Positions 1 through 64,000 of a DNA stretch of 64,000 bases are shown piece after piece. How positions within the stretch are numbered: position 1 is the stretch's first letter; every line of letters starts with the position of its first letter. A program made the translations under genes and the position numbers. The notes under the pieces were generated by a model. The model saw only the letters and a list, made by a program, of their open reading frames with translations. It had not been told where the DNA came from and searched no databases. Origin of the DNA: Raja brachyura (taxonomy: Eukaryota); the NCBI GenBank assembly GCA_963514005.1, contig OY740811.1, positions 27,838,001-27,902,000 on the forward strand. Reading direction: 5' to 3'.

Positions 1-150
1 CTGTGAGTCCACAGTCCGTGAGTGAGTGAACTGTGAGTCCACAGTCCGTGAGTGAGTGAACTGTGAGTCCACAGTCCGTGAGTGAGTGAACTGAGTCCAC
101 AGCCCTGTGAGTGAACTGTGAGTCCACAGTCCGTAAGTGAATTGTGAGTC
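1..150. repeat. 30-bp tandem minisatellite (ctgtgagtccacagtccgtgagtgagtgaa)n
   Basis: Three perfect units at 1-90, then shortened or variant units. The array probably continues left of the window. Confidence 0.95.
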
Positions 151-949
151 CAGAAGGCACACCACCCCCGCTCACACCCCCCCATCCCCCTCCATTCCCC
201 CCCCCCCCCCCAGCGGCTCATCACCGCAGCGGCAGGCCACGGCAGCACTTCCCCCTCCCCCCTCCCCACCGGCCCCTGCCTGAAGCAGTCCCCCTCCCCC
301 GGCTACAGAACACTCCCGCCGGCCCCCACTTGGAGCATCCCTGTCCCCAGCTGCAGGACTAGCCCAAGAATCCATTCGGCCCACATCCATACTAGCCCTC
401 GGGAAACCAGTACGTTCAGCCCACAACACCCATACTAGCCATCCAGAAAGCCCCACCCACTGGCCACCACCTGAAGCCGTCCCCCTCCCCCGGCTGCAGG
501 ACGCTCCACCCACCGGCCCCAGACAGCCTCCGCCTGAAGCCGACCCCCGCCCCAGGCTGCAGAACACAACAAGAGACGCAACAAGAAAGAACGGGCTGAA
601 TGTCCTCTTTAACATTTAAATGGTTGTTATATATTAAGAGTTATCCACATTAAGCGTGTTTTACGTCACAATGGGAACCCAATGGGAGGGAATGGCTGCA
701 CCACCGGAGAGCCTCTAAGAGTGAATGGGGGGTTTGAGGAGGGGGATGGAGTGAATGTGTGGGGGGGGGGGTAAGTGGTGGGGGGGGGGAGATCAGGGGC
801 GTCACAACGGGAACCTGTCAGCCGCGCCTGTGCAGTTGGGGGCTTGCGTGAGTGGTGGAATACTGGAATTGGTGGAGAGGTGGAATATTACATTGGGGGA
901 CCAGCCCTCCCGTGTGAGAATGGGACCCAATGGATCCCACTTAGTCTAG
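1..949 (+). mobile_element. Non-autonomous Helitron-like element, 3' part
   Basis: Hairpin tgggaccc-aat-ggatccca (921-939) lies 6 nt upstream of CTAG (946-949), followed by T. Internal tandem repeats and GC-rich subrepeats. Confidence 0.65.
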
Positions 950-1019
950 TATAAAAACAAGGTTCTTGAATGGTTCAACAAAGGAATGCTGCAGGATTCA
1001 ATGGGAACCTGCAAGATCT

Positions 1020-1220
1020 AAAGTGCTGAAGTAACTCAGTGGGTCAGGCAGCATCTGTGGAACAAATAGATAGGCGACATTTAAGTCCAGACCCTTCGTC
1101 AGTCTCTGAAAAATCTAAAGAAGGGTCATGACCGAAAAGGTCACCTATTCATTCCTTTCACAGATGCTGCCTGACCCAGTGACTTACTCCAGCACTTTGT
1201 GTTTTACTCAAGATTCCATC
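1020..1220. mobile_element. Two Penelope-derived short elements in inverted orientation, with degenerate hammerhead cores
   Basis: gtaactcagtgggtcaggcagcatctgtg ... cacagatgctgcctgacccagtgacttac form inverted arms. Confidence 0.7.
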
Positions 1221-2157
1221 TTGTTGCTTGTGTCTCCCTCCAAATCTACACATCTTGAAGTTAATTTGATCGTCTGCAGCGGGAACTTGGAAAAATCCAA
1301 TTTATTCTAAAATCCAGTTATTTTCGCTGAATACAAAGCCTGCTTCATTTAAATAAAATAAAAAGATCCTTCCGTGATGATAAAACCGAGGTGCACATGC
1401 TGAAATTGCTTCAAACAATCTTCAAAAATTGGTACAGCCAAGGGACGTAGTTAAATAGTTTAAAAAACTATTCTTAAAGGCAAAATCCTCATTGCAAAGC
1501 CTTATTGTTCAATTGCATTTCTGTTGATGTCAAATCAAAAGTTCCAACTCCAATACCCATGCTGGATAACAGGTGTAAAGGTACTTTTAGACGTACGACA
1601 TTAGAGACTAACATGAACTCTAATTAAACTCCTTTATCCTTTGCTGCCAAGGCAACGCAGACTTAGTCATGTTAAATCTAATTTTCATCTATGCAATTTT
1701 GCTAATCTGTGCGTATGTTAATCTGATCGAGCAGTCCAAACAGCCTTTGTTAACTCCATGATACAAGTATGAGAAATATTGCATGGATGTTCATTTTCTC
1801 CATATTATTGCAAAAGAGACAAAAATAAAATCTTAATAAAGACGACCTTAATGAAATTTCACAATAACCCAGCCAGTTTGTTCATGGAGTATCCGCGGAG
1901 ACTCTTAGCTTTTCTAAGAAAAGCTTTTCTAAGAAAAACTAGGGCTAGTTTGATGAGAACGACCAAGATAACAAAGAACTAATTAACCACAAACATAAGG
2001 TCTTCCTGGTTTGGTAGCTCCCACATTGCTCATGGGAAAAGGAACAGCTTTACAAGCATCTGAAATGAAAGGAGCAGCAGTACCCTAAAAAAATAAATGG
2101 TGGATGAACTCATCTGTACATTATTGACATCACTGGCATTGTAAAAGAACATCTCAG

Positions 2158-2470
2158 AGGGTCATCACCTTGTCATGGTGGCAAAGCTTGCGAGTGCCTA
2201 ACATCCTGAGAGCTAAACTGTCTGGAGCTATGATGCTGTCGATGGGGTGGGTGCTGACAACGTGCCCAAGAAGAAGACCTCAACGGTGCACGAGGTGGAA
2301 GGTGGTGGCTGGCCAGCAGGTGGAGCACCACAACGGCTGAGAAGGCAGAAAAAGGCTGCAGTAGGAAGAGACTCCCATCCGTGGTGGTGCCACATCATTG
2401 GACCCGGGTCTGCTTCTCTTTGCAATAAGACTGTGGCTCCAGGATCGGCCTCTTCAGGCATCCCAAAACA
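2158..2470 (+). mobile_element. RTE/Expander(Rex3)-like 5' UTR fragment
   Basis: caccttgtcatggtggcaaagcttgcg...atcctgagagcta resembles the conserved RTE-clade 5' motif (recognition only). Confidence 0.45.
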
Positions 2471-4196
2471 GAAGGGACCCATCAGAAAAACAATTTATAC
2501 TCGACTTTGAGTGATGACCACTGATGATGAAAGTAAAAGCAGTTTATTGAGAGGAGAAAGAAACCCAGCAATTCTACCGTTTGCCATTTGGTGGTGCTAC
2601 ACTCTGGGTTTTTCACATAAACATAATTATTCTAAAACATGTTTCTTTCTTAATAGCATGATACCAACCACAAAATTAAGCAGCGTTGAAGACTGCACAT
2701 AAAAAAGCCATTGCACTGAATTCCCCTAGGTAGTAATCACGTCAATAGATCATACCACTGCAACTGATACATGGGGGAGCACAGTACTATGACATTGTAT
2801 AAACATTGGAAACACGGAGCAACTCATCTAGTTGAGTGCTTATTTCCTTTTTTTCTGGCAACTTTCTCCCTATCTTCTTCTCCTCGAGGCACTTTCAGTT
2901 ATGGTTTTGTGTGTTTCATATGCATGCATGTTTGGCTCGCAATAGATCTATGATCTATTCATCATAGATAACAATGTTCTAACAGTTCAGACAGCATTTG
3001 GTATGGTCCTTCATATGAACATAACTCAAAAAGGGTTACTTTTGAAATATTAATGTGTCTTCTCTTCCCAATACTTGTGTGGACTTCCAGCATTTTATAT
3101 TTTGATATTAAGACATCTGGGAGGGGTTTTTTTCAAATAAATTAACATGGAGATGAGTTTTAATATAAAGGATACAGAGATTAAGAAGTTTACAAAGAGA
3201 ATTTTCCAAATTGAATTGCCTGAATCCAATAATTCTGCTCAACCCAAGAACTGCTCCTATTTTCTTTATGGTCTGTAGGCCTTTACACTTATCAACTCAG
3301 TGTAAAGTGTGTTGATAAACAAGGAGCTTAACTTGCTTCATTTTATAACCATATCATATTTTATCTTTTGCCACTTTAAAACAATTATTGTGCCAAGGTA
3401 CAGTGCTTTCCATCTGCTCATCAGTGTAAGGTGGCTCTTAACAAAGATATGCAACATTTTCCAAATCTGCAATGGCTTGACCTTAATTTACAGAATTTCT
3501 CAATTTGATCCTATTTTGCAAAACCTGGGTTCAAATTGTCTAGATTCAAAAACAACTTTCTTATGATTGAAATTAAACCATATATCTGTCCATGTATCAT
3601 ATTTCAGTCTTGTGGGACAAATTAAAAAAAACTCCCTATTAGTAGTGTTCGCACACAAATTACTTAAATTCAATTGGTCAATAGTCATAACTACAAAATG
3701 ATCACAAACTGTCATTGGAGATAAGTAACCAAACAGCCTTAATAAATGTGCATTGTAACTTACAGTGGTATTGGCAGGCTGAGAAAAATCAGCCTGCCCA
3801 GTGTATCGCCACCAGACTCTATATATCAACTAGATAACCATTCTGATAAAGCACTCTACTATAAAAGACAAGCTGATAAGCTAGATCTTTAGCAGTTTAT
3901 CTTGCAAAGTAAATTATGATGCTCCATGGCAATCCTCCAAAATAATTAGAACAAAAAGGGAACAATTAGATCATAGTGAATGAATGATGCACATTCCTTT
4001 AATTAGGAAAAAATAGGCCTATTAAAATAGGAATGAGCTGGTCAACCCCTCCAGCCTGTTCGCTCACATAATGAGGTCCTGACTGATGTGCATCATATAC
4101 AATCCCTCATCTCATATTCCTTAATACTTTAGTTTGCAAAAATCTATTCATTTCATAATATAATTAACCAGTTGGTCTAGTATCAATTACCATTTA

Positions 4197-4327
4197 TCTG
4201 AAGAGGGGTATCGACCCAAAATGTCACCCATTCCTTCTCTCCAGAGATGCTGCCCGTCCCGCTGAAATACTCTTGCATTTTATGTCTATTTTTGGTTTAA
4301 ACCAGCATCAGCAGATCCTTCCTACAC
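4197..4327 (+). mobile_element. Penelope-derived short element, degenerate hammerhead
   Basis: ctgaagaggggtatcgacccaaaatgtcacccattcc...agatgctgcccgtcccgctga. Confidence 0.75.
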
Positions 4328-4997
4328 CATTTGCAGGGGTGACTTCTGAACTTCTACTAAAGAGAAACGTGGCAACTCTTGTATACTGCCTCAGTGTTAT
4401 TACTATCTTATACTCTTGTACTTAAGTATGATTGTCCCAAATGTATAGTAGGATTGTTACAGAATTGTATGCAAAAACATAATTTCATTGTATCTAGGTA
4501 CATGTGACTGATAAGTGCCATTGAACCATTGATTTTTAATCTCATGCTTCATAGATCTAAGAATCTATGAAGAATAGAAACAGTTTAATCTCCATCTGCC
4601 CCATCAGTTTTCCTCACTAACTTGAAAGGTTTGACAAAGTCATACCTTGATCTTTAAAACTACAGGGCAGCAATCCTAGTTTATATAACTGATTAAGGGA
4701 AAAATTACAGGGTTTGAGCTCCCACTGGCCGAAGACATGGAATTCAGTGTTATGGTGAAAAATGCACATAACATAAGAGACTTGGGTCAGAAAAACCATC
4801 AGACTATAGAATAAAGGAGATGTTTTTAAATATATACTGAGTTACAGAGAAGACAACATTGGAAGATATACAAACAAGAAAGAGAACGCTCCCTTTAAGA
4901 TATTGGGAAATCTCTTTGATCCCTTGTTATTACCAGCAGGAATACTTGTTGACAACGGCACCAGATCGGGTCAGAAATGAATTAAAGTCTATAAGAA

Positions 4998-5660
4998 TGG
5001 AACATAGAACAGAACAGCACAGGAACAGGACCTTCAGCCCATCATATCTGCATCAATCATGATGCCAATCTAAAGAAGGGTCCCGACCCAAAACGTCACC
5101 TATTATCTTCTCCCGAGATGCTACCTGACCCACTGAGTTGCTCCAGCACAATGTGCCAATTTAAACTACAATTAAACTAAACTAACATCTGCCTGCACAT
5201 GCTCCCTATCCCTACAATAGCTGCCTGTTCATATATCTGTCCAAATGCCTCAAATATTTATATAATATTTAATTCTAACATTTCCCCGGCAGCATATTCC
5301 AAACACCTAGCATTCTCTGTAAAAAAGTTGATTCGAATATCTCTTTAAAACCCCCCCCTCTCACTTTAAGCCTTTGCCCGTAGTATTTGACATTTCCACG
5401 CTAGGATAAAGATTGTGAAAATCTACCTTATCTGAGCTTTGCATAATTTTATATACTTCTATCAAGTCATTGTCACCCTCCAATGCATTGTCATAAAGCT
5501 ATCAACAAGGAAACAGGTCGTTCGGACCAACTCAGCCATGCTAATACACTTCAATCCAGGCAACACCTCTACTGTACTCTTTTCCAAAGGATCCACGTCC
5601 TTCCTCGTCAAATGTGGCCTAATCAACATTTTCTACAGTTGCAAACTTTCCAACTTTTAT
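4998..5660 (-). mobile_element. CR1/HER1 LINE 3' fragment with a nested Penelope-derived piece (~5068-5150)
   Basis: Reverse-complement CR1 tail (aacatagaacagaacagcacagg...) followed by degraded RT C-terminal sequence. Confidence 0.65.
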
Positions 5661-6219
5661 ATTCCTTTATATAGTTTAAGCGTTTTTAAAATTATGGATG
5701 GCTATTAAAAATTGAAATGTGTTATATTGATAAAGTTGTTTCCATCCAGAGTTTCAGAGCTGATAGATTATAGGAATGATAGGCAATGTCACTTTGGGGG
5801 AATCAAACAGTCTTTGAATGAGCTGTATACAAAGTCAGAAGATTGACTTGGGGTCAGTTTAGATATTATGTTTACAAGGAGTTTAGTGCAGACTGCGATG
5901 GTTGGAGAGAAAAAAAAATGAGTCAGTGGACACAGAGTTTGTCTGTATACTGAAAATGGTGGTTTCAGTTTTCCCAGTGTTTAACTGGAGGAAAGTAGTT
6001 TCTCCAAAGCTGTATGTTGAACAAGCAGCTTCTAAACTTAAAGGGAAGAATTTGGTATGTCTGCTTAAGTGTTCAGACAAAATAATTCACAAAACATTTT
6101 AAACTTTGCTTCCTGCGTTGAGAAGACTTTGTTTCTGATTATGCCTTTGTGAAGTGCCTTGGGGCTGCCTTTACAGATGGATATAAAACATCTTGTGGAA
6201 CACACAAAGAAAATTATGG

Positions 6220-6415
6220 AGCCCTCCCAGTTTCCTGGCCAATACTAATCCTTCAACCAACACTGCTTATCTCATAGTTTATAGGATCTCATCGAACAAA
6301 TGCTAGTTGCTGCTTGGCTTAAATTACAATGGTAACTATATTTCAAATGTAAATCATTAATTGTGAAGTGCTTTTGGATGCCCTGATAACAGGAAAAGCC
6401 CTAATTAAATGCTAG
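6220..6415 (+). mobile_element. Ancient Deu-domain SINE (SacSINE1/AmnSINE1-like) fragment
   Basis: cctggccaatactaatccttcaacc...ttgtgaagtgcttttggatgccctga resembles the Deu-SINE 3' half. Related pieces at ~9530-10020 (-), ~31255-31445 (+) and ~58900-59100. Confidence 0.55.
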
Positions 6416-9400
6416 TTATTTTTCAATTTAATGTGGAACTTTTAGATAAATGAATTCTGGGAGCTAAATTTTTTTTTACAGAAGTTAGCCTCTGGCAGCT
6501 TAATGCCACATTCTTAAGAATTCAAGGGCTCGAGCAGCCGATGGTTTTAAAAGCAAATCCCCCTTTCCTACTCAACTTGCACTTTGCTCTTCGAACTCTC
6601 TTTATTGCCTTCATATCAGTTGCTAAGCAACAAAGTGTAATTCACAATTTGGTTCATTGCACCAATCACAATGTAGTTTATTTTTAAAAGCAACAATCAC
6701 TACCCAGTCCCCTGTGCGGTAGCCATGGATCGGTTAGTAAACTTAACCAAAAAATACATTTTACTGAATTAAGTTTACATAGTGCCCAGATCTATCAACC
6801 AGAGAATGCAGTTTTAGGCAAACTTAAGACTCTTAAAATTAGTTCACAGGCAGTTGGAGATAAACGTAAGTTGTATGTTACTGCTTTAAAGAAAGATATT
6901 TGCTGGCTTTCAAAGGCAAAGTTAGATTAAAAACTACTGTAGTTAAGATGTTGACATTCTGTATTCAGTCATGTATTTTTGTAATCATTCTATCAGTTTC
7001 AGATTGGAAATATTTCTTAAGAATTTAGTTAACTATCTGGATTTTCACAATGATTTAGGATACACCTTATTTTGTGGTAAAGCCAAGCAGGTGCAAGTCA
7101 AGCTTCAGACTAACTTAGATCACAAATAGCAGAATTGAGAGCTGAGACACATTTTTCCATTAGTGCAATGGAAGACCTGTAAGTTTCAAATTAAAAACAG
7201 ATATTGGCAGATTCCAAGGGGCCGGACTGTGCTGAAGGGCACAGCAAAGCTTGGCGTAGCTACGAAGGGTTCTGTGGAGAAAGATTGTCAATTTAAGGTC
7301 ATCTTACCATTGCACAATGAAGGACAAAGCCTTTGTAAAAAACTGTTGGGAAGTGTTAAGACATAGGACATCCTTCAAGAATTGTATGGATAGTAGGCAG
7401 TAGTACAACGAAGAACCAGTCTTCAAAAAAAGCCTGATCAAACTACAATCATTAACCAATTCTGAAATTAAAAGGACAATTTTACAAACAAACTGTATTG
7501 TCTACATTACAGACTACTGACCTATAACAAAAGGCTACTCAAGTGATATGGTTTACAAATTGGCATAACCATAAGACATACTCATGTGCATCAGCCAAAT
7601 GTGAGACAATGGGTGCATATTAATAGGCCTACATCAAACCATCAGACCCTTCAGCTCAGTTATTTTGCATCATTATGAAAGAGATCAAATAAGGTTCCAG
7701 ACCAGACATATTTTTCCACTTTGCACATCAAACATGGTCGTAGGCATATATGCTCTGTCTATTAAGAATTTAGATATCTGTGTACGCAGAGAATTAGCCG
7801 CCATAACACAAATATTTGTTGTCTGGGTTCTAAGTCCTCAGAACCTTTTAGACCATCCATGTGAATTACTTTGTCCCAGCAAAAGGTGTTTAAACATCTG
7901 GAGGTGTTTGTTGAGTTGCGGTGTGCTCCCACTGTAGTCAAGTGAGTCAAGAGTGTTTTATTGTCACATGTTCCAGATAGAACAATGAAATTCTTACTTG
8001 CAGCAGCACAACAGAATATGTAAACATAGTACACAAACATATACAGTAAACCTTCATTTTAAAGGACCTCTTTTTGAAGGATTTAGGTTATAGAGGACTG
8101 AACCTGTTGTAGACAGAGTCAGTTGTTTCACGGAATGACCGCTAGGTGGATGGAGCAAATGGCATTTTTGAACCATTTTAGCTTGATTTAGTTCAAAGAT
8201 ATAGCATGGAGACACCAAGCAATCACCTGTACACTAGCTCTATCCTACACACAAGGGAAAATTCACAGTGTGTAGGATAGAGCTACTGCAGTGGTTCTAT
8301 CCTTCCTCCCACGCAAAGACAAATACATTGACAGCATCGGTTTCCCCAGGGCTCTGTGGGCATGAGCATCGGTTTCCCCCGGGCCCCTGCCCCCACTGGG
8401 TGGTCTGTTAAGTCAGTTGTGGAACTGTTGATTATGGTCACAGTTTGCATGCCATCAAGGAGCAGACAAGGAGCAGACATAAGACAGACATGAACTTCTG
8501 TGCGATGAGCCAAGCCTGAGGAAGATCTGCACAATGTCTGCCAACTGATGTAGTTATATGCCTTATATGAGATAAAAACTGGCTACATATACTAGTTGAT
8601 ACTTCTCTTGCATTTTGTTTACTTCACAAATGTTGAAGGTCATGCCCACTGTGCAAGCAAATAAAAGGAATACACACTTTGAGTCGGTGAGCAGTTTAAT
8701 TAGCAACTACTTGGGAACAAGTTGAGATCTCTTCCTATCTCAGTTCCCACATACCTTTCAGGCAGAGTACCAGTTACCACGAATGGGCTGTTGGCCTACC
8801 TGATACTTGCAGTAGAGATGTGTGGGAAGATAATATGAAAACCAGGACCATAGCCTTAATATTTCTGTAAATTATCAGAGACTCTGGTTCAAGTATGCAG
8901 GGCCCCACTTACGACCAATTATAATCTCATTGAACAACATATTAGCAGCACATTCTGGTCACCCCCAAATCCTCTAATGGGATCCATATCACCAGGAAGA
9001 AGTCCGTAACTCCTTGGCGAAACATTACATGCAAAGGATAATACATCTGACAACAGAACACATTGTTTAATGCTGCTCTGAAGTGTGAACCCAGGTACTG
9101 TATTCAGTCTCTGGGGTGGGGTTTAAACTGAAATACTTTGGTGAGATGTGAGGAGCAGTGCTGTAAATGTGAGCCTTTGTGTGCGTGCCTTCAAACATGG
9201 TTTTTAATTCCAGCCAGCTGGAACAGGAAGTTGTAATGACAGGCTCGTTGTTTTTTTAATGTGGTTTTCAACTTTTAATTGCAACTATGTGGCTCAACAT
9301 GTACAAGCCATTACAGAAGATTCAAATTAAACAGGATTTAAATGTTAACAAATGCAGTAGAAATATCTGCACTAAATGTGGTGCTTAAAGCATTCTGGAT

Positions 9401-9529
9401 AAGATTTTGTGACTATAAAATAGTTGATTTTGGCAATTTCTCCCTTAAGTTTGGTACCGTAAACCTCACTTGACAGATCATTTGACCATTTGGTTCTTCA
9501 TAGTGTTTATACTGATGCTACTTTACATC

Positions 9530-10020
9530 AGTAGCTACATTTTCAAAGTTCTTCATTAGCTGTAAAGGGCAATAGTACAGCCCAAATTTACTGAAAATAC
9601 TTTTGTAAATCGAAAGTTAGTGTTTCTCTGTTTGTTTACAACATTGTTTTGGTAAATAAAGTATCCAGATTAGGCACAGCAAAGTCCAACAAATAAGTCG
9701 TGTACCAATCAGTTTTAATGAAAACGGGTAAGAAATGAATATGGGCCACAATAACATGAGAATTTACCTCTTATTCCTCAAGGAGTCCAGTGGTAATTTA
9801 CTTTTCAATGAACAAGTAGGTAAAGACTATTGTTGAACAGGTCATCTAAAAATTGTAACTTATGGAAAAAGCAGCAATTTAGGTCAAACATTGAAGCGTC
9901 AGTCCAGAACCAAGCCATGTTGTTTTGCCCAGACCTGATTAGAGCCTAAACCACAACGTTCCTGATCTTTGGGAATCTGGTGCATAAAGGAGAAGGCTAA
10001 TGAGAGATGTTTTCATTGGT
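9530..10020 (-). mobile_element. Ancient Deu-domain SINE, long degraded copy
   Basis: Colinear with the reverse complement of the Deu-SINE layout (gcacagcaaagtcc..., gtcatctaaaa..., ccacaacgttcctga). Confidence 0.5.
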
Positions 10021-10169
10021 TAGCTCCTACGACTGAGTGTTTACATATCCACGCAGCGGGCTGTCCAAAGGTGAGACTTTCTAAGATTGGATTCATGCCT
10101 GGAGAAGGACCATGTGGTATTTTTAGTATTGAGGCCCTTTATGCTTGCTGAACACTCTAATAGTAGGAA

Positions 10170-10993
10170 GATAGTGGGACCGTAGGCTGTGCCTCTCTCC
10201 CTGTCCAGTGGTCGTCGATTTGCCCCCTCGATGGATCGTGTTGTGACTCAGACGAAGAGGTTTGGTGGCGGTGGGGGCCGAGCGCCGGCCACCGGTGGGG
10301 ACGCACATGGTGGGCCAGGCAACATCTCAGGAGAAGGATCTCGACCTGAAATGTCACCCATTCCTTTTCTTCGATGATGCTTCCTGCACCCTGTGGGCAC
10401 CCCTACAGGCCCCTGTCGGCGGGTTGGCTGGCCGCTGGGTGGGGCAGGGGGCATGGCCAACCTCCCCAGCGCCGGCGGGGGTGTGCTGTGGCGGCTTGGC
10501 TGGACGGGCAGCATTCCCAGAGAAAAGGAATGGTTTCCTCGGGAGTAGGAGCGGAGCCAGGCTGGAGCATGCGCATGCCCCCCCCCCCCCCCCTCACGCG
10601 GGCCCACCCCGGAGGTCTCCGACTGCCACTTGGGCGTAGACGGGCACCCTGGGGGGGGGGGGGGGGGAGATGGTGCGGTCCAACGGCGGCTTGGCTGCCC
10701 CTGCGGCGCTAGGGTCACGGGTTCGACCCGGGCTGCAGATGAGGCGCAGGTCTGTGCGCGCTCTCCCGTCTCCCACTGTCATCTGCCCCCTCTCTCTCTC
10801 TCTTGCTGTTACACCTATTCTCCCGCTACCTGACACCCCCATTCCTCAGATTAAATATTTTCACACATAAATGATGAATAAAGATAAGAATTTACATACA
10901 GTTTATGCAGCCAGCGGTTAGTTTTTCTTTATAGCCAGTGACCTTTGACAAATCCCATGATTCTTTGCGGTTTTCGGAATACCAAACTCGCTT
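10170..10993 (-). mobile_element. GC-rich composite TIR element, truncated copy, inverted relative to 55881-57119
   Basis: ~10730-10993 is the reverse complement of ~55881-56200 and ends ...ggaataccaaactcgctt|AT. Shares a captured hammerhead-type piece at 10315-10385. Confidence 0.8.
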
Positions 10994-13626
10994 ATTCAAA
11001 AGATCACCTAATATTCAACCAATCAGCAGTACCCTTACCGGTCAACACTTTAATAAATGAGCATCCAGAGCAACATGACACCAGACTGGATAAGACAAAG
11101 AAACCACCTGCTGTTAACCTCAAAGTCACAAAGAAAACTTTGCAAACTACTCCTAAGTGTTGACATATTCCAGCTTTGACTCTTCATGCACCAGTACTTA
11201 TTAAAAATGTGCTAGTTTTTCCCTCAAACTTGGAACTCCAATTGCATGTTCTTAAAGCTTTTACAGAGCAGACCTGACTTGTGAATAGACAAAGTGTTCA
11301 TATTACTTTTCTATGAGCTATTTTTATGCAGGTATTAACATGTTTCTTTCAAAGGGGTATCATGCTTGCAGAAAAATGTGTACAATATGGATATATATAT
11401 TAAGAATTTGTACAGAAAACCTGTGCATGGGGATTTTTATACTCCTGGATTATTAGTGCCAAATTCACATTTAAAATAATTCCTCATTATGAAAAATAGG
11501 AATCTCAGCTGTACAGATACCGTGGAGTCGGTTTTAACCTTTGAGGTACTTAACATTTTAAGAGATTAATCAAGCTGTAGATAATCATGTTCTCTGGTAG
11601 CTTGGTAGACACTGAAATCTGTAAGGAACCTGAGTGCCTTGTTTCTCCAGTTATTTTTATTTAAGTTATGTTGGCCAGAACTCAGAATTTCTGCCAGGAC
11701 AAAGTCAAAAAGTACTGTATTCTGCATGTAATTGCCTGTCTGCTTTCAGGTTTCTTAACCTTCCAATCCTACCTCACTCTCATCATGGCCCCAAATAAAT
11801 AAGGGAGCCCAGGTGTTATTTGTGGAACCAGGATTTGTTTCTGTTGTGACACTGTGCCAGCAATGGTATGATTCCAGAAGTTCCAAGCTTAAAGTTGGTG
11901 TAGTTTACTTCTGATGTTCCAGCAGCTTTTAATCTGATTTTTAACATCCGTCTCTGCCACACTATTTTAATCAGACATTCCAGATGTAGCAGAAATATCC
12001 ATCAATAACATTGGAGGAGGGGAGATACTGTAAATAACTACACTCTGTACTTCAGAGAATTAAATGGCTCCACCTACCACACAGGTTTTTATTAATTCTA
12101 CTTCTGGAGGCATTTGCCACTCATAACTTAGGCTTATTTTGTGGAATTCTCAGACAGGGTCACATTCAGATGTATGGTTCACATATGTATAATCTAGGGG
12201 ACTAATGACACACACGTCTCTCAAGTATGATCTAATGACGGGATGTCTATCCCCAAATCTGCAATTTGTTCTTGCAGAGGGTGCAATGTCTACTACATTG
12301 TTCCAGTTAAATGAAAATAAGCAAGTTCAGCTCAGGTTTAGTTTACCAGGGAGAGGCATTTGGTTACACATCATTTTATAGACATGGGGTTTCAAGATTC
12401 TGTGATTTGCAAGTTGGATTGTTTACACAAGAATAAATATAACACCGGGAAAACAGTGTTGCCATTTGTGCCCAAGAAATGTAAAAGTCCCTAAAGATTG
12501 GGTTTGGTTCATTCTTGAACAAACACAAATCTGGATTATTTTAGATGACAAATGTGATTGCACTGACTCCACACGGAGAAATTCTTTTAGTTGATCACAG
12601 ATAAATCCTTAACTGCTTTCATCAAAATAAACATTCCAACTGAAGTAACAATAAACTTACAACGCAAAATGAATCATTTACAGAATTAACTGCTGATAAT
12701 AATAATTGATAATTTAATACACTCAAGTTACATTCCCCTGTCAATGCCTTTATTAATGTTGCCTCAGCATTGGTCATACAAGCTTGTTAAGCATTCATCC
12801 ACAACAGTGACAACATTCTTTGGTTACACAAACTACATTTTGAGGATAAAAAGTGGTTAGAAAACAATGAGTGGGAATGGGTTGGAATTAACCAAATCTG
12901 CCCCAACTTTACCATTTGACTTAAGTTTGTAATATCTGCCTGATTCCATATGATAAGGTACAATGAATTCAAAAGGCACTATTTATTAAGGGTTAGTTAA
13001 GTAAAACACAATCTACTTAGACAGTTTTATTTACTGATCGCCCACATATATTTGAGGATTAATATTTGACAATTAATATTTCAGTCATTAAAATTGGAAG
13101 CTATTGTAGATTGCAAATTGCCTTTCAAATAAGATATACCTGAGAAATGTGTAGTATGATCCCAAAATGTAATCTTTCCTTTCACCCTTTCCTTGGAATT
13201 ACATGGTAATATTCATTTGGTAAAATCAACCTTAACATCAGATTTTTAGCCTTGGTGCTTTGCTAAGACTGAAATTGCACAGACTGGTACTTTCTCAAAA
13301 GTCTGGCATTGGCAGCCTAAAAGTGGGCCTGCACACACTTTCTCAGAAGCCTGCCACTGAATAGATCTCAAGACAGCTTAAACCAACAGTCTATTCTTAA
13401 CAATACACCTCAGGATCTTGAACAGGGTCAGGGCATTGCACTCCGAATCTAAAATTCAGTCCAGTGAATGAAATGGTGTATATATGAATACTACATGGCA
13501 CATTTAGAATCACTGACCAGTGATAAATTTCCAGGCAGGCATCTTTCCAATTCAAATTAGAGCTATACTGACAAAAAGAGGGAAGCATACTTGCAAGTCC
13601 AGAGCTTGCAACGCAGATACTCCAAT

Positions 13627-15130
13627 AAGTAAGTTTATAGGCCAAGTATTCACATACAAGGAATTTGCCTTGGTGCTCCGCCCACAAGTAACAACATGAC
13701 AAACAGTGACAGTTACGAATGACTCAGAAAACACTAAACATTAATAATAATAAGACATTAATGATAAAACGCCATTGATCAAGCATGTGATCCAACAAAA
13801 TACCAGATCAAAGGGAGGCTACAGATTTCTGCCTGTTGAGTAGAGCAACTACTCTTGGATAAAATTGTTTTTATGTCTGGCTGTGGCAGCTTTGACAATC
13901 CAGAGTCACCTTCCAGAGGGAAGTGATTCAAAGAGTTTGTGGCCAGGGTGAGAGGGGTCAGAGATGATCTTGCCCGCTCGCTTCCTGGCCCTTGCAGTGT
14001 ACAGTTCATCAATGGAGGGAAGGTTGCAGCCAATAATCTTCTCTGGCGATCGGATGATTCACTGCAGCCTCCAGGTGTCGTGCTTGGTGGCTGAGCCAAA
14101 CCAGACCATGATGGAGAAGGTGAGAACAGACTCTACGATGGCCATGTAGAATTGGACCATCATTGCCTGTGGCAGATTGTACTTCCTCAGCTGCCGCAGG
14201 AAGTACATCCTCTGTTGTGCCTTTTTGACTGTGATGGTAGCCCCCCACTTAAGGTCCTTGGAGATGATGGTTCCCAGGAACTTAAAAGACTCCACAAATG
14301 TGACTATGGTGTTGTTGATGGTGAGTGGGGTGAGGGGAGGGGGAGCTCTCCTAAAGTCTACAATCAATTCCACTGTCTTAAGAGCATTGAGCTCTAGGTT
14401 GTTGCTACAGCACCAGGACGCCAGCTGTGACACTTCCTGTCTGTAGGCAAATTCCTCCCCATCCTGGATCAGTCCAATCAGGGTTGTGTCGTCCGCAAAC
14501 TTGAGAAGCTTTGCAGAGGTGTCGGTGGAGGTACAGTCGTTGGTGTAGAGAGAGTAGAGGAGAGGAGAGAGTACGCAGCCTTGCGGTGCTCCTATGCTGA
14601 GTGTTTGCGGGTCCGAGATGTGCTTTCCCAGCTTCACATGCTGCTTCCCCTCCGTCATTAAGTTGGTGATCCACTGACAGAGGGGTTCAGGCACAGTCAA
14701 CTCAGAAAGGTTGGAGTGTAGTAGCTCTGGCATTGAATGCAGAGCTAAAATCAACAAACAGGATCCTCGCATAGGTCCCCTGACAGTCCTGGTGCTGGAG
14801 GATGAGGTGCAGGCCCAGGTTGACTGCATCATCCACAGATCTATTAGCCCGATATGCAAACGGCAGAGGGTTCAGCAGGGAGTTTGTGATATTTTTCAGC
14901 TTGGCCAGCACAAGCCTTTCGAGTGTCTTCATGACTACAGAGGTCAGTGCGATAGGCCTATAATCATTAAGACAAGTAATCCTTGCCTTTTTGGGTACAG
15001 GGACAATAGTGGAGACTTTGAAGCAGGCAGGGACAGTACATGTTTGCAGGGACTGGTTAAAAATGTCTGTATAGATCAGTGCCACTGTTTGGCACAGAGC
15101 TTAAGAGTAGAGGGGGAAACATTGTCAGGT
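13627..15130 (-). mobile_element. Rex1/Babar non-LTR retrotransposon, 5'-truncated, frameshifted RT
   Basis: ORFs 14702-15085 ([19 protein letters not shown]) and 14059-14859 (GAPQGCVLSPLLYSLYT, KFADD) overlap in different frames. aagtaag tail near 13627. Confidence 0.9.
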
Positions 15131-15606
15131 TATGATTATGTCATCCCATCAGGAAATGGAGAATTTTTTTTAAAATTTGGAGTCCCTTATGCCTCAGATA
15201 CCTCAAACCCACATTCTAATCAAAGGCCTGCAGGCCTCTGCTGGTATCATTGCTAGGCAGAGTCCTAAAGATCGAAGAGGTGTTAACTATGTCAAGGGCC
15301 TCGCTTGAGGACTGCAGAACAATATCACATTGAAAGGAGACCAGACATGACTAACTGTCTCCATCCTTTTTAAGTGGCTCGCCAGCATGCCTTATTGGTC
15401 TCCCATACTGGAATAAAAACTTCCAACTTCTCACCCAGTATACTACAGCATAAATTGAAAAAAATCCTAGGCGAAACCCATCTGGTATCTTTTGAACCAG
15501 TTTTGAACATGATATAAGTTTGTTTATACTTTGAAAAGTAAATTCAATGGTCTTTGGCAAGAAAAGGTGAACTCATGTTTATTAATTTAATAGTTCTTAT
15601 TCCTAC

Positions 15607-15708
15607 CTTAGTTCCATAAATTGTTATGCTCCTGTCACACAGTTTTTCAGTGAAGGCCACCATGGTGAAAGCTGCTGTCACTCCCCCCTCAAACTCCATA
15701 TTCACAAC
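15607..15708 (-). CDS. Oxidoreductase exon, last one found: VVNMEFEGGVTAAFTMVAFTEKLCDRSITIYGTK
   Basis: Acceptor tttctgccag, donor gtagga. 102 nt, inside ORF 15544..15765. C-domain beta strands ending IYGTK with no stop, so the gene continues. Confidence 0.94.
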
Positions 15709-16235
15709 CTGGCAGAAAGGTTCACTTCGTGAGAATTCAGTAATCAAACTGCAGAACTGAACCATTGTGACCTAGTTTCAGTTCTTTCTAGTTGTGTTTC
15801 ACAATACTTTCTCATTGCCTCATTTACATTATGAAGAACAGATCTGCTGTATCTCATTCAAATGGATAGTTTATTGATATAATGTAACGCAGCTATTATG
15901 TAAGGGCTGTAAGAAACCTTTGCAACCCTTGCCGTTAATCGGTGCTGAACGGATCATTACGTGCATGATGGAATTGCATAAAACATTTGAATGAGAAAAA
16001 TATTAAAGAATAAGAGGAGAGAAATAGAATTAATTTAGGTAATTCCAAGATACCAACATGGCACTTTCAATGGTGGTAATAACATGGAATTGCCTCCTCT
16101 GCAGAGGTTTCGATAGCTTTAAATTTTTATGCAGTATAAATAGAAAATATGGAAAGCCTGTACTATAGTTATATTTATTATTTGCTCTATTATAAAGTTC
16201 AAGTAAAAGTACTAATTAATGAGTAATGCAGTTAC

Positions 16236-16370
16236 CTGATGGGTGACGACATCATTGTCACATTCGTATACACATCTTCCATAAGGTCCTTCACAAAGTG
16301 CCTTAGTAACCGACTCAATATCAACATCAGCGCCTTCGCAGATAGTCGAGACAGGCCATCCTTTGTGACC
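16236..16370 (-). CDS. Oxidoreductase exon: GHKGWPVSTICEGADVDIESVTKALCEGPYGRCVYECDNDVVTHQ
   Basis: Acceptor ttgagcag, donor gtaact. 135 nt, inside ORF 16212..16457. PYGRCVY.CDNDV motif. Confidence 0.95.
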
Positions 16371-16799
16371 CTGCTCAATGGAAACAAGCAGAATCCTTAA
16401 TAACCATTTCTTCATCATCGTCAACAGCACCACAATTGCCAGGACCCACACTGTCAAACTCTGGAGATCAGACGTGATCCTGGGCTTGGATATTTAAACA
16501 AAGGCCACAAGATCAAACCAGTGGCTGGATAATCTGTAATGAGTGGCACACCTATTGACGTCTCACTGCCTCTCCCAATCAATGAGGCTTAACTGAGGAG
16601 TTTGATCATCCAATACCATTTGTTTAGATGGGTGCAGCTGGAACAACAGTCAAGAAGTTAGATACATCTATGACATAGCAAATTGGTTCTACCTATCATA
16701 TCTTGGATTGCATAGATGCAGAACGTATGATCTGCAGGTTGCTCTGCAACCACAAACTAGACGTGAATAAGAATTTCAATGACATATGCAGGTAATTAG

Positions 16800-16998
16800 T
16801 AATCTGCCTCAGAGGGCGGTGGAGGCAGGTTCTCTGGATGCTTTCAAGAGAGAGCTAGATAAGGCTCTTAAAAATAGCGGAGTCAGGGGATATGGGGAGA
16901 AGGCATGAACATGCTACTAATTGGGGATGATCAGCCATGATCACATTGAATGGCTCGAAGGGCCAAATGGCCTACTCCTACACCTATTCTCTATTGGT
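16800..16998 (+). mobile_element. CR1/HER1 LINE 3' end
   Basis: ctgcctcagagggcggtggaggcagg...gaatggctcgaagggccaaatggcctactcc, nearly the same as 33027-33225. Confidence 0.85.
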
Positions 16999-18364
16999 AT
17001 GGGTGTCATGTAACAGCATTCAATTATTTGAAATTCCCAATGGGATAGCCATTATCTCCTATTTTTAAAGGTTTTATCTCAAAACAAACTTTAACCAAAA
17101 ATGGAAAAAAAACTGGGTGACAAGAAAAGGAATAGAATATTGGCCTTTCCGGTAAACTCAAGAATTTTGGGAAACAACATAATAAAAGATAAAAAAGACA
17201 ACAAAAAAAACAGGTCTAAACCAACATCATCCATCAGTAAGAAACCTGCTTGAAATCCAGAACCATTCCCCTAGAATCAGAGAGTCAAACAGCACGGACT
17301 CCAGTTTGCAGTTTTTATGAATAAGGCTAGTGCTTCGTTGAAGCAAAAAGAAAAAAATGCAGGCCCGTGCCCCGATCGAGGCTGCTTAAATGGGGATTTA
17401 AATATTCTAATAAAAGGCTCTTCATGTGGACACCACAGGAACACTGCCCCACTTAGAGTGCAGAATGTGATACATTTACACTGACTATTAAAGGCTGATT
17501 TTTGGACAGATGCAGACCACCTTTGCTGCTGCCAACCAAACAAGGTATTGTTTCATTTGTTGTAAATTTGAAAAGACTGAATAAAGAGAGCTGACTGACC
17601 TGCTGGTCCTGCATTGAAAGTGATTTAATACAGTATGTTATCTGACACAAGAAGGCAAAAACTGTGTTTAAACAAAGTTTGGAGCCCTGCTAATTGGATC
17701 ATACAATTTCCTTTTTGGCTTTTCTATCCTATCAGGTTTGCTCTTTAAGCTGCAGTCCACCTGGTAGAAATAGTGCCAGGCTGCTACAATGTGGTAGTAA
17801 AGAGGCAGGCTTCACTGCCGGCCGCCTGAGCTTCACCAGATGTCCTCTTATACTGGCACAGACAGATCGGTCATGCTCAGCAGCTGCATGATGAGCATCC
17901 CCTTGCTCTCCTGGCAGAAGGCATGGGCTTTTGTGCTACTCTGTTGAAGCCCTGGCCTTTTGCTCTCCCATTTAGTTTTATTTTTAATGTCCATTTGTCA
18001 TTCATGCAGTATTAAGAGGCCTGCACAACTTTAATGAGCAGATGGCCACATTTGTGTAGCCTGTAAAAACTTTGAACAAAGAAGTCCTTAATTGTATGAC
18101 CTTTATATTATTAGTCTGACAAAGGCAAACCGTTTCTCCCTGGTTACAGATTTATTCCTGTGCTTTTGTTATATTGCTGTTAGTTACCCGTGTGGCTGTG
18201 ATTCTGCTAGCTGCACAAGTTTAAAAAATGCAGACTGACAAAGAGACAGTTTTATCAAGATTGAGGGACGGTTTTGGTTACCTGTACCTCAGTCAGTATC
18301 ACCATTTATATTCATGGCAACTATCTATCTATATTCAGTAGATATTAACTAGCTCAATATAGGA

Positions 18365-18665
18365 CGTAACTGAACCAAACAGCTAAGGAAGGTTTCCTGG
18401 TTTGCTTCCTGATTTGCATTGATCTAGCTTATCTCAGTAAGCAATATACCTGAGCATTTAAGTGGTCTACAGAGATGCAAATTAGGCAGGAACCCTGCAC
18501 CTGATTATCACCAACGAATCCTGCTTAGAAGTTGAATGTCAAATAAGGACAGGGTTAGGCTCATTGTGATGCCTTGGCAGGACAGAAAAGCTTGCTGACA
18601 CTCAGCATCAAGTATCACATGCAAAGAATGGCTAAGTGGGTCAAGTACCAGAGGTCAACCTGTGC
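18365..18665 (+). mobile_element. Ancient SINE, AmnSINE2/MER131-like
   Basis: aactgaacc...ggaaggtttcctgg...aggacagggttaggctcattgtgatgcc...gaatggct...gtaccagagg. Partial relatives at ~18910-18980, ~26920-26965 and ~44455-44512. Family name is from memory. Confidence 0.45.
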
Positions 18666-20199
18666 CAAACAATCTGTTCCTGCCCATCAGTTAGCTGCAT
18701 CAGATCAGGAGGGGAGATAAAATGAACCCTAAAAGAATATATTTTTTGACCCTCGATAGTCTGACCATAGCTCACTTGCCACTTTGTTATTTATGACATT
18801 AGTGTATTCTTATGTTAATTACAATTCTAATTACACAGGCCTGCCCCAACTATCACCTGCTTGTGCTGCTCAACTTCCTGAGTGAGAACAGGCACTATCT
18901 AGTAGGGTATCGAGTCATACAGATAAATAATTCACAGAAAATCCTTTGCTTGGGCTGAGTTAACTAATCTCAGATTGGGGAATATATATATATATTGCAT
19001 TTTGGTGCACTGGAAGAGTGAGGCAATCGATGAATTAGGTGGTCCATCAGAAACCTAGAAGCTCATGTCATACAAATGGTGCCTCTTTGATCCAGCCACC
19101 GTATGAACATTTCATTTCCAGTCCTTAACCATTTAGGCTGAGTGGGTCTATGGACAGCACATGCAATTCAATTTCTATTTCACAATTTAAAGGGATCTGC
19201 AAACATCATATTTGGATTCTGACATTAGAAAACGGGATGCCAACAAGCCATGGCCAGAAGCTGCAAGGAAATCACAGAAACATAAAAACTAGGAGGTTTT
19301 AGCAGATTCATAAAGGCAAAAGACTTGCATTGTAGCAGGGCACCACTACTTGATTCCAAAATGTCCAATGGCTAATAATGGGAGTGAGGGAATACAACCC
19401 CAATACTATGATGCTTGATAGGTGGAGCTTGACCAAATGTTGTGCCTTCCACCACAGTGATGAATGCTGTGGTGGATGTTTGTGTTACATTTTTATTGTG
19501 TATTGTGTGTTCTTTATCATTGTACCGCTGCTGGCAAATTCATTTCACTTACACTTTATGTGCAATGTGATGAATAAAACCGTATTCTATTATATTGGAA
19601 GAGACACCAGGGTGGCTCTGATGTGAGAGTAGAGGAGAAATGCCAGACACCTTTGATTTGACGGCCAGTGCGGGATTGCATTGAGGATATGGGATGGAGG
19701 TGTGGAGTACTTTTGGAGATTAAAACCTCCAGCAGGTGCTTCATCAGATTGTGGGTTGCAGAGGCATGTGAGCTTCTGGCACATCTGGGCAAACTATATT
19801 GTGCCAGGAATAACTGAAATAACATTGCAATGACATGATTCCATGTGCTACTCCCACAGAAGTTACATTTGTCTCACACATTAGTACCCAGAGACACAAA
19901 ACAAAGCAGAAGTGGATGTTATTGTATTTTGCAGAAGAGAAAATTATCATTTTTCAGTTACCCAAGTCTAAAAAAAATACACTATCATACATTTTGAATT
20001 TCTTGTCAAAGACTCAGCTGAGAGGAAGGAGAATCTACCAGCAATACAAAGAAGACGTGACTAGAAGCCATCACTGAAATAAAGAGGAGGCGTCTGGTTT
20101 CTTCAGATCCTTGATTCAGCACAAAAACAATTCATCACAGAGGTGTGTGGATAGTGACAAGTTCAGTTGCATCTTTATGCATTCCAACATCTTTGGTTT

Positions 20200-20880
20200 G
20201 CCTTTGTCACATTACTCCCACACATCAATCCTCTGACCACCCCCTTTTGTAGGTACATTTATCCATCTGTCAAGTACATCCTCATCTATTAAGCCAGCAC
20301 TGTAGTAACCTCATCTTAATGCAATTTCATGCTCTCCATCCATCTGTTCAACACATGCCATTCACACTTTTAATTCATCATTCAGAACCTGCAGAAAGAC
20401 AAAAACAACTACTCCTCCTTCTCAGAGGTCACTCTGAGGACACTGTCTAAGAACTCATATCCAGAACTTTAGGTCAGATACTTTAGTGCGTCAGGCAAGA
20501 ACTACAGTTTGAGTTTAACATATGGCAAAGAGAAAACTGCTCTTAGCGAGGCACAGAAGCTCACAAATTGGGCTGTTGATGAACAGAATACTTCTGGATC
20601 AACAATAAGACCAAATGCACTGACAAGCATCCTAGTCACAGCATGTACACTTCCAGAGACAATGGCGGAATCTGCCATGAGCATGAATGATATGTTGCTG
20701 GAGGCCTTTGCTATGATATCTTCTTCTACGAAGGGAATGGCCATTTGCACAAAACATCAACTTAAATTAGTCAGAGGGACATGGAAGTGGGGATTCTGAC
20801 CCAAATGCTCCCATCTTATGCGCTGGTGGCCAAAATATTAAGGGCATTAGCCAAGAGCATCTCAGCCATCAGAGCAGGAA
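20200..20880 (-). mobile_element. Degraded RTE-clade LINE fragment
   Basis: ORF 20502..20750 (LMADSAIV...AFGLIV) resembles LLFADD...FGL, followed by GHV..MD-like sequence. Confidence 0.55.
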
Positions 20881-21314
20881 TCTAAAAAGACTGCCACTAG
20901 CTCAGCTCGATTGAAGCCACATGAGTTGGTCATGCAAGATTTCTTAGAAATAAATATAAGCAGTACTTCTTGTACAATATTAGATTGTTAAGTTTCTGTT
21001 ATTTTTACTCAAACAAATATTATTCTTTGACTGACTCCACTTACAGATCTTGCACATTTTTGGTTAGAGTTTAGCAAGTGACCTTTTAAAATGCAGAGAC
21101 TTGAACAACCAGGGACGGTGCAATCGTAGGCAAGTGATTGTAAGAATCAGTATGGGGAACAGTGGTAGGAATGAAGTGAGCTTGGCACCTAAATTTCAAA
21201 TTGATTTCCTGATATAGCCTTTGAACTTAAATAATGCATGTACAAAGTCCCCATTGCAATGCTTGATAATCTTCCTCCTGCTAATCCTCTGACGAGGTTC
21301 TGTGCCTTTAGCTT

Positions 21315-21657
21315 GTCAAGTCAAGTCAAATTTATTCGTCACATGCACATACGGGATGTGCAGTGAAATGAAAAGTGGCAATGCCTGCGGACTTTGTGCA
21401 AAAAAAGCAAACAAACAACAAACAACAAACTACAAACAGAATCACATGTTTTTTTCCATATTAAATATTGTGGGCGGTATTGTGGTCCAGTAACTGTAGT
21501 AGAGTTAGTCCCTGGCGAGATAGGAGTTTACAGTCCGAATGGCCTCTGGGAAGAAACTCCTTCTCATCCTCTCCGTTCTCACAGCGTGGCAACAGAGGCG
21601 TTTGTCTGACCGTAAGAGCTGGAATAGCCCGTTGCAGGGGTGGAAGGGGTCTCCCAT
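21315..21657 (-). mobile_element. Rex1/Babar-like LINE 3' end
   Basis: (caagt)n tail and C-terminal LPSGKR...SFFPEAI-like coding remnant. A similar tail is at 7937-8045. Confidence 0.65.
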
Positions 21658-22829
21658 TATCCATTGTGTCCCCTATTGGACTAAGTTTCATGCTGTGCCA
21701 TGTCTTCAAGTACAATTTGCCAATCAGCAAAATAATTAGTAAGAGATTTTCCATTCATAAAGAATCAGAAAAGGTTCACTCTCCCAGGACAATTGTGTGG
21801 AAATAACTCTGCCACAGCATCCATGGGAAGTTCTTCAGTTGATGAACATGCCTCTGCATTCTGGGATTGTTGGTGATGGAAAATCAAGCATTCACTCATT
21901 ATCACAATCCTCATCACAATTAAGTGTTGATAAAACACTTGACAATCATTGATCAACCATTTGCCTTTATATATTTCTGTGCTGTCAACTTCGATATTCT
22001 GCAAATGTCTCTGGCACTGCATTGTAAAAATCAGGGACCATAGACTTTGGCACATTGACAGGTCCAAAAGATTTTGCTCCAAATGTTGAAAATGGGCTGA
22101 AAATGTTTGCTAATAATTGATATAAAAATCTCCTTTTCCCAAATAATGGAGTTTATGCCACGAGTAAGAGGTGCATCTCTCCTTCCCTTTACATTTAGAG
22201 GTAAATAAGGAGCACTTTATTGCTGTAGCCAATAATGTGGTGTTTATCATACCGTTTCCTTCAATTGATGCAATGGCTCACAATTGGTCACCTCTAAAAT
22301 TTGCACACAGGACCATAAATTTTACAAACTCGAGTCAGATTTTTACAAAGTTTATCCTGAGGTTAACCATCACCACCACCACCACCACCACAATATTTGT
22401 GAAAAGAATCCTTCATTGAACCACACAAGCAAATTGTTGTGAGAGTGCCTGTCAAATGTTCAACTCCTTCAATGCCACTACACTACATCTTCAATTTGTG
22501 GGCAAAATTCTGTGCAGTGTTTAATGTGTATAAATTGGAAACTTGATCCTGCTGGGGAAAGTGCTCAGATTCAGCCTCTTATGCTTGGGCTAAATGCAAA
22601 ATTTAGCCGGCTAGGAATGGCTTCTGGAAGTGGTGTTCTTTTTGTAGTATTTGTCCTCCAAGTCGCTTTCAAATCCAGCCGCAGAGAGAAGTTCTTATCC
22701 AAACAATAACAATCTAATTTTAGTCCGACCTTATTTACCTCTCCCCATCACCCCAAGAAGTCCTGCAGGCATTCAGTGTCTTCCATCGAGGTATCTTTCA
22801 TCTGCTTATTTGCTTTTAAATCTACTCAC

Positions 22830-22922
22830 ATTCTTGACACCTTCCAGGTAAAGTTTCTTGGCAGAATATGGACAGCTCTGCTCCACAGCACAATTCAAGC
22901 ATCGAGAAGCAGCACCCTCAGG
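22830..22922 (-). CDS. Oxidoreductase exon: PEGAASRCLNCAVEQSCPYSAKKLYLEGVKN
   Basis: Acceptor ctatccag, donor gtgagt. 93 nt, phase 0-0. C-x2-C-x5-CPYSA insert. Confidence 0.93.
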
Positions 22923-24448
22923 CTGGATAGAAGGAGAAAAATCTTTAGTTTATAAACGCACTTACATTATAGTACAGGAAGTTATCAACATAATTCAGCA
23001 ATATTTGTTTATGACCACAGTAAACAGAACATGATAAAATACAGTGGCCTGGAAACTTCCTCACATAGTGTCTTAATTCATAACAAGTGATATTTTATAA
23101 ACTCCTATAATAGTTGGGTAGTTGATTAACTTCAGTCCAGACTCTCCGTGCATTTGTTGTGGGCATTCACACTAGCCAATAGGAATGTGTTGTGATGTCA
23201 AATAGTTGCAAAGACAAAGGCACAAATTAACTTACAAATGGCACAGACAACTCCACAGATGCAAGCGTTGAAGACTGCTGTAGTATTAGTTACAAAAGGA
23301 CCGTAACAGATTATTTTCTATGAGATCTGAAGCATGCATCTTCTTCTAGCTAGGTTTCAATTCTAAATGTTCATTCCCACCAGCCATTTCCCACTCAAAC
23401 ATCTGAACAATCCCTGCCTGTGCCCCAAATTGTGTCTGTAACCAAATCCCTCACTCCACTTCCATGTGTAATTTCTACCTAATAAATTGCCTTTAATTTT
23501 CAATAGCCTTCCTGATAATGATACAATAAACATACCAACTAGAGGACCCAAACTTTGTTGTAAAGTCCCTGCTGACATCAGCTCAGGTGTCAATATAAAC
23601 ACCATCATTGGCATCAGCACTGCGAGATAAGTAAACAAAGAAATGAACTAGGATTGCTTTCTTTTATTCATGGACTTGTTGAAGAGTGAGGTAATTGGCA
23701 AAAAGATTCAAAGAGTAGTTAATCATCATTTGAAACAAGGAACAAAGAACAGGAGACGACAAATGGGATTTTTCTGCAAGAAACTGATGGTCTGAATGGT
23801 CTTCTCTTGTGTGATAAGTACACAAATAAATGCAAATGCAGACAAAGGATGAGAATAACATTGGGATCAGCTAGGATGTTTCTCATACGAAAAATAAACC
23901 GGATAATTCACACTCTAACGGCATGCACGTAATGTACAAACACTTAATTGTGATAAATCGTGTGTAAAGTGATTTGGGGGTTTACTATCCAATTTTATTG
24001 ATAAGGCTTTCACAAGGGATTAAACCGACCAAAATGAGATTTTAAAAGTTTGACTGAGCAAGATAGCACTGCGGAGGCAAGTCCTTCTTCTTCTGAAGGG
24101 TCTCGACCTGAGACAGCACCCATTCGTTCTATCCAAAGATGTTTCCGTCCCGTTGAGTTACTCCAGCATTTGGTGTCTATCTTCGGTGTAAACCAGCATC
24201 TGCAGTTCTTCCCTACACATGCAGTCAAGCTACCTTACTCCTTCCATCTAGAAATACAACACAACAGCTTCCCAGAGACTCATTTTATCTACGTATTAAC
24301 TGAGTTACATGACCAGGAGTATCCAAGTTAAATTATTGTATTTTGTGAACAGCCCAATTTATTGATTCTCTTGAAATCAGTTTCCTGTCTCTGTAGCAGT
24401 GATATCTTTGATGGATTTATCCAACAGGACATGTATATGAAAAGCAGG

Positions 24449-24533
24449 GGTTACACAAAAAGCTGGAGAAACTCAGCGGGTGCAGCAGCATCTAAGGGGC
24501 GAGGGAGATAGGCGACGTTTCGGGTCGAGACCC
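24449..24533 (-). mobile_element. Young ~90-bp Penelope-derived hammerhead element, copy 1
   Basis: ggttacacaaaaagctggagaaactcagcgggtgcagcagcatc...gacgtttcgggtcgagaccc. Confidence 0.85.
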
Positions 24534-24785
24534 AGGATCACTACAAGCAGAGGATGTCATGAAGCTATGGAATTACTCTTGAAGAGCAGCCACTAACACA
24601 TGCCAAATGGCTTCCTTCCACACTGTAAACTTTAATAATGTTTCGTGCAAGTGCGGAAGTAATTCAGTGGGTCAGACAGTATGTCTGGGAAACATGGACA
24701 AGTGACGATTCGGGTCGGATCCTTCTTTGGACTTTAGATAGTTTTAGAGTGTACTTGACAACAATATCTTATAATTACCACTAAC

Positions 24786-24840
24786 CTTATTTTCTTTGGT
24801 AAAATGTGAGAGTGATCCAAATGATGAAACTTTCATGCAC
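24786..24840 (-). CDS. Oxidoreductase exon: (R)CMKVSSFGSLSHFTKENK
   Basis: Acceptor tatttttaag, donor gttag. 55 nt, phase 2-0, matching the preceding exon. VSSFGSL.HF motif. Confidence 0.92.
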
Positions 24841-25015
24841 CTTAAAAATAAATGGAAACAGAAGTGTAAGCAGGTACTGTATATGAAAAAGCACGATCTC
24901 CAATTTTCTGTTTAACTGCAGCCCTTAACGTTCACGGTCACAGAAAATGTGAGTGTAGGAGACACAAAAGACTGCAAATGCTGGAATCTTGAGCAAAAAA
25001 CTAAGAGACGAAAAA

Positions 25016-25110
25016 GGGTACACAAAAGGCTGGAGAAACTCAGCGGGTGCAGCAGCATCTAAGGAGCGAAGGAGATAGGCGACGTTTCGGGTCGAGACCC
25101 TTCTTCAGAC
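25016..25110 (-). mobile_element. Young hammerhead element, copy 2, intact core at 25081-25108
   Basis: Minus strand reads CTGAAGA-A-GGGTC-TC-GACCC-GAAA-CG-TC. Confidence 0.85.
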
Positions 25111-26033
25111 TGCAAAAACTCAGTGGATCAGGCAGCATCTGAGGGGGAAAGCACAGGTGACATTTCGAGTTCGGCCAATGGTCTTGAAATTTCCCCTTCA
25201 AGTCACACATTGTCCTGATGTAGTGATAAATTGGTGTTCCTTCATCATTACTGAGTCTAAATCAAAGAGATGAGCACCAACACTGTGAGAGTGCCTTCAT
25301 CAGAAGAAATGTAGTGATTCAAGGGGAATAAATTGCTATTAGGGATATACAATAAATGATGGCTTTGCCAGCAAGTCCCACATCCTGAAAAGTTAACAAA
25401 TTACATTTGCAAAATAATGATAATTGTTAAAAGCTTTCTTCTCTGATTATTAAAATATCCTTGATTATTGATATTAAATTAACGCAACTTGCAGTCACAG
25501 TAATATGGAAACATCCAGCCATTTTCATTTCAAATAACATATTTGTAATTTGGGTACTACAAATGCTAGAATCAGATATCAAACCATTTTTCTTGAAGCA
25601 TAAATGGATTCCTGCTGTTCTCATTAAAGAGGAAAAAAAGTTATTTGTACACTTGATGACTTCATTCCTCACATACTATGTTTGAGCAACTTCAATCTTC
25701 CCACCAAAAATAAATGTTCCCAGGAACTGATCACTCATTACATCTGGCTCTGTTTACACACTATTGGCAAGTTGATTCATCACAAACCATCGCTGATGCT
25801 GTTTTCAACCAGAGTTCACTCGTGTGTTTTTTCCCCCAGCAGTTGTGTTTTGATAAAGATCAGCAACAGAAACACTCCCTGAAGAGGGGGTGGGAGGTAG
25901 GAGTGAAACTAAAATGAGCTAACTCAGTGCAGCAATTGAAACTGGGGACTTCTATGTTACTTTTATTCTTATTTCAAATAGTCTGAGCAGAAATATAACT
26001 TTCTTTAAACGCATTGTTTTGCAATTATTTCAC

Positions 26034-26161
26034 CTTTTTCCAATCAAGCTGTTGATGATGTCAATGTCATGGCAAGATTTAGCCAATAATGAGAAGGTGC
26101 TCTCTTGCTCATTTCTCCAATTCCCTCGGACAAATGAGTGAGCAAAATGATAAAAACCAAC
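26034..26161 (-). CDS. Oxidoreductase exon: [42 protein letters not shown](R)
   Basis: Acceptor gtattctag, donor gtgaaa. 128 nt, phase 0-2. Contains HSFVRGNW and the putative catalytic [10 protein letters not shown] motif. Confidence 0.95.
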
Positions 26162-27497
26162 CTAGAATACAGAAAACAAAAACATTCACTCTCATTAGTA
26201 AAAACTTTAATTGTACGGAAAGAAAAGTTTTAACTTTTTAATGGATCTTTGCTAATTACATGTAATATTGTGTATTAATATGAACCTCAATCAGATCTGA
26301 TAAATACATGTAAGACCAAAACAGAAAACAGCCATTATCCAGAGAGACATAAAATAATGCAGTTTAAAAAGCAACCATGGTCAGGCATAATGTGATTAAT
26401 CGGATAGCTCTCTTAAATAAGCTGACACAGACACACAAAGGACAAATAGCCTCTTCAACGAAAGCACAATTTTCCTCATTTTACATGTTTTTTACTCAAT
26501 GTGCTTCATGAACAATACCATAGAAAAAATTGAATGCATTAATTTATGAAAACTAGAAAAGGTGAATGGAGTCATGGATAATGTCACCATTCACAATTAA
26601 TATTTATGCCTTCCCTCTTCGATACACTAGTGAGAATTGGTGCATTGGCAATTCCACGAGTATATTAGTGCAGTGGGAATTCTCTACGTGCTAACAAACA
26701 AATGCACTGGCCATAAAAGGAAAAGGACAGAAAACGAACAAAAAGTAAAGAAAGAGATAAAAAGCTAAACCTAGCAGGAAAACGCAGTATGGAAAGGATG
26801 GACAGTGTGGTGTCGGCACATATGAAGAAAACAAACGGTAGGGGAAATCTTATGGCCGAGAGGGCAAAGGCATTGAACAAGATAAACTAATACATTCCAA
26901 ATTTAATTTACAGTCTATCTTAAATCGGCTGACTTCAGCCAGTATGTCAATGGGGTTGCTACAATTTCATGTGAACTTCATATGAACAAAATATCCAACT
27001 TACTGTACTCTCATTTGTCTGGTATTTAGATATCTGAAATTTATAAGCAACTGGTAAAATTTTCCAACAATATTAAGCCATTTCATACATTTGTTTTCAG
27101 AAATGTGAACTTAGTTTGGTGCTCTGGTTCTGATGCAATATTGTTCATCCACAATCTCCCGTCAGCCTACAGCATAACCGCCACCACATAGAAACATAGA
27201 AAAATAGGTACAGGAGTAGGTCATTCGACTCTTCGAGTCAGCACGCTAAAATCAGTACCCCATTCCTGCTTTTTCCTCCATATTCGTCGATTCCTTCAGC
27301 CCTTAGAGCTAAATCTAACTCTCACTTGAAAACATTCAGTTCCTTTTTTGTTTATTTATTTTATATACAAAAGGGGAAGTGTGGTTATAGGCTCATTGAA
27401 AGCAACATGTGACACCAGTACAGTCATTAATTTGATTCAATGTTTCTGTATTTCACCTTAATACTATGTAGCCTTTACAATTAGAATTGCAGTGTAA

Positions 27498-27825
27498 TGG
27501 GCCTGTCCCACTTGCTGATTTTTTAGGCAACTGCCGCCAACTGTCATAGTTGTAACAGGTCGCCGAAAAACCAGGGACAACCTACGTCATCCTGGCAACA
27601 ACATACGACAGCACCTACTACAGGAGAAGTCAAGCTACGCTCATTGGCGTCCAACCCACTGTCGCCAAAAAACGTTCAACATGTTGAAAATTTAGCGGCG
27701 AGCAGAAAGACGCTACGGCTTGTTGCGCGACTGAGGAGACTACTCCCGGCGACCACCGGCAAACATGTGGTGACAAACTAGTCACCTGTAGTTGCCTAAA
27801 AAATCGCCTAAGTGGGACCGGCCCA
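27498..27825. mobile_element. PIF/Harbinger-type MITE
   Basis: TIRs TGGGCCTGTCCCACTT...ttttttaggcaact / agttgcctaaaaaa...AAGTGGGACCGGCCCA. TAA TSD at 27495-27497 and 27826-27828. Confidence 0.9.
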
Positions 27826-28774
27826 TAAGATACTGTAATTTAAAAGGGTAAGGAGATGACATATAGTTTGGCAATTTAAAGGTTTTTGCATGAAATATTA
27901 GTGTGTGATGTACTGTAATGTTTTTTGGAGTAACTCTCAGGCAACCATCACACCCATTGCCCATATTAAATTAGCCGTCAATAATTTAATATTGAGACTT
28001 CCAGATGCAAAATGGTAATTTGGGTAAAATACCAGTGTTCTGCCATTATCTATGGAACAGAGTATTTCCTGGAGAAAGGGAAAAAAAGGTGGTGACAAAT
28101 CTAACCGTTTTAAAAAAAATCAACCTTATTATGGTTGCATTGGCCAATCCCAAAACCTTGCATTGCACTGAAGCATTAAATGCAATCCTGCATTGAAAAA
28201 CATACCAACTCATAAACATACGAACAGCATAAAATCATGATTGGTCGGATCTTAGCTCAACTTCACTCTCATGGTTTACCCCTTTACTTTCGGGTTCCCT
28301 GCAGTCCATAAAGGAGTCTATCGCAGCCTGAATACATTTAATCAGCCAGCCTTCACAGTTCTCTGGGATAGGAAGTTCCAAAAATTCACAAAGTCAAAAA
28401 TATCGTTCCTCGTTGTTCCTAAATGTGTAGTCCTTGTTCTGAAATTATGCTCCCCTAGTTCCAGATTAGCCCATGAAAAAAAACCCTCCCTGCATCTACA
28501 CTGTCGAGTCAACCTTTTTTGGTGAGTTTTCCACGATTACACTTCGTTCCAATAATCAATCTAGTAATCTTTCTCTGAACCGCCATTAAACAAAACCACA
28601 AAATCACAGCAGATTACTCCAGTTGAGGCCTCAGCAACATCCAATGGAGCAGGACCTCTTTAGCCACAGATGAAGTTTCTGAATCTGAACGGTGGCAACT
28701 GTTGTACCATTATTAAAGAGGGGCAGCAATAACAGGACAGAGAAGTATAGGCTGATGAGCCTGACATAATTGGT

Positions 28775-28936
28775 CTTCTTATCTGGTCCACACACAAGAT
28801 CAGAAGTTGTTCAGTCAGAGATGAACACACTTCTCGGCATCTGCATACAATGGTGTCGGTCTTGCGTTTCTTGTGCGTGGTGGTGGAAAGATTGGTGAAA
28901 ACAGGGCCGCAACATGAACGCTCTTTCCTTGACCCC
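28775..28936 (-). mobile_element. Ribozyme-headed short retroposon, second family, inserted in a CR1 relic
   Basis: Ends in AAGAAG. Degenerate TSD acataattggt (28764-28774) / aaatcattggt (28938-28948). Interrupts a continuous CR1 RT fragment. Confidence 0.75.
28885..28936 (-). ncRNA. Second minimal HDV-like ribozyme (predicted, partly CpG-decayed)
   Basis: Minus strand reads GGGGTC-AA-GGAAAGA-GCG-TTCATGT-TGC-GGCCCT-G-TTTTCA-CCAA-TCTTTCC. P1 is 6 bp with G1-U, P2 is 7 bp perfect, P3 is GCG/TGC. Confidence 0.75.
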
Positions 28937-30544
28937 AAAATCATTGGTGGGAAAGTAGTTGTAGAGGATTCACTGCATTTGGATGGGCATAGCCTGATTA
29001 TGGATAGTCCGCATGACTTTTGAGTCTTGCAAATCTGATAGAGTTTTTGAAGAGATCACCAAGAGGATTGATGAGGACAGTGCAGTGGATGTCATGTATA
29101 TTAACTTTAGTAAGAGCTTTCACAAGCATCCACATGGAAGGCTAGTCAGCAGGGTTAAATCACATAGCATCCAAGGTGAGCTAGCCAATTCGATTCAAAA
29201 CTGACTTGGATGAATAAGTCAAAGGATAATTGTGTAGGAAAAAAGGCACAATGCTGGAATAACTCAGCAGATCAGGCAGCAACCCTGGAAAACATGGATA
29301 GGTGACGACAATCAGACCACAATCAGTCTGAAGAAGGGTCCTTACTCGAAACTTCACCTATCCATGTCCTCCAGAAATGTCTGACCCATTGAGTCAATCC
29401 AACATTATGTGTCTTTTTTTGTAAACCAACATCTGTAGTTTCTTCTGATAATTGTGGAGGGTTGTTTTTTTCCTGATTGGAGGCCCATAACCCGTAGTGT
29501 GCTATAGGGACCTGTGCTGGGACTACTGATGTTTCTTATCTACATTAACGATTTTGATGACAATATAACTAACATTGTAAAATAAATTGAAGAAGGCAAC
29601 AAAATTAATGGTATTGAGGACAGTGAGGAAAGATTTCTACGTTTACAACAAGATCTAGGTCAGTAGGAAGGTGCGACCCAGAATGGTAAATGGAATTTAA
29701 CTCTAAAAAGTGTGAGGTATTGCAATTTGGCATGTGAAACCAGGGCAGGACTTTCACAGTAAATGGTAGAGTCCTGGCGGGTGTTGTAGAGCAAAGAAAT
29801 CTTGCAGACAGGTGCATGGTTCTTTGAAAGTGGCAAATCAGGTGAACAGAGTAGTAAAGGCATTTGGTACGCTTGTTTTCATTGGGAAAAGTACAAAGAT
29901 AGGCATATCAAGATGAAGCTGTACAATTCATAATTGGAGTATTGTTCTGGTCACGCAGATATAGGAAGGAATTATCTGCACCCAGATATAGGAAGGATGT
30001 CATTAAGTTGGAAAGGGTGTAGATAAGATTCACCAGAATGCTACCTGAACCTCTGGGCTTGAGTTATAGGGAGAGGTTGGAAAGGCTTGGACTTAATACT
30101 TTGTAACATAGGAGGCTGAGGGATGACCGTATTGAGGCTCATGGATAAAGTGAATCCCCACGGTCTTTTTCCCAAGGTAAAGGATTCTAAACCTTGAGGG
30201 CATATGATAACGACAAGAAGGGAGAAATTCAAGAGGGATCTCAGGATGACTTTTTCCATTCAGAGGATAGTTTGTATCCAGAGTAAGCTGTCAGAGGAAG
30301 CTATGGAAGCAGATACAATTACTCTTTCAAAAGGTATTTGAACATATATATGGATAGAAAGGGTTTAGAGGGGTATGTGCCAAATGTTGGCAAACAGTTG
30401 TAGACCAAATTCCCAACTTGGTGGGTATGGACCAGGTTGGGGTGCAGGGCCTGTTTCCATGCTGTATAACTCTATGACTCTGATTTTGTTGCCTCAACAC
30501 TCCATCACCTTTGCAATATCACATTTCCCAACCTAATTACTTCT

Positions 30545-30655
30545 ACACCCTGGATCGCTTGGGTGAGGGTGTCTGATGTTGAAAGACCCGAAACACCCAA
30601 TGACCCCAGGTTGCATCACTGATGATGTGTTCAGGAGCATCAATAGATGTATTTT
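30545..30655 (+). mobile_element. 3' UTR fragment of a Hero-like (restriction-endonuclease-type) non-LTR element
   Basis: gggtgagggtgtctgatgttgaaagacccgaaacacccaatgaccccagg...actgatgatgtgt, recognised from memory only. Confidence 0.45.
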
Positions 30656-31685
30656 TTTATCAATATACCTACACACTATCATTGCTCTGCAACACTCCAG
30701 GTTGTACCTTAACACATATACCTTAATACATGTTTTTCATGTATTAAGGTACCCAGATTCATCTATACAATATCCTGTATTTCTGTTTCCATACTCATGG
30801 ATATCATCACATTACGCACCATTTGCTATTTTTTGCGCCCCCCACCCCCCAACATCTCTGAAACTATTTGTGCCCTCCATACAATTTGCCTTCCTACATC
30901 GTTTTATCCTATGCAAATTTGACCGTTTAGGAATGGAATTCATTGAAGAAGAATCAATGTGTAACATTTTGTCATATAGTTAAAGACCGTCACACGCACA
31001 TATGAAAAGAGTCCAGAGAGATCTTTCATTCCAATCTGTCCCATTCAAGCAATGTAAACTAAACTAGCAACCCCCTACCCCAATCTCCAGCACAGTGGTT
31101 TCCAAGGAGAACAAATCTCCTAACACAAACCATTAATTCAGGACTGCAGTGACAGTTCTAAGGAAGGTAAACCATGCCGCTGCATATGTGGCCCTTCACT
31201 GAGGCTCATAATAGGTTCCCTCTCCGTGCATGGGACTGTTACATAAACTACATTGACAGTGAACTGGAGAGTACTGCATGTCAAAGTTGTCATTCTATGA
31301 ATAAAAAACTAAACTGAGGCATGATCTTCAGTGGATCAGCTACTGGTGATGATAAAGATTCCACGGCACTATTTGATGATCAACAGAAAGTTCTCCGAAT
31401 GTTGGACAAAACTTTTCTCTATTAACCAATATCACAACAAATATCAATATACTGTTTATAATCAGTATACATATTCAAGTAATACAATAGAGCTCTAATA
31501 CTCTGGCATGCTTGTAACTTTAGTGGTGACTGACTGGTAAATAGTCCAGACTGTTGGAAATTACTGTTTATTACTTAAACACATGTTTAATTATCTTTTT
31601 TTTTCCCCTAAGATGTTAGTGTGATAATAAATTATCTAGTGAACGTGGTAAGTTTAAAAACTAACATGAGAATCGTGATCCTAGT

Positions 31686-31739
31686 GGGGTGGGAGATTGC
31701 AACCTTCACGTGGTCCATCCTGTTTCGACAAATGCAATC
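31686..31739 (+). ncRNA. Minimal HDV-like self-cleaving ribozyme (predicted)
   Basis: P1 GGGGTGG/CCATCCT with G1-U wobble. P2 GATTGCA/TGCAATC. P3 ACC/GGT. L3 TTCACGT. P1.1 G, mini-P4 T-TTCG-A, J4/2 CAAA with catalytic C at 31729. Confidence 0.82.
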
Positions 31740-31858
31740 GACCCGGCGTGCACAATCAAATAAGATCAAATAGAACAAGTTGTCCGACAACTTTAGGCTG
31801 TGCACTCAATATGAAAGAAGAAGAAGAAGAAGAAGAAGAATAATAAGAAGAAGAAGAA
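31686..31858 (+). mobile_element. Ribozyme-headed short retroposon (non-autonomous; Ingi/Vingi- or RTE-like partner inferred) with (GAA)n tail
   Basis: TSD gtgatcctagt(g) 31675-31686 / gtgaccctagt(g) 31859-31870. (GAA)n tail ~31815-31858. The 5' end coincides with the predicted cleavage site. Confidence 0.85.
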
Positions 31859-32544
31859 GTGACCCTAGTGAGGAGAACCAACAAATCTCCTAACGGGAAC
31901 CATTAATTTTGGATTGCAGTGACAATTGTAATGAAGGTAAACCATTTTATCTCTGGAGCCCATGTTAGTGTAAAGAGAGCATGGAAAACTGTTGCCCCAG
32001 TAAATAGAAAAAGAGCACAGCACAGAGAGTAAGGGGAGAGCAGAACTAGGGTTCTGGGGAGTGGATAGGGAGCACATAACTGGGGCACTGTAGTGCAGCA
32101 AACATCAACTAGTGAGCCAGGTGCCAAACTACAGCATTTCCAAACCGTCAGTCAGTGGACTGAACTTTTACTGCATGATAAATCTCCAAAAAGCTACTTC
32201 TTAAATACAGGCTTGACGTTCTCTATATTTGGTCAGCATGGTGGAAGACAAAGGGAAGGATTTGGAATTTTAAATGTTATCTTAAAGTGTATTGGTGTTT
32301 AAATATTTCACCAGCTGGATACTGGTATAAGCTGTTTTTTTTTTGCTCATGAAGTGATTGTTTCCAAAAATGAACGACAAGAAATTGAAACTGATTCTCT
32401 TAATATCCAAAAAGTTGTTAGCCTTTATTGAAAATATTCAGCAGCAGGTCATCCACAGCTATCTAGGATGAAAATTTCCAAAGAGTCACTATTCTCCAGG
32501 AGAAAACATTTATCATCACTTCAATCCAAAGTGGCAGACTGTTA

Positions 32545-34015
32545 GACATACACAAATGTTGGAGTAACTCAGTGGGACAGGCAGCATAGAAACATAGAAA
32601 ATAGGTGCAGGAAGAGGCCATTCGGCCCTTCGAGCCAGCACTGCCATTCATTGTGATCATGGCTGATCGTTGCTATCAATAACCCGTGCCTGCCTTCTCC
32701 CCATATCCCTTGACTCCACTAGCCCCTAGAGCTCTATCCAACTCTCTCTTAAATCCATCCAGTGATTTGGCCTCCACTGCCCTCTGTGGCAGGGAATTCC
32801 ATAAATTCACAACTCTCTGGAATCTCAGGAACGAAGCAATGGGTCACGTATCGGGTCGAGACCCTTCTTCGGACTGTGTCAAGGGTCTAGAAATACGGAA
32901 AGGTAAGGTGTGAAAACAACAGATGTAAGCAGATTATGATAAGGATAAGTGATAAGGATTAAGCCATTTAGAACGGAGACGAGGAAATACTTTTTCTCAC
33001 AGAGAGTTGCGAGTCTGTGGAATTCTCTGCCTCAGAGGGCGGCGGAGGCAGGTTCTCTGGATGCTTTCAAGAGAGAGCTAGATAGGGCTCTTAAAAATAG
33101 AAGAGTCAGGGGATATGGGGAGAAGGCAGGAACGGGGTACTGATTGGGGATGATCAGCCATGATCACATTGAATGGCGGTGCTGGCTGGAAGGGTCAAAT
33201 GGCCTACTCCTGCATCTATTGTCTATATTGTCCATTGATATGTAGAATGGTTCATTGTTAGCTGAGGGGAAGGTGACAAGGAGGCATACACAATCAGTAA
33301 AATTAATCAGAAAGACAGTGAAACTAGTCGGCGAACCAGGGTGGGGTAGGGATGGAGAGGGAAAGCAAGGGTTACTTGAATTTGGAGAAATCAATATTCA
33401 TACCGCTGGTTACACAAAAAGCTGGAGAAACTCAGCGGGTGCAGCAGCATCTAAGGAGCGAAGGAGATAGGCGACGTTTCGGGTCGAGACCCTTCTTCAG
33501 ACGAGACCCTTCTTCTTCATACCGCTGGATTGTAAGCTGTCAAAGCGAAATATGAGCTGCTATTCCTCCAATTTGTGCTGGGCCTCACTCTGACAGTGGA
33601 TGAGGCCCAGGACAGAAAGCTCAGTATGGGAATGAGAGGGGGAGTTAAAGTGTTTAGCAACTGGGAGATCATGGAGGCCTACGTGGACTGAGCAGAGGTG
33701 TTCAGTGAAACAATCTCTGAGCCTGCGCTTGGTCTCGGCGATATATAGGGCACACCTGGAACAGCATATACAGTAGATGAGGTTGGAGGAGGTGCAAGTG
33801 AACCTCTGCCTCACTTAAAAGGACTGTTGGGGTCCTTGAACGGGGTCGAGGGAGGAGGTATAGGGACAAATATTACATCTCCCGTGGTTGCAGGAGAAAG
33901 TACCTGGGGAGGGGGTGGTTTGGGTGGGAAGTGATGAGTTACTCAGGGAGTTGCAGAGGGAACATTTTGTGACTATTTTTAGTGTAAACCAGAATGTGCA
34001 GTTCCTTCTTACACA
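32545..34015 (-). mobile_element. Penelope-like element 3' part (GIY-YIG endonuclease remnant + pseudo-LTR) with three nested insertions
   Basis: ORF 33560..33814 contains NLIYCI..LYIAETKR..EH. Nested CR1 tails at ~32585-32820 (-) and ~32952-33230 (+), and a hammerhead element at 33410-33515. Confidence 0.85.
33410..33515 (-). mobile_element. Young hammerhead element, copy 3, intact core at 33473-33500, 13-bp TSD
   Basis: TSD ttcataccgctgg at 33397-33409 and 33516-33528. Confidence 0.9.
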
Positions 34016-35678
34016 TGACAAACTGTTATCATGTTTCTGCATACCCCAGCAATGAAAACAACATCCCTGATTTTATCCTTTCTATTTTGTATGGTTCAAT
34101 GAGATCACGTCTCATTTTTGTCAAATGCCAGAGAGTGTAGGCCCCTTCTCAGGGATCAAACTGGTGAATCTTTGTTACACTCCTATTTTTGCAAGTATAT
34201 GCTTCCTTAGGGAGCAAATCTGTACACAATAAGCCAGGTGGAGTCTAATCAGGATACTACATAACTTCAATAGAACTCTGAATGCAAGATGTCATATTCT
34301 TAGCTCAGATTTAAAATTATTGAGTGTACTTTTGAGTGTACATTTGTGAGTAGGGTTTTGCAAATTGTTCAAAATCAATAAGACCACACATGAAGCAAGT
34401 TTTATGTCTTTATTTATTTACACACAATCAGCTAAAGTACCTTGCATAAATCTGTGCATGAAAGAATCATTCAGCTATTTGATTTCAGAAAGATAAATAT
34501 AATTGTGTAATTTGAAATTAAAATGGAAATACTCTCATGAAAGTATTGTTCTGGTGTTGATAGCCTGATGAATAATTTATTTTTGGGGGGAAATAGAACA
34601 ATTTTATTTTGAGAACGGTCAGGCACTACTTTTCTTCCACTGTAAATGCTGTGTAATTAATATTGAGACACTGCTCAAACATACCTTGAGTGTCAGGAGC
34701 ACAGTGTAGATCACAGCAAACACATACACCAGAAAGGAACACTGAAGCTCATTTAGGAACAGGAAATCCATGCAGATACATCCCAAAGCCAACCCAGATG
34801 TGATGAGCTTAAATAACTTCGTGCACTTTTCAAATTCAACTTTTATTAAAGATAATTTAGTGGAGTGGAATAGAAATGTGATTATTTCCCAGTAGAAAAG
34901 AACCTGTTGCAAACGACAGTAAGTAATACTATTGTAGAATAACAATAAGTACAGTATTCAGAATTTAAAAAAAACATACAACCAATACTGATCCTTATTG
35001 AAACAAATCTCTTTCAAAACCATTTGGACCATATCTTAAAGAGAATATAAATTAAAATCCCAGGAATTATTTTAGCTAATTGATTCAAATATACCATTTA
35101 TTGCCCCCTTAGGGGGTAGGATACATTGAAAATATTGGTGTCACCGCTGTACACACGTTTCCTCTAACAAAGATATAAATCCTACTGTTGTTTGCAACTA
35201 GTTTTTTTCCCCCACTTATCAACCACTCATGGCAAAAATGACTAGCAGCCATTTGTTCAGGTGCAGCCTCACAACTGCTTCATTTATGCTGTCCAGCTCT
35301 TGCCACCATCTCCAAGCACAGTGCTGCAGACAGAGCAATGCCACAAAACAAACCTGATTGTAGTGTGAAAAGTACAGGAGAAGCACATTGGAGCTGGCAG
35401 AAAAGAAAAATCACAGCAAGAGTTAAAGATAAAAGGAAGAGGTGGGTTTTTTTAAGTCACTTTTCAGCAATTAAAATTCTGGTATCTGGCAGGAACGTTT
35501 TTAAAAAAGAATGCATTCTCACTGTAGCTCTGCTTTAAAGTTAATTAGTTTGAAACCTGTTATGCTTTTAGATTTCCGTTAAAGAAATAACGTCAGCAGC
35601 TTCTATATTCAGTAAGACTTGCTGTCCCTTTAATTGATGGAAATAAAAGCCTTTCATGAAGAATCAAGTAATACTCAC

Positions 35679-35735
35679 AGGTTCCAGATGTTGGATGTGG
35701 ACCACTTCTCCTATCACTCCCTGGCTCAGCAGCTC
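35679..35735 (-). CDS. Oxidoreductase exon: ELLSQGVIGEVVHIQHLEP
   Basis: Acceptor tttgtgcag, donor gtgagt. 57 nt, phase 0-0. G.IG motif in the expected position. Confidence 0.9.
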
Positions 35736-36479
35736 CTGCACAAATAAACCGTGACATCATTCGGTGGATTTGCATCTTGCAATCAGCAACCACGTTTCCA
35801 TTACTATCACTTGCACCAACATCCTATCAAACCTCGGCATGCAAATTCTACTCTAAAACGTATGCAAGCCCCTACACCACAGCTCATGAATCCCCTCCAC
35901 ATCAGTGTTGACATCTAAGTCAGATCTCCACCTTCTTTCTCTCTTTATTTGCTGTGTTGTGAACATGATGGAAAATTCCACTCCAAAAAGCAAGAGGGCG
36001 GTTCTGTGGGCAGAGTTAAGAATTCAGACACTGAACAGACTACCCAGAAATAATCTTGTCACTCAAATGTGCACTGGGCTTTCACAGGAAATAGCCTGGT
36101 TTAGCACACAGAGAACTGAAACGCGAAAAGCAACCTTCGGGGCTTTCTGTCCGCCATTACATTTTATTTTGCTGATTTGCTCAAAATGAAATTATTATTT
36201 GTTATTTAAATCTCGTATGCATTATTTTTAACTCTTCACAACCACAAATATCAAGAAGAGAAATGTAAACAATCAAATTAATTAAAAGTACTTGCACTGT
36301 CAAAATACATAACACTTCACTTACAACACCAACGGATTATGAAAATAGCTGCTGTAACCAAAGGGACTTTCCACAAAAGGTGAAATGAATGTTTCCAAAA
36401 AGCAAGTATATCGTGGTAAGGAAGACCAACCAAACTACTCTGTTGTTTTGATGCAAGGGTACACATGAAAAATGGAATT

Positions 36480-37558
36480 GATGACTGTGGCCAGGTTTGC
36501 AGACGATGTGAATATAGGTGGTTACACAAAAAGCTGGAGAAACTCAGCGGGTGCAGCAGCATCTAAGGAGCGAAGGAGATAGGCGACGTTTCAGGTCGAG
36601 ACCCTTCATATAGGTGTACGGCCAAGTAGTCCAGAGGAAACGGAGTCCGTAGAAGGACTTGGGAGAGTGGGCACAGAAATGGCAGATGGAATACAGCGTG
36701 TGGCAAAGTGTGCGTTCATGTGTTAGTAGGAATAAGGGTGTAGACTATTTTTAAATGGGGAGAGGATTCAGAAATTGGAGGTGCAAATGTGCTTGGCAGC
36801 GCTGGTGCAGATTCCCAAAAGGTTAATTTGCAGGTTGAATCGGTAGTAAGGAAGACAAATGTAATGTTAGTATTAACTAGAATATAAAAGCAGGGATGTA
36901 ATGCTGAGGGGTGGAATGGGTGACGTTTCGGGTCGAGACCCTTGCAATGTGTCTATCTTCGATTTAAACCAGCATCTGCAGTTCCTCCCTACAAATGTAA
37001 TGCTGAGGCTTTATAAGACACTGGTCATTTGGAGTATTTGAAATAGATTTGAGCCCCATATCTGAGGAGAGATGTGCTGGCATTGGAGAAAGTCCAGAGG
37101 AGGTTTTCGAGACGATCCCGGGAATGATTGGGTTAAGGTATGAGAAGCATTTGAAGGCACTGCGCCTGTACTCGCTGGAGTTTAGAAAGATATGGGGTGG
37201 GGGAATCTCATTGAAACATGGAACAGTGAAAGGTCTGGATAGAGTGGATGTGGAGAGGATGTTTCCATTTGTGAGAGAGTCTAGGACCAGAGGGCACAGC
37301 CTCCAAATAAAAGGACGTATCTTTAGCAAGGATGTGAGGAGGAATTTCTTTAGCCAGAGGGTGGTGAATTTGTGGAATCTATGGCTAAAGTCATTGGGTA
37401 TTTTTCAACCAGCGATTGACAGGTTCTTGACTAATAAGGGTGTCAAAGGTTACGGGGACAAGGCAGGAGAATGGGGTACAAAAGGAAAAGATAGATCAGT
37501 CATGATTGAATAGCGTACTCAATGGGCCAAATGGCCTAATTTGTGCTCCTATGACTTG
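36480..37558 (+). mobile_element. CR1/HER1 LINE 3' fragment containing hammerhead element copy 4 (36521-36607)
   Basis: ORF 37049 (RTRGHSLQIK, RRNFFSQRVVNLWN). TSD atataggtg at 36512-36520 and 36608-36616. Confidence 0.85.
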
Positions 37559-38234
37559 TGAACATGGATTTAACCAGTTTTTCATTCCTGACATTGACAG
37601 GCCCGTACCAGCCAATAAATGTCAGATCTATCAGGAGCACAATGAACAATATGGCTGTGCTTTCATATGACAAAACTATTCAAATTGTTCAAAACTGCAA
37701 GGAGTCTTCTTACAAAACAAGTTGACATTTTAGAACACGTATGACCACTTGAGGCAGGGAAGCAAGCCTGGCTGGTGATTGCATGGTCTAAATCAGAGGA
37801 AAGAAAGTGTATGAAGTTCTTGAAAATGAAGAATTTAAGAAGAATTCTTGGATACGCAACAAACTGCAGGTGCTGAAATCTTGAGCAAAACACAAAGTGC
37901 TGTAGGAACTCAACAGGTCAGACAACATCTGTGGTGGGAATTTGATAGTTTAGAGTGAAAATCTAATGCCCAATGTATGAGTAGCCACTCCGACTAAGAA
38001 AGTTGCAGGGTTGGTTCCTCATCTTGATAAAAAATGTTATTTACATAATACATTTAACACAGGAACACATCCCACGTATTTTGAAAAGTTTTTATCCAGG
38101 TACTGACTCAACATCTTCAAAAGTATGTAAATAATGCATTTCATTCCATTGTGCATCACAGGAGTTCTGCATCTTCTAAGATTTCACTTTAGAGAAGAGT
38201 TATTAAACCAAACTCCATCTTACTCCACGTCTTT

Positions 38235-39450
38235 TGTTTTAATTATTCATTTTTGTGGATCTGGATGTCGCTCGCAAGGTCAATGGTTGCCCTCGAGAAG
38301 TGGTGGTGAGCCACCTTCTTCAAAATGCTGCAGTTCTTCTCACAAAGGAATTCTCGCAATACTTCTTGGTGGGGAGTTCAGGATTTAACTCCAATGATGA
38401 TGAAGAGACAGTGATATATTTCCAAGTCAGGATGGTGGGTATATTGGAAGGAAACATAGATACTGAGTTTGTAGGTAACTGAGCCCTTGCCCTTCTTGAC
38501 TTTAGATGCTACATGTTTAGTAAGTGCTAATGAAGTAGCCCAGGCAAGTAATTGTATGGTATTTTCCAGATTGGACACGCTACAGTCACTGGTGGATGGA
38601 ATGAAAGTTTAGGGTGGTTGTTGCGGTACCAATCAAATTAGCTATTTTATCTAGAATGCAGTACGGCATTTTCAGGAGAGTTGGATCCAGGCAAGTGGAG
38701 AACATTTCATCATACTCTTGAAATGTATGTTGGTAAAGGCTCTGGGATTTCAGTACTACAGAACACCCAGCCTTCAACCTGCTTTTGTAGCCATAGTGTA
38801 ATGTGATTGGTATAGTTCATCCATCCAGAGTTTGGATGAAGTCCCCCATCCCATCTGCATGCCAGAATGAGAGGACTTTAGTGTACCCTTATCTGCCTTT
38901 ATACTCCAGATGGAGGAATTCTGCAGACTCCCATCCAGAGTATGAGCTGTGCATTTGCTACTTTTGGTCTTCGTTCAAGTGTTGATCAATACAAGGAGCA
39001 AAAATTAATTAGCCAATTGTGAACGCTGAAGGTAATTTGGAGTTGCTTTCTATGCTCATGTTTGAATTGATCCCAGTCTTCATGTGGTCTGGAGTCAATG
39101 CTGAGGACTCCCTGAGCTAGTCAGCTGTGCTGCCCTTCTGATGGTTCTGTCGAACAGTGGTATAGGATGTTCTTAGGAAGACGTCTGGCACGGTGCCATG
39201 TATAATATTGTGATGACAATCACATTCGCTGTTGGCTAGTCTGTGAAACAGCTCTCCCAATTTCAAGAAACGTCCCCATATGAGGAGAACTTTGTGTCTA
39301 CCGAGCCAAGCAATTTTATAATGTCTGAATTTGATGTCCAGATCTGGTTTTATTCTTTCATTATTTCAATGTGATCCTTGTGATACAATAATCAGCCTGC
39401 TAGACGAATTTAGAGGGCATTCAAGAGTCAACCATATTATAGATCCACCA
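38235..39450 (-). mobile_element. Old non-LTR retrotransposon relic (family uncertain)
   Basis: ggtggtgagccaccttc...gatatatttccaagtcaggatgg...ccaggcaagtggag. Related fragments at ~16430-16790, ~25290-25395 and ~49230-49700. Confidence 0.5.
38585..38837 (+). repeat. 253-bp direct duplication, copy 1 (copy 2 at 39878-40130)
   Basis: The two copies differ at one position I could see. The ORF track gives twin 63-aa ORFs. Confidence 0.95.
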
Positions 39451-40914
39451 CAGACAAGACCTGAAATGCTGGAGTAACTCAGCGGGACAGGCATCATCTC
39501 TGGAGAGAAGGAATGGGAGGCGTTTTGGGTCAAGACCCTTCTTCAGAGGCAAAACGTTACCCATTCCTTCTCTCCAGAAATGCTGCCTGTCCCACTGAGT
39601 TACTCCAGCATGTGGTGTCTATCTTCAGTGTAAACAAGCATCTGCAGTTCCTTCCTGCACAGACCAGACCTGGCCAGGACACGAGTGAACCAGTTGGATT
39701 TTACGACAATCCAGTGTTATGGTCATCAGAATAATATTTGTTTTACTTTGAATTCCATATTATTAACTAAACTTGAATTCCGCAGTTGTCTTGTTGGATT
39801 TTATATTTCCATGTTTGGGCTTATTGTCCAGATCCCTGTATTACGTATAAAATAATTTAATTGCTGCACCACCACCCGTCACTGGTGGATGGAATGAACG
39901 TTTAGGGTGGTTGTTGCGGTACCAATCAAATTAGCTATTTTATCTAGAATGCAGTACGGCATTTTCAGGAGAGTTGGATCCAGGCAAGTGGAGAACATTT
40001 CATCATACTCTTGAAATGTATGTTGGTAAAGGCTCTGGGATTTCAGTACTACAGAACACCCAGCCTTCAACCTGCTTTTGTAGCCATAGTGTAATGTGAT
40101 TGGTATAGTTCATCCATCCAGAGTTTGGATCCTAAAGTATCCTAAAGAGTCTCATCAAACTAAATGTTTCTGTATCCACACCATTTCAAAAGAAAAGATT
40201 GCCTACCTATTAATCTCAATTATAATGTTGGTCTTGCAAGATATACTTGAGAAAGCCATACTATGTAATTGTCAAGTAAAAGTGAGTGTATTTTATAAAT
40301 AATTAATTTTCTGTTAACTCTCCTAGGAAATCCTGAGGATGTGATCAGTATCACAAGATTATTTTCAAGTATTTATCTGCAGCATGAAGCAAATAGCAAG
40401 GTTGTTTGATAATTAAACATATAAACAGATTATGCAAAAATATTTGCTGTGATTCCAAAACACTGTTTAAAGTTTACATTGAGAACATGTACCCTTTTAT
40501 CTCAGTTCAATATGTGGTACATTTTATGCTCTCTTCTGTTTCAATTCCTGATAACTGCTGCATATTTTACATAATTTGGAAATAAATTATCCTTATCTAA
40601 TTACTGCAACCACCTAACATTTAATGCAAACACAAGGAAGCACTGCATATTAGAATGAAATTAGCACAACTTAATTTAATTCAGAACAAAATTAAAGAGT
40701 TCAAACAAAAAACTCCAAAGGCTTTGGCCAGAAAATGGAACAAATCAAAAACATTTCATTGATAGTTCTAAAAGTTTATAGGACCTTAGTGATACAATGT
40801 TATTGACAATACAGTAGTTAATCTGGACAGACTTGCATATGCAACAAGATAACCTAATTTATTTCACTTGCAGTAAGTAACAAAGAAATGTTGGACATAA
40901 CATCAAGAGAATGC

Positions 40915-41130
40915 CAATTAGGCTCCACCTCCATCCTCTTCTCCGCTACGTGATGACTGCATTGGTGCTGCCTTATGCACCCATGCAGAACTCATCAATT
41001 TCATCAATCACCGCATACTTCCATCTTCCTCTCAAATTCATATGGACCATTTCTGACACCTCTCTCCCCTTTCTTGATCTGTTTCCATCTCAGGTAACAA
41101 ATTATCCGCTGATATCTACAACAAACCCAT
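40915..41130 (+). mobile_element. Penelope-like RT fragment
   Basis: ttctccgctacgtgatgactgcattggtgctgcc is a degraded FRYIDDCIGA, followed by LKFIWTISDTSLPFLDL. Confidence 0.7.
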
Positions 41131-42169
41131 TCTATCCCACAGCTCCTTTATTCAACATCAATCACACTAGTTGCTGTTCACTTTCATACCAGTCCTTGTA
41201 ACTTTCACTTGTTAGCCGCTAAGGACAGTGGAAGCATGCCCTGTGCTGCAATATCTTCAGCAGATAGGTGCAGATGGGAACCAACATACTAGACAATGTC
41301 CACGCTGAGTTAACTTTAAACATTGAAGTGCTTGTTTATAAGATATTGTACACAGCAACATAATTTCCACTGCAAAATTATATACACCTTAAATGATAAA
41401 TCAGGCGTGAAAGTATACCATATTCCATCATTTTACTTGCTAGTGCTGTGGTGGCCCCCCAGTATAGAATACTATGGGAATCCTCACAGTAATTTATGGA
41501 CCATAGAGTGTTCACCAAAGCAGCAGGAATATGGATGTATTCTTCACTCCCTTTCCTAGAGGCATTGTTTCCAAAGCACCATGTTATGCTCCATCTTACA
41601 CTAAATGAATAACAGAGGGCGACTTTCAGACATGCTACTCACGAGTCCACCACTAGGAGGTGTGAGAGAACTTTAGTTTTCCAATGTTTTGTTTTTCACT
41701 GATACATTATATTTTTATTTCTCTCTTCATCCCTTTGCGTTCCCCTTCTTCTGTTTACATGTCCTCCAGAGAGACCATCCAGGATTGAAAAATCTTCACC
41801 CCCCCTAGTCAGTATCATATACCACGTGTCATTCCGTCTTTCTTGGTCAGCACAAACATTCCCTTTGTTCTCTCCATGCTTCCCACTGCTCTTCAAATTA
41901 TTTCTAGTGTATTTCTGATGAGCAGACATCAAACTGAAACTGTCTCTCTCCTCAGAAGCTGCTGAATGTTTCCACCATTCTGCTTTCATTTCTGATTTCC
42001 AGCATCTGCAGTTTTGTTTTGCTTTTGGAGTGTGAGAACAAACCAATGCCATGGGGATTGACAATTTAAAACAGTGCACATTCTTTGGAAAGAATCTCAT
42101 CATAAATATCCCAAAGATTTTCACATCAAAGGTCAGGCCCAGCATATTCTAGTAAGGAGAAGGGACACG

Positions 42170-43620
42170 GTTGGCAAGATAGGGAACGTGATGACGAGAG
42201 AAGTAGTAAATTTGCTCAAAAAGAAAAAATGATGCATATTTAAGGACAAGGAAGTTGAAATTAGTCATGACTTTTGAGGAATATAAAGAAAGTGGGAAAT
42301 AATTTAAGCAGGGAATTAGGAAGCCCAGAATGGGCCATGAAATGTCCTTGCAAATAGAATTAATGAGAATCCCAAGACTTTTTCTATATGTATTAAAAAC
42401 AAGAGGGTAACTAGGGAGAGGGTAGAACCACTCAAGAATAGAGGGAATTTCTGCTTGGAGCCAAAGGATGTAAGTGAGATACTAAACAAATACTTTGCAT
42501 CGGTATTCGCCAAGGAGAAGGACATGGAGAACAGTGGGATCAGCGTTGTGCATACTAATATGTTTGACCATTTGAGCAAGGAGGAGGTGGTGTTTGGTCT
42601 CTTGAAGAGCATTGTGAATAAGCCCCAGGGCCTGATGGGATCTATCCCAGTTTATCGAGAAAGGCAAGAGAGGAGATTGCTGGAGCCTCAACAAAGATCT
42701 TTGTATCCTCTCTAACCACCAGCAAGGTCCCAGAGATCAAGAGAATAGCCAATGTTGTTCCTTTGCTTAAAAAGAGAAATAAGGATAATTCAGGAAACCA
42801 TAGAATGATGAGCCTCACATAAGTGATAGGAGAGCTAATGGAGAGGATTCTTAGGAATAGCATTTACATGCATTGGAACAGAACTACGAACTAGGGACTC
42901 TTGGTTGCACCAGGGACTTTGGGATTTTGTTTTTGCACTAATAGTGCTTTGTTTTTAATTTATTGAACTTAAAAAAAAATTGTTTTATGAATACTGTGTT
43001 TACGGACCTATTATGCTGCATGTAAGAATTACATTTTCAATAGATATGACAGTTAAACGCACTTGACTCATGAGAATGGGCTAACAACAGGCAGTCAGCA
43101 TGGTTTGTCCAAGGCATGTTATGCCTTACGAAGGTGACTTGAGTGTTTTTGAGGAGACAACGGAGGTGAACGATGATTAGGAAGGATGTAGAGGCTTTGG
43201 AGGACAGAAGAATGCTGACCAGAATTAGATGGCATTAGGTATACAGAGAAATTGGACAAACATGGATTGTTTTCTCTGGACGTTTGGAGGCTGAGGGGAG
43301 ACCTGACAGAAGTAATAATTTAATTGTTCTATTTTCAGTACATATTGCAACTAAACATTTTAAATTATGGTAGCCACAGATCAGGCAGCAATCAAGAGTC
43401 TTCTCCCCAGGGTGTGGTAGATGCTTAGAATTGGCTACCAGCGGTGATGGTTAATGCAAATATGATAGTGGCATTTAAAGTGCTTTTAGAAAGGCTTATC
43501 AATGTACAGATAACGGAAGGATATGGCTCACATGCAGGCAGAAGGAATCCAGTTAATTTGACATCATGATCGACACAAACACTGTAGGCCAAAGGGCCTG
43601 TTCCTATGCTGCACTGTTTT
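42170..43620 (+). mobile_element. Degraded CR1 LINE fragments
   Basis: SEILNKYFASVF (ORF 42455), ANVVPL.KK-like sequence, and a CR1-like tail near 43600. Confidence 0.75.
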
Positions 43621-46348
43621 CATATCTTTTCTTGTTTTTTGTTAAGCTAGATTTTCTGAATGCTGAAACTGTAATGTCAACCTTGATTACGGGTTGGTGT
43701 AAATAAAATGATGGAAAGTAGGTTTGCCTTGAGGCATGTTTGAAATATCCTGGCAAAAAATTGAGGAGGAGTACGATTGGTAGAAATAAATATTTTATTG
43801 AATAGACAGCAAAAAACTGTCCGCAAAAGATGTGATTTGTTGTAGTACCCAGAGTGAGAAGACTGTAATTCCGTAAGGTATCCTGTAAATCTGAAACAAA
43901 CTCATATAACCTTTGCCAGTAATGGCATCATACTTAAAGCCACTGTATAATCTCATTCAAATTCCTGCCAAGGATTGCATTTACCAGATGGATGATCGTG
44001 AACAGCAACAAGCCTCTACGCACGCTGTAGGTTTTTATTTATTTCTTGACTGTTCTCAAAGTGGTCTGAAAAAGAGCAGCACATACTGTGGCAGGCTTCA
44101 AGATGCCCTACCTTATTTTGTGCTATTACATTGGGTTCAGTACAACAAATATTCAATTCACAGAGATACATTCAAAAGAATGAAAATTATAAAAAGAAAC
44201 ACTGGACTAATAATCTGATCACTTTGGATACTGACCAATTAGTTTCTGAATTATAAAAAGCAGTTTGATGAATTATTGTGGAAACTTGTTCCACCAGAAA
44301 ATCTGCAGTATCAACTTGTCCTCAAGGTGAACTCCCTCTATCTGAATTTTAGTTTAGACTAAAATATAAAATCTACTTTTATTGGTATTCCTTCTGACTT
44401 AGTGGGTATGGAAACTACTCATCATACTAGGAAGCCACTTATGGTCATCCTCAAACCCTGGTCTCAGTTAGCTGATCTTAACTGGGACATGCAGCGGGAG
44501 TGCTACAATTAATACTGTATGTACTGTTTACGCTCAAACTTCTTTCACTTGTTTATTCAGCGCAGGAAGGGTTAAACAGAGGATGCATATTAATCAACTC
44601 TGATTTCCATTCCCGTTTTTTCAATAGGCAATTACTCTTGTTTCTGTTCACCTGATATTGCCAGATTGATCTGGGTTAGAGCAGTAATACAGCCAACAGA
44701 CAGACAGAAACAAGAACACTGCCTCAGTCATCAGCATCTGCATCTTACTACCACTATCACTTACATAATTCTTTACTAGATAGAAAACATTCCTCAAATG
44801 CCAAGGAACACTGAGCAAATTGAAATTTTGGAAATATACATATGTGCAAACAAATAATTGATTGTTAAATTTGTTCTGTTGGAAAAGTGTTTTGCTTTAT
44901 TGAATTACTCTGATTCATGACTGCCAATCACACCTTTGTTAACAAATCATAAAAGTGATTCTTGTGAAAAAAAACTGCATCTAAAACTTACACAGCTAGT
45001 GTTTCTACAGAGATTATTGTGATAATAACTGATAACTTTAGTAAAATCAGTGTGGACATTTTACAGCAAAAGAGTAAAGTGTGTACACATAATTTTTCTT
45101 AGCTCTGTCAGTTTTTTTAGGTAACAATTGTGAATATTTAAGAAAGAATGAACAAATTGCTTGTTAATGGTAATTAGTTTCTCCTTCTGAGGCAGTCCTC
45201 AGGATTGAGTGGCCTGTTTTTGTGGTGCACTGAAGTGACTGATGAGTCCAATGGAGGAAACCATGGACTCTTTTAAAGATTGGCCTTGCAGGGTAGATAT
45301 CAGATTTGAAGGGCTTCTATGTTCGCAACGTATGGCCTTAAATTTCTCAAGACCTGCCCGAATGCTCCTTCTCAACTTCGAATGGTTACATGCCGGACAC
45401 TCCCAAGATTCAGCTCCGATGTCGCATTTTTCTTTCATGGAGGTTTGAGCTCATCCTAGAATCTTTTTCTTAATCTCCCTGTAAATCCATTTTAATTATT
45501 ATTGTTTCAGAAGTCCCGTGTCAAGCATTTGAATTACGTGATCTGCTCAACGTAGGTAAATTAATATTGTGGGTCCTCTGTGCCAGAGATGTTGGTCTGG
45601 GAAATGGAGAGAGAGAGAGAGGGGGGGAGGAAGAGTGAGAGAGATGCACACAATTTTAACACCCTTTTATTCACGGATTTTCAGAATTTTCCCTCAGATT
45701 TACAGACCAAGAAATGGCAAGGGAGCAGTCCATGAGGGTGAAATCCCTAACAAGTAGAGCCAGTTACTGACACCTTCATCAACAGCTGAATATCTGAAAG
45801 TTACCCGCTAGATTCTGTTTGCGAGAGCACTACGAGTAGTGATTCACTCTCATCCCGATTAAACAAATCCAAAGCAAGAAATGATTAAATATAATAGAGA
45901 CGGTAGGCCTGCTGCTGAAAAGCATTGAAGTTTGGACCCTGCCAAGAACAAACCTCATGAGAATGTAAAGCATGTGAACACAATCTCAAATCAAAATGAA
46001 TTATAAAGTACAAATATCTGGAGGAATTTCAAATTTGCCATTGTTTCATGGATTAGATACTGGAACTCATTCACGTTTTTAATACATTTCTTATTACTTG
46101 AGGACAAGCAAATGAGTTCTTCACTCATTATTAAGTCAAAGTTAATCAAGTTATGTATTACATGCTGGTTTGTAGGAGCTAGTTTTGCATAAGGTTAGTG
46201 CTCCTTTTCTCCTGCTCCTAGAGAACAACAGTGGCCATGCAGCATATGTATTTCAGAGGGGGCAAATGCTTTGGGAGGCTCTGAAGCCATGAAATGTGGA
46301 TAAAGTGGAACTTGTACATGCAGTGTATTTGGATTTCCAAAAGATATT

Positions 46349-47703
46349 CTGAGGGATAGGATCTACAGGCATTTGGATGGGCAAGGGCTGATTAGGAATA
46401 GTCAGCATGGTTTTGTACGTGGGAGGTCGTGTCTCACAAATAATATTGATTTTTGTGAAGACGTGACCAAAAAGGTTGATGAGGGCAGAGCTGTAGATGT
46501 TGTGTACATGGACTTCAGTAAGGCGTTCGACCAGGTTCCGCATGGTAGGTTGCTCTGGAAGGTTAGATCGCATGGGATCCAAGGAGAGATAGCTGAAAAG
46601 GATAGCAAATTGGCTCCATGGAAGGATGTAGACAGAGGGTAATGGTGGAAGGTTGCTTCTCTGACTGGATGCCTGTGACTAGTGGTGTGCCTCAGGGTTC
46701 GGTGTTAGACCCATTACTGTATGTCTTCTACATCAATGATTTGGATGAGAACATACTGTACAGGGCAAGATTAGTATGTTTGCTGATGATACAAAAGTTA
46801 GTGGTTTTGCAGATAGCGAAGATGGTTGTGAACGATTGCAGCAGGATCTGCAGGGTCGATTGGCCAGGTAGGCAGAGGAATGGATGATGGAATTTAATAC
46901 AGAGAAGTGTGAGGTGTTGCATTTTGGAATGTTGAACAAGGGCAGGACCTACACAGTAAATGGTAGACTTCTGGGTAGTGTTGTAGAGCAGAGGAATCTA
47001 GGAGTACAGGTGCATGGTTCCTTGAAAGTCGAGTCGCAGGTAGATAAGGTGCTCAAAAAGGCTTTTGGCACTTTGATCTTCATCAGTCAGAGTATTAAGT
47101 ATAGAAGATGGGAGGTTATGACGCAGTTGTACAACACGTTGGTGAGACCGGATTTAGAATATTGTGCTCAGTTCTGGGCACCATGTTATAGGAGAGATAT
47201 TGTTAAGCTTGAAAGGGTTCAGAAAGGATTTACGAGGATGTTGCCAGGATTAGAGGGTGTGAGTTATAGGGAGATGTTGAGCAGACTGGGTCTCTATTCC
47301 ATGGAGCACAGAGGGTGAGGGGAGATCTTATAGAGGTATACAAAATCATGAGAGGAATAGATCGGGTAGATGCACAGTCTTTTGCCCAGAGTAGAGTAAT
47401 CGAGGATCACAGGACATAGGTTCAAGGTGAAGGGGAAAAGATTTAATAGGAATCAGAGGGGTAGCTTTTTCACAAAAAGGGTGGTGGGTGCATGGACAAG
47501 GTGCCAGAGGAGGTAGTTGAGGCTGGGATTATCCCATCATTTGAGAAACAGTTAGACAGGTACATGGATAGGACAGGTTTGGAGAGATATGGACCAAGCG
47601 CAGGCAAGTGGGACTAGTGTAGCTGGGACATTGTTGGCCGGTGTGGGCGAGTTGGGCCGAAGGGCCTGTTTTCACACTGTATCACTCTATGACTCTATGA
47701 ATC
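46349..47703 (+). mobile_element. Relatively young CR1/HER1 LINE, 5'-truncated
   Basis: QHGFVRGRSCLTN, YMDFSKAFD, SGVPQGSVL, LEYCAQFW and an (actctatg)n tail. Confidence 0.92.
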
Positions 47704-50197
47704 TAAGAGGAATTTGTAGATGCAGTGTATTTAGATTTCCAAAAGATATTTGATAAGAACCCTCATAATAGGTTACTGCACAATATAAGATCACACAGGG
47801 TTGGGTTAATATATTGGCATGGACAAGGGTGTGGCTAACTAGTAGAAAACAGAGATACAAGTAGAAAACAGAGACCCAGAGATACATGGGGTCATTTTCT
47901 GATTTACAATTCTTATTTATGGAGTGCCACATGGACCAATGTTGGGTCCTCAACTATGTACAATCTATTTTGATGACAGATGAAGGGACAGAATGTAACA
48001 TAGAAAAATAGGTGGGATTTAGATAGGCACATGGATGTGCAGGGAATGGAGGGATATTGATCTTGTGCAGGCAGATGAGATTAGTTTATCTTGGCATCAT
48101 GTTTGGCACAGTTCTGTGTTCTATAATCTAGGTCCTAAAGATTTATTACGTCTTTGCACAGGCTGACTGACTACAGTAATGGAGACAAACTTGAGGTACT
48201 CAATATGAGCAAAGTGGCTAAAAGGATCTCTCAAAGTATTGTAAACACTTGGAATAAAGATACCACATTTTTCAAATGGAAAATAAGAAATACTTGAAGC
48301 ATGTCATGTTGGGAGAAAATATTAGCACTAGGAATGTTTACAAATTGTGCTATGAAGGCAATGGACAAAATTACATCCTTCTAAACTATAACCTTCTATT
48401 CTACTGTGATTCCGAAGGATAGAAGCAGCAGAGGAACAAAGTAAATTTGCAAAGCTGTATTACTGCTGCCAATTATTTTTAAACACATTTATAATATGGA
48501 ATGGTAATAATACCTGGAATAAATTGAAAATTCATTTCCTAACATGTCGACCTTTACAATGTGTACATTGTGTAAAATCACAGCCAAACCTAAATTCAAA
48601 ACAAGGCATACCTGTCTACTTCAAGGAGTATCACTTTGGTTCATTCCAGTTTTACTGGATTCAGTCTCTAGATTTAGGCTTCATTTATCAGATACAAACA
48701 CAATGGTGTAATTATAACTATTTCAGCCCAAACACCTAAATTAGCTTTAGGCCTTTTCTAAAGTGTATAAACATGTTTCAAAGTAAAATACCAGAAACAC
48801 CAGTAATCTGAAAAGGAACAAGAAAGTGCGGGAATTAGCTAGCAGATCCAACAGCATTTATGATGATGTGAAATGTTAATTCAGTTTCTATCTCCACAGT
48901 TGCTGTCTAACCTGTTAATTAATTCCAGCACAACCTGACACACTCTTGCATGAATCAGCATTTAACCAGCTATTGAACTGTTGTGTAAAATGTTAAGATT
49001 AAATTGAGCAGCGTTTTATTTTTGGTTCTGGCTGTAAAGAAAATGTAATATAATGGTGATTTTGAATGTCGTGTTGAGTATTTCTCATGAATTTGAAGCT
49101 GAGATGCATACAATGAAGGTGATCACATAATACTGTTAGGTAGCAGTCCACGATTTTTACAGTGATGAGAAAGCAGCGTAGATATAGTTCCAAGTTAAAT
49201 GTGTATGTGCTCCATACAGGCTTACTTGCTGCTCTTGTCCCAAATGGTAAAAGCACCAGGTTAGCTATTGGTAAATTAGATTTTGAAGTTCTGCTAAAAT
49301 GTTGGAAGAGGAGGAAATCATCATTGTTGTGGATGAGATGTAATCAAAACCATGCTGTTATGTCCTGAATGACGGCAAGCTTTCTGAACATTGCTATAAC
49401 TGCACTTGTCCACTATAGTGTAGAATATTCCATATGTTCCCAAGTTATGCTTCATGGACAGTAAAAATGTGTTGTGTATCTTGCTACAGAATGCTCAGCC
49501 TTTAATGTGCTCTTATAGCCAGAGTAATTATCTGTCTGGTCACGCAGCTTTAAAATCACTAGTGGCGCACAGGATGTACATGGTAAGATATTTTAGCAAA
49601 ACTGTTTAATGTAATGGGAAGCAGTTAGACACTCCTTAATTCATGACAGACACTCCTCAATTCATGACTGACACTCCTTCTAATCACTTGTATGGCACAA
49701 ATGTTACTTGCAACATTTCAGCTGAAATAGGAATGCAATTTAGTTATTTCTGTACACTGGCACTGACACCCTCATCACTTGATCTTACTTGAAAAGAAAG
49801 ATAATTAGTCTCTTACTCAAAGCAGGACCACTCATTACCATCTCCTCCAGTGCTCCTTCCCTCCCTTTGTGCAGTAGTAGGCAAGGATTTTGTCTACATT
49901 CTGGCCAAGCTGTGAAGGATTTTCTTTGCATTGTACAGGAATACATCTCCACAGTAATCCAGGCATTGAAAGCATTGCTCTAATACGGTAAAGTGGTACA
50001 GTACAGGAGCCAGACAGTAGACATATTTGCCAGAAGAGACAGGAGGAGAATCAGATACTATCTGCATTATTTTGTAGAACATGACTCTTATCGGAAGAAT
50101 ACATTGTGTTGTACTGAGTAAGGAGCCAGGTCTAAAGACAACTACATTGATTCCCCATCAGACATCTATTGGACTGGAGTGATGGCTGAAATATAAT

Positions 50198-50950
50198 GGG
50201 TAGGAAAGAACTGCAGATGCTGGTTTAAATCGAAGAGAGAGTCTCTGGAAGGAAGGAATGGGTGACGTTTCGGGTCAAAACCTTTCATCAGGCTGATGTC
50301 AGGGGAGTGGGCAGGACAGAGATAGAATGTAGTCAGAGACAGTAAGACTGGTGGGAGAACTGGGAAGGGGGAGGGGGTGAAGAGAGTGGGAAAGCAAGGG
50401 CTATTTGAAGTTAGAGAAGTCAATGTTCATACTGCTGGGGTGTAAGCTACCCAAGTGAAATATGATGATCTGTTCCTCCAATTTGCGCTGGGCCTCACTC
50501 TGACAATGGAGGAGTTAAAGTAGTGAGCAACCGGGAGATCAGATAGTTGAGCGGACTGAGCGGAGGTGTTCAGCGAAATGATTGCCAAGCCTGCGCTAGG
50601 TCTCACCGATGTACAGAAGTTGACACCTAGAACAGCGGATACAGTAGATGAGGTTGGAGGACGTGTAAGTGAACCACTGCCTCACCTGAAAAGTCTGTAG
50701 GAGTCCTTGGATGGAGTCGAGGGTGGAGGTAAAGGGACAGATGTTGCATCTAGTGTGGTTGCAGGGGAAAGTACCTGGGGAGGGAATGGTCTCTGTGGAA
50801 AGCAGAAAGGGGTGGAGATGGGATGATGTGGCCAGCAGCAGGATCCCGTTGGAGGTGGCGAAAGGAGGATGTTGGAGGATTAGATGCTGTGTGCGACGGA
50901 TGATGGGGTGGAAGGTGAGGACAAGGGGGACCCGGTCATGGTCAGTAGGG
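50198..50950 (-). mobile_element. Penelope-like element 3' part (GIY-YIG remnant) with hammerhead in pseudo-LTR (50264-50291)
   Basis: ORF 50596..50970 contains RVPLVLTFHP...NLIYCIRCSRCQLLYIGET. Hammerhead reads CTGATGA-A-AGGTT-TT-GACCC-GAAACGTC. Confidence 0.88.
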
Positions 50951-53067
50951 CTCCCTAGATTTTGTTGCACTCATCATAACAACCGTCTGGATATATTGGC
51001 ACAAAACTGGCACAATTAAGTCCATAAAGATACCATGGCACAGTAACAGGGAATGTATTAATCCCTGCAGCACTGGGATGGAATCAGTACCAGTGAAGCT
51101 CTGGTGATCCACTACCTGCAGCTATCTACTAGAGGGAAAATAGTTCCCTTTGATTAAATGGCCTCAGCAACCACACTGAGAACCATTTTGTGGAGATAAC
51201 ATTTTTGTTTCCAATTCTGGAGGGATGCAGACACAGAAAAACCTAAAGTCACATGCTGATCACTAATTATGCCTTTGTTTCTCTGCTAGAAATTGTGTTT
51301 CACTGAATAGTGTTGATTTTGTAACTACACTACGTAACTACTACTAAATCTTTGGGAAGATCTAAAATCATGAAAAGGCACTATGTAATTGTAAATTTTC
51401 TTTCATAATTCATGAAAACAGATTTTTGTAAACTAGACCATCTCACAGAAACGCAGATATCAATTCAACATGTGAAATAAGAAAGGATAGCAGTTACAGT
51501 AACTCAAATAGAATAATGAAACAATTTTTCCCTTAGTAATAAATGGAATGAGGTTAATTTCTGCAGTTATCAAATATTGCACACTCCTTCCTAGTTTACA
51601 CTAACTAATTTTTTTTTAAATCTGCAAACTATCCATCAATTCACTCAAACAAACACCTCCTGCATTTGATGCTAAATTCAGTGCTCTGGGAAAGTAATAA
51701 GACAGCTGGAAGCAATTACATTGCCTACAATTTTAAAACTAAAAGATTTGGACTGACGAAACAGTATTTCTTTTGTTATTCAGATAAGTGGTTTCTCCTT
51801 GAGCAAATCCCAAACTACCTGTCTGCAATTCCAAGGGGAAGCTACATAAAACTATATCAGTAAGGGAGTACACACACAACCCACCCTCACCTCAGGATAT
51901 CAAAATAAGTCATTAACGTCACAAAATACTTTTATCAGAGCTCTGCAGCTCGCCCATAAGTTAACATGGGACAAACATAAAATAATAACGGCAACAATTA
52001 ATTTGTAACTTTGATAAGATTGCACATTTTGACAATAATAACATGGATTAAATGTTCATTTGTCCTTAAAAACACCATGCACCTTTAGTTCTCAAGTAAA
52101 TTATTACTATAAAAACATGCTATGTGTTCAAAGAAAAAATGTTATTTGTGGTGAGTTACAATAGTTAAACATTGATGAGTTAAGAGGCCCAAATAATTTA
52201 TCTGTATTCTCTCATCCTAGAAATGTAACTAATGTAGAAAAAATGTTACACCATTTTTATTTATGCACATTATTTAACACATACATAATTATTTTCACTT
52301 CAGGTTTACTGGGGCCAAAGGGATTGTTTAGATTAGTCCCCAAATCCTCATCTTTTCCCACTGAACCTTCCTATTAAAATGCAAGATGTAACTGTCCATT
52401 TTTTGTTTTTCCTCCCACCATCCTGGGCCCCAATTAATCATTCTTAATAAAACAAATTACTTCTTCCATATGTGGTATTCACTGCTGCCATTGTGGCCTT
52501 CTCTACACTGGGAAGACCTAATGTAAACTGCATGCCCACTTTGCAGCACATCTCTTTTCTCTCAGTAAATGAGACTCCAAAATTACATAATCTGTCCTCT
52601 AACTCGCTGACCCATGACCAAAGTTCTATCCTTAGCCTCTTAGACCTCAACTTCATGTTGGACATTTTTCAACCATTGGCACCAACACAAGTTCAACAAT
52701 TTCTGATAACAAAACTGCTACCTTTACTGACACTTCCTCGAATCACACCTCAATTTTTTTTTTAAATCAGAGAATATTGGCCTCACTGACAAAAATCACC
52801 ATTTAATACCCATTCCAAATTACCCTGGGAAAGTGTAATAATCTAATCAGTCTTTGTGATTAAATTACCCTCCCTTGTTTCTTTCCTCATCATCCCATTT
52901 TCCACAATTCAGCACTTGCTTAAAGCATCTAGCTATATCCAATTGTAATTAATAATCATCATCCTGACCCTGAGCTACTTTCACCATATTAATGTACTAT
53001 TTAACTTTGAGGTTGAGGAGTTGGTTCTCAACTTCTTCAATATAAACTTTATAGCCAGTAAATATAA

Positions 53068-54188
53068 AATGGGATCCAACGAGAGATAGCTGAATGGATA
53101 GCAAATTGGCTCCATGGAAGGAAGCAGAGGGCGATGGTGGAAGGTTGATTCTCAGACTGGAGGTCTGTTACTAGTGGTGTGTCTCAGGGTTCGGAGCTGG
53201 GCCCATAACTGTTTGTCATCTATATCAATGATTTGGATGGGAACATACAGGGCAATATTAGCAAGTTTACTGATAATACAAAAGTGAGTGGTTTTGCAGA
53301 CTGTGAAGATGATTGTGAAAGATTGCAGCAGGATCTGGATCAATTGGCCAGGTGGGCGGAGGAATGGTTGATGGAATTCAATACAGAGAAGTGTGAGGTG
53401 TTGCATTTTGGGACGCCAAACAAGAGCAGGACCTTCACAGTAAACAGTAGGCCTCTGGGTAGTGTTGTAGAACAGGGGGATCTAGGTGTACAAGTGCATG
53501 GTTCCTTGAAGGTCGAGTCGCAGATGGATAAGGTCAAAAAGACTTTTGGCACTTTGGCCTTCATCAGTCAGAGTATTGAGTATAGAAGTTGGGAGGTCAT
53601 GTTCCAGTTGTACAAGGCGTTGGTGAGACCGCATTTAGAATATTGTGTTGAGTTCTGGGCACCATGTCATAGGAAAGATATTGTCAAGCTTGAAAGGGTT
53701 CAGAAAAGATTTACGAGGATGTTGCCAGGACTAGAGGGTGTGAGCTATAGGGAGAGGTTGAGCAGGCTGGGTCTCTATTCTATGGAGCTTAGGAGGATGA
53801 GGGCGATCTCATAGAGGTATACAAAATCGCGAGAGGAATAGATAGGGTAGATGCACAGCGTCTCTTGTCCAGAGTATGGAAATTGAGGACTAGAGGACAT
53901 AGGTTCAAGGTGAAGGGGAAAAGATTTAATAGGAATCCGAGGGGTAACTTTTTCACACAAAGAGTGGTGGGTGCATGGACAAGCTGCCAGAGAAGGTAGT
54001 TGAGGCTGGGACGATCCCATCGTTTAAGAAACTGTTAAACAGGTACATGGATAGGACAGGTTTGGAGGGATATGGGTTAAACGCAGGCAAGTAGGACTAG
54101 TGTAGCTGGGACATTGTTGGCCGGTGTGGACAAGTTGGGCTGAAGGGCCTGCTTCCACGCTGGATCACTCTGTGACTCTATGACTCTA
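53068..54188 (+). mobile_element. Relatively young CR1/HER1 LINE, same subfamily as 46349-47703
   Basis: ORF 53233..53814 is an RT C-terminus (KFTDNTK, EFNTEKCEVLHFG, RPHLEYC). gactctat tail. Confidence 0.92.
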
Positions 54189-54540
54189 ATCTCAAGTGAG
54201 ACCAGTATGCTGGTCTTTTTCATTTAGCAACATAAAGCATTTCATCTGGTGAAAACTGCTGTACATCCTGTGCAAATTGGAAGAAGCATTTCCACATTAC
54301 AACTGTGGTAATAGTAGGTAGATTGCTACTCATGCACCTCTCCGCTCATCACATCAACCTGCTTTCTCTACCTTCACTGGGAAGTTGAGACCTTCTGCCT
54401 TAGTACATGGGTGAACGTTGAATTACTTCTAGCTGATTTTGCAGCAGAAAGCAAGAATAATTAGAACTTAGCTGATTTAAAATTGATAGAGTCAGGCCAT
54501 ATGAATAAGTACTCGGAGCTCAGCTTTCAAGTAAACATAC

Positions 54541-54648
54541 CTTTACTTTTACAACTGCTGGTGAGTATCTCAGGACATGGCAAACTGAAAGAATCACATT
54601 GTTCTTCGTGCACGCAGCAACAATTTCCTTACAATCATCAACAGTTAC
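54541..54648 (-). CDS. Oxidoreductase exon: VTVDDCKEIVAACTKNNVILSVCHVLRYSPAVVKVK
   Basis: Acceptor gttaaccag, donor gtatgt. 108 nt, phase 0-0. HVLRY motif in the expected position. Confidence 0.93.
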
Positions 54649-55880
54649 CTGGTTAACAGAAGAAACAAGATCAGCCGAGTTGTTTGAGAAATTGTACTCT
54701 AAAAGAAGTTTACATCAACAGAAATGTTCATAGTTCATGGGAGCAGAATTAGGCCATTCAACCCATCGAGTCTACCCCACCATTCAATCATGGCTGATCT
54801 ATCTTTCACTTTCAACCACATTCCCCTGCCCATAACCCTTTACACCCATACCGATCAAAAATCCGTTAATCTGCATCTTGAAAATATCCAAAGACTTGGC
54901 CTCCACCGCCATCTGTGGCAATGTTAGGAAATAGAGGAGGGTAAAGGAGGGTCACACGAGGTGAATATTTCAGATTAAGGTGATAATGTGCAAATTCAAG
55001 GGTCTGAAAAAACAGATCTTTAAATATTAAGGAAATCAAGGATTACGGGGTTAAGCAGCATTGATCAGCCATGATCTTATTGAATAGAGCAGCAGGTATG
55101 AGAAACCAAATGGCCTTAGTTTGTATTTTTTCACATCTTAGTTGGAATGCCATTAGCTTTACATGGTAATTAGTAGCTTGAACAACTTGGCAGAAAAGAA
55201 GTGATGCCAGGCTACCTGGCTTGTTTAAGGTTCTGGATGAGATTTTAAACGAAATATGATACAATACAATAAACTTTTCTCATCCCTGGTGGGAAATTGG
55301 TCTGCCAATATAGTGGAAGCTATTTATCAAACTAGCCTCACTGAATGGATCCACAAAAATCCCATCTCCTAATGACAGAATTTTCATGTTGAACTTCATT
55401 TACATAATAGTACAAAATTATTGTAATTGGAGATGAAGATACATTTAATTCAAATTTAAGTGAATAGCTTTTCATCTTAATCATAGTTAAGTCATAGTTA
55501 AGTTGACCATAATAACCAGTGGGCATAGTGCCAGGCCAGGCATCATCTGCACTTGTTCTGTGGCTGTAACTACTGGACATGTTCCCAGGGAAAATCTATC
55601 TTTCTATCCGATGTTTCACCCTCACCTACAATCTGCATTTTTGATCTAACCTGGCCATGGGTTGTCAATCCTTTTCTCCATCCCTTTAATGATTGCTCTT
55701 ACTTGAAAGGGCTCTGCATACTCTTCTCCAGCCGTCCATTTTACAGCAACTCTCAGAGCCTGCATTTTCTATTCATACCCAGGCTGCACAGTCCCACTGC
55801 CAAGTTATTTCAATTCTCTGACCTCCACTTATCTGAATTTATTTCCCCCCCCCCCCCCCCCATTGCTTTTTGGCCTCTAT

Positions 55881-57119
55881 AAGCGAGTTCAGTATTCCGA
55901 AAAATACAAGAAATCATGGGATTTGTCAATGGTCACTTGCTATAAAGAAAAAGCAAACAAAGTGCTGGCTGCATAAACTGTGTATAAATTCTTATCTTTA
56001 TTCATAATTTATGTGTAAAAATATATTTAATCTGAGGAACGGGGATGCCAGTTAGCGGGAGAGCGGTGTGGAACCGCGAGAGAGAAGGGGCAGATTCGTG
56101 TGGAACAGGGGGAGAGGCTGGACCGGTGGAGAGACATTCTCGGCAGCTGCGCGCAAACAGACCCACGCCTCATCCGCAGCCAGGATCGAACCCAAGTCGC
56201 TAGGCCGCAAGGGCTGCCAAACCGCCACTGGACCGTTCTCGTTCCACTCCCCACCCCGAGTGTCAGATCCCCACCCAGGGGGGCAGCCTGAGACGTCCGG
56301 AGCTACCCCAGACTGACGGGACAGCGGCCCGGAGCAGTGGCCCACAGGCCCACAGCCAGCGCAGAGTAGAAGCGCCAACTCCACTCTAACTCCCGAGGAA
56401 CCCGCTCCCCTACGGGCTGGGGACCGCCAGCCGCACCCCCTGCCCCAACCAGTGGCTGCCGGCCAACCCCCCCAGCACCGGCGAAAGCTGAGCACCAGCC
56501 ATCAACGGTGATACACACAAAATGCCACAGCAACTCAGCGGGACGGGCAGCATCCCCAGAGAAAAGGAATGGGTGACATTTCGGGTTGAGACCCTTCTCC
56601 AGAGATGTTGCCTGACCTGCCGAGCCACCGCAGCACCCCGTGTGCATGACCGGCGCTCGGCCCAGAGGGGGCCAACCGACAGGCACTAGACAAGGCGAGA
56701 GGCTCAGCTGATGGTGCGCAGCCTGCCGGGGAACATCCCCCCCGGGAGCGGAGCAGAGGCAAGCCGGAGGCAAGCCGGAGCCAGCCCCCCCCCCCCCCCC
56801 CCCCCGCCTGTTCAGGGCTGCCAGACAACCTGGCGGGACAGGCAGAGCCGAGCTGGAGCCAGCCCCTCCTCACCGCGCCGGCTGCAAGTCCGAGGCCACC
56901 ACTGCCCTGCCAGCCCAGGGCCACCCCGCACACCTACGGCAGCCCCCGGGACGGGACAGGGACGGCCCAGCAGCAACTCAACAGCGCCGGAGATCCGGGC
57001 CCGCCCCGACCACGGACGAAACGCAAGCCTGCACACAATGCAGCAGCACAGGTACTGAGAATGTTTATAGCTAGTGACCCATGACCTGGGCATACGCAGT
57101 CGCAATACCAAACTCGCTT
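55881..57119 (+). mobile_element. GC-rich non-autonomous DNA element with bipartite imperfect TIRs
   Basis: AAGCGAGTTCAGTATTCCGA matches the reverse complement of the right end, AAGCGAGTTTGGTATTGCGA, at 17/20. Subterminal 55931-55946 matches 57064-57079 at 15/16. Both ends are flanked by AT. Confidence 0.82.
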
Positions 57120-59659
57120 ATTCTCCTCTTCCTTTCTGTCTCTGTGCTTCTTTCTGCAGATTTTCCAACTCCTGTTGAGCTCGTTTTCCTTTCTTCCTCT
57201 TAACTCCCTTTCCTTCCTCACTAATTTGCCCCTCACACCCCACAGTCGATCAATATTTTGGCCCAAATATTAATAATTAGTCTAAGGTCGTCAGTACATT
57301 TTGTGGATGCAATCTCTACAACTAACACATCAGCCAAGTTCATAGTTCGCAAGGCACACAACAAACTGCCAGAAAACAAGATAAAGAGGAAGCCAACATT
57401 GTTTTTTACTTTTTTACCAGCTTTGATTATAGCCAGATATTTAATAGCATCTGCCAAATTACAACACCAAATCCCAGGGTTATGCTGATTTACAGGGATT
57501 AAGAGCTTGAAAGGTGACTCCAGATGTCTAGTTTACCAGAGCAATGGAACAATGCATTGTTATTACATGGTATCGTATTCCCCTTCTTACAATACATAAT
57601 CAACCTCTTTACTGAAAACACAGAATATATTTGTAATTAATAAAAACCTGGGTAGCAAATATTTTTCTATATAATTTCAGACTACTTGCTGTTATCCGTT
57701 TTATCCTCAATAATTCGTTTTTATTCACATGATAAAATTATTCCAGGGGAGAAACTGTCAGGCTTCAATTCCAGTGCAAAGCCTCATACATGGCCACTCA
57801 TAGTAAAGATGCTGCTTCATTTTCTAACCAATACTAGGCAATAACTTTTATCTTTCTGTGATAGAAATGGAGTCGGGTAAAATTGCCCACATGATTCCAG
57901 CTATTCCACTGTAGAGTTCCAAATGCTTTTGAAGAATGAAAGCATTTACATTATTATCCCTTAAACAGGTTTTTTCCCCCCATCTTTCTCCAGATGGTAT
58001 ACTAACTGCAAACATCTAGTTTTATTCTACTTTGCACTTGAGCTGGCCACCAGGGAATATATGAGGATGGGTTTGGTGACTCCCACCCATCTGTTCCATT
58101 TGATTTTAGGTATGTTTGTTTAGCTTTAGCTCTGCCTGTCAAACACGTGGGTATTTAGCATGAGAGGATCCAGTCAGGCACCGTTGCTTCAGTAATACAG
58201 CAAAGACGGACGTCTGCATTATTTTAACAAGTTGAGATTTCTTTAGGATTAGATCCTGGTTGCTTAAAGAAAGTTTCAATTTATTTGTTGAAAGAAAATA
58301 CTTATTCATAAATTAGATGAATAAATTTGAACAAAAATAAAAATATAATACAATTAATTTTGTATAATTCCCAAACAGAATTTTCTGTGGAATAAACATT
58401 TCAGTGTTTCGGAGTAGCCACAGTGAACAAACATCAGAGTTGTGCAACTAGAGATATTAGACGCAGGCTATACACAGTCATGTAGGTGGTCTGGATGAGT
58501 TTCAATCATCATGCTTTGACTTGCCAAGTAAACGGGCTCCCAGTGGTTTATTCTTTTAAGGGGATTTCACATGCTGACTCTTCAAGCGTTTCAATATTAA
58601 AGAAGTGTGGTCTGAGATAAATATCTGAGATAAATACCCAGATCAAAGTATTCAGCTGTGTATGAACGATGCCACAGCACACAATGAAATGGGATTGATG
58701 GATTACAGTAAATGGGCATTAATTCAAATGTTCCCCAGCAGAACTTGGGGACATACAGTACTTGGAGACACAAGCAGCTGTTGAAGAAGGCTCCCGACCC
58801 AAAATGTAGTTTATCAATTTCCCTCCACAGATACTGCCTGACTCACCCAGTTCTTCCAACACTTTATTTTTCTGCTCTGGGAAGTATCTTAATAAATAAT
58901 AATACAGATGTCAGAAACATTACTTCACCTTGATGAGCCAGCTGAAACCGGTGAACAGATCTCTATCTGAAGGGAACCCTTACTCAAATGAACCCATGCA
59001 CTGTGCACAAAAGGCACTGATGAATTAGACACATTTCTACTTCTCTTGAGATATTTCTGGCTGTCCTTGCATATATCTGGAATATCTTTGCAACCCAGAC
59101 AATAATTTATAAGGGCAAGGTATAATTCGACTTTGCAAGGAAAATGTAAAGAAATTGTTAAATGCCTTCAGTTGCCAAGGTTGTTGGCACTGGTATTCCC
59201 TTCAAAAGACATTTCTGGCCCTCCGTTTCTGCTCGACCAAGATATTATTTTGATCAAGCCTTTGGCCAGCTTTCCCAAGTAATTCTACATCATTTGGCAT
59301 AACTTTGATTCTGTTTGATAACACTCCAGTGAAGTGTCTTAAAACATGTACGATTTTAAAAGAACAATGTTATGACACCCGCTGACCCACTCCAGCTTTT
59401 TGTGTCTATCTTCGGTTTAAACCAGTGTCTGTAGTTCCTTCCTACACATGTTATGCCACCTGTTGTTGTTGTAGGTCTTAGGCTTCCATAGTAGTACCTA
59501 ATTTATCTTTGGTAAACTGGTGCCCAGTATGGCTGTCATGAAGAAATTAGATACTACAGTAGATGTTCAGTGTTCCTCATCTCCGCCCACAGTAGTTTAT
59601 AAAAAAATGTTGGATGACACCATAGCGCACTGCTTACTTTGGACATTTCTGGAAGAATT

Positions 59660-60440
59660 GTAGTTCATAAGTCATAGGAACAGAATTAGGCCATTTGGCC
59701 CATCAAATCTACTCTGCCATTAAATCGTGGCTAATCTATCTTTCTCCACCCTATTCGTTTGCCTTCTCCCTGTAACCTTTGACACTCTTACTAATCACGA
59801 ACGGCTTTAAAAATACCCAAGGACTTCCACAGCTATTTGTGGCAAGGATTCACCACCCGCTGGCTACAGAAATTCCTCCTCATCTCCTTTCTAAAGCACG
59901 TCCTTATAGTCCGAGGCTGTACTCTCTGGTCCTAGACTCTTCCACTCGTGGAAACATCCTCTTCACATACACTCTTACCCAGGCCTTTCATTATTCGGTA
60001 ACTTTCAATGAGATCTCCCTCATCTTTCTAAACTGCAGTGAAAACAGGCCCAGAGCCGTCAAAAGCTCATCATACATTTAGCCAATCCTCCCTGGGATCA
60101 TTCTCGTAAACCTGGTTTTATATTCAAGTCCTTTCCGAATGATTGCTAACATTGCTTCCTTACTACCAAATCAATCTGCAAATTAACCTTTTGGGAATTC
60201 TGCACCAGCGCTGCCAAGCCCCTTTGCACCTTCAATTTCTGAATCCTCTTCCCATTTAGAGAATATAGTCTACGCCTTTATTTCTCGAACCAAAGCGCAT
60301 GACCGCACACTTTGCAAAGTTGTATACCATCTGCCACGTCTTTGCCCACTCTCCCAACTTGTTGAAATAATTTTCAGACTCAGATTTCTCTACACTACCT
60401 GCTCCTCCACCTCTCTTTGTATCATCTGTAGATTTGGCTC
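59660..60440 (-). mobile_element. CR1/HER1 LINE 3' fragment
   Basis: Reverse-complement tail gttcataagtcataggaacagaattaggcc plus RT C-terminal remnants. Confidence 0.8.
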
Positions 60441-61446
60441 TAGCAATTTCCAGGTGTTAAATTAATCCGTCTATAATTTCTTGGGTTTTGCTTATTGTCT
60501 TTTTTGAAGTGAAGAAATATGCATTTTTCTAATTTAAAGCACAGGTTCCTAGATTGAAGAATTTCAGAAAATTATAGTTGAGTACGTGCAAAACAATTCT
60601 TTAAAATCCCAGGATGGAAACCATCTGGCTTTGAGGATTTGCCATCCTTTGGTGCCTTTACTTTCTCCATTACCATTTGTTTCATTTAGATTAATTTTAA
60701 TGGTTCTCTGTTGCAGATTCAATATTAGTTTATTCGAGTTATCCAGATGCTTTCTTTGTTCTTGAATACTGGTATAAAATAAATCATCCAAAGTGTCAAC
60801 CATTTCCTTTAAAAAAAAATTTACATTGAACGTTCTTATGGAACTCTCCTGATCATGGTCCTCTTCCCAAAACAGAAATATACTTTGTATTAATTTTGAC
60901 ACCCTTTGCAAGTTTTTTTTCATATTCACATTTTGTGACTCATAATATGTTCTATCAGGTTTTGTTGTCCCTTGTATTGCGCCAGTCACCAGGATCTGCA
61001 CTTGGTTTTAATTAGTAATTTTTTTAAAATTTCAGTTATCAGTCATTCCCATGTTGTTTACTTTGACTCTCTTTACAAGATGTTTTACATCCCAAGTATA
61101 AAGACAAGGGTGACACCTGCCCCAACTCTCTGCAAAACTGCCTTCAGTTCCTGCTGGGAGGTAGATATTCAGTAATGATTAAAGCCAACATGCTCTCACA
61201 CTCTCACCCACTTGGCTGAGATCAGAAATCACTACATGGAAATTACTTGTTTATATTCAACTAATTCTTGGAACAGAACCATATGACTTGCATAATCATT
61301 TAGCCTCAACATTTCCCATATATAGAAATTTTAGATTTGATTGAGTTTAGACATAAAACTGCTAGGCATGCTCTCTTCGTCTAACACAATTACATTTTGC
61401 TGCATCATAAATATTAACCTGTAGTAATAAAATAGTGAAGACCTAC

Positions 61447-61506
61447 AGCCATGGGTTTCTCCAGCAGGATGTGGTAGCCCTTTTCTGCAAATGCCACTGC
61501 TGGTTC
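61447..61506 (-). CDS. Oxidoreductase exon: EPAVAFAEKGYHILLEKPMA
   Basis: Acceptor atcatcag, donor gtaggt. 60 nt, phase 0-0. Contains the EKP motif diagnostic of the family. Confidence 0.95.
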
Positions 61507-62529
61507 CTGATGATTTAAATAAAAATATTTCAGCAAATGGATTACAACCAAAAAAACTCTAATTTAAGATGCAAACTGTATTACATGATAACACCATTGT
61601 CTGAGACAAGGGAAACAAAGTAGGAGAATAAAAACAATTTCAGTCTCACAGCTATCAATCCCCTGTTGTCATTCATGTACTAACATTTAACCTTCTTTAT
61701 AATCAGCTGCCTAAATCAATGAGTGACAGAGCCAAGTATGTTATGTATGATATCTGGTCTAAAGATATTTAGGTGACTCACTGGCAGAGTTCCAAATCAA
61801 CTTCTACGTTGGCCATAAAATGCTAATTTTAAGAAGAGGAACATTTACAAATGAAAAAAAACAAAATATTACAGATTCTGTAAATGGAATAAAGCCTTCA
61901 TCTTCGCCTCCACATTTTGTGGAATCTTCTCCAATGTGTCTGCACATCCAGCACTATGGCTCCATCAAATACATCTACTACTCCTCTTTCAGCATTTTGT
62001 TTATAACACAACATATTGGTCCACTCCTCAATCATATATTGGACTTGTGATGGCATTTCACCACAAAAAAAGCAATGGGGGAAACACCTGTCACCTCTCC
62101 ACTCTGAAGAGTCCCAAACATTTTTTGCACGTGAAACAGCAACTTATTCTACTTCTTTCAATTCAATAAGCCACATCCAATGCTCACGACACAGTCCCTT
62201 TACACTGGCAAAGCCAAAATTCAGATTGGATGTCCACTTTACAGAAATAATCTGTCTGTTCAGCCCACTACAGCCATGATGGTGTTACACACACCAACAC
62301 CATAGCAGTTAAAGTTTTTAGACTGGGGGAGTTATTCCCATCTTTACCCAGTGTATCACAGTTGAGTATTAAAGGGTGCTGATTTAATACAGGAATGTTT
62401 ATCCTTACACCAAAAAGAAAGGTTTCTCATAACCTTTATGACCTTACACTATTCTTTATCCATTGGTCATTCTGTTTGTATTAAGTGAACTGTTGATAAT
62501 TTACAATACACATGATTCTGCTTGTGTAC

Positions 62530-62603
62530 CTTGTGTTGTCTGTCAGGTGTTGCTATGACCACTGCATCTGCAAACTTCACCCGAGCGGCAGCTCCCCTCC
62601 AAT
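62530..62603 (-). CDS. Gfo/Idh/MocA-family oxidoreductase (YteT/StrI-like), first exon visible in window: (D)WRGAAARVKFADAVVIATPDRQHK
   Basis: Acceptor ttttctgaag, donor gtacac. 74 nt (2 nt + 24 codons). DAVVIATP..H is the typical Gfo/Idh/MocA N-domain motif. Confidence 0.92.
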
Positions 62604-62995
62604 CTTCAGAAAAAATAACAAATTTAACAAAATATATTGATGAAAATTAGATCTAATTAACTTTTTGCATTAAAAACAGTTTTATCTGAATTTGCTCACA
62701 GAATGCTCTAGGTAATTAATTATTCGGTAGGATTCAATGTGATCCCCTCTCATCCTAAATTTCAGTAATTACTAGCCTAGAGCCATCAAACGACCTCATA
62801 CATTAAACCAATCATCCAAGGATCTTTCTCGTAAACCTCCTCCAGACCCTCTCCTACGCCAGCACATTCTTCCCCAGAAAAGGAGCCCACAACTGCTCAC
62901 ACTATTCCAAATGTGGCCTGACCAGCACTTTAGAAAGCCACAGCATTACAACCTGTCTTTGAAATTCTAATCCTTTTGAAATGAATGTTAACATT

Positions 62996-63288
62996 GGGGC
63001 AGCACAGTGGCACAGTAGTAGTTACTGCCTTACAGCGCCAGAGACCAGTGTTTGATCCTGACTACGGGTGCTGTTTTATGGAGGTTGTACGTTCTCCCTC
63101 TGACCGCATTGGTTTCCTCCTGGTATTGCGGTTTTCTCCCACATTCCAAAGATATGCAGATTTGTAATTGGCTACTGTAAATTGCCCCTAGTGTGTAGGA
63201 TAGAACTAGTATATGGGTGATTGTTGGTCGGCGTGGACTAGGTGGACCAAAGCGCCTGTTTACAAGCTGTATATCTAAACTGAACTAA
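62996..63288 (+). mobile_element. HE1-type tRNA-derived SINE, near full length, inserted in a CR1 relic
   Basis: A-box-like gtggcacagtag, B-box-like gtttgatcc, V-SINE-like core, CR1-like 3' end with ctaaactgaactaa tail, and a short attg duplication. Confidence 0.85.
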
Positions 63289-63369
63289 ATTGCATTTGTC
63301 TTTGTCTATGGAATTAACCTTTTGGGAATCCTTTACTAGCACAATCAAGTCCCTTTGTACCTCCAATCT

Positions 63370-63745
63370 CCATTTCATAATTTTGGGTTGTAAGATACCG
63401 AAGTGAAATATGAGGAGTGTACCTCCAGATTGTGTGGCCTCACCCTGGAAGTGGAGGACACCCAGGACTGAGAGGTCAGTATGGGAATGGAAAGGGGAGT
63501 TTAAATGGTTTGCAATCAGGAGATCCCGTAGGCCTTGGCGGACCGAGCGCAAGTGTTCGGTGAAACGGTAACCAAGTTTACGCTTGGTCTTGCTGATGTA
63601 CAGGAGACCACATTGGGAACACCAAATGCAGTTGATGAGGTTAGAGGAGGTGCATGTGGATCCCCGTCTCACCTGGAAGTACCCCTAGGGTCCCTAGATG
63701 GAGGTGAAGGAGGTATAGGGACAGTTGTTACCTCTCCTGCAGAGC
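63370..63745 (-). mobile_element. Penelope-like GIY-YIG fragment
   Basis: ORF 63238..63672 contains SSNLINCIWCSQCGLLYISKTKR..RFTEHL. Confidence 0.8.
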
Positions 63746-64000
63746 AAGTATTTTTAAACACAGAGAGTAGCGGGGTCTGGAACGCAAAGTCAGTGGTGAA
63801 GGCAAATACGATAGAGGCTTTTAGATAGCCACAAGAAATTGCAAAAGAAAATGGACAAAAAAATAATTGGTCTTTATCCCCTTCCTTTTGCAGATATCAA
63901 CCTTCTTGTAACTACAGTCTCATGACTATAATCCTTATTATTGCTAGTATCACTGTGACCGTCAAATAAAGAAACTAATTTGAACCACTGATTCTGACAG

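What the first reader, a model, noticed from the sequence alone, without database searches (positions are those of the whole stretch)
31675..31870. 173-bp retroposon whose 5' end is a complete minimal HDV-like ribozyme
Seen: 31686-31739 fits the HDV double pseudoknot. P1 GGGGTGG/CCATCCT has a G1-U wobble at the cleavage site, P2 GATTGCA/TGCAATC is perfect, P3 ACC/GGT encloses L3 TTCACGT (the UYCNCGY pattern), and a one-bp P1.1 and T-UUCG-A mini-P4 precede J4/2 C-AAA. G1 falls exactly at the edge of an 11-12 bp TSD. The element ends in (GAA)n and I see no Pol III A/B boxes. Established: HDV-like ribozymes process the 5' ends of R2, RTE, L1Tc/Ingi and related retrotransposons. Inference: this is a promoterless 'ribozyme-SINE' that cuts itself out of host read-through transcripts and borrows a LINE's RT through its tail. 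I do not know of such a family described in elasmobranchs.
Basis: partly seen in the sequence, partly recalled or inferred. Interest (0 to 1): 0.9.

Follow-up and report, generated by a model that had tools for sequence, protein, structure and literature searches.

The report
Ribozyme-headed mini-retroposon derived from Vingi LINE
This is one copy of a tiny jumping element, present in more than ten thousand copies, made of just the two ends of a larger LINE retrotransposon and starting exactly where a predicted self-cutting RNA would cut; the trick is known from insects and trypanosomes, but related elements carry near-copies of the mammalian CPEB3 ribozyme, which hints at where that ribozyme came from.

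Summary
Observation confirmed. 31686-31858 is a TSD-flanked retroposon. Its first 54 nt fit the HDV double pseudoknot (17/17 pairs; 0 hits in 12.8 Mb of shuffles). The family has at least 11,286 heads in the genome; 71 of 90 copies picked by their 3' end reach nt 1-3.

One correction: the ribozyme is not a captured head. It is the 5' end of a 3.1-kb APE-RT LINE without RNase H (Vingi architecture) that also supplies the 3' end, so this is an internally deleted LINE derivative like R2 SIDEs and NARTc/RIME.

The fold is backed by covariation: a second family of at least 1,015 copies (one at window 28775-28936) and two metagenomic relatives keep it with 7-10 two-sided changes. Related heads score up to 65.8 bits on the Rfam mammalian CPEB3 model, and published Vingi 5' ends look nearly identical to CPEB3. 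I found neither link in the library searched; four key papers were unavailable.

Cleavage and 'promoterless' are untested. The scan noted analogous ribozyme-headed retroposons in other genomes, but not this sequence.

The parts
31675..31685 (+). 5' target-site duplication (11 bp, 12 with the shared G)
   Evidence: one mismatch to the 3' copy
31686..31739 (+). 54-nt HDV-like ribozyme fold in CPEB3 register (G1.U36, U20, C22-G37, G25), P4 reduced to a 6-nt loop, putative catalytic C31729; predicted cut just 5' of G31686
   Evidence: activity not tested
31686..31762 (+). segment derived from the 5' end of the partner LINE (ribozyme plus start of 5' UTR)
   Evidence: 31693-31762 is 91% identical to the first 70 nt of LINE copy L152; L158 carries the head from nt 1
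31746..31808 (+). 3' domain closed by a stem that pairs LINE 5'-UTR sequence with LINE 3'-UTR sequence (7 bp left in this copy, 10 bp in L007)
   Evidence: z -1.16 here; z -4.42 for L007
31763..31778 (+). short filler at the deletion junction, apparently a local duplication; differs between subfamilies
   Evidence: boundaries approximate
31779..31812 (+). segment derived from the 3' end of the partner LINE: last codons, stop TAG at 31794-96, short 3' UTR
   Evidence: 37 of 41 identical to L064 from 31787; 5' boundary approximate
31813..31858 (+). (GAA)n tail, 46 nt, expanded in this copy
31859..31869 (+). 3' target-site duplication
28775..28936 (-). copy of a second, independent ribozyme-headed mini-retroposon (family B): 52-nt ribozyme at 28936-28885 with the same 6-nt loop, CpG-decayed L3, GAA-type tail, decayed TSD

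Best explanation
The element is a short internally deleted derivative of a Vingi-type LINE. Steps: (1) deletion joined the LINE's first ~77 nt to its last ~35 nt plus tail (shown by sequence). (2) A source copy is transcribed, most likely inside a longer host transcript (inferred). (3) The compact HDV-like ribozyme folds and cuts just 5' of G1, so every RNA gets the same 5' end whatever lies upstream (fold supported by covariation, cutting inferred). (4) The LINE's APE-RT protein binds the shared 3' UTR and GAA tail in trans, perhaps helped by a stem pairing the two ends, and inserts the RNA by target-primed reverse transcription with 8-16 bp TSDs (shared end and TSDs shown, protein action inferred from known LINE biology). 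(5) Inserted copies decay neutrally, and about a quarter still have an intact core (shown). The ribozyme is of the CPEB3 type and looks like a common 5' feature of this LINE clade.
For: Copy number: 11,286 exact matches to a 25-nt head pattern, control 0; 2,665 to a 33-nt 3' pattern; 364 identical copies of one full 54-nt variant. 5' ends: of 90 loci chosen by the 3' pattern only, 71 align from nt 1-3, 2 from nt 4-10, 9 from further in, 6 are short 3' pieces, 2 are LINE 3' ends; 43 of 59 well-scored TSDs end within 1 nt of G1. Partner: L152 is about 3.09 kb, begins with the ribozyme (94% over nt 8-60), ends with the shared 3' end, has APE and RT hits and is colinear with P0001 aa 19-1019, which has APE, RT, a weak zf-RVT hit and no RNase H. 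L151, L153, L157 also link head to ORF; L158 joins the head from nt 1 to the last 1.5 kb. L063, L071, L155 carry an inverted ribozyme piece abutting a LINE 3' part. Several deletion junctions exist. Covariation against the window copy: family B 16/16 pairs with 9 two-sided changes, L190 17/17 with 10, L194 16/17 with 7. Relaxed scan: 4 of 21 upstream regions (2 distinct families) hit, 0 of 643 control windows.
Against: No cleavage or RNA 5'-end data. Uniform 5' ends are expected for any 135-nt template that is copied to its end, so they do not separate cleavage from a fixed transcription start. None of the four near-full-length LINE copies I examined keeps G1 itself (they start at nt 5-10). 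No intact LINE ORF was seen (longest open frame 526 aa among 152 matches). This family does not reach any Rfam gathering score. 17 of 21 upstream regions gave no descriptor hit; some are truncated or more distant LINEs, and by eye L176 and L233 hold partial folds. Within the family the helices show no sign of selection: CpG sites in L3 decay much like CpGs elsewhere in the element. Nested folding gives P2 but not P1 (the method cannot form both). The end-pairing stem is absent in L210 and L176, not significant in L152, and untestable in L171. The name Vingi rests on architecture, not on a tree with labelled references.
Confidence: 0.82

Rival explanations
1. Dual element as in L1Tc Pr77: the 5' 77 nt act as an internal Pol II promoter that starts at or near +1, and the ribozyme is a back-up or mainly protects the RNA end. 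The element would then not be promoterless.
For: Ingi is the sister clade of Vingi (PMC13708176 passage) and its Pr77 is both promoter and ribozyme. The retained LINE 5' segment here is also about 77 nt. More than 11,000 copies need abundant germline RNA.
Against: No promoter evidence was obtained. The fold is kept with full covariation in families whose helix sequences share little, so the constraint is on RNA structure. This rival is compatible with cleavage and disputes only the source of transcripts.
Confidence: 0.3
2. The fold is real but inactive in this family: with a one-pair P1.1 and no P4 it no longer cuts, and serves only as a protein-binding or stabilising structure inherited from the LINE.
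For: Low Rfam score. Some well-folded SIDER ribozymes were inactive in vitro (PMC4035085 passage). Weak P1.1 has been linked to slow cleavage (PMC13635239 passage).
Against: The catalytic C is the majority base (68 of 74) and is kept in family B and in L190 and L194. Two families with different P1 lengths (7 and 6 bp) each start at their own G1. P4-less HDV-like ribozymes are active (PMC10879173 passages).
Confidence: 0.1
4. Chance fold in an ordinary repeat.
For: Minimum-free-energy z-scores of the 57-nt and 130-nt pieces are unremarkable (1.06 and -0.62).
Against: 0 hits in 12.8 Mb of shuffles, covariation across four families, and family B copies pass the Rfam CPEB3 cut-off (35.1-37.4 bits).
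Confidence: 0.01

Closest known systems
R2 SIDEs of Drosophila (Eickbush and Eickbush 2012, PMC3414825; abstract and passages read)
   Same: Non-autonomous element made of a LINE's 5' HDV-like ribozyme and 3' end, mobilised by TPRT in trans; their ribozymes were shown to cleave.
   Different: R2 SIDEs are rDNA-specific, described as uncommon, and have a ribozyme with a large J1/2. This one is dispersed, has over 11,000 copies, an APE-type partner and a 54-nt ribozyme.
NARTc, RIME and SIDER of trypanosomatids, L1Tc/Ingi clade (PMC4035085 passages; PMC3383444 and PMC3185411 search listings only)
   Same: Short derivatives of an APE-RT LINE that keep a 5' HDV-like ribozyme of about 77 nt and the 3' end; sister clade.
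   Different: L1Tc encodes RNase H, the partner here does not. Pr77 is a proven promoter; nothing is known here. Different host group.
Non-autonomous Vingi derivatives such as those of Vingi-1_EE (as summarised in Kojima 2018, PMC5786205 passages; the 2011 paper was not available)
   Same: Internal-deletion derivatives of a compact single-ORF APE-RT LINE lacking RNase H; Vingi-2_Gav is 3,128 bp against about 3,090 bp here.
   Different: [quoted passage not shown] No ribozyme is described for these derivatives in the passages read.
Mammalian CPEB3 ribozyme (Rfam RF00622; PMC4836649 and PMC8233481 passages)
   Same: Same register to nt 37 (G1.U36, U20, G25), identical 7-nt L3 and a single G after P1 compared with the Rfam consensus printed.
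   Different: P1, P2 and P3 sequences differ, P4 is cut to a 6-nt loop, the CPEB3 model does not pick up this family, and CPEB3 is a single conserved intronic locus.
Minimal and theta HDV-like ribozymes of gut phages (PMC10879173 passages)
   Same: Lack the P4 helix.
   Different: About 99% of them were found in phages; here a P4-less form heads eukaryotic retroposons.

Membership tests
HDV-like ribozyme | Nested double pseudoknot P1, P2, P3, P1.1 in the right order | tested here: met
   17/17 pairs plus C22-G37; 0 hits in 12.8 Mb of shuffles
HDV-like ribozyme | Catalytic C in J4/2, U20 and G25 in L3, G1.U36 at the cleavage site | tested here: met
   C31729 in 68 of 74 copies, U20 69, G25 61, G1.U36 59; features from PMC4836649 passages
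HDV-like ribozyme | Helices supported by compensatory change | tested here: met
   7-10 two-sided changes in family B, L190, L194; none informative within the family
HDV-like ribozyme | Reaches the gathering score of an Rfam HDV-like family | tested here: not met
   13.5 bits against 44 for RF02682; none in the window. Family B copies elsewhere pass RF00622
HDV-like ribozyme | Mg2+-dependent self-cleavage 5' of G1 | not testable with these tools
   needs an in vitro assay
SIDE / bipartite non-autonomous LINE | 5' end identical to that of an autonomous LINE | tested here: met
   91% over 70 nt to L152; L158 from nt 1
SIDE / bipartite non-autonomous LINE | 3' end and tail shared with the same LINE | tested here: met
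SIDE / bipartite non-autonomous LINE | No coding capacity; amplified as its own family with TSDs | tested here: met
   about 135 bp; 59 of 82 copies with a well-scored TSD of 8-16 bp; over 11,000 heads
Vingi clade (partner LINE) | Compact single ORF with APE and RT | tested here: met
   read from decayed copies against the intact relative P0001 (69% identical in the RT region)
Vingi clade (partner LINE) | No RNase H domain (distinguishes it from Ingi) | tested here: met
   no RNase H in P0001 or P0002 at E 0.1, none listed for the 120 relatives shown, L152 colinear without an extra domain; criterion from PMC13708176
Vingi clade (partner LINE) | RT groups with named Vingi elements | not testable with these tools
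   no labelled Vingi protein available; the quick tree puts the partner, L176, L190, L194 and a second own-genome family in one 52-row clade (SH-aLRT 99)
Pol III SINE (tRNA, 7SL or 5S head) | A and B boxes, small-RNA-derived head | tested here: not met
Pr77-type dual promoter and ribozyme | Internal promoter activity of the 5' segment | not testable with these tools
   needs a reporter or 5'-end sequencing

The most novel reading that the evidence does not exclude
A CPEB3-type HDV-like ribozyme is the 5' hallmark of Vingi LINEs. This element is its most reduced carrier (54 nt, no P4) and has seeded thousands of possibly active self-cleaving RNAs in one genome. The mammalian CPEB3 ribozyme is itself an exapted 5' end of a Vingi element or of a Vingi-derived SINE, not a one-off mammalian invention. 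Basis: Rfam RF00622 hits at LINE 5' ends (55.6 bits in L190; 32 over cut-off in this genome, best 65.8), and the Vingi-2_Gav 5' end printed in the supplement of PMC5786205, which by eye matches the Rfam CPEB3 consensus at 38 of 40 positions in the same register.
Probability: 0.65. Interest if true: 0.85.

Novelty: new variant of a known kind. Interest (0 to 1): 0.66.

Why it matters
First, it gives a directly testable origin for the CPEB3 ribozyme, which one paper says has not been found outside mammals (PMC8233481), and supplies the missing outgroups. Second, it links a ribozyme to the Vingi clade, whose UTRs are already used in RNA-based gene-writing platforms (PMC13708176); a cleaving 5' UTR and a stem joining both ends would bear on template design and on why only a few LINE clades make bipartite derivatives, which Kojima 2018 calls unexplained. 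Third, 21 of 74 sampled copies keep an intact core. If that holds genome-wide, thousands of potential cleavage sites are scattered through the genome, predicting depletion from the sense strand of introns. Fourth, the 52-54 nt natural folds without P4 are simple substrates for structure-function work. The basic principle, a ribozyme-headed non-autonomous retroposon, is already published.

Tried and rejected
Rfam on 801 nt gave five chance hits; on the whole window none at gathering. Nested folding cannot represent the pseudoknot and is uninformative for the head. The 30 best DNA hits are biased to full-length copies, so 5'-end counts use the 90 loci chosen by the 3' pattern; these are the first 90 listed on contig C1, and L040/L041 look like one duplicated locus. 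MAFFT alignments across families were out of register and one row was taken from the wrong strand; I used helix-by-helix parsing instead and dropped row L341, which I cut wrongly twice. Sequencing runs: no RNA holder listed; the four runs laid were contigs, which cannot show RNA ends. PDB sequence search with the RT piece: 0 matches. Viral contigs: no relative. The sigma-70 scan is irrelevant to a eukaryote. Host gene: Pfam on 78 of 88 open frames of 88 aa or more found only an RT fragment (two more RT fragments), so I cannot say whether this copy lies in a transcription unit. The tree is the quick one; the careful search did not finish. Literature: Vingi+HDV gave 2 papers, neither describing a Vingi ribozyme in the passages read; CPEB3+ribozyme+Vingi gave 0; searches listed nothing on these links; Vingi+retrotransposon+shark gave 2 listings, not read. 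Ruminski 2011, Kojima 2011, Webb 2009 and a guessed id for Webb and Luptak 2011 were not held, and Repbase, Dfam and patents could not be searched; any of these may already hold the links.

Full report
Observation. The stretch 31686-31858 lies between 11-12 bp direct repeats with one mismatch. Its first 54 nt parse as P1 (7 bp, G1.U36), a 2-nt J1/2, P2 (7 bp), P3 (3 bp), a 7-nt L3, one C22-G37 pair, a 6-nt loop in place of P4, C31729 and AAA, with 17 of 17 pairs canonical. A descriptor built on recalled core motifs finds only this site in the window and none in 12.8 Mb of shuffles; it was written after seeing the sequence, so the independent support is the covariation below. Rfam gives one weak match over exactly these 54 nt to an HDV-like family (13.5 bits, gathering 44). 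There is no tRNA and no Pol III box.

Family. The genome holds 11,286 exact matches to a 25-nt head pattern and 2,665 to a 33-nt 3' pattern, with controls at 0; some are segmental duplicates. Of 90 loci chosen only by the 3' pattern, 71 align from nt 1-3, 2 from nt 4-10, 9 from further in, 6 are short 3' pieces and 2 are LINE ends. Of 82 aligned copies, 59 have a well-scored TSD of 8-16 bp (48 of them 10-13 bp), and 43 of the 59 end within 1 nt of G1. Twenty loci chosen by the head pattern all continue into the same short body, some cut short. Copies differ from the majority by 8.5% on average (7.1% outside CpG); this copy by 5.0%. CpG sites decay freely, including in L3, and 21 of 74 copies keep every core pair and base; 364 copies share one full 54-nt variant exactly. 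Contigs of four public runs under four organism codes hold the family, with loose ends stacked at 31685-86; two also hold this locus's flank. They say nothing about RNA.

Partner. L037 was a LINE 3' fragment ending in the same sequence. Walking upstream gave L152, about 3.09 kb, which starts with the ribozyme from nt 8 (94%), continues through a short 5' UTR into a decayed APE-RT frame and ends in a Cys/His motif, a stop and the shared 3' UTR and tail. It is colinear with P0001, an intact 1,019-aa relative with APE and RT and no RNase H, which is the Vingi architecture given in PMC13708176 (passages). L151, L153 and L157 also link head to ORF, starting at nt 5-10. L158 joins the head from nt 1 to the last 1.5 kb, an internal deletion of intermediate size. 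L063, L071 and L155 have an inverted ribozyme piece against a LINE 3' part, as expected from twin priming on an RNA that holds both (the mechanism name is recalled). The short element is therefore about 77 nt of LINE 5' end, a filler of about 16 nt, and about 35 nt of LINE 3' end, and several junction variants exist. No intact LINE was seen.

Covariation. Among 21 metagenomic relatives with upstream DNA, 4 (two families: L190-192 and L194) have a complete fold just before the ORF, against 0 of 643 control windows. The Rfam CPEB3 model gives 41 matches in this genome among 59 candidates scored, 32 over the cut-off, best 65.8 bits. Several head further LINE-like families (L341 is followed by a frame 33% identical to P0001). 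Ten of the 12 lower-scoring ones I fetched belong to a second short family, B, with at least 1,015 copies, one of them in this window at 28775-28936 on the minus strand. Family B has a 52-nt fold with a 6-bp P1, the same L3 and the same 6-nt loop, and starts at its own G1. Against the window copy it keeps 16 of 16 pairs with 9 two-sided changes; L190 keeps 17 of 17 with 10 and L194 16 of 17 with 7. These families share one RT clade in a quick tree where a partner RT was available.

End pairing. Sequence just 3' of the ribozyme pairs with the 3' UTR in family A (10 bp in L007, z -4.42), family B (12 bp, 0 of 500 shuffles in both copies) and the full-length L233 (10 bp, 3 kb apart, 2 of 500). 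It is weak in this copy (7 bp, 21 of 500) and in L152 (8 bp, 45 of 500), absent in L210 and L176, and untestable in L171. It is a candidate recognition signal, not a clade-wide rule.

Mechanism. The most likely cycle is transcription inside a longer RNA, self-cleavage at G1, recognition of the 3' end by the LINE protein in trans, and target-primed insertion. Anatomy, shared ends, TSDs and the fold are shown. Cleavage and the source of transcripts are inferred. Uniform 5' ends alone do not prove cleavage; the stronger point is that families with different helix sequences and P1 lengths each begin at their predicted cut. An internal promoter as in Pr77 remains open.

Comparison. [quoted passage not shown] Kojima 2018 (PMC5786205; passages, first part of section 7, supplement passages) names RTE, Ingi, Vingi and R2 as makers of bipartite derivatives but does not list Vingi among ribozyme-bearing clades and never mentions CPEB3. 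Its supplement prints the 5' ends of Vingi-2_Gav, Vingi-4_Crp, Vingi-1_BF, a segment of Vingi-2_SPur and SINE2-1_AMi. By eye, Vingi-2_Gav nt 2-41 matches the Rfam CPEB3 consensus at 38 of 40 positions in the same register, and the 14 nt around the catalytic C match too. [quoted passage not shown] So CPEB3-like folds outside mammals are known; I did not find the specific Vingi link. Four papers most likely to hold it were not available, nor were repeat databases.

Verdict. A real, well-supported ribozyme-headed internal-deletion derivative of a Vingi-type LINE: a new variant of a known kind, notable for its small size, its copy number and its tie to the CPEB3 ribozyme. Interest 0.66.

Noticed in passing
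window 28775-28936 (-); L358, L360-L398: Second ribozyme-headed mini-retroposon family (B), about 165 bp, at least 1,015 copies, 52-nt fold with 6-bp P1. Its last bases resemble the 3' end of the second Vingi-like LINE family (L254), a likely but unconfirmed partner.
   Followed up: partly
L190:2106-2189 (also L191, L192; L210 truncated): 5' end of a Vingi-like LINE on a metagenome contig scores 55.6 bits on the Rfam mammalian CPEB3 ribozyme model.
   Followed up: partly
L337-L357, L359 (G000): At least three further head types in this genome match RF00622 at 37-66 bits with a full P4; some run into a Vingi-like ORF (L337-L339, L341, L352), others stop after about 80-110 nt.
   Followed up: partly
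Supplement of PMC5786205: Printed 5' ends of several Repbase Vingi elements and the alligator SINE2-1_AMi body look nearly identical to the CPEB3 ribozyme; the paper does not remark on it.
   Followed up: partly
L007:1555-1632, L373:1551-1665, L233: A 10-12 bp stem pairs the sequence just after the ribozyme with the 3' UTR in three lineages, 3 kb apart in L233; absent in L210 and L176.
   Followed up: partly
L063, L071, L155 (also minus-strand head hits in L130, L146): 5' inversions in which a ribozyme fragment is inverted against a LINE 3' part.
   Followed up: partly
L369-L398 and L031-L060, L257-L316: The base just 5' of the element is often T (20 of 30 family B copies; also frequent in family A), usually as the last base of the TSD, suggesting a target preference.
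   Followed up: no
L117:1454-1510: A copy whose ribozyme has an internal inversion bounded by the two P2 strands.
   Followed up: no
G000:C1:14794439-14952002: About ten pairs of oppositely oriented heads 1.4-1.6 kb apart, probably a tandemly amplified segment, which inflates the head count slightly.
   Followed up: no
window 14059-14871 (-), 46304-46639 (+), 53209-53814 (+): Fragments of unrelated LINE reverse transcriptases.
   Followed up: no
window 10001-11000 and 56001-57000: GC- and CpG-rich kilobases (GC 0.57 and 0.66, CpG o/e about 0.6), possible promoters; no host gene identified.
   Followed up: no
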